Origin: Macrostomum hystrix
Lineage: Eukaryota; Animalia; Platyhelminthes
Direction: 5' to 3'
NCBI GenBank assembly: GCA_950097015.1
Contig: CATNEN010000038.1
Location: 2,170,001 to 2,234,000, forward strand
Length of the DNA stretch: 64,000 nucleotides
The notes below the pieces were generated by a model. That model did not search any database and had not been told where the DNA came from. It saw nothing but the letters and a program-made list of their open reading frames with translations. Made by a program: the position numbers and the translations under genes. Shown in pieces: positions 1-64,000 of the stretch (positions are counted from its first letter, which is position 1; each line of letters begins with the position of its first letter).

Positions 1-429
1 TTCTCTTCTCTTCAGTGGGAGAGGCTAAGCCTCTGTATATTTTAGCAAAGCACTGTACGCCAGCCTCTCTCTTTCTTCTATCCCAGGCTGGCTGGAGAGA
101 AATATCGACCGGAGAGCCCTGCGCACTGGGACGCCACCGCACTCACCGCACTCAGTCTCAGTGCTGCTTGGGGGCCAGTAGACAGTCTAGGGGTTTGGGC
201 TGTGTACATTCACGGCTTGAAATACAATGTACAGTCTGGGGCTTCGGCGCCCGGGGAAGGGAGGGGGTGGCTGTAATAAAATTTGGCCCGCAGAGTGGCG
301 GAGGGGAGTTGGGGTGGCTGTCCTCGGAAAACAAAAAGTGACTCACTTTGAGATGATGCAGCTTTGCTCTGGATTGAGTAGAGATGTTCAAAATTGACAG
401 CATTGTTGGAAAACATGTAAAGTGTAAGT

Positions 430-698
430 GGATCAAATTAGGAGAAAATCTGACAAAGTGGGGCGACGATATGTCGAATTGAGTGATTTTTTGACGATTT
501 TTGAGCAGTTTTTTGCACTTTTGAGCAGGAAGGAAATGATTTTTCGGGAATTTGAGTAGCCTATTGCACTCAGCGTAGGTGGTTTTAGGTATGTGCAAAG
601 TTTGGTGCGATTTGGTTGAGCGGTTTCGGCGTCTATAAAGACAAAAGGTTGCACACAGACAGACAGACAGACAGAGTTTTCACTTTTATATATATAGA
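430..698 (-). mobile_element. 5' end of non-autonomous Helitron-like element
   Basis: Minus strand reads A|TCTATATATATAAAAGTGAAAACTCTGTCTGTCTGTCTG...AAACCGCTCAACCAAATCGCACCAAACTTTG, the TC start plus (CTGT)n layout typical of invertebrate non-autonomous Helitrons; the 3' end was not located. Confidence 0.5.
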
Positions 699-1212
699 TT
701 TCTGAAATAACTAAAGAAAGCATCTAACTGAAGAATTAACATTGCATGTCTTCAAAGACAGTCACTGAGAAGCTTGTATTGAGCAGTTTAGTTAAATTAA
801 AAAGCAACGTTGGTTAGAACCTGAGGAGAAGGACATTTCCAGACAGCTCAGCAGATTAATCATAATCCCGCGCAATTCAGGAAGACAAAGCGGCGAAGGG
901 CTCTGAACACATTTCTGAGCACATTTCTGAGCACATTTTTGAGGCCGCCGGCCGGCCCCAAACCCCATGGGCAAAATCTCCCAAAGCCAATCTGGCAGTT
1001 TGATAATCCGCGTCTCACACAATGTCGATGTTGTCGCTAACTGTGACCGCTAGATTCAGTCTTTAATCTTTTATTTATAACAATTTTTAATTTTCGAATT
1101 GCACGCATGCCTGTTCGTGATTAAAAAATGCTTCTTACGCTACTTAACTAAGTAGCTTGGCAATTTTCGCGACTTTTCATTGTTTGATATTACTTGATTG
1201 CATCCGCCCCAG

Positions 1213-1460
1213 TTGGGCCAGATGTGTAGACGACAGCACAGCCGCAGGCATCTGAAGTCTGCGTACGGCTGTTCAGTCCATGGACTGGGGGGACGCCACA
1301 CCCACCCTCGATTACCCCAGCTAATGCCAGTACCCATTTAACAGCCAGCTGGGTGAACTGAAGCAATGGAGAGTTAAGTGTCTTGCTAAATGGACACAAA
1401 TTGTGCCAGTGGAGTTGGGAATCGAACCCCGGACATATCAATCGTGAGTCCGACGCACTT
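1213..1460 (-). mobile_element. tRNA-derived SINE, family A (CORE-like central domain)
   Basis: The minus strand has a B-box GGTTCGATTCCC followed by GCAAGACACTTAACTCTC...CTTCAGTT...TAAATGGG, resembling the CORE-SINE core; homologous to 35566-35750, 47780-47885 and 58938-59190. Confidence 0.7.
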
Positions 1461-1945
1461 CCAGTGTCTGAAACTAAAGTCGGGAATTCCAAAAGCCGCT
1501 AACTTTTGTCAAGGATTTCCCCAAAAAATCTACAAAAAGTCCCAAATTTTGCTGGGAATAAAGTTTCGAAAGTTTCCAAACTAAAAAATATTTACTCGAA
1601 TAACATTGTAAGTAAATCTCAGTTTTTTCTAGAAGTTTAGGGAAATATATATTTTTTTCACATGTGTCAGAGCTGAAAATTCCCCTTCAATATCGAAATA
1701 TTTACTACTCTGTTCTAATCTTTAAGAAAATTCACAACTGAGTGACTTCTAGGCAAACACGTTCTTTCTGGGCTGGCAACATGAAAGTAATCAATCATTT
1801 TGGACCCGAGAACCTGGCCCAAGCTGCTTCAGCATATGCGGCAGGCCAGTCAATATTCTGCTTCACGGACAGACAGGACACAGTTTGCTAAATCATGGAA
1901 AAGACTGCATTTTCACTTTGCAGAAGCGCAAAAATAAAGAGAAGA

Positions 1946-2788
1946 GATGAGACAGGAGAAATGAGACAGGAGAGATGAGACAGGAGAGATGAGACAGGAG
2001 AGATGAGACAGGAGAGATTAGACAGGAGAGATGAGACAGGAGAGATGAGAAAGGAGAGACGAGACAGGAGAGAGATGAGAGGAGACAGGAGAGAGATGAG
2101 AGGAGTGAGGAGAGAGATGAGAGGAGACAGGAGAGAGATGAGAGGAGACAGAAGAGAGATGAGAGGAGACAGGAGAGAGATAAGAGGAGACAGGAGAGGG
2201 ATGAGAGGAGACAGGAGAGAGATGAGAGGAGACAGAAGAGAGATGAGAGGAGACAGGAGAGAGATAAGAGGAGACAGGAGAGGGATGAGAGGAGACAGGA
2301 GAGAGATGAGAGGAGACAGGAGAAAGATGAGAGGAGACAGAAGAGAGATGAGAGGAGACAGGAGAGAGATGAGAGGAGACAGAAGAGAGATGAGAGGAGA
2401 CAGGAGAGAGATGAGAGGAGACAGGAGAGAGATGAGAGGAGACAGGAGAGAGATGAGAGGAGACAGGAGAGAGATGAGAGGAGACAGAAGAGAGATGAGA
2501 GGAGACAGGAGAGAGATAAGAGGAGACAGGAGAGGGATGAGAGGAGACAGGAGAGAGATGAGAGGAGACAGGAGAAAGATGAGAGGAGACAGAAGAGAGA
2601 TGAGAGGAGACAGGAGAGAGATGAGAGGAGACAGAAGAGAGATAAGAGGAGACAGGAGAGAGATGAGAGGAGACAGGAGAGGGATGAGAGGAGACAGGAG
2701 AGAGATGAGAGGAGACAGGAGAGGGATGAGAGGAGACAGGAGAGAGATAAGAGGAGACAGGAGAGGGATGAGAGGAGACAGGAGAGAG
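1946..2788. repeat. Purine-rich minisatellite, 21-bp unit (GAGAGATGAGAGGAGACAGGA), with 16-bp variants at the start
   Basis: Direct inspection; source of spurious MRGDRRE ORF. Confidence 0.95.
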
Positions 2789-3479
2789 CGTACTAATGCT
2801 GCGGTGCTTAGGTTTCAGCAATTAGCAAGGAGCAACCATACAATGACTCTCAGCGCAAATTGAGACTTTCGATGCCTGATATTGCTACAAACTAAGGCCT
2901 AATGAAAGCATTCCTTTCTAACACGAAAAAGATTGTCCACCTGTGGTTCGCAGTACTTGGCCTGCACTCTTGTTGATGATGCATTTATGGCAGCCAGGGC
3001 AGTCAGGCAGTGTACAAATTAACTGTGCAGTCTTCACCCAAAATTAATGTGGCTACGACTCTAAAACAGCTTCGCTTAACCTAATTTTGCCAGCCAGCAA
3101 TTTTTTAAGACAGCCAAGCCTGCAAGCCAAGTCCCAGTCGCAGGCTCTGCTAGTCCTGACGATAATTGTCCAGGTCAGGCCATGAAAAAACTCCCCCAAG
3201 CTTCAGCGACTGTTTCCAGAAGCCCTTGAAGCCCAATGAGTTGGTTTAGGCCGCACTTTTCACTATTCAGCGGTGTGTGACGCTAATTTGATTCGGCTGG
3301 TCTGCTACGAAAGCTGGCATGAGTTGATTGCTGATCCGGAGAGGAAGAAAATCCTCGGCGAATGAGGAAGGCGGAACAAAATAGAGCTGGCCAGAAATGA
3401 GGCCGGAAATTTCGGTGGAAACTTTGGAAAAAGAAGAAGAAAATTTGTCGGAAAATCAAGACCATAGAAAGAATGATGA

Positions 3480-4040
3480 AGCGTGGGATGAAGTGGGATG
3501 GCACAAAGAAGGATGGGATGAAGAAGGGTGGAATGAAGACATGTTGGGATTACGAAGGATGGGATGAAGAGGAAGGGATTACGATGGATGGGAGCAAGAA
3601 GGGTGGGATAAAAAGGATGGCATGGAGAAGGATGAGACGAAGAAGAGGATGGGATGAAGAAGGATAGAATGAAGAATGGTGGGATAAAGAATAATAGGAC
3701 AAAGAATGGTGGGATAAAGAAGGATGGGATGAAGAAGGATAGGATGAAGAAGGGTGGGATGAAGAAGGATAGGATGAAGAAGGGTGGGATGAAGAAGGAT
3801 AGGATGAAGAAGGGTGGGATAAAGAAGGATGGGATGAAGAAGGATAGGATGAAGAATGGTGCGATAAAGAAGGATGGGATGAAGAGGATGGGATGACGAA
3901 AGATGGAATGAAGAAGGATGGGTATAAGAGGATGGGATGAAGAAGTATGGGACAAAGAATGGGGGATAAAGAAGGAAGGGATGAAGAAGGATGGGATGTG
4001 TAAAAGGATTGGTGAAGAAGAACGAGATGAAGAAGGATTT
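3480..4040. repeat. Degenerate 15-bp purine-rich repeat (GGATGAAGAAGGATG-like)
   Basis: Direct inspection. Confidence 0.85.
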
Positions 4041-4539
4041 AGGGCATTTGAGTAATTTGAAATTCTAGGATGATGCTAAGAGTTGACCAAAAATGACTTG
4101 ACTCATGCAGCTCATAGGCATTGTACAGCAAGTACAGACCGTACTATGTTATTTCTTATCTCCCTGGAGCAGCCGGCAGCAGTGGACAGTGGAATGGACA
4201 GACAGACTCAGCTACCGAACCTTATTTCTCCGAATTTATTTGGCGGCTCGAAAAATTAGGACGGCAATCTCGGAGAATTGCGAAGCGGTTCTGATCTGAT
4301 TTGGGATCACAACCGCTTCAGACTAGCAAAATGGCTTATGGAAACAATTTACTGACAAAATTCTGGATTGCGAAAATTGCTGATAGCAGGAAATTTTAAG
4401 TCGAGATTTGATTTTCATTGATTTACTGCAATGCACTCAGCAACAACGCAGTCACTAACTCTCACACAGTTGTTGCTTCTAGAGGCACACTTTAGTTAAT
4501 AACTTTTATTCGCAACTGCAACTTCAATATCCACCCTTC

Positions 4540-5132
4540 GGTCACTTCAGTATCCACTATTCAGTCACTTCAGTATCCACTATTCAGTCACTTCAGTATC
4601 CACCATTCAGTCACTTCAGTATCTACTATTCAGTCACTTCAGTATCCACCATTCAGTCACTTCAGTATCCACTATTCAGTCACTTCAGTATCCACCATTC
4701 AGTCAGTTCAGTATCCACTATTCAGTCACTTCAGTATCCACTATTCAGTCACTTCAGTATCCACTATTCAGTCACTTCAGTATCCACCATTCAGTCAGTT
4801 CAGTATCCACTATTCAGTCACTTCAGTATCCACTATTCAGTCACTTCAGTATCCACTATTCAGTCACTTCAGTATCCACCATTCAGTCAGTTCAGTATCC
4901 ACTATTCAGTCACTTCAGTATCCACCATTCAGTCACTTCAGTATCCACTATTCAGTCACTTCAGTATCCACTATTCAGTCAGTTCAGTATCCACTATTCA
5001 GTCACTTCAGAATCTACTATTCAGTCACTTCAGCATCCACCATTCAGTCACTTCAGTATCCACTATTCAGTCACTTCAGTATCCACCATTCAGTCAGTTC
5101 ACTATCCACTATTCAGTCACTTCAGTATCCAC
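4540..5132. repeat. 23-bp minisatellite (TCAGTCACTTCAGTATCCACTAT)
   Basis: Direct inspection, ~25 copies. Confidence 0.95.
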
Positions 5133-5703
5133 CCCTAAGTTGACAGACAGACAGCAACTTAAAGTTGGTGAGCAAACAGGTGTTCAATATTCACATAAAA
5201 TAAAATTCACTTCACAATTCCTGTCTCGCGTGTCGCTCTGTTTTAGAAAGTGCAGACAGAATAGGAAAGAATATAGTAGGCATAAAAATTAGACAACGAA
5301 CTCAAGTGTGTCGCCATCCACGCAGGCTTCACACACACACACTCTCTCTCTCTCTCCTTCTCACAGTTCGGGCGCTCGCTGATACATGCCTCTTCATTCC
5401 AGCTAATATGACAGCTCAGCGCACGAGAAAAGCTTGGGCAAACTTTCTGTAGCTCACTGATAGCCCTCCCCGTCTGACTGACTGGCTGGCTGGCCGCTGG
5501 GCCCGACAACTTTCATTGGCCTGCGGACTTTTAGCAGCAAGCTGCCCACCCCAGGGTTGTGATCTCCCCCCACTCTCCCTCGGTGCGATCATGAGATATA
5601 AGAGGCCCTATTAATGCTAGCTATTTAAAATACGATATTAATTTGATAAAATATTGCTGTTAGCCATATTGCAATAATTAACTGACAATTTGAATTCAGA
5701 CTG

Positions 5704-5721
5704 ATGGACTCGAAAGGAAAA
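5704..5721 (+). CDS. Candidate initial micro-exon of a long PDE4 isoform (MDSKGK)
   Basis: ATG GAC TCG AAA GGA AAA|GTAAGT is a perfect donor in phase 0, matching the phase-0 acceptor at 7058; it is preceded by TTCAG at ~5699. Confidence 0.4.
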
Positions 5722-6311
5722 GTAAGTTTCACATTTTTTTATTTCCCATTTACTCAGTTGAGGAGAACGAAATTATAGGAAATTAACAAGCAAAAAGACA
5801 ATGGAAAAAAAGCAAAAGCGTTCACACCTAGCTATTGAGCCGGAATAATAGCCTTAGTGTGCTCGTCTTCGAGTCCTGCTCATTACCTCTTTGGTTGCTA
5901 TGCAATGCAGAAATCCTGAGCTACATGTAATTCTAGCACTAGACTATTCACAAGCAACTCATGTGTACTCAGAGACTAAACATTCCAAATGGAACATATT
6001 TTCTTAAACGATCGATAATTCCCAGAGCGGATCAGTGAATTAATTTCAGAGTTCTGATCTGCTATGGAAATAATTTGTAGGTGCAAGGAAATAAGAAGCC
6101 GTTGCTTTTCGTTACAAAAAGTGTAATTCCTTCTGAAACTGAGTCTTACCGTTAATTATACAATGAACAGGGACAGAGGCTTGAGGTAGAGAGAAGGACC
6201 GTTTGTTTAAACGATCTGTTTGTTACAATTTCTGGTATATATATATATGCTAAGTACAGTGTAGCAGTTTATAAAGAAAGCAAACTACAGAACGAAATTA
6301 ACGACAGAATT

Positions 6312-6386
<75 letters not shown>

Positions 6387-6403
6387 GGTAGGTAGATAGA
6401 TAT

Positions 6404-6463
<60 letters not shown>

Positions 6464-6471
6464 ATATATAG

Positions 6472-6502
<31 letters not shown>

Positions 6503-6522
6503 GATAGATAGATAGGTAGATA
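6312..6522. repeat. (GATA)n microsatellite
   Basis: Direct inspection. Confidence 0.97.
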
Positions 6523-6888
6523 AACAGACATCAGGATGGGCACACATGGAGTCAATTTAATCAATAAGTAACTAGGAATAACTTAGCTTCCTTGAATAAT
6601 CCCGCATGATAAATGACACCAGTGCGTGCGTATTATGATAGTTATGCCAAGGCTTGTATCGAATACAGTATCAAAAATGCCGCCGTAACTCAACTTATAG
6701 TTGCAATCGTAGATAATTTCTCCCATCATTTACAAAAATAATTTATTTCCTGTTAACTAAGTGACCTCTTCATCAGAAAATTAATGAAAGCACTTAGTCA
6801 GAATGATGATGAACTACAGACCGAAATTTATCAACTCCAATACACTTTATTGAGGATTCAATGCAGAATTTTTAAACTAATATTTAAG

Positions 6889-7032
6889 TATCGGTAGATT
6901 AATTTGTAGATTTACTCGTATCGGTAGATTTATCGGTAGATTTATCGGTAGATTTATCGGTAGATTTATCGGTAGATTTATCGGTAGATTTATCGGTAGA
7001 TTTATCGGTAGATTTATCGGTAGATTTATCGG
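6889..7032. repeat. 12-bp repeat (ATCGGTAGATTT)
   Basis: Direct inspection; ends ~25 bp before the 7058 acceptor. Confidence 0.95.
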
Positions 7033-7057
7033 CAGCTTGAACCATCCTCTCCTGCAG

Positions 7058-7263
7058 GGTCAGCTCACTCTGCCATCTCACGGCAGCGGCAGTGGCGGCT
7101 GCGAGAGGCGGCACTCGGACCACTCGCTTTACCGACGTCAGGGCGCCGCAACCGTCTCAGGAGGTGCCGGTGGTGGCAGCGGTGGCAGCGGTGGCGGAGT
7201 GTTTAGAAATGTGATCATCTGCGCGCCAAGAATTCAAGTCACGCCAAGCGAGTCATCTGCTAA
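7058..7263 (+). CDS. Candidate upstream PDE4 exon (GQLTLPSHG...RRHSDH...PRIQVTPSESSA)
   Basis: CCTGCAG acceptor, GC-rich open frame with RRHS motif, AA|GTGAGT donor in phase 2 compatible with the 24931 exon. Confidence 0.6.
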
Positions 7264-7271
7264 GTGAGTCG

Positions 7272-7436
7272 GATTTGAGACGGGAGAAATAGATTTGAGA
7301 TCAGAGGAGAAATAGATTTGAGATGGGAAGAGAAATAGATTTGAGATGGGAGGAATAGGTTTGAGATGGGAGGAATAGATTTGAGATGGGAGAAATAGAT
7401 TTGAGATGGGAGGAATAGATTTGAGATGGGAGAAAT
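7272..7436. repeat. ~20-bp repeat (AGATTTGAGATGGGAGAAAT)
   Basis: Direct inspection; begins just after the 7263 donor. Confidence 0.85.
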
Positions 7437-7825
7437 CGAGGATTATGGAAACTAGCTAGATAGATATGTCATTACGTCACGTTAAAAATGATAACTGAAT
7501 CAGGGTTGTGACAAGCTGTTTAGTGCATTTAGTGCTCACTTGTTCAAATGCGCTGAATAAATGAGCCAGCCATTACTCAGCATCTGCTCAGTCATTGCGG
7601 CAGCTAGGCATCTAGGATTTATTTCTGTTCTAGTGATATTTTCCCTAATTACAGGTAGGCCCGACTAAAGGATTGTTAGCAGGTGGTTCGCTTTCCTCAA
7701 GCTGTTCCTTCACTGCATCAGGCTTTATTTGCACTTTGATAATTTTCCCTTCAACATGACAGAAAGAGTATCATCTGTCTCTCAATGTGCATCACAAACT
7801 ACCTATTCTGAGTGCTAGACCCCCG

Positions 7826-8765
7826 TGTCCTCCTCTCTACCCCTGCCTCCTCTCTCTTCCCCTGCCTCCTCTCTCTTCCCCTGCCTCCTCCTCTCTTCCC
7901 CTGCCTCCTCCTCTCTCTTCCCCTGCCTCCTCCTCTCTTCCCCTGCCTCCTCTCTCTTCCCCTGCCTCCTCCTCTCTTCCCCTGCCTCCTCTCTCTTCCC
8001 CTGCCTCCTCCTCTCTTCCCCTGCCTCCTACTCTCTTCCCCTGCCTCCTCCTCTCTTCCCCTGCCTCCTCCTCTCTCTTCCCCTGCCTCCTCCTCTCTTC
8101 CCCTGCCTCCTCTCTCTTCCCCTGCCTCCTCCTCTCTTCCCCTGCCTCCTCCTCTCTTCCCCTGCCTCCTCCTCTCTCTTCCCCTGCCTCCTACTCTCTT
8201 CCCCTGCCTCCTCCTCTCTTCCCCTGCCTCCTCTCTCTTCCCCTGCCTCCTCCTCTCTTCCCCTGCCTCCTCCTCTCTTCCACTGCCTCCTCTCTCTTCC
8301 CCTGCCTCCTCCTCTCTTCCCCTGCCTCCTCTCTCTTCCCCTGCCTCCTCCTCTCTTCCCCTGCCTTCTACTCTCTTCCCCTGCCTCCTCCTCTCTTCCC
8401 CTGCCTCCTCCTCTCTTCCCCTGCCTCCTCCTCTCTTCCACTGCCTCCTCTCTCTTCCCCTGCCTCCTCCTCTCTTCCCCTGCCTCCTCTCTCTTCCCCT
8501 GCCTCCTCCTCTCTTCCCCTGCCTTCTACTCTCTTCCCCTGCCTCCTCCTCTCTTCCCCTGCCTCCCACTCTCTCCCCCTGTCTCCCACTCTCTCCCCCC
8601 GTCTTCCCCTCTCTCCCCCTGTCTCCTACTCTCTCCCCCTGTCTCCTACTCTCCCCCTGTCTCCTACTCTCTCCCCCTGTCTCCTACTCTCTCCCCTGTC
8701 TCCTACTCTCTCCCCCTGTCTCCCACTCTCTCTCCCTGTCTCCCACTCTCTCCCCCTGTCTCCCA
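7826..8765. repeat. Pyrimidine-rich 18-23-bp minisatellite (CTCTCTTCCCCTGCCTCCTC)
   Basis: Direct inspection. Confidence 0.95.
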
Positions 8766-9725
8766 GTCTCTCTGCATGTCTCCCATTGTGTGCCCCTGTC
8801 ACCACTCTCACAAGCTTCCTGACGGCAATATTAGTGTCAGGTTTTCTATTTTATTTAATAGAATGAAACGTCACAGATACTAAAATTAACTCGCATTTTA
8901 TTAAACAAAGCATGACCGACAGTGCAGCACAGACACGCGTACATGGACTTAGTTTATTTCTGCATTAGAACAAGTCTGAAAAAAAACACATTTTCATATC
9001 TTATTCATCCTGTTGCTCGCTTCCTGTATAATATTTTTCGAGTTCAAATTTTGTTCAATTTATCGTTTCCCGCGTTCGAATAAACACAAATTTGCACGGC
9101 CCGGCCCGCGATTGTGCAGCGCAGCTGGATTATCCTACAAACCGAACAGTGGGATGGCGATCGACTCCCCCCCACCTCCCTCTGTGACGGTCTGTCTCTC
9201 GGTGCAGCGCAAAGCAGTTCATTCTCTGTAGCCGGCAAGTGAAATGCATTCGTACAAATAGCACAGCGGGCGGGCCTTCACAAACTCCTGTCTCTAACCC
9301 TCAGTAGCTAATGCACCAGCGCCTGTGTCTTTTTAAATATCTGACTTAGAAAATAATAAGAAAAACTTTGTAGTGCAACAGAAATCTATGAGGAGATTAG
9401 CGTTTTGAAAGAATGTCCTATAGATCTAGAAGTTTCTGTCGGTCAAGGTCGCAGTAAGTAAAATATACCTTATTTTATAATATCCAAACCGAATACACTA
9501 GATTGCTCTTTGCACACCTATTTACGAATCGTGAAATTATTAAAACGATTACTAGATAATGAAAAGCCTTCAAACTCTATAAATAGCTCGTAACTTGATA
9601 AGTTTTGCATCATTTCAATTTTCATAGATTCTACTGTGAGTAGTATGGATATTTTATCTTTAAAAAGTAGCGCCATGCGAATTTGGCTTCTTGAATAGCT
9701 ATTACAGAATCTCAGCGTTGAAAAA

Positions 9726-11186
9726 GAGACATAGCAGGAGAGTGACATAGCAGGAGAGTGACATAGCAGGAGAGTGACATAGCAGGAGAGTGACATAGCA
9801 GGAGAGTGACATAGCAGGAGAGTGACATAGCAGGAGAGTGACATAGCAGGAGAGTGACATAGCAGGAGAGTGACATAGCAGGAGAGTGACATAGCAGGAG
9901 AGTGACATAGCAGGAGAGTGACATAGCATCAGAGTGACATAGCAGGAGAGTGACATAGCAGGAGAGTGACATAGCAGGAGAGTGACATAGCAGGAGAGTG
10001 ACATAGCAGGAGAGTGACATAGCAGGAGAGTGACATAGCAGGAGAGTGACATAGCAGGAGAGTGACATAGCAGGAGAGTGACACAGCACGAGAGTGACAT
10101 GGCATGAGAGTGACATAGCAGGAGAGTGACATAGCAGGAGAGTGACATAGCAGGAGAGTGGCATAGCAGGAGAGTGACATAGCAGGAGAGTGACATAGCA
10201 GGAGAGTGACATAGCAGGAGAGTGACATAGCAGGAGAGTGACATAGCAGGAGAGTGACATAGCAGGAGAGTGACATAGCAGGAGAGTGACATAGCAGGAG
10301 AGTGACATAGCAGGAGAGTGACATAGCAGGAGAGTGACATAGCAGGAGAGTGACATAGCAGGAGAGTGACATAGCATCAGAGTGACATAGCAGGAGAGTG
10401 ACATAGCAGGAGAGTGACATAGCAGGAGAGTGACATAGCAGGAGAGTGACATAGCAGGAGAGTGACATAGCAGGAGAGTGACATAGCAGGAGAGTGACAT
10501 AGCAGGAGAGTGACATAGCAGGAGAGTGACACAGCACGAGAGTGACATGGCATGAGAGTGACATAGCAGGAGAGTGACATAGCAGGAGAGTGACATAGCA
10601 GGAGAGTGGCATAGCAGGAGAGTGACATAGCAGGAGAGTGACATAGCAGGAGAGTGACATAGCAGGAGAGTGACATAGCAGGAGAGTGACATAGCAGGAG
10701 AGTGACATAGCAGGAGAGTGACATAGCAGGAGAGTGACATAGCAGGAGAGTGACATAGCAGGAGAGTGACACAGCACGAGAGTGACATGGCATGAGAGTG
10801 ACATAGCAGGAGAGTGACACAGCACGAGAGTGACATGGCATGAGAGTGACATAGCAGGAGAGTGACATAGCAGGAGAGTGACATAGCAGGAGAGTGAGAT
10901 AGCATCAGAGTGACATAGCAGGAGAGTGACATAGCAGGAGAGTGACATAGCAGGAGAGTAACATAGCAGGAGAGTGACATAGCAGGAGAGTGACATAGCA
11001 GGAGAGTGACATAGCAGGAGAGTGACATAGCATGAGAGTGACATAGCAGGAGAGTGACATAGCATGAGAGTGACATAGCATCAGAGTTACATAGCATCAG
11101 AGTGACATAGCATCAGAGTGACATAGCATCAGAGTGACATAGCATCAGAGTGACACAGCACGAGAGTTACATGGCATGAGAGTGAC
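9726..11186. repeat. 16-bp minisatellite (GACATAGCAGGAGAGT)
   Basis: Direct inspection, ~90 copies with recurring variant blocks. Confidence 0.97.
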
Positions 11187-12227
11187 GATTCTTGTCGAAG
11201 ACCCTGGTGACAAGTTCAATAGAGTTCAATGAAAACACGAAACATATAATCAATGCAATACGGTCAACAATATTAGCCGAAATTGTTACATGAGGACTTT
11301 TTTGAGCAGAATAACTATGCCAATGTTGGTGGTTTTTGCCACCAGACACCCCTACGAGAATTGTTGAATATCTCGACGATGCCCGTGTTTTGTGATTCTG
11401 GAAGTTGTTTCAGATCGGTGGAATATTTAGTTTTATAAGTGCGGGTAAATGAAATAAACTATGTTTATGGTAAGAGAGCTTAGCGGTGAGAGGCGATAAT
11501 GAATGCTGAGTAGATGCAGCTCGGATACAACTTTTGAGTAGGGTTTTAGCCCAACCAGGGCGTGGGAACTTTGCGGCTCAGCAACAGTGGAGGCTTCTCA
11601 AGCATGCTGGGCTTTCTATAATTCAGCACGGGAGCCGCCGGTTCCAAGAACAGATCCCCATTTCCCACCTGCTCCTCCAGGGATGAAAACATTCTCGCAC
11701 TTCATAGCTTCTCTGCTCCCAAAATGAGTCGGCGCGCGAGATTTTGTACGGAGAAAAAGAAGAAATATTACCCAGCGTAGAAAGTCGGGGAAATGGGAAA
11801 ACACGGAGAGAGATTTGGGAACAATGACTCTGGGCTTGGGGAGAGGAGGAGAAAAAGAAACTTCGCCAGTTCTTCTTCTCTGTTCCCGCGACGGCGTCAG
11901 AAGTGTCAAATTTGTTGAGGAAAAGCAGGAATGCTGGCACGGTGGGACAAGTGCATTAGAAAGTGGTTCTGAGCGCACTCCTACATCCTGCTAGAGCGGC
12001 AGATTGACAATCGATTCGCGGCGGGGAGCGGTGGAAGAGTCGGTGTGTGAACAAAAGATTTTATTGCTGAGTGAACAAGTTTGAAAAAAGATGACGAAAA
12101 AAAGGAAGCTGAGTTTTCGTGCATGCGTGCATTGAAGTAAATAATGGTGACAGTTCGTAACGTAAGTTTCAGTCGGACTTTAAGAAATTTCCACTCACTC
12201 AAGAGCTAAACGAATAAAAAAAGAGAT

Positions 12228-13440
12228 GGGGTGCGAGAGACAGGGTAAAAGACAGTGAGAGAGACATGGTGAGAGATACAGGGTGAGAGATACAGGGTGA
12301 GAGAGACAGGGTGAGAGATACAGGGTGAGAGAGACAGGGTGAGAGAGACAGGGTGAGAGATACAGGGTGAGAGATACAGGGTGAGAGATACAGGGTGAGA
12401 GAGACAGGGTGAGAGAGACATGGTGAGAGATACAGGGTGAGAGAGACAGGGTGAGAGACAGGGTGAGAGAGACAGGGTGAGAGAGACAGGGTGAGAGAGA
12501 CAGGGTGAAAGATACAGGGTGAGAGAGACAGGGTGAGAGAGACAGGGTGAGAGATACAGGGTGAGAGAGACATGGTGAGAGATACAGGGTGAGAGAGACA
12601 GGGTGAGAGAGACATGGTGAGAGATACAGGGTGAGAGAGACAGGGTGAGAGAGACGGGGTAAGAGAGACGGGGTGAGAGATACAGGGTGAGAGAGACATG
12701 GTGAGAGAGACAGGGTGAGAGAGACAGGGTGAGAGAGACAGGGTGAGAGATACAGGGTGAGAGAGACATGGTGAGAGATACAGGGTGAGAGAGACAGGGT
12801 GAGAGAGACAGGGTGAGAGAGACAGGGTGAGAGAGACAGGGTGAGAGAGACGGGGTGAGAGAGACAGGGTGAGATAGCTAGGGTGAGAGAGACAGAGTGA
12901 GAGATACAGGGTGAGAGAGACGGGGTGAGAGAGACAGGGTGAGAGAGACAGGGTGAGAGAGACAGGGTGAGAGAGACAGGGTGAGAGAGACGGGGTGAGA
13001 GAGACAGGGTGAGAGATACAGGGTGAGAGAGACGGGGTGAGAGAGACAGGGTGAGAGAGACGGGGTGAGAGAGACGGGGTGAGAGATACAGGGTGAGAGA
13101 GACAGGGTGAGAGATACAGGGTGAGAGAGACGGGGTGAGAGAGACAGGGTGAGAGAGACGGGGTGAGAGAGACAGGGTGAGAGAGACGGGGTGAGAGAGA
13201 CAGGGTGAGAGAGACGGGGTGAGAGAGACAGGGTGAGAGAGACAGGGTGAGAGAGACGGGGTGAGAGAGACAGGGTGAGAGAGACAGGGTGAGAGAGACA
13301 GGGTGAGATAGCTAGGGTGAGAGAGACAGGGTGAGAGAGACAGGGTGAGAGAGACGGGGTGAGAGATACAGGGTGAGAGAGACAGGGTGAGAGATACAGG
13401 GTGAGAGAGACGGGGTGAGACTGAGACAGGGTGAGACTGA
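12228..13440. repeat. 14-bp minisatellite (GAGAGACAGGGTGA)
   Basis: Direct inspection. Confidence 0.97.
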
Positions 13441-14057
13441 GGCACAGGAAAATATGAGTCGAGTCTGGAGCAGCTAGTCCTGAGGCATCATAATATATTA
13501 GCGATGTGACACGAGTCTCTACGATCGGCTCAAAGTTGTGCCCATTGCTCCGAGGCAGATGGTCGAGTCTCGCAGATTGCATTTCTGCTGATGGGTTGTC
13601 TTGGGAGTTCTCGCCTTAGTCACTGTGCAGATCACAAGAGAGCAAGAACAACAGGGCCGCCAAGAAGCTGATAGAGCCTACATAGCCTGAGCCACAGCTA
13701 AGTCGCATGCAATCAGCTCATGTCACCGGTGGCCTTATAGTCTGCGCTCACCTTTAGCTGCAAAATATTCTGAAGTACTGTCTGCAGTATTGCTCAAGTC
13801 TGCTAGTTAATTTATATATATAATAAGAAAAAAGCGTTCCTAATGAAACTGAAGTTAAATTACTTAACACAGAATTCAGAGATGTAGCTGTAGAATATAG
13901 TTATTATGGAATTTTTGCTTTCTCTCTAAGTCTGGTCTCAACTGTCAGTCAAGCAGCCTCATTGAATAGAATATGAAGTATTTACTCCTCGATGAAAAAC
14001 TGCAATGCACTTTTGCTGTTCTGTCGGGGTTCACTCTCAGCTCTTGCTCCCTCTCTC

Positions 14058-14458
14058 CCTCTCTCTTATCGCTCTCTCCATTATCCTCTCTATCTTATCG
14101 CTCTCTCCCTTATCGCTCTCTCCCTTATCGCTCTCTCCCTTATCGCTCTCTCCCTTATCGATCTCTCCCTTATCGCTCTCTCCCTTATCGCTCTCTCCCT
14201 TATCGATCTCTCCGTTATGGATCTCTCCCTTATCACTCTCTCCCTTATCGCTCTCTCCCTTATCGATCTCTCCGTTATCGATCTCTCCCTTATCACTCTC
14301 TCCCTTATCGCTCTCTCCGTTATCGATCTCTCCCTTATCACTCTCTCCCTTATCGCTCTCTCCGTTATCGATCTCTCCCTTATCACTCTCTCCCTTATCG
14401 CTCTCTCCGTTATCGATCTCTCCCTTATCGCTCTCTCCCTCTCCCTCTCCCTTATCGC
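14058..14458. repeat. 15-bp minisatellite (CTCTCTCCCTTATCG)
   Basis: Direct inspection. Confidence 0.95.
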
Positions 14459-15049
14459 TGCTTTCTGTTCTATGCACATTTCTATGCACGTAGTGAAGAT
14501 CGACTCGCCAATTCTGTCTTGCCGAAATCCCCTAAGTTGTAATCCGATCTGAAATTGAATTTTTTAATTAAAACAGAACTAGAAGAAGCTCGTTTAAAAT
14601 ATTCAAAGTTGTATTTTCTTTAAACGAGCGTACAGTTCAGAACACAACAAGCACTTTTAGCCGAGGCCTTTATGGAATTCATTAAAAATCCATTATACAA
14701 GCCTAAGGTTTATAGACACTTGACCAAAACAAGAGAACGTGATATTATATTTCTGTTAATGGTAGGACACAGAATCTAGAAGCTGCTGCTGCTGCTCACA
14801 GGTTGCCTCTCACCCCTGTCAATCAAACCCTAGGCAGTGGGCCCAATATACTCAGAGGTGTCTGCCTGCGTGAGAAGTGCAGCGAATCGCTGAGTCTGGG
14901 ACCTCCGCCCAGATATCTGAGCACAGTTATAAAGCCAACCAATCAGCTCAGTGAGCTGATGCAGCTGGTATTAATGGCTAATGCAGCTTCACCTTTAGCA
15001 GTAGAAAGGCGAAACTTTTCCTGAGAAACACAGTGTCAAGATAATTGCC

Positions 15050-15189
15050 ATGTCTTTCCTGCAAATTCCTTCCCTGATGGTGAACCAGGTGGAGGAGAGC
15101 TTCGGTGTTATCGGAGATCTGCAGCACTTTCAGCAACAGCAGCAGCAGCAGCAGCACAAGACGAGGACAAGAAGGCATACCCTAGCAAT
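15050..15189 (+). CDS. Candidate alternative first PDE4 exon (MSFLQIPSLMVNQ...QQQQQHKTRTRRHTLA)
   Basis: GCCATG start, open frame, AT|GTGAGT phase-2 donor, RRHT basic kinase-type motif. Confidence 0.6.
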
Positions 15190-15214
15190 GTGAGTTGATG
15201 GTCTGAGGGTCTCT

Positions 15215-15815
<601 letters not shown>

Positions 15816-16324
15816 GTTTTCTTGATTCTGGTTTATGCAGATTTCGTAAAAGCTTCCAATTGGCAATGGATTCTTTTCAATGCAGCAGAGATTGAAATTT
15901 GAGTGTTTTCGCATTAAAATAATTTATATTCCTTTGTAAAGCTTTCATGGAATCTTTCTGAGACTGATTGAACTAGATTTTATGCTAATTTTAACACGGA
16001 TTTTTCAAGATACACGAGCTAGAAACAGATACTTTATTACATGTTTCTGTTGAACTGATAAAAGTAATTTTTAAATTCGAGAACGTTTTTCTTGCATAGA
16101 ATTTCGCATTTCTACTAGCAGTAGCCAATAAAAGCGTTCGGATCGGGGAAGCAATAAAGTTAAGAACGATTGTGACGTTGCTGATTTAGATGCGCAGAAT
16201 TAGTAGCTGGATCCTTGTCGACTGGTTAGCAATAAGATGAAAATATTTCTCGATAATGTAGGCAGGTACAGAAGAACTGGTACATGGATAAAATGACAAC
16301 TAAGCCCAGTCCATCACTCAAAAT

Positions 16325-18475
16325 CAACAGTCCAACACCCAAAACCCACAGTCCATCATCCAAAACCCACAGTCCATCATTCTAAACCCACAGTCCATCA
16401 TCCAAAACCCATTGTCCAACATCCAAAACCCATTGTCCAACATCCAAAACCCATTGTCCAACATCCAAAACCTACAGTCTATCATCCAAAACCCATTGTC
16501 CAACATCCAAAACCTACAGTCTATCATCCAAAACCCATTGTCCAACATCCAAAACCCAGAGTCCATTATCTTAAACCCACAGTCCTAGACCCAAAACCCA
16601 CAGTCCATCATCCGAAACCCACAGTCCAACATCCAAAACCTATTGTCCAACATCCAAAACCTACAGTCTATCATCCAAAACCCATTGTCCAACATCCAAA
16701 ACCCACAGTCCATCATCCAAAACCCATTGTCCAACATCCAAAAACCACAGTCCATCATCCAAAACCCATTGTCCATCATCCAAAACCCATTGTCCAACAT
16801 CCAAAACCCAGAGTCCATCATCCAAAACCCATTGTCCAACATCCAAAAACCACAGTCTATCATCCAAAACCCATTGTCCAACATCCAAAACCCATTGTCC
16901 AACATCCAAAACCCACAGTCCATCATCCAAAACCCATTGTCCAACATCCAAAACCCATTGTCCAACATCCAAAACCCACAGTCCATCATCCTAAAACCGC
17001 AGTCTAACACCCAAAACCCGCAGTCCATTATCTTAAACCCACAGTCCTAGACCCAAAACCCACAGTCCATCATCCGAAACCCACAGTCCAACATCCAAAA
17101 CCTATTGTCCAACATCCAAAACCCACAGTCCATCATCCAAAACCCATTGTCCAACATCCAAAACCCACAGTCCATCATCCAAAACCCATTGTCCAACATC
17201 CAAAAACCACAGTCTATCATCCAAAACCCATTGTCCAACATCCAAAACCCATTGTCCAACATCCAAAACCCACAGTCCATCATCCAAAACCCATTGTCCA
17301 ACATCCAAAACCCATTGTCCAACATCCAAAAACCACAGTCCATCATCCAAAACCCATTGTCCAACATCCAAAACCCACAGTCCATCATCCAAAACCCATT
17401 GTCCAACATCCAAAACCCATTGTCCAACATCCAAAACCCACAGTCCATCATCCTAAAACCGCAGTCTAACACCCAAAACCCGCAGTCCATTATCTTAAAC
17501 CCACAGTCCTAGACCCAAAACCCACAGTCCATCATCCGAAACCCACAGTCCAACATCCAAAACCTATTGTCCAACATCCAAAACCTACAGTCTATCATCC
17601 AAAACCCATTGTCCAACATCCAAAACCCAGAGTCCATCATCCAAAACCCATTGTCCAACATCCAAAAACCACAGTCTATCATCCAAAACCCATTGTCCAA
17701 CATCCAAAACCCATTGTCCAACATCCAAAACCCACAGTCCATCATCCAAAACCCATTGTCCAACATCCAAAACCCATTGTCCAACATCCAAAACCCACAG
17801 TCCATCATCCTAAAACCGCAGTCTAACACCCAAAACCCGCAGTCCATTATCTTAAACCCACAGTCCTAGACCCAAAACCCACAGTCCATCATCCGAAACC
17901 CACAGTCCAACATCCAAAACCTATTGTCCAACATCCAAAACCCACAGTCCATCATCCAAAACCCATTGTCCAACATCCAAAACCCACAGTCCATCATCCA
18001 AAACCCATTGTCCAACATCCAAAAACCACAGTCTATCATCCAAAACCCATTGTCCAACATCCAAAACCCATTGTCCAACATCCAAAACCCACAGTCCATC
18101 ATCCAAAACCCATTGTCCAACATCCAAAACCCATTGTCCAACATCCAAAAACCACAGTCCATCATCCAAAACCCATTGTCCAACATCCAAAACCCATTGT
18201 CCAACATCCAAAACCCATTGTCCAACATCCAAAACCCATTGTCCATCATCCAAAACCCACAGTCCATCATCCTAAAACCACAGTCTAACACCCAAAACCC
18301 GCAGTCCATTATCTTAAACCCACAGTCCTAGACCCAAAACCCACAGTCCATCATCCGAAACCCACAGTCCAACATCCAAAACCCACAGTCCATCATCCAA
18401 AACCCACAGTCCATCATCCAAAACCCACAGTCCAACATCCAAAACCCACGTACAGTCCAACATCCAAAACCCATT
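16325..18475. repeat. 21-bp minisatellite (TCCAAAACCCATTGTCCAACA) with higher-order repeats
   Basis: Marker CCTAGACCC recurs at ~16584, 17046, 17508, 17865 and 18327 (462/462/357/462 bp). Confidence 0.95.
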
Positions 18476-19052
18476 TTAATCTTGGGGGGGTAATTTTTAG
18501 TTTTGATAATTAGTAAGTTCAGGAATATTAGCCAAATGCTTTAACCTTTGCCCTGGGATACCCATGCAATCTATGTGTGGTTCCATGCACTCATTTGAAT
18601 TCTCCTTAATTGTGTCGCTAATCAACTAATTCCCGTTTTCATTAGCAAATTTTGTTCTGGCAAATCTACAGCCAGCACAGTATGCAGTGAAGAGGCAGAT
18701 TAATTAGCTTGTAATTAATTACCAGGGCAGAGAATGCCCAGCTCTCACCGGAGCCCTCGGGTAGTCAGGAAGTTGATTGAGCTCAGCTTATTGGACTCAC
18801 AAACCTCAGGTACCACAACTATCAACTATACAAACACATTAGCCTGGCCAGTTGCATTATGTGCATATAGCTTTAACTGCATTGATAATTGCAAGGCATG
18901 TACTTACCGTTTGGGGTGGTTGCAGCAGCGAGTGCATAAGAGTACACGCGCAAATATAATATATATTCTCACAAATTCAGTACTGCCGACTAGAAATCTG
19001 TCCTAGCAGATTTTACTAGATAAATTTCATTGAGTGATAACTAGCTGAAGCC

Positions 19053-19303
19053 ATGGACAATGAGACTGTCAATCTATCACCTATTTCATCGCCAAATATG
19101 GAGCACAAGCAGCAGTTGCTTTCAACCCTGAGTCGAATTTCTAGTCGAAAATCAGTTTATCTACAACACCGAAGCTCATCTGCTCCTTCATCAAGCCACT
19201 CAAATTCTCAGTCGCTGCAGCAGCAACTGCTTTTGCTATCACGAAAAGCTTCCGTTACAATGGGCAACTCTCGAAGACAAAACGTTCGCGTTTTGAGAAA
19301 AAG
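19053..19303 (+). CDS. Candidate alternative first PDE4 exon (MDNETVNLSP...VRVLRK)
   Basis: GCCATGG start, 83 codons open, AG|GTAGGT phase-2 donor giving S-FDEN when joined to 24931. Confidence 0.55.
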
Positions 19304-19400
19304 GTAGGTCTTTGTAGGGTCGCATTTTGAGAAAAGGGTAGGTCTTTGTAGGGTCGCGTTTTGAGAAAATGGTAGGTCTTTGTAGGGTCGCATTTTGAGA
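19284..19400. repeat. 34-bp tandem triplication containing a splice donor
   Basis: GTAGGT at 19304, 19338 and 19372. Confidence 0.9.
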
Positions 19401-19475
19401 ACAATCTTTCTGGTAGTTGATTGAACTGCTTGACTTGGGTTAGATGGGACTGGACTGCAAACTGAAAGACTGGGT

Positions 19476-20152
19476 TGTCTTCTTGATGGACTGCATCAGC
19501 CTTGACCCATCACAGTGGTGTCTTCTTGATGGACTGCATCAGCCTTGACCCATCACAGTGGTGTCTTCTTGATGGACTGCATCAGCCTTGAACCATCACA
19601 GTGGTGTCTTCTTGATGGACTGCATCAGCCTTGAACCACCACAGTGGTGTCTTCTTGATGGACTGCATCAGCCTTGACCCATCACAGTGGTGTCTTCTTG
19701 ATGGACTGCATCAGCCTTGACCCATCACAGTGGTGTCTTCTTGATGGACTGCATCAGCCTTGACCCATCACAGTGGTGTCTTCTTGATGGACTGCATCAG
19801 CCTTGACCCATCACAGTGGTGTCTTCTTGATGGACTGCATCAGCCTTGACCCATCACAGTGGTGTCTTCTTGATGGACTGCATCAGCCTTGACCCATCAC
19901 AGTGGTGTCTTCTTGATGGACTGCATCAGCCTTGACCCATCACAGTGGTGTCTTCTTGATGGACTGCATCAGCCTTGACCCATCACAGTGGTGTCTTCTT
20001 GATGGACTGCATCAGCCTTGACCCATCACAGTGGTGTCTTCTTGATGGACTGCATCAGCCTTGACCCATCACAGTGGTGTCTTCTTGATGGACTGCATCA
20101 GCCTTGACCCATCACAGTGGTGTCTTCTTGATGGACTGCATCAGCCTTGACG
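19476..20152. repeat. 43-bp minisatellite (TGTCTTCTTGATGGACTGCATCAGCCTTGACCCATCACAGTGG), ~16 copies
   Basis: Direct inspection; near-identical copies. Confidence 0.97.
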
Positions 20153-20482
20153 CACTGGGGTGTCTTCCAAATTGAGCTCAACAAGCAGGTGCAGTGATTG
20201 AGCACAGCCCAATTCTTCCTCTATCTAGAACAGACACCCCATTCCACTGCCTTCTTCGGAGAGCGCTCAAGTGTCCGAAAGCCACTCAGGGGTTGGCAGA
20301 GAGAGGGGGGTGGGGCAGAGACAGCTGACTGGCTCAAAATTGGGGAAGCCGAGCTGTACGGGATTGGAAGACCGACTAGAAAAATCGTTTGCTGTGCTCA
20401 ACTCGACAAATCGAGTCGAATCGAGCTGCGGCACTCTGGTCGGATCAAGCAGCATTGTCCGTGCCGCGGATTGAATTTTGAC

Positions 20483-20607
20483 ATGGCAACTTCGACAACT
20501 ACTCGAAGGCTGTCCCGGATGGCTCGAACTGAGAGTGCTCAGGCAGTGACCCCGCGCAGGAGTCTGGCTATGAGCAGACTCAAACCCAAATGGGGAAGAA
20601 CTGCCAG
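20483..20607 (+). CDS. Candidate alternative first PDE4 exon (MATSTTTRRLSRM...KWGRTA)
   Basis: ACATGG start, RRLS/RRS motifs, AG|GTGAGT phase-2 donor compatible with 24931; the frame is open further upstream to 20198. Confidence 0.55.
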
Positions 20608-20685
20608 GTGAGTTACAATTAGTGATGGTTTCAGATTGGTAGATTATAATCCGTAGATAATTAGACTGCAATAAGTCGATAATTA

Positions 20686-20806
20686 AAACTGTAATCAGTA
20701 GATAAGTAGACTGTAATCAGTAGATAAGTAGACTGTAATCAGTAGATAAGTAGACTGTAATCAGTAGATAAGTAGACTGTAATCAATGGATAAGTAGACT
20801 GTAATC
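20686..20806. repeat. 22-bp repeat (ACTGTAATCAGTAGATAAGTAG)
   Basis: Direct inspection. Confidence 0.9.
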
Positions 20807-20929
20807 ACTCAGTTGATTAGTAGACCCTAATTGCTAAATTGGCATATTTTAATCCTTTATATTATCGATTTTAATCCACTACAGTTATAACTTGCAAGGG
20901 GTCAGCCTTTCACATTGTTATTCATGCAG

Positions 20930-21090
20930 TGAGTACACACTCTCATTGTGCCTTGGAGATTGGTCCTCAGTGGTCCTCAAATTGCACGACAAGCCCCCAA
21001 GCGTTCTCTACGTATTTGATGAATTTGGCTCCGTCGCGGATTCGAACTGATGAACTTGGTGTGAGAGGCAGACGAGTTAATCCACCCCAT
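20930..21090 (-). mobile_element. tRNA-derived SINE, family B
   Basis: TACACACTCTCATTGTGCCTTGGAGATTGGTCCTCA...CACGAC is shared with 39072-39215; B-box-like AGTTCGAATCC on the minus strand. Confidence 0.55.
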
Positions 21091-21114
21091 TCAAAATCAC
21101 TTCAGTGTAGGAGC

Positions 21115-21240
21115 GTAAGATCACTCGTAAGATAACTCGTAAGATAACTCGTAAGATAACTCGTAAGATCACTCGTAAGATCACTCGTAAGATTACTCGT
21201 AAGATTACTCGTAACATTAACTCGTAGGATAACTCGTAAG
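21115..21240. repeat. 12-bp repeat (CGTAAGATAACT)
   Basis: Direct inspection. Confidence 0.9.
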
Positions 21241-22043
21241 AGAGCAAGTTAAATGGCATAAGGAAAGTCGATGTACATTCAGATGTACAATACACTCGTC
21301 CACGTCGTGAGTTAAAAGGTTAACATTTTTTTCCCAGCGGCATATCAATTTGTCCCTAAATCAACTTATGTTAGGCAAAGCATTGAGTCTTAGTGAAGAT
21401 AACTAACGCATATAACATTAGAGACGCCACTGTTGCATAAAATGAACCTCCTCAGCTCAAAAGTTATCTGAACTGTTAACATTTCCTATAAATAAAAGAC
21501 TGCAGAAATTAACACGACCCGACAGCTGTACAGGAGAAGGACAAGAAAAAGGCCTTTTGCTTCTAGAGACACTTTTTGCGAATCTATTTAATACGAGTGG
21601 CTTCCGAAACAGCAATAGATTATTCGACTTGAAAACCTGGTCCTCAGGGTTTTGCACGGTTCCCTGCAAATTAGCAATTCGTCGCCAATTGCTGCAGATT
21701 TTGCCAAACCAATTTGAAAAATTTTTCTCATGCGCACCTGCTCCGTGCTCAAAGTCTAGGCCCAGATAGCAGACCAAATGCAGCGAAACGGGAGACAGTC
21801 ACGCTTTCCATTGCGAACAGCCAGTCATTCCACTGCCCTAATACAGACCTTCAGGCCCGGAATTAATTATTCAGACTCGGGGGAGAGCGAAGCAGACAAT
21901 TTTTCAGGTTTCATATTGGCGAATGGCGAATTGGCGAAAACTGGGTCGTCGATGCACCACCGCCATGCAGTTTTTGTCTTAGAGTTCGGAGTTTTTGGTA
22001 TGCGATATTCGCTTGCTGGAGATTTTTGGGTTTTGTTAGATTC

Positions 22044-23002
22044 CAGTTGATTGGTAAAGCGAGGTTTGTGAGGCCTCTGCTTGAGCGCACAACAGTTGAT
22101 TGGTAAAGCGAAGTTTGTGAGGCCTCTGCTTGAGCGCACAATAGTTGATTGGTAAAGCAAAGTTTGTGAGGCCTCTGCTTGAGCGCACAATAGTTGATTG
22201 GTAAAGCAAAGTTTGTGAGGCCTCTGCTTGAGCGCACAACAGTTGATTGGTAAAGCGAGGTTTGTGAGGCCTCTGCTTGAGCGCACAACAGTTGATTGGT
22301 AAAGCGAGGTTTGTGAGGCCTCTGCTTGAGCGCACAACAGTTGATTGTTAAAGCGAAGTTTGTGAGGCCTCTGCTTGAGCGCACAACAGTTGATTGGTAA
22401 AGCGAAGTTTGTGAGGCCTCTGCTTGAGCGCACAATAGTTGATTGGTAAAGCGAAGTTTGTGAGGCCTCTGCTTGAGCGCACAATAGTTGATTGGTAAAG
22501 CGAAGTTTGTCAGGCCTCTGCTTGAGCGCACAACAGTTGATTGGTAAAGCGAGGTTTGTGAGGCCTCTGCTTGAGCGCACAACAGTTGATTGGTAAAGCG
22601 AGGTTTGTGAGGCCTCTGCTTGAGCGCACAATAGTTGATTGGTAAAGCGAGGTTTGTGAGGCCTCTGCTTGAGCGCACAATAGTTGATTGGTAAAGCGAA
22701 GTTTGTGAGGCCTCTGCTTGAGCGCACAATAGTTGATTGGTAAAGCGAAGTTTGTGAGGCCTCTGCTTGAGCGCACAATAGTTGATTGGTAAAGCGAAGT
22801 TTGTGAGGCCTCTGCTTGAGCGCACAATAGTTGATTGGTAAAGCGAAGTTTGTGAGGCCTCTGCTTGAGCGCACAATAGTTGATTGGTAAAGCGAGGTTT
22901 GTGAGGCCTCTGCTTGAGCGCACAATAGTTGATTGGTAAAGCGAGGTTTGTGAGGCCTCTGCTTGAGCGCACAACAGTTGATTGGTAAAGCGAGGTTTGT
23001 GA
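22044..23002. repeat. 49-bp minisatellite, ~19.5 copies
   Basis: Unit CAGTTGATTGGTAAAGCGAGGTTTGTGAGGCCTCTGCTTGAGCGCACAA. Confidence 0.97.
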
Positions 23003-23619
23003 GCATCAAGAAAAGCATGAGTGTATAATGTTCGATTGGTAAATCGAGGTTTGCTTGGCTTAAAAAAAAACATGAGTGTACATTTGTTGATAGGCAAAAT
23101 GGAGGGTTTGCGAGGCTTCTGTTCTGGGTCGTTACGTCTTTGCGTTCAAGCACTGTCTGAGTGCTTATCCATCATTTGAAGAGTTTTTAGCACCTGAGCC
23201 GACAAAGGAATCGTTTGGTGTTTTTCTTAATACTCACATTTGCTAATTGTTGTGTGGGAAAATTATGTCGTTTTTCGAAGAAGACTCGTTGCCTAATATA
23301 AATAAGATGGGGGCAGCTACAGTGGATTACAAAAATCAATCACAGATTTATGTGAACCTCCTATCAAAACTCCCTGACGTCATGTGTGCAAAATCCAGTT
23401 TGCTTTCTACAAAAAATCACGGGTTTATTAACCAATCACATGTGCCATCTTTATGATCATTTATAGCTCATAAAATGAATCATTTTTTCAAAAACAAGGG
23501 CGGTTTAAAAAAACATAAAATTAACTACTGTAATTTCTAAAAAAGACAGTTCATCTAATCTAGTCTACTGTAATCATAGGTGCGATTTCTGCTTCAATCA
23601 AATTATCGATTTCTTTATT

Positions 23620-24870
23620 GTCCATTTCAACTCTAATCACAGGGTCCATTCTAATCACAGTTGTCTATTGTAATCACAGGTGTCTACTGTAATCACAGGG
23701 TCCACTCTAACCACTCTTGTCTATTGTAATCACAGGTGTCTACTGTAATCACAGGGTCCACTATAATCACAGGGTCCACTCTAATCACAGTTGTCTACTG
23801 TAATCACGGGTGTCTACTCTAACCACAGGGTCCACTCTAATCACAGGTGTGTACTGTAATCACGGGTGTCTACTCTAACCACAGGGTCCACTCTAATCAC
23901 AGGTGTGTACTGTAATCACAGGTGTGTACTGTAATCACAGGGGTGTACTGTAATCACAGGTGTGTACTGTAATCACGGGGTACACTCTAATCACAGGTGT
24001 GTACTGTAATCACGGGGTACACTCTAATCACAGGTGTGTACTGTAATCACGGGGTACACTCTAATCACAGGTGTGTACTGTAATCACGGGGTCCACTCTA
24101 ATCACAGGTGTGTACTGTAATCACGGGGTACACTCTAATCACAGGTGTGTACTGTAATCACGGGGTACACTCTAATCACAGGTGTGTACTGTAATCACGG
24201 GGTACACTCTAATCACAGGTGTGTACTGTAATCACGGGGTCCACTCTAGTCACAGGTGTGTACTGTAATCACGGGGTACACTCTAATCACAGGTGTGTAC
24301 TGTAATCACGGGGTACACTCTAATCACAGGTGTGTACTGTAATCACGGGGTACACTCTAATCACAGGTGTGTACTGTAATCACGGGGTACACTCTAATCA
24401 CAGGTGTGTACTGTAATCACGGGGTCCACTCTAATCACAGGTGTGTACTGTAATCACGGGGTACACTCTAATCACAGGTGTGTACTGTAATCACGGGGTA
24501 CACTCTAATCACAGGTGTGTACTGTAATCACGGGGTACACTCTAATCACAGGTGTGTACTGTAATCACGGGGTCCACTCTAATCACAGGTCTGTACTGTA
24601 ATCACGGGGTACACTCTAATCACAGGTCTGTACTGTAATCACGGGGTACACTCTAATCACAGGTCTGTACTGTAATCACGGGGTACACTCTAATCACAGG
24701 TCTGTACTGTAATCACGGGGTACACTCTAATCACAGGTGTGTACTGTAATCACGGGGTACACTCTAATCACAGGTGTCTACTGTAATCACGGGGTCCACT
24801 CTAATCACAGGTGTGTACTGTAATCACGGGGTCCACTCTAATCACAGGTGTGTACTGTAATCACGGGTGT
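23620..24870. repeat. 37-bp (19+18 dimer) minisatellite (CTCTAATCACAGGTGTGTACTGTAATCACGGGGTACA)
   Basis: Direct inspection; ends ~60 bp before the UCR1 exon. Confidence 0.95.
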
Positions 24871-24930
24871 CCATTTCTAATCCAATCGCAGGTTTCATAG
24901 CTCGCCAAAATGCCACTATCCCAAATTCAG

Positions 24931-26032
24931 TTTCGACGAGAACGCGGCTCAGAGACCGGAGGGCAGCGGGGGTCTGATTCTGCAGCACCTGCCGCACCAG
25001 CGCCGGGAGTCCTTCATCTACCGGTCCGACTCCGACTTCGATGTCTCGCCAAGAAACTCGAGACACTCCTCGATCACCGGGGAACTGTGAGTCGATCTCT
25101 ATCGCGTTTTTGTGGGCGAAATAGGCTACTCTAACTACTGATCATTGATGAAATGAGTAGTCAGTTCTGTAGAACAGAAAAACGTTTTTGTTAAGTCAGT
25201 TTTAAACTCAACTCAAAAGATTCTTGATTTGCTACGCTCGAATTATAAAATAATTTTTACCAAATCTCTCTCATCCAATCTCGCTTATCTAATCTCTCTT
25301 ATCTAATCTCTCTTATCTAATCTCTCTTATCTAATCTCTCTTATCTAATCTCTCTTATCTAATCTCTCTTATCTAATCTCTCTTATCTAAACTCTCTTAT
25401 CTAAACTCTCTTATCTAATATCTCTTATCTAATCTCTCTTATCTAAACTCTCTTATCTAATCTCTCTTATCTAATATCTCTTATCTAATCTCTCTTATCT
25501 AATCTCTCTTATCTAATCTCTCTTATCTAATATCTCTTATCTAATCTCTCTTATCTAAACTCTCTTATCTAATCTCTCTTATCTAATCTCTCTTATCTAA
25601 TATCTCTCATCTAATCTCTCTCATCTAATCTCTCTTATCTAATCTCTCTTATCTAAACTCTCTTATCTAATCTCTCTTATCTAATCTCCCTTATCTAATC
25701 TCTCTTATCTATTATCTCTAATCTAATCTTTCTTATCTAAACTCTCTTATCTAATCTCTCTTATTATTCTCTTATCCAATCCATTCTTTATCAGATCTCT
25801 TTTATCCGATCTTGTCCAATACCGCACATTCAATCTCCTTTATCCAGTGTCCCAAGTCCAATATTTTTATCCCATCCAGATGATAAGGGCCAGCCAGAAT
25901 CTGGGGCAGGATAATTACGTCTTTATGAAGATAAGGACGAGCATGACAAGATCGACTTGACGAGTTGTTGTGAGTGGTGTGGGGTTGAGAAAACGCTCGT
26001 TGTAAAGAGGCTTGGCCAGCAGGCGGAATGTT

Positions 26033-26069
<37 letters not shown>

Positions 26070-29000
26070 GGCAGCCAACCCCACCAATCCGCTGGGCGGA
26101 ACTCCCCAAGCGTGGAATGCCAATTCTCACCCCACCGGCCTCTGTCCAGTCTCTCCCGGTCTTCCAAGTACCTTCCTCTTCTTCCTCTCTTTTTTTCTAG
26201 TGTCGCCGAGCCCGCATGTCCAATTCGCTTTCGCCGTATCGCTCTCTCGCCGTGTGTCGCCCAATTGATATTCGGGGTGGATGACGTCAACGATAATTTC
26301 TGTCGCCCCTATCCACCCCCACCTCCTCCGCTGTCCTGCCGCAGCCCCAGATTCAGCTTCACTTGTTTTCCTCCCCAGTTACTCTAGTCTCAACAGGTGA
26401 ATGGTGAAGTCCCTGTTCCCCATCAGGTTTATTCTAGTTTCTTTCTCATGCTCTCAAAGTCGTATTCGCGTAGCTCAAAGTCTCTCGTGAGCGCAGCAGC
26501 AATTTCGAATTCCAATCCCCGATTTCTGTCCGTCTGTTTGGTTCGCTGAATAATTGCGAGAATGCCAGTCCTTGCGAACCGCCGCGGCATCTCCCAGTAG
26601 TCGACGGAATGCCCAGAGACCAAGAGGCGAGTCACGGCCAGTCGAGCGTCCTGTCACTCTGCGCCCGACTCTGCGGCGGCCGACGAACTAGTAGGAACTC
26701 AGAAAAAAATCTTCAGCAGCAGCAGCCGATGATTCGACATGCCAGTGAACTGCGAGTGAACAGCCTCAACAATGAATCCATTAAAGGAGGCAGCGATGAC
26801 GTAATAACGAATTCGCTCCCGGAAATTCGGCGCAGCGGAAAGACCTCCTCCCTGACGTCTTCTAGACGCGGATCTATGTACATTTTCAGGCACTCGGACG
26901 AGGTCATTGTGACGCCATTCGCCCAGGTGCTGCACACCCTGCGCTCAGTCTACGACGGTGTGAAGACCCTGACCGGAGCTGACAACTTGGGCGGCGTCGG
27001 GAACCACCGGGAATCGACTGTCACGATGACGGCCGGGTGAGTGGATCGGATTTGTGAATTGCTCGAATCAAATGGTTTAATTGGTGATCCTAAAATAATG
27101 TGTAGCAAAAGGAATTAAAAATAAGTAAAATGTAAAATGGGTGGGTGGTGGGACCACCTTGGATTCGGATATAGGCGTGACAAAGATGGATTTGGGTGGG
27201 GGTGGGACCACCTTGGATTCGGAGCGGGGCGCCACCAAGATGGATTTGGGTGGGGGTGGGACCACCTTGGATTCGGAGCGAGGAGCCACCAAGATGGATC
27301 TGGGTGGGGGTGGGACCACCTTGGATTCAGAGCGAGGAGCCACCAAGATGGATCTGGGTGAGGGTGGGACCACATAAGATTCGGATCGAGGCGTGACAAA
27401 GATGGATTTGGGTGGGGGTGGGACCACCTTGGATTCGGAGCGGGGCGCCACCAAGATGGATCTGGATGGAGGTGGGACCACCTTGTATTCGGAGCGAGGA
27501 GCCACCAAGATGGATCTGGGTGGGGGTGGGACCACCTTGGATTCAGAGCGAGGAGCCACCAAGATGGATCTGGGTAAGGGTGGGACCACATAAGATTCGG
27601 ATCGAGGCGTGACAAAGATGGATCTGGGTGGGGGTGGGACCACCTTGGATTTAGAGCGAGGAGCCACCAAGATGGATCTGGATGGGGGTGGGACCACATA
27701 AGATTCGGAGCGAGGCGTGACAAAGATGGATTTGGGTGGGGGTGGGACCACCTTGGATTCAGAGCGAGGAGCCACCAAGATGGATCTGGATGGGGGTGGG
27801 ACCACATAAGATTCGGATCGAGGCGTGACAAAGATGGATTTGGGTGGGGTGGGATCACATAAGATTCGGATCGAGGCGTGACAAAGATAGATCTGGGTGG
27901 GGTGGGACCACCTTGGATTCGGAGCGAGGAGCCACCCAGATGGATCTGGATGGGGGTGGGACCACATAAGATTCGGATCGAGGCGTGACAAAGATGGATT
28001 TGGGTGGGGGTGGGACCACCTTGGATTCGCAGGCTTCGGTATCCGATTATGGCAGGCCGTGGGCCATGCACTTTGACCTTATTGACTGCGCCTCTAATTA
28101 TAAAGCCGCAAAAGTTTTCTGCAGCAGTACCAAAAGCGGCGCTGTTCAAGCTAGTTTCCTGGAAAAAAAGTCTCCCTTGACCGGACCGTCGAATGAAGAA
28201 ACGGGCGATAAAAGCTATAATGCACTTTTTTCCCGGGCCTTGTCAAATAGCGTTTTTTATTCGCCTCGGGGCCTCGCGAGTAATTTGGGCGCTGCGGTTT
28301 CTAGGAATGAGATTCGGGCAGCATGCGGGAACTGCGCGATGGAAACCTGACGTACGATCGGGCGGAAAACGAAATGAAATGAAATTGCTAAGCTGCAATA
28401 TGAAAGAATAATAGCACTGCTATAAGCAATCCATTTTTATTAAGCTTCTTCTTTGACCATTTGTTCGAAGGAGCAAAAATTTTTCCCATTCAGATTTGTA
28501 GATTAGATTTCCCATTCAGGCTTGAATTGTGATTACCACTGAAACCCTGCCTCAAGTGTACTCTAGAAACTCAGGCTTATCACGTTAGACACACTTGTTA
28601 GACAGGCTTATCTCCTGTTAGACAGGCTTATCACCTGTTAGACAGGCTTATCTCCTGTTAGACAGGCTTATCACCTGTTAGACAGGCTTATCACCTGTTA
28701 GACAGGCTTATCACCTGTTAGACAGGCTTATCACCTGTTAGACAGGCTTATCTCCTGTTAGACACATCTCTTAGACAGGCTTATCACCTGTTAGACAGGC
28801 TTATCACCTGTTAGACAGGCTTATCACCTGTTAGACAGGCTTATCACCTGTTAGACAGGCTTATCACCTGTTAGACAGGCTTATCACCTGTTAGACAGGC
28901 TTATCACCTGTTAGACAGGCTTATCACCTGTTAGACAGGCTTATCTCCTGTTAGACACATCTCTTAGACAGGCTTATCTCCTGTTAGACACATCTCTTAG

Positions 29001-32000
29001 ACAGGCTTATCACCTGTTAGACAGGCTTATCACCTGTTAGACAGGCTTATCACCTGTTAGACAGGCTTATCACCTGTTAGACAGGCTTATCTCCTGTTAG
29101 ACACATCTCTTAGACAGGCTTATCTCCTGTTAGACACATCTCTTAGACAGGCTTATCACCTGTTAGACAGGCTTATCACCTGTTAGACAGGCTTATCACC
29201 TGTTAGACAGGCTTATCACCTGTTAGACAGGCTTATCTCCTGTTAGACACATCTCTTAGACAGGCTTATCTCCTGTTAGACACATCTCTTAGACAGGCTT
29301 ATCACCTGTTAGACAGGCTTATCACCTGTTAGACAGGCTTATCACCTGTTAGACAGGCTTATCACCTGTTAGACAGGCTTATCTCCTGTTAGACACATCT
29401 CTTAGACAGGCTTATCTCCTGTTAGACACATCTCTTAGACAGGCTTATCACCTGTTAGACAGGCTTATCATCTGTTAGACAGGCTTATCACCTGTTAGAC
29501 AGTCTTATCATCTGTTAGACAGGCTTATCTCCTGTTAGACAGGCTTATCTCCTGTTAGACACATCTCTTAGACAGGCTTATCACCTGTTAGACAGGCTTA
29601 TCACCTGTTAGACAGGCTTATCACCTGTTAGACAGGCTTTTCACCTGTTAGACAGGCTTATCACCTGTTTTACAGGCTTATCATCTGTTAGACAGGCTTA
29701 TCACCTGTTAGACAGGCTTATCACCTGTTAGACAGGCTTATCACTCGAGAGTGTCCCTATATTGTCTATAATGCGACTCGTATGCTACGATCGTACCAAG
29801 TTTTGGGAGTCAAATCAAATCCTTAATGGATTGAGGCAGGGAAGACATCTGAGATTAGGACGAAAAGTGTTGAGCCCGGATTAACTAATTAACAATGTGC
29901 TAAAATGCAATGAAATTTGCAATGCAATCAGCTAATCAGAAATAATAAAAACGTGTTTTTTCGATGCCTGCATGTTTTCCCTAATTAATTTCTCAGTAAT
30001 TTTCCCACTCGAATATGCAAGATTTCAGTCACGAAAAAAGACTTAAAAACTAAACTGAATTTATGAAGCCTGATTGCGTGCCTCGAGGAATTACCGATTA
30101 AGAAATGGATTTGGGTAGTGGGGTAGGATTCGGTGAGGTGGTACGCTCGTATGTACCAGAGGCAAGTGAACAGAATGCGCTAATGAGACGCCTCTCTCAC
30201 ACGAAACCACCGAAATTAGTTTTACCCGGTCATCAGTTATTTTCACCTTCTTCAACACCTTCTGACCGCCCATTCACCTTTGCAGGTTATCCAAGGTATC
30301 GGCTTCTATATCCTCCGGGGCTGCCAACGGTGTGTTGCCACTGTTTTTTTCTGCCCTCCAGACTTCTACTAGTTCTAGCTCTTTAGCATAGAAAAGTACA
30401 GATATTGTCAGCGTTATTTGACAGGCGAGTTAATGACAAAGCGAAGCCGACCTGTCCGTTTCAGACGATGAAGATTTTAGCCAACTGGCCAACAAGACTC
30501 TGAAAGATTTGGAGTGGTGCCTGGACCAGCTGGAGACGATTCAGACTCACCGGTCCGTGGCCGACATGGCTTCGAGCAAGGTTTGAGCTGCTGGCTGGGT
30601 GAGATAAGATGGGGTGAGATGAGAAGGTTGAGATGGGATGGGGTGAGATGAGATGGGGTGAGATGGGATGGGGTGAGATGAGATGGGGTGAAACGGGATG
30701 AGGTGAGATGAGAAGGCTGAGATGGGATGGGGTTAGATGGGATGGCATGAGATAGGGGAATGTCTGACGGGATGGAATGATATTTTATGGAGTGAGATGT
30801 AGTGAATAAAGAAGGAACGAGGTGGATGGGTGCGATGGAATGGGAGAGACGGTATGTGATGAGATGCTAATCTCCAAGCAACTGCTGCAGTTTAAGCGGC
30901 TGCTCAACATGGAACTGGAGCGCATGAGCGGCGGCAGATCGCAGTCGCATCAGATAGAAAACTACATCAAGTCCACCTTCCTAGGTAAGTACATTGATGT
31001 CCTGTGATTCTAGAACTTTGTCTAGCGTCTAACAAACCGGCCAACTCCTAGTTTGTTGTCGAGTTCATTAGCTGCAGTCCCAGGCACAAATGGGCGGTGC
31101 ACAGCGAGGCCTCGTTACTTTGGGGCTTGTTGAGCAGTCGGCGTACATGAGCGTCCACCACCCCATCATTAGTCCACAGAAAGCAGCTTGCGAAAGGAAA
31201 CGTGTTTTCGAAAGAGAATTAAAACTCGATTAGTTAATAAGGAAATTTTCGTGACCTCAAAGTTTATTCGCAACCCGCCTCATGTTGCACTGAGGCTCAG
31301 ATTTTTCGATTTGGCTTGCAAAAACAAAAATATCAATTCGACTAATGAAACTTTTGAGCTCGCTCAGAATAATTTCATCGGTCAATCTTCTCAGACATCG
31401 ACGACAATGCCACGCCGTCGTCAACAGCGTCGGCAGCAGCCGCCGCCGCAGCAGCAGCAACAGCGGCAGCCAGGTGTGCACAGTCGACAATGACTCAGGT
31501 CCAGGTGTCAGCCGCAGACGCAGCGGCCATGGAATCTGCCGGCTATCTGTCACTCGAAGATGCGAAGCGCCTGCCGTTGCCACCGAAATTCGGCGTGGAA
31601 ACGCCTCGGCTGGCTGAGCTGAGCGCATTGTTCGAGACTGGTCTGGACCTCTGGGGTGTGGACATATTTCTAATAGACGAGTTGGCCTGCCAGAAACCGC
31701 TCACTGCAGTCGTGTATGCAATTTTTGAGGTGAGCAAACAACTACCGCCCACTATATGCAGTGGCATAGGTTTATGAGTTGTCCAGATAGCTCAGGTGGA
31801 TGAAGCCATTTAGTTCTGTCGTGCGCTCTGTGCGCGTGTCGTTCCAAACATTTGACATTGACATGGCAGGCAGTTTGGTCGACCTTGTTAACAGGGGTAT
31901 TTCAAATACCCACTGCCTACTTCACGATAGCAAAAGTCACTGATTGACCAATTTTCGTGAAATTCCACCATCTGAATCTTAATTTTCCACTCTTTACGAA

Positions 32001-35000
32001 ACTAACTTTCAAAGCCGTCAAAGTCAGCATCGTCGAGATTGTTCAGCGGTTCTTGTCAAAGATCCTGGTGACAAGGGTTGTGACAAGACAGCTACGAGTA
32101 GCATTGTTCTGTAAAATCCTCTATGGCGAATCCACATTGTTTGAAAAATGAAAAAATCTACAATTTAACCAATCCAATATTAATCAACAATAATAGCCGA
32201 TATGGTCACATGATGACATTTTGTGAGTAGATTTTGTGTACCGATATTTGTTGTTCTTGTCATGAGACACGCCGACGAGGCGAAAATCGTTAAATTCTAG
32301 CTCGTATTTTGCAAGATACAGAAAAAAAATGTAGGCGTTTGAAAATAGCCCCGAGATCTTCCTACTGTTAATCCCAACGCACGCAATTCAGAAGCGGGAC
32401 TTCTTCAACAAGTTCCGGGTTCATCCGGCAGTGCTAGTGCAGTACTTCAGCCAAGTTGAGCAGCATTACAAGAAGGAGAACCCCTACCACAATGCCATCC
32501 ATGCTGCTGACGTCACTCAGAGCACTCACGTGCTGCTCAACTCGCCCTCCATCGGCAACGTCTTCACCGAGGTTGAAATTCTGGCCAGCATCTTCGCCTG
32601 TGCCATTCACGATGTCAACCACCCGGGCGTGACGAACCAGTTCCTTATCAACACAGGTGAGAACATTGCATTAGATCTATTTTAGTCATCGATCAGCATA
32701 CCAGCAAAATTAATTCGCTGAATATCCTAATAAAGTTGCTCAGTCAAGAGCGAGCCGCGAGGTCACTTTTCAGCTTGTTCACGACCGCACAAAACAGATT
32801 CGGGCTTAAATTTGTAGAGAGCGAGCTGGCCATCATGTACAACGACATGAGCGTTCTGGAAAATCACCACTGCGCCGTGGCCTTCAAGCTGCTCCAGGAG
32901 CCCAACAGCAACATTTTCGCCGGCCTGGAAGATCAGCAGCGTCGACAGCTGCGTAAGATGGTCATCGACATGGTTCTGGCAACGGACATGAGCAAGCACA
33001 TGTCTCTGCTGGCCGACCTCAAGACCATGGTCGAGACCAAGAAGGTCGCCGGCGGCTGCCTTCTGAAGCTGGACAACTACAGCGAGAAGATGCAGATCAT
33101 GCAGAACATGGTGCATTGTGCGGACCTTAGCAACCCGGCCAAGCCGCTGCCACTCTCCACGCAGTGGGTCACGAGAGTCATGCAGGAGTTCTTCAACCAG
33201 GGCGACAAGGAGAAGGCTCTCGGCCTGCCCGTCAGCCCCATGTGCTGCCGCGAGACAGCCAATGTTGAGAAGTCTCAGGTAAATTAAGGATAGCGAGTGA
33301 AACCTCTTTCAATAAGTCTCTCCATGTCGCGACTTTCGTCTCTGCCTTCTGTCCTCTATTCACTCTTTCGTTCTCTGCACTTTTCTTGTTTACATCGTCC
33401 AGTTCAATCTAGTTCTTTCTCTCTCGTTATCTCTGCGGCTGATCTCTCATTCTCTATCCTTTCTTTCTTTCCTCCTCTCTGATTGGTCCGCCGCTCACGT
33501 TCTAGCCTCCTCTCCTACCCTCAGTCGCGCACTCTTGTTATCGTACCGCCAACCCCCCTTCCTTATCGCTCTGTTAAACTTAAATATATTTTGACTCTCG
33601 GCCTGAATTGGCTCACAGCCGTATGAACGGGTTCTTACTGCGAGGACTCAATTTGTAGCTTAGAAATCAAGACACTCCAGAACTTCTGCTTAGCATCACA
33701 GCTCACCTCCCTCTTCCAATCCAAAGACGTCCTTCACAGAACCGCCTTCTGCTTAGCATCACAGCTCACCACCCTCTTCCAATCCAAAGACGTCCTTCAC
33801 AGAACCGCCTTCTGCTTAGCATCACAGCTCACCACCCTCTTCCAATCCAAAGACGTCCTTCACAGAACCGCCTTCTGCTTAGCATCACAGCTCACCACCT
33901 CTTCCAATCCAAAGACGTCCTTCACAGAACCGCCTTCTGCTTAGCATCACAGCTCACCACCTCTTCCAATCCAAAGACGTCCTTCACAGAACCGCCTTCT
34001 GCTTAGCATCACAGCTCACCACCTCTTCCAATCCAAAGACGTCCTTCACAGAACCGCCTTCTGCTTAGCATCACAGCTCACCACCTCTTCCAATCTAAAG
34101 ACGTCCTTCACAGAACCGCCTTCTGCTTAGCATCACAGCTCACCTCCCTCTTCCAATCCAAAGACGTCCTTCACAGAACCGCCTTCTGCTTAGCATCACA
34201 GCTCACCACCTCTTCCAATCCAAAGACGTCCTTCACAGAACCGCCTTCTGCTTAGCATCACAGCTCACCACCTCTTCCAATCCAAAGACGTCCTTCACAG
34301 AACCGCCTTCTGCTTAGCATCACAGCTCACCTCCCTCTTCCAATCCAAAGACGTCCTTCACAGAACCGCCTTCTGCTTAGCATCACAGCTCACCACCCTC
34401 TTCCAATCCAAAGACGTCCTTCACAGAACCGCCTTCTGCTTAGCATCACAGCTCACCACCCTCTACCAATCCAAAGATGTCCTTCACAGAACCGCCTTCT
34501 GCTTAGCATCACAGCTCACCACCCTCTTCCAATCCAAAGACGTCCTTCACAGAACCGCCTTCTGCTTAGCATCACAGCTCACCACCCTCTTCCAATCCAA
34601 AGACGTCCTTCACAGAACCGCCTTCTGCTTAGCATCACAGCTCACCACCTCTTCCAATCCAAAGACGTCCTTCACAGAACCGCCTTCTGCTTAGCATCAC
34701 AGCTCACCACCTCTTCCAATCCAAAGACGTCCTTCACAGAACCGCCTTCTGCTTAGCATCACAGCTCACCACCTCTTCCAATCCAAAGATGTCCTTCATT
34801 GACTTCATTGTGCATCCGCTGTGGGAGGCCTGGACTGAGCTGGTGCACCCGGACGCCGAGTACATCCTCAACACTCTGGAGCAGAATCGGGATCATTACT
34901 GCGAGCTGAGCGCCGCCAAAGAGGCGGAAGCGGTTCGCGAGGTCGAAGAGGAAAGCCTGGAAGAGGAGGCGGTGGACAGACAGCGCTGCGGCCAGTTGGG

Positions 35001-35016
35001 CACAATGGCGGCATAG
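24931..35016 (+). CDS. PDE4: cAMP-specific 3',5'-cyclic phosphodiesterase 4 (dunce/PDE4-like), common exons
   Basis: Deduced GT-AG exons: 24931-25086 (FDEN...[28 protein letters not shown]1 with PKA site), 26890-27036 ([20 protein letters not shown]), ~30442-30580 ([27 protein letters not shown]2; acceptor could be 30465 for some isoforms), 30891-30984 (FKRLLNMEL), 31395-31729, 32392-32656 ([17 protein letters not shown]), 32818-33278 ([30 protein letters not shown]), 34789-35016 ([15 protein letters not shown], stop). Phases are consistent across junctions. Confidence 0.95.
25270..25775. repeat. 14-bp minisatellite (CTCTTATCTAATCT)
   Basis: Direct inspection. Confidence 0.95.
26034..26068. 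repeat. (CAG)n trinucleotide run
   Basis: Direct inspection. Confidence 0.9.
27136..28030. repeat. ~54-57-bp G-rich composite minisatellite (AAGATGGATCTGGGTGGGGGTGGGACCAC...)
   Basis: Direct inspection; two alternating sub-variants. Confidence 0.93.
28572..29745. repeat. 20-bp minisatellite (CTGTTAGACAGGCTTATCAC)
   Basis: Direct inspection; periodic ACACATCTCTTAG insertion variant. Confidence 0.96.
30598..30750. repeat. (GAGAT/GGGAT/GGGGT) pentamer-based repeat
   Basis: Direct inspection; follows the 30580 donor. Confidence 0.8.
31892..32353. mobile_element. Possible degenerate MITE in PDE4 intron
   Basis: CAGGGGTATTTCAAA at the left and TTTGAAAATAGCCCCG at the right form imperfect terminal inverted repeats; no clear TSD. 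Confidence 0.3.
33619..33662 (+). other. Spliced-leader-exon-like sequence (degenerate) in PDE4 last intron
   Basis: CCGTATGAACGGGTTCTTACTGCGAGGACTCAATTTGTAGCTTA matches 34/44 positions, ungapped, to the Macrostomum lignano SL exon as I recall it (CCGTAAAGACGGTCTCTTACTGCGAAGACTCAATTTATTGCATG). It lacks the terminal ATG, the GT donor and an evident Sm site. Confidence 0.55.
33676..34798. repeat. 62/63-bp minisatellite, 18 copies, overlapping the PDE4 last-exon acceptor
   Basis: Unit CAGAACCGCCTTCTGCTTAGCATCACAGCTCACCAC(C)CTCTTCCAATCCAAAGACGTCCTTCA; the last copy supplies AAG|ATGTCCTTCA at 34788/34789. Confidence 0.97.
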
Positions 35017-35565
35017 ACGCAAATCTGACTTTTACACAGAGGTCCATCGTATCAGTGCGCACGGTGGAAATCCGGTAAGTTTGCTCAGGCCAACCCTGTC
35101 AAGGGTTCCAACTTACTACTGGATAGTAGTAAATTGATTTTATAGTCAATTGCATATGCATACACATTATCATTAAACTTAGGCCATTCCACACAACTGA
35201 AGTTCACCAGCTGAATGTCAGCGAGCGTAATGAGTCATTCGGCTGTATATGGACTTCTCTCAAAAAAGAAAAGCAAACGTAGCAGCTGATCACAAACATT
35301 GTGTTGGTTCTCATTGTTCTGCAGTCTTGTTATTTTATTATGATTAGTTTTCTGTTTTAAAGTTTGCTGCTTAATTCTTTCGTGCTTCTGTCCCAGCGCA
35401 TTATCTTAGTCAAGCGGAGATGAAATTATTTTGTTTTTTCTCTAGTTGAAATGCGTTCTCTTTTGAATTTCGATTTATGCTATTTATAAGATTTCATCAA
35501 GGGTGTCAAGTACATATCTAGCAATAAGGCATTTTAGTCGATTCAATTCCTGAAGATCAAACGAA

Positions 35566-35750
35566 GCTCACAGTCCTTGAGCAAGATACTTCACTCTCTT
35601 GTGCTTCTCTACAACCAGATCTAAAATGGGAACTACCAGCACCAGCTGCAGGTAGAAATGTTGGTCGGTGCGGTCCCCAGTCCATAGACTGAACAGCTGT
35701 ACACAGTCTTTGAATTCGCAGTGCCATATCTGTGGCTGTACATCTGGCCA
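35566..35750 (+). mobile_element. SINE family A copy (5'-truncated)
   Basis: GTCCTTGAGCAAGATACTTCACTCTC...CCCCAGTCCATAGACTGAACAGCTGTAC...ACATCTGGCC aligns with the reverse complement of 1213-1395. Confidence 0.65.
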
Positions 35751-37598
35751 AAATGACTATTCTACATCATTTAACAAATAAGGATGAATAAAAATATACC
35801 ACTCGAGCAAAGCTGCAGCACAGCACATTGTTTTCTAACATTGTTAATAGGATTCTCATGGACTCTCTCTCTATTCTATTTGCAGGGGGGCCCGGGGCAC
35901 TTGTCGCACAAGCGACGGAGCGGCACGCCCCCAGACCGGCGAACTAGGCGCTTTTGCGCCCATCGCGCCGCCTCCCCTGAGCAGGCACCACACACAGCAG
36001 CACAGACCAGCCGGGGAGGGCAGGAGGCACCCAGAATAGGCAGCAGTGTCCCCCAACCCCAGCCCCACACGCACATAGCAGACCAAGCCGGGGCGGAAGG
36101 TTGATAAGAAATCAGTCCTCAGGGGGGCGGGTGATGAGTGTACACTTATCCAATCGCGCTGACGGAAGTACAGAAAGCGCGTGGCGGTGTACACCCGCCC
36201 TCCAGCCACCCCCCGCAAGGTCTCACGCCCCAGCGCCAACGCACACAACTCACACAACGCAGAACAGGCACACAGAAAGGTAGGAGCGAAGCTATTATTT
36301 CAAGCTTTGATTGCACGAAATATGGTGCACCTTCGCCGGTCGCTACTGTCCAAACCCCCCAACAAGTCCCGAAATTAATCGTGACTTGAAGGGTGAATCG
36401 AACTAGCGTCCTTTGGAGTGCGAGGCAGCGACGTTAGCCGCTGACCCACTCGCCCTCTCATGGGCTCAGTTGGTTGGTCAGTTGGCATAAATATGTAATT
36501 TGCATAATTGCTTTTAGATTTGCCTAAAATTGTGAACTCTCATTAATTAGGCTTTACCAACTGCTTCTGTCAAAACTGTTGAAACTGTCTGTTCCCAATT
36601 TGTTTTTGTCAGAAACCAAAATGAATGTCGAAAGAGTTTTTTAATGTCAGAAGTATTTTTCTTGGAATGCTTAAATTGTTCGCCTAGAGAACTAAATGCA
36701 AAGTTTTATTTTAAACACAGAAATGCTTTTACTTCTTTGTTCGTTGAATTTGTCTTTTTAATATCGTACAGCTTTACTTAGTTTGCGAGCGACTCAACCA
36801 AAAGGTCATATAAGGTCATATACTTAGGATTATAACAAAAAAGACTATTATAATTTACCTTTTGCCACTGATCAATCTGTTTTCAGAATTGATGATTTAA
36901 CTGTTGCTACACATAGATCGTGTTTATGGATGTGTATTTTTCTCTTCAAAAGTGAGTACAATAGGTCATATTCTATCCAAAATCTATTGATCGATCTTCT
37001 AGAACTGTAGAGCATTTTTAGATGACGAGGTAAGAGGTATTTTCTAGACCTAGCTCAAATGCGAGCGTGTTGTCAAAATAATTCTATCTAGGCGTTTGGA
37101 TTGCGTTTCCGCTGATATTTTAAACTACTTTTTTATTTTTACGTCTTCTAATACTCATAATTGCGTTATTGAAGACTCAAGTCCTGGAAAACGTCTTGGA
37201 AAACGTCTTGGAAAACGTCTTGTTCGAGTGCCACTGCAATTCTCATTTTAAATGTTATCTTAACTGATCCGACAAACAAACGAGTGAATAGCATTGTTGT
37301 CAAGCAAATCATATTGATTGACGGGCTACCTTTGTAATAAGCCGTCGTCAAAAATTGCAATCCACGTCAAGTCCTCTTAAAAGAATAATAAATGAAGTGT
37401 GAATATAATTTGTTGTTAAAATAAAATCATCGATGCATAGATGAGTCATCTTTTGTTTTTCTAATATTTATTTTTGACGTTGATAAAAACAAGGGCTGTA
37501 TATTGTTAAAGATATAAAAGTACTTTTTTCGTACATTCGTACTTGTTCATCATCAATCGCGTGCTAAATTAACTGTGACGAGTCCGTAAAACTCTAGT

Positions 37599-39384
37599 CT
37601 AAGTAGGAACAGTCACGTTGGTCTTGTAGAAATTTACTTTGTTGCCAAATTGTTGCGTCATGTTGAACAATGGCCCCCTGTGGCGAGCTGCAGCGAACTC
37701 ATAGCCCAGGTGCAGAAGCTGGTGCGCCGCCACTGTACTGTTGTTCGTGTCGTCCAGGCGCCCCTGCTTGGCTTCCAGCATGCGGCAGCCCCGATCCAGC
37801 CAGCTCATGTGTGAGTCCTGCTCAATTTTTTCTGTGGGCCAGGTAGCGACTGGGGCTTTTCTGCTGTCTGTCTGTGTACAGTCCCTAATCATATTGTGTG
37901 GTCGCTTTCTAGAACTACCTCACCACCTAAGTAAGATTTCACACAAACTCACTCACTTGCGTTGCGGCATCGAGCCTTCCAGTCCTTATCCGGATCCATC
38001 AGCGGCGAGCCGAAGCTCGGAGGCAGCAGCGTCACCGGCCATCTCCTGGCAGCCGAGCTCTCCTGATGCCATTTAAACACGCTTGTGAGAACTTTCGGTC
38101 CCGTTGAGTAGAACGCATTGCCTGGAAGCTTCCTGGTGAGCACTCGGTTCGACAACACTTGGAAGAATAAGTGTCCCGGTACCGATCCCATCAAGGAGTT
38201 CATTGCCATGAACTCTTGACTCCAGAGAATGCGGGTCTGCTCCACCCGCTCCTGGTCCAGGAAGGCCGCATGCCTGGTGAGCGTCGGGTGGAACGGCTGA
38301 AGGCATTTCACGGCCATGTCCAGGTAGATACCTGCGGGTGTTTCACATATAGTCTCAAAGTCACATGATGTTCTGAGGTATCCGTTTCAAGTTTTGGCTA
38401 TCTAGAGGATCCCTCTATTCACGACGGGTATTTCATTTTATTTATCTCTTACCTCCGAACCTGTGCAGAATGACGTATCGAATGGCGTCCGAGCGTTGAA
38501 GATTATCGCTGAAGCCTTTGTAGGTACCGAGGTACTGGGGATAATGCTCCGACAGCAGGGCCTCGGCATCCGAGTCCCGCCACAGGTAGTAGGTCCAGTC
38601 GGGGTTCAGCGTCAGGCAGCTGTTGATGAACGGCTTGTAGTTCTCGTAGACCATCTCGGAGGCGAAGGTCTGGTGCAGGATGTGCGGAATGCTGAAATTC
38701 CTGGAGCTACTGCAAAGTTGTCCTGAGTCAGAAGTTGGGCGCCGCTGCTCAGTGAGCCGGACTTTGTTAACCATGCAGAAGGCAAAAACCGTAATGACCT
38801 ACAACATTTTTAATAGTTCAAGCTCTTTATATTTGAACTTACGGCCGATGGCTTGTGAAGCGACAGAGAACCTCTGCAGTTGTCAATAATTTCACACGCG
38901 GCAATCGCCTTTATTCGTAGCAATGACCTTTCTTCGTGCCAATGGCCTTCATGCAACGGACTTTATTCATGGCACTGAGTCAATTTTACTAATTTCGCTG
39001 ACTCCTGAGCACACAAGCACACACTCACATAGGTGCGTACATCTGCCCTGACTTTCTCATCGCTAGGCAATGTACACTCTCACTGTGCCTTGGAGTTTGG
39101 TCCTCAAGGGCATAAATTTCACGACTAGCGAACTTTCTCTCCGCGGCTGAGCCTCGCTGTGGAATCGAGCTCAGGGACGTTGTTGCGAGAGGCGTTAACG
39201 GTTCTGCCACTCACCCCCCAAGAGATTTGATCTCTGTCAATCTTATATCTATTTTCGAATCTTTGAATTTTTTCTGCCAGTAAATCGTTCACATTCGAAT
39301 TGTTTAACAGTTCAGTGTAAAACTCACCAGCAACACGGTCGCTACCAGCGAGACAAACAGCAGTGGAAGCCGTATCGCTGGCAT
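37599..39384 (-). CDS. Type II membrane glycosyltransferase, GT32/Gly_transf_sug (OCH1/SUR1-like) family
   Basis: Exons (minus): 39384-39328 (MPAIRLPLLFVSLVATVLL), 38798-38453 (VITVFAFCM...IPHILHQT...NPDWTYYLWRD...RSDAIRYVILHRFG), 38331-~37957 (GIYLDMAVKCL...NSLMGSVPGHLFF...YSTGPKVLT), last exon ~37885-37599 (boundary ambiguous; HQLLHLGY). Motifs are typical of GT32, with an N-terminal signal anchor. Confidence 0.85.
39060..39218 (-). mobile_element. SINE family B copy in GT32 intron 1
   Basis: TACACTCTCACTGTGCCTTGGAGTTTGGTCCTCA...CACGAC...GGAATCGAGC...GAGAGGC, homologous to 20930-21090. Confidence 0.55.
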
Positions 39385-40567
39385 TCTATAGAGCTGCAAT
39401 TCTCATTAAGTTTCATAAAATTGGTTAATCGCTTTAGAGGTATGTCTTGGCCTATATCGTGGCAAGGACTATAATTTTTTTAGCATGCGGAAGTGGGAAC
39501 AGACCATTTCAACTAAGTCAAACAGTTGTCTCTTATTGCTGAGTCAACTCCTCTCAATTATAAATCAGTTAAGAGCATATGCGTGAAAATGCGGCGGGTC
39601 GTAAAACCCAAGCCTGCCTACTGCAGCAGTGCAAACAGAAGCACTGCTTGTGCCGCTTCTCTGTATACTAGGCATGTGTGCATTGCTCTAATTATTATTT
39701 CCCCCTGTCTCAGCACAGGTAGCGAAAATAACTAGCCAGGTTTTGTTGTAAATGACGATGCAACTCTCTGAATCACTTTGGCACATGATAATCGTGAAAA
39801 ACTCTGACTTGTACAACACTTGTACAAGGCAACAAACTGAGCTCGTGCGGTTTCAGTGGATAGCCAACTAGCATTTTAACGAATGTAGTTTTTATGCAAG
39901 ACAAGGGCTTCTGGCTTTGCCTTCTACCATGGGTTGTAAACTCCTCATAAATGATAAATTTCTAGCTGTGTGCCTGATTTATTTAGCGTTGCGTTTTTGT
40001 ATATGGCTATAATCGTACATTGTGCTCACCAGTGTTTTACCCGCTCCTGTTGTACCAGGTTGCTAAATATACACTTTGTGCCTCGTTCAGCCGCACGTTA
40101 ACCTACTCTTGGCCATAGACATTTGACTATAGATCCCGATAGTACTTAAGGTATATTAAATGTTTGTTTCTTAAGACTCAATCCGATGCAATACATAAAT
40201 CTAGATTAGTTTATTTGTTATTTCAAGGTTATATTCGAAGGCTATTTATAGAAAAATTAATTCTTATTATGGCAAGGAAAGCGTTTTTTAATTGAAAGCC
40301 CATTTTTTAATACGCTTCATTTTATGTGAGACTATAAAAAGCAAGAAAATTGCGATCATATTGAAAAAGAAAATTTATTTCTATAAGCTTAAAATTAACT
40401 ATTGAAAAAATACACGTATTCATGAATAACACATGAACTGCTGATTTAGGTACAAACAGCAGCTACAAAAATCAATACGGTTGATTTACTACTGTGTACA
40501 TCCGATCAAGATTAGTGCTTTATCCGCATTTTTCAAAAAATTCTTCACCACGGACTGGAGATTGTGA

Positions 40568-43500
40568 TTAGATCTGATCGAAATCAAGCGGCGGCACCCG
40601 TTCAGCCGGAGCCAACATCAGCAGGTCCTTCGAGATGCTGACGCCTCTGTCGCCGCTGCCAATGTTCGGCTTGCCTAGGAGGTCCACGTAGCAGGTTTTA
40701 CTAGCTGTACAGGGCGCGCTTAGCAACTCCAGCACGGCCACTGTGTTGATGCCCTCGCGTAGTACCGACCGGGGCACGTACAGTGTCACCTGAGGCCCGG
40801 CGCAGGGCCAGTAGCGACCCAAATTGAAGCCGTTTATCCACAACTGGCCCTTGCAGAATGTGGACATGTTTGCGAAGGTGTCAGTCAGGCTGGCTGGGCT
40901 CAGGCTGAATGTGCCCATCAGTAGACTGCCCTGAGATGGCTGCCCCGCCTCGCTGGCTTGCAGAGCTTCTGCCCGCGCGAGCAAGCTGGTGGGGGTTAGT
41001 TTTCAACTGTTGTAAATAAAACTATCATCTGGGAATTAGTGGCAGTAGAGTCTCATTAGTGGCAATAGTCCTTGAGCTCGATACCGCGACGAAACCGCAT
41101 TTATTTGGGGCGCAGTCGCGGACAAGGCTTGGGGGCGGGTAAGATATCCGACCCTAAACTAATGTTTCATGTTATACGCGACTGACTACTGCTTAGTACA
41201 TTAAGGTAGTTAATCCCAAGCAATAGTTGACGATCAGACAACTCACCGCCTAGAAAATGGGGACTTGGCGGCCCATCGATCGAAGTCCAAGGAGTAGCTG
41301 AACCAGCCGTACAATGGCGACCCATTCAGCGACACATTGCCAAGGATTCCCTGGACAAACAGACAAGCAGCAAGTCCAGTTTGTTAACCGTAAAATAAAC
41401 AGAATAACTTTTGCGTATTCGCGTTAGACCGCTAGCAGATTTCAAGCCAGATAGTTTACCTTCTAAACTGCTTCAAGCCTTATCTATTTGTTTCTATAAG
41501 TTGCCTCTTTCTGGCACTTTCATGGCACTGAAAAGGCGTTTATTGGTATGCCCCTGGAATCTAACCTGACTAGTTATATCACAAACCAGCTGACCTTAAC
41601 ATTGCCCTGAAGGTCTCCGCCGTAATTGACGTGACCGCAGTTTTCCACTAGCAGCCAAAGGTTGCGCACGCTCGCCGGGTCGCTGGCTGAGAAGTTTAGA
41701 ACCGCCTCCGAGTCCGAGTAGCTGACGGAGCCGAGAAACTGGCCCAGCCACGGCTGCGAGTCGCTGGAGCCGAATGCGTAGACGTAGTCACGAAACTTAT
41801 CCAGTTTGAGCGAGTACTCACCGCTGATAGAGGCGTTTGGCAGTTCTGTGCTGTACAGGGCAAAGCCATGGTACTGCCCAAGCGTCTCCATGGCAACAGG
41901 TAGTTTTCCAGCAGTGTGGGCAACAATGAAGGAATCCAAGTTGCCGAGCAGGCTGGCCAGTCGGTACATCTGAACGCGGCCCAGCGATGAGGCCGTAGCG
42001 TTTGGCGGAATGGTCGGCGGCTGACGGCCAGTGGCGTTTGTAATCACCTGCCTGATGAGCTGGTATTTGTACCTTCAAATTCAAAAAGGGAGTGAGGGTC
42101 GAGCAGTTCATAGTTACAGCTAGATTGACGCATGTATTAATGTACGTGTATCTCCGAAATGCCAATCCCAACAATTCAACGAACCGAGTATCGCCGTTCT
42201 CAGCCATCGGAGCATCGTAATCATACGAGGTCGGCTGAGGCGCCAACGGCGGCGAATTGGCGCCATTCCAGTAGCCGAAGTTCGTGCCGCCGAAGAACAT
42301 GTAGATGTTGACATTGACGCCGTATGCCAGCATGCGAGCGAGGCCCTTGGCAACAGACTGGGCATCCACCTGGGCATGCTGACCGGACCAGTTGTCAAGC
42401 CAGCCGGCGTAGTACTCGGAGTTCACCAGCGGGCCCTTCGGCTGAATCGCTCGCAGCGGCGCGAATGTGGCGTTCAGCGAGTCAGCTAAAAGTTGGTTTT
42501 GTAGAAGCGGATTGTTCAAATCGATCCAGTGAGGTCAAAAAAATAATTTCGATTCTCGAAATCCAGCTTCACAGCTCAATGTAATTTATGGCTCATAGTG
42601 AGAGAATCAAAGTGCGCCGGCAATCAACTCACTTCCTTCCGGGCCAAAGTCGACAGTAGCGAAAAAAAGCTTCTCCTGGGCGGCGCACTTTAAAAAGTAC
42701 TCAGCCTGACCGTCTGTGCTAAATAGCACGGTTTGGTTGCCAAGGTAGCGCCTACCTAGCTGGTACAGGTGTCTAATGTAGGGAAGATCGCATTGTCCTG
42801 TACTGCCGTACTCATTCTCCAGCTGCACCATGATCACATTGCCACCATTGGAGTACAGGCGATTGGCGATTTTCGGCAGCAGAACAGCCATCCATTGGTC
42901 CACTGCAGCCAGGAATTGAGGATCGCTGCTGCGCATCACCATGGAGGCGTTGCGACGCAGCAACCATGCTGGCAGGCCGCCGAAGTCCCACTCGGCGCAG
43001 ATGTAAGGACCAGCCCGCACAATGACTAGTAGCTCGTGCTTCTGGGCCAGAGATAAGAATGTGTCCAGGTCTGCCGGACCAGAGAAGCGGTACTGACCCG
43101 GCTGAGGCTCGTGAAAGTTCCAGGGAACATAAATCTGAATGGCATTTAGGCCAGCGGCGCGCATTTTCGCCAGTCGATCGTCCCAGTCGGAGGGAAGGAG
43201 ACGAAAGTAGTGAATACTTCCGGAGATGTATTGGAATGGCTGACCATCTTTGAGGAACGTGTCGTTGTCGTAGTCAATGCTAAAGCTCTTAGCAAAACTT
43301 GGCTCACGATTCACAGCCAAGCTGGTTAACACCAAGCAAGATGAGATCAAAGAAACTGAAAAAGAAAGTTTAACACAATCAGTTTTGTCTAATAGCCTCT
43401 TGGGCTATTTGAGTATTGAGTATAATAATTAAGGAAAATTTTCACAAAAAGCTGCGAAAGAAAAATATATTCATTCATTTCTCGGCAATAGCGGAGCCAG

Positions 43501-43916
43501 CTTTTTCCTTCGGAGGGGCCGGGAAATTATTTGGGTAGGGTGCACCAAAAACAAAACAGTAAATGGAGTGCTTCTGCGCTAACATCAAATGCAGCAAATC
43601 CAAAAAAACTATGAATTTCAGAGCCTTAGATTTGTAGCCTAAGTATACATATGCGGTCTGTGAGCGTTGCCGAGCGAGGAGGGCCAGGTCGCATTAAGGG
43701 GCGCTGTGTATAGAGACGCCGTGGCCTGTGGGACTGTGGAATGTAGAGTGGGTAATTGAGAGTTCGGGGCGCCGTGAGGTAGCGCCAATTGGGAGGATGT
43801 ACGTGCATTTGAGTGTACGCAAAATTTCGCGGGCCCCTTAGATTCCCCATGGATCCGCCCCCTGTCGCTCGACATTTACCTGGTGCAACTGCATCTATCT
43901 TCTGTACTCTCTGCAT
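40568..43916 (-). CDS. GLB1: Beta-galactosidase, glycoside hydrolase family 35 (GLB1-like, lysosomal type)
   Basis: Exons (minus): 43916-43880, 43355-42633 ([54 protein letters not shown]), 42485-42185 ([26 protein letters not shown]), 42072-41595 ([12 protein letters not shown]), 41350-41247, 40985-40568 ([25 protein letters not shown]). Both catalytic Glu motifs are present and phases are consistent. Confidence 0.95.
43486..43864. mobile_element. Possible degenerate non-autonomous DNA transposon in GLB1 intron 1
   Basis: GC-rich island with left CAATAGCGGAGCC and right GGATCCGCCCCTG (imperfect TIR-like). Confidence 0.3.
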
Positions 43917-45879
43917 GCTTACGAGTTTTAAGAAATTTATTCTTTAGTAGTTGTTGTAATTGCAATGTCTAGTACTCATATAATTTCAAACATAGCATAC
44001 TAAATACAGAATTCGCAATTTTATGTCTATGATTTTTTTACTATTATATGAATTTATAGCGCTTCTAGAATCATATTTTTAGAGAAGTCAATTGAAATCA
44101 AAATGGCAATATCACATTCAATGGCAAAAAATTTACTTACATTTCAACCACTGCATCAATAAAGACTTTGGTTTTATTGGCAATATCGCGTAAGTCAAAA
44201 AAAATAATTTTACCGCCTTGAAATAAAAAGTATAGTTAGTTTTTACCGATTTCTTACAAGCCGATCATTTTGAAAAATGTTGCATTTTTAAAGTATGCAA
44301 AAGTACTTGAACATAAAGTTTTCAATTACTAAAACAAAGTCATATGTTCTACTTGAAAGCTTTATTATATTTTTAGGTAAATGGCAATTATAAAAAAACT
44401 AAGTGTAAATGATTAATCGATTCTTTAAGAAATTAAAAACATTTTTAGGCGAATATCAACGAAGGAAACTGCCCGTTGTTTATTTGATTGTAGGCCCTAC
44501 CCATCATTTGGCATAACAAGTCTACTGACATTTTTTGTGCGGACAGTCGTGCCGACGGTCAAAGTTGCAAGACCAAGGGCAAGATGCTTCCATGTCTAAT
44601 AAGGGCTCAAATGTATTTTTGTTTGTTTAATTAATTATTTGACTACAAATTTGTGCCAAAAGTGTACTTTTTTGTCTTAAAGCTATCCTAATAATCTAAT
44701 AATTTGATATATGGTTTTGAAATGAATTTAGGAACCACTAAAGCCTTTATTAGAAAAGACAATGATCTAGAGAACAATTTAAACAGAGCTTAAGACTAAA
44801 CAAAGTAGGCCTATAGTTGTGGTGCAAATTTAAAATTAAATTTAAACTAAGAAAAATGCATTAGTGTCCTTATTAGGCCCTAGCTACTAAACAAATGGCC
44901 GACCTAGAAGATCTTAAACATGTAGTAGGCCAATTGCAAACAAACCTCACCTTTACAACTAGACTTACAACTAGCTAGGCCTAAATGAAAAAATCTTAAA
45001 AACAATGACATTTTGTAGGCAAATTATTTTGTATGGTGTCACTCAGCAGAGACAATTCTTTTGAATAAATAAAAATTTCAGAAAAAGTTCTAGCTCCAGC
45101 CTCCATGGGCATTTCAGAGCAATTAGTAATTTATTTATAGTATGGTAATTATAGGCACAGTCCAATCTTGTGTGGCCTTTTTGTTGCCTGGCCATTTCAC
45201 CCTGTTATTTTGCTATTTTGATTTGTAGGTCTACTAGGGTAGGACCACTATAGGCAAGCTATAACTTGCTTGCCTAGTTAGGCCTAGCTTGGACAAGTTT
45301 TAATGTATCAATGACAATCTATTGCAATGCTTTAACAATGACATATTGCTTGAATTAATAAAATGATCCTATGTATCTGCCATAATTTTCATTGCAATGC
45401 TAAAGAATAGTGCATGACTTGTAATAGGCCTACTTGATTCTAAGGTGCCTGTCCACAGGTTTTTCAACATTTACTCAATATGGAGTCTGGCTAGCTGTTT
45501 GTAGCTAAAGAAAAGTAAGCTAGGTCTAGCTTGGCTTGGGACTTAGCTTTGTTATTTAGAAATCTTAGATAAATATCAGTATGTCTACAATTGGCATAAT
45601 GTAAAAAGGATAAGGCTTTGTCTACAAAATATTCAGAGATATTGTCACTAATTTTATTTAAATGGCATATTGCTGAAAACATTCACCTATTTATATATAC
45701 ACTTATCTAGTTGTCTCATTAGGCCTATCTTAGACTTAGCTTTGGTAGTCTTAATAATGATGGCCTTTGTCCTTAACTATACTAGACTACAAGTTAAGGA
45801 ACAAACTAGAGTCTATCTATTGAAATTTATGCAAGAAGCTTTAAAGTAACTTATTTAATTAAAAAGATATATTATTTAC

Positions 45880-46200
45880 GGCAGTGCTTATCCCCACGGT
45901 ACTGTAGAAATAATTTTTGTCTTATTCCTACGGTACCGTGGGAATAATTTCCTGCTTATCCGCATGGCACACTGATGAGATAGCTGTCCTATCTTCAACA
46001 TATTCCGTGGGAATAATTTCCTGCTTATCCGCATGGCACACTGACGAGTTAGCTGTCCTATCATCTATCTTTTTATCATGACTGCAAATTTTCCTTTTTT
46101 CTTCCAGTTTTTAAAAGCAAGTAAACAAATTAAAGTTTTCTGCTTTTTTCAAAAGTAGTTACCCAATATGGTGGCTTTTTTAAGTATATAAAATATATAC

Positions 46201-46234
<34 letters not shown>

Positions 46235-46411
46235 ATATATATCTCGTCAGTGTGCTGTGTGGATAAGCAGGAACTTATTCCCATGGAATATGTTGAAGAT
46301 AGGACAGCTATCTCATCAGTGTGCCCTGCGGATAAGCAGGAAATTATTCCCACGGTACCGTAGGAATAAGACAAAAATTATTTCTACGGTACCGTGGGGA
46401 TAAGCACTGCC
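45880..46411. mobile_element. Mutator-like MITE (169-bp TIRs, 9-bp TSD)
   Basis: 45880-46048 is a near-perfect reverse complement of 46243-46411 (GGCAGTGCTTATCCCCACGGTAC...). It is flanked by the direct repeat ATTATTTAC at 45871-45879 and 46412-46420; there is no coding capacity and the centre is AT-rich/(TA)n. Confidence 0.9.
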
Positions 46412-46931
46412 ATTATTTACATAATATTTTTACTTTGCTGTAGGCCCTATAATTATTAAATCAATTATATTTTTGAACATTTTTATGAATATTATAAAAT
46501 AGGCCTATGTTTAAAAATTTGAGACCTTTTTGTGTCTAAAGACATCTATTTGAGGCATCTTTTTTTATGTCCCAACTATCATTGAAATAGACTACAATTT
46601 AATGTTTGACCCTAGTTTCTTTAAGAATTTTAATGCAGTATTTGAATGTATATATTATTGTAGTAACTATATGTAATTTATTACTTTATTTACCATTATT
46701 GGTACTGGTACCTTATTGCTGATTGCAGGTCTGACTGTCATACATTGGTATATCAGAGCCCACAGAATTGTTTCTAAGTTAGTTTTTTACTATTTTAGCA
46801 TGTTTGCTTCTAAATTTCATTGAAAACTTTTCTTTCTACTAATAGCTTTATATATCTAGACTTGCTGTTTGAGTATTATTCATTACAATTGCTACAAAGA
46901 GAACTGTAAACCTTTTCATGCTGCGAAGGTA

Positions 46932-48309
46932 ATGGCGCTGCGATTGTTGCGTACCTCCTGGCTTCTGGCAAGCAGATGTGCCGCCCCTGTCACAAACTCT
47001 CAAAGCCTGCGGTCTGTGGCATCAAGCCGGCGATTGTGCACTGCAGGCCCGTCTGGCGAGAGCCAAGCGCCGCCAAATAATTATCCAGATGGTGCCGACA
47101 CTCTGCGCTGGTTGTTGGAAACTCGACAGGTGATCAATTGCCAGATTAGCTTGCATTCAATTTGTCAATTATCATTGCATTTGTGGCTATTTATCCCACC
47201 ACTGCCACCATGTGACATGTGACATGTGAAAGACTTAGAGCCAAAGGCTCCAAACTGAGCGCAATTAAGCAAAACGCACAATGCGCCTCAGCGCACAACC
47301 CATCGATTTATAAAATCGACTTAACTAAGGGTGGTACAAAGAAAAGTACACCTCATATTGTACCTGCAGGACAGCCTTCTGGATCGGTATCTATTTGAGG
47401 ACTGTCCCTATTCGTTGCGCAAGACTCGAGTGACGCCATCTGAGGGTGGCGATAGTCTCGAGCGGCCAGTTCTGGTGCCGTCTGATCAGGTGACAGAAGT
47501 TTATGTTTGATAGCCTAATAATCCTGTAGCTTCATGTAAATATCGAATGCAAGGTAACGTTTATGAGGTTTGAATAATTAGACTGTGTTTGAATGTGTTT
47601 GTGGCTAACAAGGCAGCTAATAGCCTAGCGGTTTGAATATTAGACTGTGTTTGAATGTGTTTGTGGCTAACAAGGCAGCTGATAGCCTAGCGGTTTGAAT
47701 ATTAGACTGTGTTTGAATGTGTTTGTGGCTAACAAGGCAGCTGATAGCCTAGCGGTTTAAGACTTAGGTCCTTAGGTTAGGTTATCAAGACACTTGATTC
47801 CCATTCCTATTTGGGTGGGTGTTGTGGCCCACAGTCCATGGACCGAAAGGCTGTACACAGCGCTGTAGCCTGTGCCACTCCGCAGGTAGTTGTAATTTCT
47901 CAACTATATTCCTGTTCGCCAGATTAAAGGGATAAAAAGTATGTGGATTAGGCCCTAATAAAAATATTTCACGTCTTAAATATAGTTTATAGGTTCACTT
48001 AGCTCAAAATGGGTGATATGCTCGTATTACGATAGGTCTAACAAATACATACTAACCGGTTGCAATCCGTTACTCCCCGTTGTCAAGTCCAACAAAGTAA
48101 TCGGCTGCATCTGCGAGCCCGAAGCCACAGCTATCAACTGGTTCCAGCTGAGAAAAAGCGAGGCCACCAAGTGCCACTGCGGCTACTGGTTCAAACTGGT
48201 TGATTATCCGGAATACTTCAATGTGACCGCGGAGGATCCGGTCAGGGCGCGCCTGAGGCGAGTGCTGGCCGAGGGCGAGGGCGGCCGCAGTCGTCGACGC
48301 AGGAAGTAG
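46932..48309 (+). CDS. COX5B: Cytochrome c oxidase subunit 5B-like (mitochondrial precursor)
   Basis: Exons 46932-47129 (Arg/Ser-rich transit peptide [15 protein letters not shown]...), 47370-47489 (…[10 protein letters not shown]), 48088-48309 ([11 protein letters not shown]...NWFQL...[11 protein letters not shown]: four Zn-ligand Cys pattern of COX5B); all phase 0; ~179 aa. Confidence 0.85.
47568..47758. repeat. ~62-bp tandem triplication in COX5B intron 2
   Basis: GGTTTGAATATTAGACTGTGTTTGAATGTGTTTGTGGCTAACAAGGCAGCTGATAGCCTAGC x3. Confidence 0.9.
47780..47885 (+). mobile_element. SINE family A fragment in COX5B intron 2
   Basis: CAAGACACTT...GGGTGGGTGT...CAGTCCATGGACCGAAAGGGCTGTACACAG, degenerate match to the other copies. 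Confidence 0.5.
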
Positions 48310-48460
48310 CTTTGGAATCTGTAATTGTATAGTTTTGCTGATTCAATCTTTTTTGCAATTACAGTAATCTTATGACGTATGAAGTAGTGGAATAACATTT
48401 CGCCCTACAAAGTTCTTCTGTCTACTTTTTGCCCCCACATTGCACTTTTTAAATTACGAA

Positions 48461-48606
48461 AATAAAACTGTAATCTTCAGTTTTTTATTTGAGGGATGAT
48501 TTGTGTTTTCTTTATTGTGGAACAGTTTAAACATTTAGTGACTTAGATCGAGATTTGCAGTTATTTAAGTGCTTCCTTTTATTTATAATTAATCCCCAAT
48601 TTGCAG
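48461..48606 (+). promoter_or_regulatory. COX5B poly(A) signal followed by U-rich spacer and putative trans-splice acceptor of SAS-4
   Basis: AATAAA at 48461, T-rich tract, then TTAAT...TTTGCAG ending at 48606 directly before the SAS-4 open frame. Confidence 0.6.
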
Positions 48607-51600
48607 CTGCGCAGTCAGGAGAGCAATTGCTTCGCTCCCAGCAGCCGCTCCTGGGTGCAGCGAGCTGGCGTCGTACTCAACTATCTACCAGACGAGGAGG
48701 AAGACTTTGGCGATGTTGGAGACGACGGGGACGGTATTGGCGGCAGGAGTATTAACGAAGCGAGCTTTCCATCGCAGGCGGAAGTTGCTGCCGAAGGCTC
48801 TGAACCTGTTGACGACGGCTTCGACGAAGGCTCGCGTCGCGACTCTGACAAAGAGAACCTGCAGCAGGCCGCAGGCACAGGCGCTAATACCAACGCCTCG
48901 TCGGCAACCGACCTGCGCAGTAGTCACAATGGCGTTGGCAACGATGAAATTCCACTTGGCGGTTGTCCCGACAGAGCATTCGAAGACATCTTGGAGGAGA
49001 CGCTCAGCGGACGCAGAAAAGTTTCGGGTCCGCAACGTCAAAGACTGCCAGCGGCATCGGCAGCAGCGGCTGCGCCCTCCTCGGGAAAGCCGAAGTTTCG
49101 ATTCCTGAAACGAGGCGAAGGTATAAGCCGGTTTAACCAGGGCGGATTAACGCGCAAACCTAAAAAGCCTCAGAAGCGGAAAACCCAGCAGAATGCTGCA
49201 GGTGCATCTTCCACTGCGCCAGTTATGGCTTCTAAAACACCTCCAAAGGCGGCAGCAAACAAACAGATTGTACCTGATCCAGCACCCGTGAGAGCACAGA
49301 CTTCAGCAAATTTTATTGGTAATCAACAGCAGCAACAGCAGCAGCAGATGCTGCTGACCCAGTTAATTAATAGACAGCAACAGCAGCAGAAGACAGCTTT
49401 CTTTGAAGATCGCGACAACGGCGAGCCAGCTAGGGCGCCAACAGCTTGCTCCGATACGCGAGATGAACTGGAGGAATTCGAGCTGCTCGAAGCAGCCGCT
49501 GATAATTCTGTGGTGTCGCAGTTCTCGGCTCTGGCACTGCTGGATAAGGCCACAGTGAAGCGTCATGTGACTAGCAGACTTAGAGAGTCCGAGCAGCGTC
49601 GACTGCAGCAGCAGCCGCGACAGCAGCAGTTAATGCCACAGCAGGCCATGTACTCCGCTACTTTAGACGAGGATGACATCCCCAGCGTGTCGGACGATGA
49701 CGAAGAGCGTCTGGCGGACTCAATGCGAGAATTCAGCGGTCACAATTCCTCGTCGGCCGCTTCTCAAAGCGACTCCGGGCGAGCCTCCGCGCAGCAGCTG
49801 GCAACAGCTGGGCCGCTGGGCGCGCAGCGACGGGATTTTCACGACAGCGAAGAGTGGGGCGCCGGCGGAGTCGGTCTGCCACCGGCGGCCGCATCAGCCA
49901 CGATTGACAGCGAAGCGACCCCAACTTGCAGCTTGCTAGATCCACCTGCGTCGGCGGCTGTGCAAGCTGTCTATGGTAGGTCGAGGATTTTACCTTGTAG
50001 CATAGGCTGATTTCAACGGCTAGTTACTTTAACTTGAATCCCACTTCATGCTTTATCGCACAGCTGCCACCACATTGTAGGCGGAGGTCCATTGGCTTAT
50101 CAGACTGGGGTCATTAGCTCACTCGGTGCAATAGCAAACGCTTCTGGGCCAGGTGCGACAACTGCTGCTTCTGCTGCTGCTGCCGCGGCAGCTGAAGCGG
50201 CTAGTCTAATGATTTTTCCGCACGCTAAGACTGCCAAACAGACGGCCACAACGGCTCAGGACACTATCGTGGCCACGTCTGTGCTGCGAGAGAAACTACG
50301 AGAGTTAGAAGCCGAAATTGAACGATTCCAGGTCAGCTAATGTTTATTATGTGGGCGTGAGAAACTCGTTTCGTTTTAATCCAGGACCCGAAAATCAAAA
50401 GTCAACTGCGCGCTCTACAGACCATCAATAGTATTAGCAGTTGGACTCTTAGCAATGGCGCGTCATTAGCTTACAGTCGTACCCCCAGCCAGGGGGAGGC
50501 AGTTATGCTCATCTCGCTGACTTCCTCAACTTCCTTACTCTCTTATTGTCAGGCAGTGTACAGTCTCACTGTACCTTTTGGAATAGGCCTTAACGGCTTA
50601 AGATGGGCCCCGAAAGCCCCCAAGTTAATGAGGCCTCCCCGCGGAACCTTGATGCAAGAGGCAATCGCTTTCACCGCCTCCCCGCAGACCATAAACCCTC
50701 AGCTGGCCAAGCTGAAGCGGGAACTGGAGTCGGAGCGAGCCAGCCTCGCCGCCGAACGTCGCAAACTCGACGAGGAGCGCCGCTCGGCCGCTGAGGCTGC
50801 TCAGCGCGAGCGTGAGGCGGAGCAGCGCAAGTTGCGCAAGGAGCGCCGCCTGCTGGACGACTACGCCAAGGCGTTGAAGGCCGGCGCCGGTCGCGAGGGT
50901 CGAGAAGAGGTCGACCGGCTGCGCCAGGAGCTGACGGCGCTGCGTGATGAGTGCGCCCAGAAGGAGGCCCGCTGGTCGGCAAGTTTGGCTCGGCTGCGGG
51001 ATCGCGCCGAGGGCTTGGAGGCCGAGAAAGCCGAGCTGCGTCAGCGGGTTCAGACTCTAGAGAAGGAGCGGCTTCAACTTCGCAGTCAGCTGGCTTCCGG
51101 CGCCGGCGCCGCCCCGAAGACCTCAGCGACGCAGGCGAAAACATCGACTGCTCCGCCGCCGCCTCCTCCTCCGCCTCCGCCGCCTCAACAGCCTCAGGCG
51201 CCCCCACCGCCCCCGGTGGCACAGCCGAGTCAGCAGCTCAATGACAACAACGATGACATTCCGCTGACGGAGTCTCGACATCCGGACGGTCGAGTGGAGC
51301 AGGTCTGCTATCCTATTACATCGTCCCATTTAATTTATTCATTCTGATCCCCATTTCATTCTTTCATCCTGATCCCCATTTCATTCATTCTGATCCCATT
51401 TCATTCTTTCATTCTGATCCCTTTTTTATTCATTCTGATCCCCATTTCATTCATTCTGATCCCCATTTCATTCATTCTGATCCCCATTTCATTCATTCTG
51501 ATCCCCATTTAAATCATTCATTCTGATCCCTATTTCATTCTTTCATTCTGATCCCCATTTAAATCTTTCATTCTGATCCCTATTTCATTCTTTCATTCTG

Positions 51601-52968
51601 ATCCCTATTTAAGTCATCGAGATCCTCATTTTACTCTGATTACGGCCTAAGCCAAATTTATTCAGTAATCCCGTTTTTTCAGACTTTTTTCTTGATTTAC
51701 TTATTATCTATGATCCCTATTTTATTCCATTTCCCTTTACTTAGCATTTCTCACCCTACTCCACATTTCCAGGTGTTTCCAAGCGGCCGTCGCCGAGTCG
51801 TGTTCCCCAACGGCACTGTCAAGCTGGTGTCAGCCGACGGTGCCACCATAGCAACCAACTACTTCAACGGAGACGTGAAGACGGCCTACTCCAGCGGAGG
51901 CTCGGACAGTCGGGTGGTTTATCGCTACGCGGACACTGGCACGGTGCACACCACTTTTGCCGACGGTCGCCAACTGTTGGACTTTGTCAATGGCCAGTCC
52001 GAGACCGTATTCCCTGACGGCTCGAGGGAGATTCGCTTTCCAGACGGTGTGATCAAGTCTGTTAGCGCTGACGGCACCGAGGAGGTTCGTTGCCGCGTGG
52101 GACTGCTCGGGTTTCAAACGGCTGTTACCAAGCACAATAAGAGATAGGAGGCTGAATTCAAGATTGTCAGGCAATAGATAATACGCTGTTAGAAAGTAGG
52201 TCAAGAACTGTTAGACAGTAGTTTTTAGGACTGTTAGACTGTTAGACAGCAGATCAGGGGCTGTTAGACAGCAGATCAGAGGCTGTTAGACAGCAGATCA
52301 GAGGCTGTTAGACAGCTGATCAGAGGCTGTTAGACAGCAGATCAGAGGCTGTTAGACAGCAGATCAGAGGCTGTTAGACAGCTGATCAGAGGCTGTTAGA
52401 CAGCAGATCAGAGGCTGTTAGACAGCTGATCAGAGGCTGTTAGACAGCAGATCAGAGGCTGTTAGACAGCTGATCAGAGGCTGTTAGACAGCAGATCAGA
52501 GGCTGTTAGACAGCTGATCAGAGGCTGTTAGACAGCAGATCAGAGGCTGTTAGACAGCAGATCAGAGGCTGTTAGACAGCAGATCAGAGGCTGTTAGACA
52601 GCAGATCAGAGGCTGTTAGACAGCAGATCAGAGGCTGTTTGACAGCAGATCAGAGGCTGTTAGACAGCAGATCAGAGGCTGTTAGACAGCAGATCAGAGG
52701 CTGATCAATCCTGATTTCGTTGTTCCAGGTGTCGGCTTTTCCAGACGGCACCAGGCTGAGGCTGGTGAACGGCCCGGCGCCACTAAAGGAGATTTACTTT
52801 CGCAACGGCCAAAAGGAGGTGCACACGCCGCAGTATCGTTGCCGCGAATATCCCGACGGCACCAGGAAGACCATCTATCCGGACGGTCGGCAGGAGACTC
52901 GATATGCGTCCGGTCGGGTGCGAATCAAGGATCGAGAAGGTCGAGTGCTGATGGACAGAAAGCCTTAG
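48607..52968 (+). CDS. CENPJ: Centriole protein SAS-4/CPAP (CENPJ-like) with C-terminal TCP10/G-box domain
   Basis: Exons 48607-49975 (N-terminal [10 protein letters not shown] motif, [25 protein letters not shown]), 50081-50331 ([16 protein letters not shown]), 50688-51302 (coiled coil, Pro tract, HPDGRVEQ), 51773-52084 and 52729-52968 (repeated FPNG/YPDG beta-hairpins, [10 protein letters not shown]). No in-frame ATG at the 5' end. Confidence 0.9.
51335..51612. repeat. Degenerate TTCATTCTGATCCCCAT repeat in SAS-4 intron
   Basis: Direct inspection. Confidence 0.88.
52207..52703. repeat. 22-bp minisatellite (CTGTTAGACAGCAGATCAGAGG) in SAS-4 last intron
   Basis: Direct inspection; ends ~25 bp before the 52729 acceptor. 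Confidence 0.95.
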
Positions 52969-53547
52969 AGCTCCATTTAAATTCCCCCGTGGTTTTTCTA
53001 CTGTTCACTTGATCATTACAAAATATTAAGCAAAGCTACATTCTGTGACCAAGGTGATGATAGAATTAAGATTTTTGCACTCTGTCGAACAAAAGAATCG
53101 CTTCAATTAACTTCCCCCCCGTTGGCTATTATTGGCAGGATCCATTGTATTGATACAGACACAACTTACCTGTGCTCAACTACCTTTTTTGCTCTCCGTA
53201 TCTGGCTACTACTAGTAGTTTGTTGCATTGCCTTTGTCCCTCTTTTTTGAAATAGTTTGAAAACCGTCCTAAATTAATTTCTATTTTTATATTAATGATC
53301 TTTTTGGTGGAAACAGAAATCTTTTTTCTGTTTTCCAGTGAATTTCGAATTAGCTATCTAAAAAACATTTTGCTGTGTTTTCATTTTCTTGACTTTGTTG
53401 ATTTGGTTTCAAGGTGTATTATGTTTTTTATTATAAACAAATGGATTGGAAATTGATAAAATTGCTACTTTGTTGTTTTTTAGTTGAAGCAACTTGATTA
53501 CTAGGGCACGGGTAAGGGGCCGTTTAGATTTTAACGCAGTAGTTTTG

Positions 53548-54150
53548 TTTCTAAGAAGTACTTTATGTTTCTAAGAAGACCTAAATGTTTCTAAAAAGCA
53601 GCTTAGGTTTCTAAGAAGTTTTAAATGTTTCTAAGAAGTAGCTTAGGTCTCTAAGAAGTCCTAAATGTTTCTAAAAAGCAGCTTAGGTCTCTAAGAAGAC
53701 CTAAATGTTTCTAAGAAGTAGCTTAGGTTTCTAAGAAGTCCTAAATGTTTCTAAGAAGTAGCTTAGGTTTCTAAGAAGTAGCTTAGGTTTCTAAGAAGTA
53801 GCTTAGGTTTCTAAGAAGTCCTAATGTTTCTAAGAAGTAGCTTAGGTCTCTAAGAAGACCTAAATGTTTCTAAGAAGTAGCTTAGGTTTCTAAGAAGTAG
53901 CTTAGGTTTCTAAGAAGTCCTAAAGGTTTCTAAGAAGTCCTAAATGTTTCTAAAAAGCAGCTTAGGTTTCTAAGAAGACCTAAATGTTTCTCAGAAGCAG
54001 CTTAGGTTTCTAAGAAGTCCTAAATGTTTCTAGGAAGTACTTTCTGTTTCTTAGAAGTACTTTATGTTTATAAAAAAAATTTTTGGTTTCTAAAATGTAT
54101 TTTATGTTTCTAAGAATTCCTAAATGTTTCTAAGAATTAGTTTATGTTGT
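53548..54150. repeat. 20-bp AT-rich minisatellite (TTTCTAAGAAGTAGCTTAGG variants)
   Basis: Direct inspection. Confidence 0.92.
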
Positions 54151-54894
54151 AAGGAAGTAGCTTAGATTCATGGAAAGTATCTCGGCTTACACTTATTTAG
54201 CAACACTTGTCAAATAGGTTCAGTTCAGATTAAAATAATATTTTATTTTAATTTTTTACACCTCTACCAGATTTGTCTAACTTGTACGAGTACATTTTGC
54301 TTTTTAATTCATTCACAAGCGAATTGATCAAACCATGTTTGTTTGTGTGTATATACCATGATTTTATTATCATGTTTTGCACTTAAATGAAAAAATGGCT
54401 GGACCTTTTAGAATCTAGCCAATGACTGTCACGCTTACATTTATAAACCTCTATAATTATTTTACTCTTCATATTTACGTATTAGTATAGTTTTAGGTTA
54501 AATGTTTTAATTCCTTTAACTCCATTTATAATTTTTCAAGCTTGACTGCCAACCACAACAAGCTGAAATGATCCTTGTGTATTGACAACTGGACATTCCG
54601 GCCGAATAAAACTAAGTCTATTTTCTATTTTAATACATTTTTTGTCTGTTATTAGTGTTAAATATCAGTTATCATTCCTTAAAATTTTATAAATTTTTAC
54701 TTACACGTGCTTACAATTCCTTGAATAGCCTCTACTAGAGCATTTCTTGTTTGAAAAGTAATAACAATGGATTCCCTCCAAACTTTGTACATCGATTGGG
54801 TGCAGAGCGCTTAGCAGAACCTAATTCTGAGTTCAATTTATGCAGCTTACCGGTGCACTTAATGTGCACTTTTCTTGACACAAACCTCGAGAGA

Positions 54895-55100
54895 ATGTAC
54901 ATTCCACCAATATACATTTTGAGCGACCCACCTCCACCCCAAATGTACGAGTATATTGGTCTCGGAAATCCACCTCTACCCCTAGTGTACATTAGTCTCG
55001 CGGACTATCTCTACCCCTTATGTACATTGGTCTCTGGAACCCACCTCTACCCCTAATGTACATTAGTCTCGGGGGCAACCTCTAGCCCTATTGTACACTT
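54895..55100. repeat. Degenerate ~37-bp repeat (TGTACATT.GTCTC...CCTCTACCCC)
   Basis: Direct inspection. Confidence 0.7.
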
Positions 55101-55909
55101 CTCTCGCGGTACAACCATTACAACAGAAAAACTGCAAGATAACAAAAAAGTTAAGTGCAAATCGCTTGCTATCCAATTTGTGTCAAAGTCGTTTACAGAA
55201 CCCAGTGTGTCACAATTTCTGTGCTGAATTTTTATTACACAATAATTTTCTTTGTATATTTAGTATTTAGCTATTTTTCTATAGCTTTGTTTCTAGTTTT
55301 CACATTTCACAAGCAGTGCTTTTTAATTAGCTGTATATATACGAGTATATACTTTCTGGCAGTTATTACTTGCAGTTGCTGTGTGACTCAAGCACCCTGA
55401 TCTCGTATCGCAAGCTATTGTCGCCCTTCTATTTCATAATTAAAGGAAACGATTAATTAGTTTGATTATCAATTTCACCCTTTCCCTACCGCCTATCGTC
55501 TCCGTCCTTCTAATTAAAATATTTTCTTCTAAATTATAAATATCCGTGCGATTTTAAATGCAGCACCGGGGAACAATTAATTGTACAATAAACACCAACT
55601 GGAAGCCATTGGAACAGTTATCTGACTTTGCTTACCTTGTCCATTGGACCAGTGCGTGTTGATAAATGATTTTTTCTTTTTTTATGCAATCTAAATGCAC
55701 CATCTATGATTGGTAAATTATAAAATCCCTATGCCTCTCATTGATTTGATAATCCGAGGTATTTTAAACTATTGTTCTTGGAGTAAAATGAACAGATATG
55801 AGATATTCAAATTCTCTGGTTCCGTGTTGTCTACGGTTCAATTTTCAGCATTGTACATCCGACATGCACACATGGGTGCTTTAGATTCACAAACGAACAT
55901 GCGCACAGA

Positions 55910-56095
55910 ATGGGGTGGTTAAGGATTGGTCAGTTGATGTGTGTACATTGGGGTGGTTAAGGATTGGTCTGTTGATATTGTACATTGGGGTGGTTAAGGA
56001 TTGGTCAGTGGGTGTGTACATTGGGGTGGTTAAGGATTGGTCAGTGGATGTGTGTACATTGGGGTGGTTAAGTATTGGTCAGTGGATGTGTGTAC
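55910..56095. repeat. ~38-bp repeat (TGTACATTGGGGTGGTTAAGGATTGGTCAGTGGATGTG), ~5 copies
   Basis: Direct inspection. Confidence 0.9.
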
Positions 56096-56370
56096 CTGAT
56101 ACCACTTGATCCTCAATCAATTCAATCGATTTGTAATCACTTTTAATCGGTTTAAATAATTTGCTAAGATTGTTTTCCATGACCGGATCGATTTTGGTCA
56201 GAAATAGTCGAGAATTGGCTATAATACATGTTTTTGTGTCATCAGCTAAACAGAACAAAGCCAGTCAGTATGAGGTAACTACAAAATTATTTGTTAATTA
56301 CTCTACCTACGTGTGTCAATGATATGATATCGATCCATAAAAAATCGATGTTAAAAAATCAATCGATAGA

Positions 56371-57236
56371 CTAGGCGCAATTGATAGCTGCTTCCTCGAC
56401 GCCGGAGGATCCTGTTGAAATCACCGGGTACAGCTCCGCGGCCAGCTGCAGCGCCTCGCTGGCGCGGTAGCAGAGCAGCCGGCCGTCATTCACCAGGCGG
56501 CCTCTGGATTCACCTGAGCAGCTGCTGACGGTGCCGCAGGCGAACTGGAACACCAGCGACCCGGGCTCGTGGGGATTCGAGAAGTCCAGCTGGAAGGCAG
56601 GCGACTTTAGCTGTAGCAGCGTAATCCGAATCGACTGGCTACCACATTCGCTGGTCAATATCACGTACACCTCTACATAGCACTTATACCATTCCCTCAC
56701 AAAGCACTAATCCATTATTCACGCACAACTCACTAATCCATTCACTCTCATATCACTTATACCATTCCCTCACAGCACAAATTAATTCACTCACAACTCA
56801 CAATACATTCAGTGGTTGTCAATCATCTCTTCCTCAGCCGCAGCACGCTCACCTGCTTCGCCACGCAGCGGACATTGCTCCTAGGCGTCCCAGCCGGCGC
56901 CCATCGGCTGCAGTTGACCTTCGGCGGGCAGAGCAGCGACATCAGGGAGCTGGGCGAGCTGGCGTGCACGTACAGGCCGTGGCGGCAGTGCTCGTCCACT
57001 TCGAGCAGCGAGGCGGCCGCCGTGCGACGCCTCTGCTGACCTGCTGGCGCGAGTTTTACGCGACAAAAATGAACTGCACTATTTTGTTGATTTAAAAAAA
57101 TTTTAATTTTAATTGAGAAAATATTGCACAACTTACCACCCGGCCTGCCTGCCACCTCCAGCAGGGAGCAGCCCGCCATGATAGACAGAATCATCAGTGC
57201 CAGAGTCCGCAGCCTGAGCGACGCCATTCTAGCCAT
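56371..57236 (-). CDS. Unknown secreted cysteine-rich protein (~195 aa)
   Basis: Exons (minus): 57236-57137 (signal-peptide-like MARMASLRLRTLALMILSIMAGCSLL, G|GTAAGT donor), 57040-56853 (CAG|GTGAGC donor), ~56670-56371 (acceptor uncertain). GC-rich coding-like codon usage; about 9 Cys in the mature part; no family recognised. Confidence 0.65.
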
Positions 57237-58336
57237 GCAACTGAAACCAATTAGAGAGGCTTGTTGTCCAGCGGAAAGTTTCAATTGCTGCTCCTGGCCG
57301 GACCCACCAATATTTATAGGCCAAGCAGCAGACACAGTCGTCTTGTTTTCTTCTTTTGCATTTGCTGTTTTTCCGCACCGACCCGCGACCAACCAGCGAG
57401 CGAGCAGGTGTCGCCCTCCGCCGCTTCATGCTGATTTCATTTCCACATTCAGTAGGAAATCAGCCGCGAATCGAGTTCACTAGAAAAAAAGAGAGTAATT
57501 GTGCTATAGAAAATTCACTTTGAGTTAATGAGTCCAGATGCGGGCAGAAGTCATTTCCTTCTCAATTATCGTCTGCTTTCTGCTTCAAATGAGACTGCAA
57601 CAACCTTTGTTTGTCATCGCCTGAAACGAATAAGTTCGTCCCAGTTTTAAATAATTTTTAAATAATTAAATGAAATTATATTATTAAATAATAATAATAA
57701 GACTGCAGCTTCAGGTTGATTCCCCATCTATCCATATTTGACAGTCTGAAAACTGCTCATCATTTATTGAGCTAAAATCGAATCCAAAGAAAATTGAATT
57801 CCAGAAAGCAAATTACGAATATTTGATGCAAGTCAAGACTGCATTAGAGAATGATGAGCTCAGCATATCCAGGTGGGAAAATTATATTTCCTAATTTATT
57901 TAGATTCTGATCATCGCTTTGCCCTGAGAATGAACCCAGAATCACTACTTTCACTGCAAGCCGGTTTATCCTAAATTCCGTTTTGATAAAACTGTGTTTC
58001 AATGTAATTGCACAGCCAGAAAATCTATTTCAAGTGAAGTGTACATTTAATGCGTATTAAAACGACTTTTAGAAATCTTTCTTTGAAAGCCCGAGCGTAA
58101 ATATTTGCAAAATGACTTTGGACTTCATGCAAAAACACTTCCCTCTGCCTGTCTGCTATCTGCGAAGGCTTAAATACATGCTGTTTACCGCATGTCAGAC
58201 ACAAACTGTCTGCATTCCTGAGCTCCGTAAATAAATCTGGTCAATATTGTTGCATGACACCGACGCGTGACAAAGGAACATTGTGAACTTGGCACCGAAC
58301 AATCTAGAAAGCTGCGGCAACCGACTCCGCGACTCC

Positions 58337-58835
58337 GCATCTCACCTCTACACTCTGTACATCTCACCTCTACACTGTACATCTCACCTCTACACACTGT
58401 ACATCTCACCTCTACACTCCGTACATCTCACCTCTCCACTCTGTACATCTCACCCCTCCACTCTCCTCTCCACTCTGTACATCTCACCCCTCCACTCTCC
58501 TCTCCACTCTGTACATCTCACCCCTCCACTCTCCTCTCCACTCCGTACATCTCACCTCTCCACTCCGTACATCTCACCTTTCCACTCTGTACATCTCACC
58601 TTTCCACTCTGTACATCTCACCTCTCCACTCCGTACATCTCACCTCTCCTCTCCGTACATCTCACCTCTCCACTCCGTACATCTCACCTCTCCACTCCGT
58701 ACATCTCACCTTTCCACTCTGTACATCTCACCTCTCCACTCCGTACATCTCACCTCTCCTCTCCGTACATCTCACCTCTCCACTCTGTACATCTCACCTC
58801 TCCACTCCGTACATCTCACCTTTCTACTCTGTGCA
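58337..58835. repeat. 22-bp minisatellite (CTCCACTCCGTACATCTCACCT)
   Basis: Direct inspection. Confidence 0.93.
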
Positions 58836-58937
58836 TCTTTTCCTTTCAAAGCGTTTATCTGACCCCTCGATTCGAGTTAAATCTAAGCCTCCCAAAATTA
58901 AGAATAAAAAGAATAATGACTTTTTCACATTCCCTAA

Positions 58938-59190
58938 TTGGGTCAGACGTGCAGCCGACAGCACAGCCTCAGCTATTGAGGCTATTGAGGCGCATCTGAA
59001 GGCTGCGTACGGCTGTTCAGTCCATGGACATTTTGGACGCCACACCCATCCTCAATGATCCCAGCTAATTCTGGTTCCCATTTAACAGCTGGGTGAATTG
59101 AAGCAATGCAGAGTAAAATGTCTTGCTACGGCTCGTAAATAGTAAGGAATCAAACCCCCGACCTTCAAGCCGTGAGCCCTAATCAAAAGG
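58938..59190 (-). mobile_element. SINE family A copy
   Basis: Shares GCATCTGAAG.CTGCGTACGGCTGTTCAGTCCATGGAC, CCCATTTAACAGC, GGGTGAA.TGAAGCAATG and TGTCTTGCTA with 1213-1460 in the same orientation. Confidence 0.75.
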
Positions 59191-59727
59191 CCGCAACTCC
59201 TTGTACATCAGCCTTCAAGACATTGTAGATCGCACGTCGTTATGTAGATCTGTAGATCATGTACATCTCACATATTTCCGGTTCATCCTCGATGCACTTT
59301 AACCGGCTCAATATTTCAGATTTCTATAATTTACTTTTTGTAGATTCACTCAGGCAATATCCAAACACATTCGCCAGACGCACTTTAACAAAAACAACCA
59401 TGCCATGTTGAGCATTAATTCTTGCCTTTTTTAGTTTGAATTTAAAATTCTTATCAGCAAACTTGTCACGTGTCTCATTTGATGCTGATAATTCCTGGCT
59501 ATTCTCCAAATAGTCGAAATATGACACTTATTGTCTCAATTTCTATACATAGCAACTGATGTGTATTGAACAAAATTTTTTTGTTCTGAATTCTAAACTC
59601 TGAATTCTGAATTCTGAACGAGACGAAAAAGGTTTAAAATAATTGCTGCAAAAAAAACTGGCCAACTGACAAAGATATTATGCTTTGGACTAAAAGGTAA
59701 TTAAAATTCTGTTATTCAATTGAAACT

Positions 59728-62700
59728 AAGGGGAGTGGTCGGTAGTCAGAGGGAGTGAGAGGGAGTGAGAGGGAGTGAGAGGGAGTCCGAGGGAGTGAAA
59801 GGGAGTAAGAGGGAGTGAGAGGGAGTGAGAGGGAGTGAGAGAGTGGGAGGGAGTGGTAGGTAGTCAGAGGGAGTGAGAGGGAGTGAGAGGGAGTGAGAGG
59901 GAGTCAGAGGGAGTGAGAAGGAGTGAGAGGGAGTGAGAGGGAGTGAGAAGGAGTGAAAGGGAGTAAGAGGGAGTGAGAGGGAGTGAGAGGGAGTGAGAGA
60001 GTGGGAGGGAGTGAGAGGGAGTGAGAGGGAGTGAGAGGGAGTGAGAAGGAGTGAGAGGGAGTGAGAGGGAGTGAGAAGGAGTGAGAGGGAGTGAGAGGGA
60101 GTGAGAGGGAGTGAGAAGGAGTGAAAGGGAGTAAGAGGGAGTGAGAGGAAGTGAAAGGGAGTAAGAGGGAGTGAGAGGGAGTGAGAGGGAGTGAGAGGGA
60201 GTGAGAGGGAGTGAGAGGGAGTGATAGGGAGTGAGAGGGAGTCAGAGGGAGTAAGAGGGAGTGAGAGGGAGTGAGAAGGAGTGAAAGGGAGTAAGAGGGA
60301 GTGAGAGGGAGTGAGAGGGAGTGAGAGAGTGGGAGGGAGTGAGAGGGAGTGAGAGGGAGTGAGAGGGAGTGAGAAGGAGTGAGAGGGAGTGAGAGGGAGT
60401 GAGAGGGAGTGAGAGGGAGTGAGAAGGAGTGAGAGGGAGTGAGAGGGAGTGAGAGGGAGTGAGAGGGAGTGAGAGGGAGTGAGAGGGAGTGAGAGAGTGG
60501 GAGGGAGTGAGAGGGAGTGAGAGGGAGTGAGAGGGAGTGAATGGGGATGAGAGGGAGTGAGAGGGAATGAGAGGGAGTGAGAGGGAGTGAGAGGGAGTGA
60601 GAGGGAGTGAGAGGGAGTCAGAGGGAGTGAGAGGGAGTGAGAAGGAGTGAAAGGGAGTGAGAAGGAGTGAAAGGGAGTAAGAGGGAGTGAGAGGGAGTAA
60701 GAGGGAGTGAAAGGGAGTGAGAAGGAGTGAAAGGGAGTAAGAGGGAGTGAGAGGGAGTGAGAAGGAGTGAAAGGGAGTAAGAGGGAGTGAGAGGGAGTGA
60801 GAGGGAGTGAGAGGGAGTGAGAGGGAGTCAGAGGGAGTGAGAGGGAGTGAGAAGGAGTGAAAGGGAGTGAGAAGGAGTGAAAGGGAGTAAGAGGGAGTGA
60901 GAGGGAGTAAGAGGGAGTGAGAGGGAGTAAGAGGGAGTGAGAGGGAGTGAGAAGGAGTGAAAGGGAGTAAGAGGGAGTGAGAGGGAGTGAGAGGGAGTGA
61001 GAGAGTGGGAGGGAGTGAGAGGGAGTGAGAGGGAGTGAGAGGGAGTAAGAGGGAGTGAGAGGGAGTGAGAGGGAGTGAGAGAGTGGGAGGGAGTGAGAGG
61101 GAGTGAGAGGGAGTGAGAGGGAGTGAGAAGGAGTGAGAGGGAGTGAGAGGGAGTGAGAGGGAGTGAGAGGGAGTGAGAGGGAGTGAGAGGGAGTGAGAGG
61201 GAGTGAGAGGGAGTGAGAGGGAGTGAGAGGGAGTGAGAGGGAGTGAGAGGAAGTGAAAGGGAGTAAGAGGGAGTGAGAGGGAGTGAGAGGGAGTGAGAGG
61301 GAGTGAGAGGGAGTGAGAGGAAGTGAGAGGGAGTGAGAGGGAGTCAGAGTGAGTGAGAGGGAGTGAGAAGGAGTGAAAGGGAGTAAGAGGGGGTGAGAAG
61401 GAGTGAGAGGGAGTGAGAGAGAGAGTGGGAGGGAGTGAGAAGTAGTGAGAGGGAGTGAGGGGGAGTGAGAGGGAGTGGGAGGGAGTGAGAGGGAGTGAGA
61501 GGGAGTGAGAGAGTGGGAGGGAGTGAGAGGGAGTGAGAGGGAGTGAATGGGGATGAGAGGGAGTGAAAGGGGATGAGAGGGAGTGAGAGGGAGTGAGAGA
61601 GAGTGGGAGGGAGTGAGAAGTAGTGAGAGGGAGTGAGGGGGAGTGAGAGGGAGTGGGAGGGAGTGAGAGGGAGTGAGAGGGAGTGAGAGGGAGTGAGAGG
61701 GAGTGAGAGGGAGTGAGAGGGAGTGAGAGGGAGTGAGAGGGAGTGAGAGGGATGAGAGGGAGTGAGAGGGAGTGAGAGGGAGTGAGAGGGAGTGAGAGGG
61801 AGTGAGAGGGAGTCAGAGTGAGTGAGAGGGAGTGAGAAGGAGTGAAAGGGAGTAAGAGGGAGTGAGAGGGAGTGAGAAAGAGTGAAAGGGAGTAAGAGGG
61901 GGTGAGAAGGAGTGAGAGGGAGTGAGAGAGAGTGTGGGAGGGAGGGAGAAGGAGTGAGAGGGAGTGAGAGGGAGTGAGAGGGAGTGAGAGAGTGGGAGGG
62001 AGTGAGAGAAAGTGAGAGGGAGTGAGAGGGAGTGAATGGGGATGAGAGGGAGTGAGAGGGACTGAGAGGGAGTGAGAGGGAGTGAGAGGGAGTGAGAGGG
62101 AGTGAGAGGGAGTGAGAGGGAGTGAGAGGGAGTGAGAGGGAGTGAGAGGGAGTGAGAGGGAGTGAGAGGGAGTCAGAGTGAGTGAGAGGGAGTGAGAAGG
62201 AGTGAAAGGGAGTAAGAGGGAGTGAGAGGGAGTGAGAAAGAGTGAAAGGGAGTAAGAGGGGGTGAGAAGGAGTGAGAGGGAGTGAGAGAGAGTGTGGGAG
62301 GGAGGGAGAAGGAGTGAGAGGGAGTGAGAGGGAGTGAGAGGGAGTGAGAGAGTGGGAGGGAGTGAGAGGGAGTGAGAGGGAGTGAATGGGGATGAGAGGG
62401 AGTGAGAGGGAATGAGAGGGAGTGAGAGGGAGTGAGAGGGAGTGAGAGGGAGTGAGAGGGAGTCAGAGGGAGTGAGAGGGAGTGAGAGAGTGGGAGGGAG
62501 TGAGAGGGGGTGAGAGGGAGTGAATGGGGATGAGAGGGAGTGAGAGGGAATGAGAGGGAGTGAGAGGGAGTGAGAGGGAGTGAGAGGGAGTGAGAGGGAG
62601 TGAGAGGGAGTAAGAGGAGGTGAGAAGGAGTGAGAGGGAGTGAGAGAGAGTGTGGGAGGGAGGGAGAAGGAGTGAGAGGGAGTGAGAGGGAGTGAGAGGG

Positions 62701-64000
62701 AGTGAGAGAGTGGGAGGGAGTGAGAGGGAGTGAATGGGGATGAGAGGGAGTGAGAGGGAATGAGAGGGAGTGAGAGGGAGTGAGAGGGAGTGAGAGGGAG
62801 TGAGAGGGAGTGAAAGGGAGTCAGAGGGAGTGAGAGGGAGTAAGAGGGAGTGAGAGGGAGTGAGAAGGAGTGAAAGGGAGTAAGAGGGAGTGAGAGGGAG
62901 TGAGAGGGAGTGAGAGGGAGTGAGAGGGAGTGAGAGGGAGTGAGAGGGAGTAAGAGGGAGTGAGAGGGAGTGAGAGGGAGTCAGAGTGAGTGAGAGGGAG
63001 TGAGAGGGAATGAGAGGGAGTGAGAGGGAGTGAGAGGGAGTGAGAAGGAGTGAAAGGGAGTAAGAGGGAGTGAGAGGGAGTGAGAGGGAGTGAGAGGGAG
63101 TGAGAGGAAGTGAAAGGGAGTGAGAGGGAGTGAGAGGGAGTGAGAGGGAGTGAGAGGGAGTGAGAGGGAGTGAGAGGGAGTCAGAGTGAGTGAGAGGGAG
63201 TAAGAGGGAGTAAGAGGGAGTGAGAGGGAGTGAGAGGGAGTGAGAGGGAGTGAGAGGGAGTGAGAGGGAGTGAGAGGGAGTGAGAGGGAGTCAGAGTGAG
63301 TGAGAGGGAGTGAGAAGGAGTGAAAGGGAGTAAGAGGGGGTGAGAAGGAGTGAGAGGGAGTGAGAGAGAGAGTGGGAGGGAGTGAGAAGTAGTGAGAGGG
63401 AGTGAGGGGGAGTGAGAGGGAGTGGGAGGGAGTGAGAGGGAGTGAGAGGGAGTGAGAGGGAGTGAGAGGGAGTGAGAGGGAGTGAGAGAGTGGGAGGGAG
63501 TGAGAGGGAGTGAGAGGGAGTGAATGGGGATGAGAGGGAGTGAAAGGGGATGAGAGGGAGTGAGAGGGAGTGAGAGGGAGTGAGAGGGAGTGAGAGGGAG
63601 TGAGAGGGAGTGAGAGGGAGTCAGAGGGAGTGAGAGGGAGTAAGATTGAGTGAGAGGGAGTGAGAAGGAGTGAAAGGGAGTAAGAGGGAGTAATAGGGAG
63701 TGAGAGGGAGTGAGAGGGAGTGAGAGGGAGTGAGAGGGAGTGAGAGGGAGTGAGAGGGAGTGAGAGGGAGTGAGAGGGAGTGAGAGGGAGTGAGAGGGAG
63801 TGAGAGGGAGTCAGAGTGAGTGAGAGGGAGTGAGAGGGAATGAGAGGGAGTGAGAGGGAGTGAGAGGGAGTGAGAAGGAGTGAAAGGGAGTAAGAGGGGA
63901 ATGGGGATGAGAGGGAGTGAGAGGGAATGAGAGGGAGTGAGAGGGAGTGAGAGGGAGTGAGAGGGAGTGAGAGGGAGTGAGAGGGAGTGAGAGGGAGTGA
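59728..64000. repeat. 10-bp purine-rich satellite (GAGAGGGAGT)n, >4.2 kb, runs off window end
   Basis: Direct inspection; recurring variant blocks (GAGAAGGAGTGAAAGGGAGTAA, GAATGGGGAT). Confidence 0.98.

Follow-up and report, generated by a model that had tools for sequence, protein, structure and literature searches.

The locus lies within a window of 64,000 nucleotides from the flatworm Macrostomum hystrix (GenBank assembly GCA_950097015.1, contig CATNEN010000038.1, positions 2,170,001 to 2,234,000 of the forward strand), and all coordinates given here are those of the window. The upstream gene is a three-exon COX5B gene on the plus strand that begins with an ATG at 46932 and ends with a TAG stop codon at 48307-48309. 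Its exons are as follows.

46932-47129, plus strand: COX5B exon 1, 66 codons, with a phase 0 donor (CAG/GTGATC) and a frame that runs into exons 2 and 3
47370-47489, plus strand: COX5B exon 2, 40 codons, phase 0, with acceptor cctgcag/ and donor CAG/GTGACA
48088-48309, plus strand: COX5B exon 3, zinc-binding C-terminal domain and the TAG stop codon

A PDB search with exon 3 matched the human and bovine COX5B chains 5z62_F and 1occ_F (E 1.8e-7), and the GCICE-type cysteine stretch aligns with both. The second cysteine pair has the form CxC in M. hystrix instead of CxxC. Exon 2 queried alone against the PDB gave no match, and exon 1 is likely to encode the mitochondrial presequence. The identity of COX5B proposed in the original prediction is upheld by the matched PDB chains, and its stop at 48309 was found again on re-reading the sequence.

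Downstream of COX5B, the gene modelled at 48607-52968 is the single-copy orthologue of CENPJ/CPAP/SAS-4 in this Macrostomum flatworm, and is referred to below as SAS-4. The gene model and the conserved segments of its first exon are as follows.

48607-49975, plus strand: SAS-4 exon 1, 456 codons and 1 nt, with donor ATG/GTAGGT at 49975/49976
48655-48684, plus strand: motif of the W..RAGV(I/V)LN type, codons 17-26 of the SAS-4 frame
48967-49143, plus strand: CPAP tubulin-binding (PN2-3) region, residues 121-179
50081-50331, plus strand: SAS-4 exon 2; the 49975 donor pairs with a start at 50081 and the 49979 donor with one at 50064, and both pairings are in frame
50688-51302, plus strand: SAS-4 exon 3, with a coiled-coil-like region and a stretch rich in proline
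51773-52084, plus strand: SAS-4 exon 4, G-box/TCP repeats
52729-52968, plus strand: SAS-4 exon 5, the final G-box repeats with the TAG stop codon at 52966-52968

An alternative donor of exon 1 lies at 49979/49980, and the frame from 48607 is open for 467 codons. In Pfam, the PN2-3 region matched PF25779 (E 4e-5, 24.3 bits, cutoff 22), and Tcp10_C was matched above the gathering score both by the open reading frame 51692-52147, which contains exon 4 (E 4.5e-23), and by exon 5 (E 2.7e-16). Exon 3 gave weak matches of the coiled-coil type only. In the PDB, residues 121-196 matched 5itz_D, Centromere protein J (E 5e-4), with the alignment passing through FLKRGEG. Together, PF25779, Tcp10_C and 5itz sustain the SAS-4 identity that had been assigned from the letters of the DNA. 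Like CENPJ/CPAP/SAS-4 proteins, the gene product thus combines a PN2-3 region that has FLKRGEG at its core with a coiled-coil-like region in the centre and G-box (Tcp10_C) repeats at the C-terminus; glutamine-rich and proline-rich inserts of low complexity set it apart from the known members. In human CENPJ, PN2-3 begins at about residue 311, whereas it starts at about residue 121 in the Macrostomum protein, which hence has a much shorter N-terminal part. Vertebrate CENPJ carries a motif of the W..SRAGVILN type at its N-terminus, which codons 17-26 of SAS-4 may resemble, as proposed in the original prediction.

The protein-representative search with exon 1 returned a haptophyte CPAP fragment as the sole match (E 7.9e-5), and hence no flatworm or other animal orthologue by which the N-terminus could be anchored. 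Searches for homologous proteins with residues 1-60, the whole of exon 1 and residues 112-190 gave no match, and a protein-atlas search with residues 1-60 gave no usable one. Entries for CENPJ and COX5B were absent from the supplementary tables of the M. lignano transcriptome papers checked. A second genomic copy of SAS-4 or a retrocopy bearing the spliced leader (SL) was sought and none was found, which indicates that the locus is single-copy.

The two genes are separated by a gap with the following features.

48310-48606, plus strand: gap between COX5B and SAS-4, 297 bp, 42% T and 31% GC
48461-48466, plus strand: AATAAA, the sole AATAAA/ATTAAA between the COX5B stop codon and the acceptor, followed by a GU/U-rich stretch
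48555-48560, plus strand: alternative upstream TTGCAG acceptor, ending 46 nt before 48606
48600-48606, plus strand: TTTGCAG acceptor

Every frame of the gap contains 6-8 stop codons. The AATAAA reported earlier at 48461 was confirmed, and is the only poly(A) signal present. The gap consists of the COX5B 3' UTR followed by a spacer of ~125-140 nt, representing either intercistronic sequence or an outron. The acceptor TTTGCAG fits [T/C]TNCAG, the top trans-splice acceptor motif in M. lignano (PMC8629364). The upstream TTGCAG, which the original prediction does not mention, is a site at which the leader would be joined out of frame to an open reading frame of only 65 codons, i.e. a non-productive junction. 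An Rfam search of the 44-54 kb interval found nothing.

SAS-4 exon 1 has no evident start codon. Its frame is closed by a TAA at 48586-48588 (plus strand), seven codons 5' of the acceptor; the interval contains no ATG, and the first in-frame ATG is at 49225-49227 (plus strand). This is codon 207, preceded by 206 codons free of ATG, and re-reading bore out both the acceptor at 48606 and the 456-codon frame described earlier, with its first ATG ~200 codons in. Met207 falls 3' of the tubulin-binding region. Thus, the conservation of that region at residues 121-179 means that translation must begin upstream of any genomic ATG. Four ATGs precede codon 207, all in frame +1, the first of them at 48713; hence scanning that lacked a leader AUG would begin an out-of-frame open reading frame of 131 codons.

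The published Macrostomum leader of 35 nt has 23 exact copies in the genome, many of them in tandem arrays of ~11.6 kb, and the 109-nt SL RNA folds into three hairpins (z = -3.6 against shuffles). The SL RNA genes have ...TTGCATG/GTAAG at the end of the leader, with an ATG directly before the donor, and this terminal ATG is the only one in the leader. Read directly, the leader ATG joined at 48607 is in frame (ATG/CTG CGC AGT CAG), an outcome expected by chance in 1 of 3 cases. Both expectations of the original prediction on this point, a leader ending in AUG and its agreement with the SAS-4 frame, were borne out. Initiation from the AUG of the SL is an established mechanism in flatworms (Cheng et al. 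2006, cited in both PMC9851317 and PMC12582326), and is required by more than 40 cDNAs of S. mansoni according to the summary of Cheng et al. 2006 in PMC9851317. In the paper on the M. hystrix genome, the final ATG of the SL is regarded as a likely start codon (PMC10468722).

These features, all read from genomic sequence, make it probable that SAS-4 takes its start AUG from the trans-spliced leader, with both the use of the acceptor at 48606 and initiation at the leader AUG predicted. Cleavage and polyadenylation of the pre-mRNA would follow the AATAAA of COX5B (48461), and the 35-nt leader (...UUGCAUG) would be trans-spliced onto 48607, giving the junction ...TTGCATG/CTGCGCAGTCAG. The terminal AUG of the leader would then initiate a protein of ~929-936 residues beginning M-LRSQESN... 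The putative SAS-4 mRNA resembles the known SL-AUG mRNAs of flatworms in that the leader ends in AUG, the first exon of the recipient has no AUG of its own, and the conserved open reading frame is in frame with the leader AUG at the junction; it differs in species and gene, and in that its junction and translation are deduced here from sequence.

About 15% of M. lignano genes are in operons. COX5B and SAS-4 are on the same strand, and the acceptor lies 297 bp beyond the COX5B stop codon and ~125-140 nt beyond the poly(A) signal. The operon criterion used for M. lignano is a spacer of <1 kb, with a mode of ~100 bp (PMC8629364); the spacing at this locus falls below 1 kb, and the interval between poly(A) signal and acceptor is near the mode. 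The spacing part of the proposed operon hence fits the published criteria (297 bp vs <1 kb). The SL-resolved operons of M. lignano (Wudarski et al. 2017, PMC5730564; PMC8629364) are likewise formed by same-strand neighbours <1 kb apart, and their downstream genes, like SAS-4, open at a [T/C]TNCAG acceptor (Ustyantsev and Berezikov 2021, PMC8629364). COX5B, the upstream gene, may itself lack trans-splicing, which is the case for the upstream gene in 18% of M. lignano operons. Unlike the M. lignano operons, the COX5B-SAS-4 pair is a putative operon, proposed from the distance between the genes, and spacing of this kind makes co-transcription of the two genes plausible, with about an even chance of being correct.

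Somewhat less probable, though a serious contender, is that the leader AUG is used without an operon. SAS-4 would then be transcribed from a separate promoter, located within a COX5B intron or in or close to the 297-bp gap, and the sequence 5' of 48607 would be the short outron of a monocistronic transcript. About 40% of trans-spliced Macrostomum genes are in operons, so most are not (PMC8629364); a short outron is normal, and there is no obvious need for shared regulation of COX5B and SAS-4. On the other hand, the gap is short and about half of it is taken by the COX5B 3' UTR and poly(A) signal, and the distance from this signal to the acceptor is close to the ~100-bp mode of operon spacers (PMC8629364). 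This explanation disputes only the operon and is compatible with initiation at the leader AUG.

The leader AUG itself would be dispensable if the real ATG were on a cis-spliced upstream exon, with the 48606 acceptor an ordinary intron end. Such an exon would lie inside a COX5B intron, or 5' of COX5B with the whole of COX5B nested in intron 1 of SAS-4. No ATG-initiated phase 0 exon with a GT[AG]AG donor was found anywhere in 44.0-48.6 kb. However, this filter is strict, because the actual donors at the locus (GTGAT, GTGAC, GTAGG and GTCAG) do not fit GT[AG]AG either. With a looser donor score over nine positions, phase 0 ATG exons are still possible at 47838-47885 and in COX5B exons 1 and 2. 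The 47838-47885 candidate has the donor CAG/GTAGTT (7 of 9), but would have to be transcribed from a promoter within COX5B, and its ATG at 47838 falls within a short dispersed repeat present at at least six other loci. A minimal ...ATG/GTAATT at 45142-45144 could also serve, but requires that COX5B be nested in SAS-4 intron 1. None of the candidates has the common GT[AG]AG donor, their peptides resemble nothing, and the SAS-4 open frame ends exactly at an acceptor that fits the trans-splice motif. A cis-spliced upstream exon is therefore improbable.

It is very unlikely that SAS-4 uses no AUG from outside the exon. Translation would then begin at Met207 and yield a truncated protein, or use a near-cognate codon, for example CUG at 48607. 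Codons of the near-cognate type do occur (CTG at 48607, TTG at 48601), but TTG at 48601 sits 5' of the acceptor. A start at Met207 deletes the conserved tubulin-binding region, leaves the 206 open, ATG-free codons unexplained and comes after four out-of-frame AUGs; on these grounds the Met207 start and non-AUG initiation were rejected.

Least likely of all is that read-through allows a COX5B donor to be cis-spliced to the SAS-4 acceptor, giving a chimera of the COX5B presequence and SAS-4. The two COX5B introns and the start of SAS-4 exon 1 are all in phase 0, so that COX5B exon 1 or 2 joined to 48607 would be in frame. As the main product this fusion was rejected, since a centriole protein headed by a mitochondrial presequence would be biologically senseless, each COX5B donor has an acceptor of its own close by and a poly(A) signal intervenes. 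The equally improbable variant in which the in-frame chimera is made beside the SL-initiated form would mean that the use of trans- or cis-splicing is regulated within an operon.

If SAS-4 does start at the leader AUG, its translation would depend wholly on trans-splicing and, if the operon is also real, its transcription would depend on the COX5B promoter. Neither dependence is new in principle, and the reliance of SAS-4 on the SL AUG is most likely sound but ordinary, the flatworm mechanism having been documented since 2006. For annotation, gene finders that require a genomic ATG would cut SAS-4 to Met207, with loss of the tubulin-binding region; therefore, flatworm gene models need SL-aware start calling. 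Open reading frames that are created by addition of the SL (slORFs; slORFfinder, PMC9851317) have likewise been described as present only in the trans-spliced mRNA. They are additional or alternative open reading frames (PMC9851317), whereas the putative slORF of SAS-4 is the main conserved open reading frame of its gene.

The gene on the forward strand downstream of COX5B encodes a SAS-4 (CENPJ/CPAP) protein. The translation of its first exon includes the CPAP tubulin-binding region (Pfam PF25779) at residues 121–179 (E = 4e-5, above the gathering score), and residues 121–196 align to human Centromere protein J in PDB (chain 5itz_D among others) via KPK..FLKRGEG..RF. Tcp10_C G-box repeats (Pfam) were identified in the ORFs at 51692–52147 (E = 4.5e-23) and 52720–52968 (E = 2.7e-16). 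The five-exon model consists of 928 codons with zero internal stops, and an alternative pairing of exons 1 and 2 (donor 49979, acceptor 50064) gives 935 codons; exons were joined solely to count codons and stops, and the homology matches come from unjoined exons and ORFs. The locus is present in one copy in the genome, as judged by DNA and protein searches. A HMMER scan of 1.8 billion protein representatives with exon 1 returned a haptophyte CPAP fragment alone and no animal orthologue, and none was found in word-indexed protein searches (residues 1–60, the whole exon and residues 112–190) or in the ESM Atlas (residues 1–60).

The COX5B gene, delineated by reading the region 46700–53400 with scripted frames, extends from an ATG at 46932 to a TAG stop at 48307–48309 and encodes 179 codons, with both introns in phase 0. 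Human and bovine COX5B chains (PDB) match exon 3 (E = 1.8e-7; alignment via GCICE...).

Features of the COX5B–SAS-4 region
46932–47129, 47370–47489 and 48088–48309, +, COX5B exons 1 to 3
47567–47758, tandem repeat of 62 bp x 3.1 in COX5B intron 2
47809–47861, dispersed repeat of ~50 bp in COX5B intron 2 (82–87% identity, at least 6 other loci)
48555–48560, +, second TTGCAG, 46 nt 5' of the productive SAS-4 acceptor
48600–48606, +, TTTGCAG acceptor, with the SAS-4 frame opening at 48607
48607–49975, +, SAS-4 exon 1
50081–50331, +, SAS-4 exon 2
50688–51302, +, SAS-4 exon 3
51325–51617, tandem repeat of 25/50 bp x 6–12 in SAS-4 intron 3
51773–52084, +, SAS-4 exon 4
52239–52703, tandem repeat of 22 bp x 21 (97% identity) in SAS-4 intron 4
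52729–52968, +, SAS-4 exon 5
53546–53997, tandem repeat of 40 bp x 11, 3' of SAS-4

The earliest in-frame ATG of SAS-4 exon 1 is at 49225 (codon 207). Four other ATGs precede it, all in frame +1, and the first of these, at 48713, opens an ORF of 131 codons. As 206 open codons and the tubulin-binding region lie before the first in-frame ATG, translation must start 5' of any ATG in the exon. The position of the tubulin-binding region by itself forces the start 5' of Met207; hence, the case does not need the putative likeness to a vertebrate W..SRAGVILN motif that had been invoked for the N-terminus.

The gap between the two genes (T 42%, GC 31%) includes 6–8 stops in every frame and a sole poly(A) signal, AATAAA at 48461. 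The SAS-4 frame is shut by a TAA at 48586, just seven codons 5' of the acceptor, and a scripted frame check revealed no ATG between them. The COX5B stop, AATAAA, acceptor and ATG-less frame on which the original prediction was built were thus all in place.

A strict filter for a phase-0 ATG exon with a GT[AG]AG donor found none in 44.0–48.6 kb, leaving room for weaker donors, and the actual donors of COX5B and SAS-4 depart from GT[AG]AG. When 40.0–48.6 kb was scored with a 9-position donor score, the best candidates were 47838–47885 (CAG|GTAGTT) and the COX5B exons. The former is disfavoured as an exon, since its ATG at 47838 sits in the short dispersed repeat.

The 35-nt Macrostomum leader (PMC8629364) has 23 exact copies in the genome (220,453,370 bases, 42 contigs), many of them in tandem arrays of ~11.6 kb. 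Its sole ATG is formed by its three final bases, and in the array SL RNA genes a GTAAG donor follows directly, in agreement with the prediction of a leader ending in AUG. The 109-nt SL RNA is predicted to form three hairpins (−32.6 kcal/mol, z = −3.6), with none of 200 shuffles folding as well. Joining the leader at 48607 would give ...UUGCAUG|CUG CGC AGU CAG; by direct reading, the SL AUG would be in frame as predicted, for which the chance by position alone is one in three. The acceptor TTGCAG agrees with [T/C]TNCAG, the top motif across 21,754 trans-splice sites of M. lignano (PMC8629364).

Three exact leader copies (L002, L003 and L004 at G000:C3:9792961, C7:8561392 and C7:9274918) share a ~11-nt 5' flank with the array genes of contig C15 (L005 and L006), whereas the flank of another copy, L001, differs. 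L002–L004, which run into unrelated sequence after the ATG and not into a GTAAG intron, are copies of the leader that lie apart from the normal SL RNA genes. In M. lignano, one protein-coding gene has a similar copy at its 5' end (PMC8629364).

It is probable, from the sequence, that the SAS-4 AUG is donated by the spliced leader. The COX5B pre-mRNA would be cut and polyadenylated soon after 48461, and the orphan acceptor at 48606 would take the leader, as there is no cis donor upstream after COX5B exon 3. The AUG of the leader, which lies 32 nt from the cap and has G at −3, would then initiate M-LRSQ.... The original interpretation stands in regard to the gene identities, the SL RNA genes with a leader ending in ATG, the frame and the acceptor motif; that the leader is spliced to the 48607 acceptor and that its AUG initiates translation are what we infer from these. 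Cheng et al. 2006 showed initiation from an SL AUG in Schistosoma mansoni (as cited in PMC9851317), and PMC12582326 again describes it as general among flatworms; in the M. hystrix genome paper (PMC10468722), the leader's terminal ATG is likewise regarded as a likely start codon. The SAS-4 locus is like the S. mansoni genes in every DNA-level criterion, the level at which the likeness is drawn. The case would be a further instance of SL-AUG initiation already known in flatworms, and its chief value is as a warning for gene annotation.

Should the leader be joined after 48560, at the second TTGCAG, an out-of-frame ORF of only 65 codons would result; this site could serve as a decoy or for regulatory, alternative trans-splicing.

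In M. lignano, genes on the same strand, <1 kb apart and with the downstream gene trans-spliced are assigned to operons. The modal spacer length is ~100 bp, and in 18% of operons the first gene is not trans-spliced (PMC8629364). The COX5B stop is 297 bp and the AATAAA ~140 nt from the SAS-4 acceptor, and the pair would be called an operon by this definition, the likeness to Macrostomum operons consisting in same-strand spacing in the DNA. SAS-4 with its own promoter and a short outron would look the same in DNA, and just ~40% of trans-spliced genes in M. lignano are within operons (PMC8629364). The chances that COX5B and SAS-4 share a precursor, as the spacing suggests, appear to be about even.

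In COX5B (48088–48306), the second cysteine pair is CxC rather than CxxC, and a basic C-terminal tail of ~35 residues (...GGRSRRRRK) extends past the end of the mammalian proteins. Another TTGCAG is located at 46723–46728, 204 nt 5' of the COX5B ATG; the leader, if joined there, would give AUG followed by GTC TGA, a two-codon uORF. Divergent from COX5B is a multi-exon gene on the minus strand (40568–43350), whose ORFs, judged by eye, look like GH35 beta-galactosidase (GLB1-like). A purine-only satellite of ~10-bp units (GAGTGAGAGG-like; GC skew ~0.99) occupies 60000–64000 and reaches the window end.
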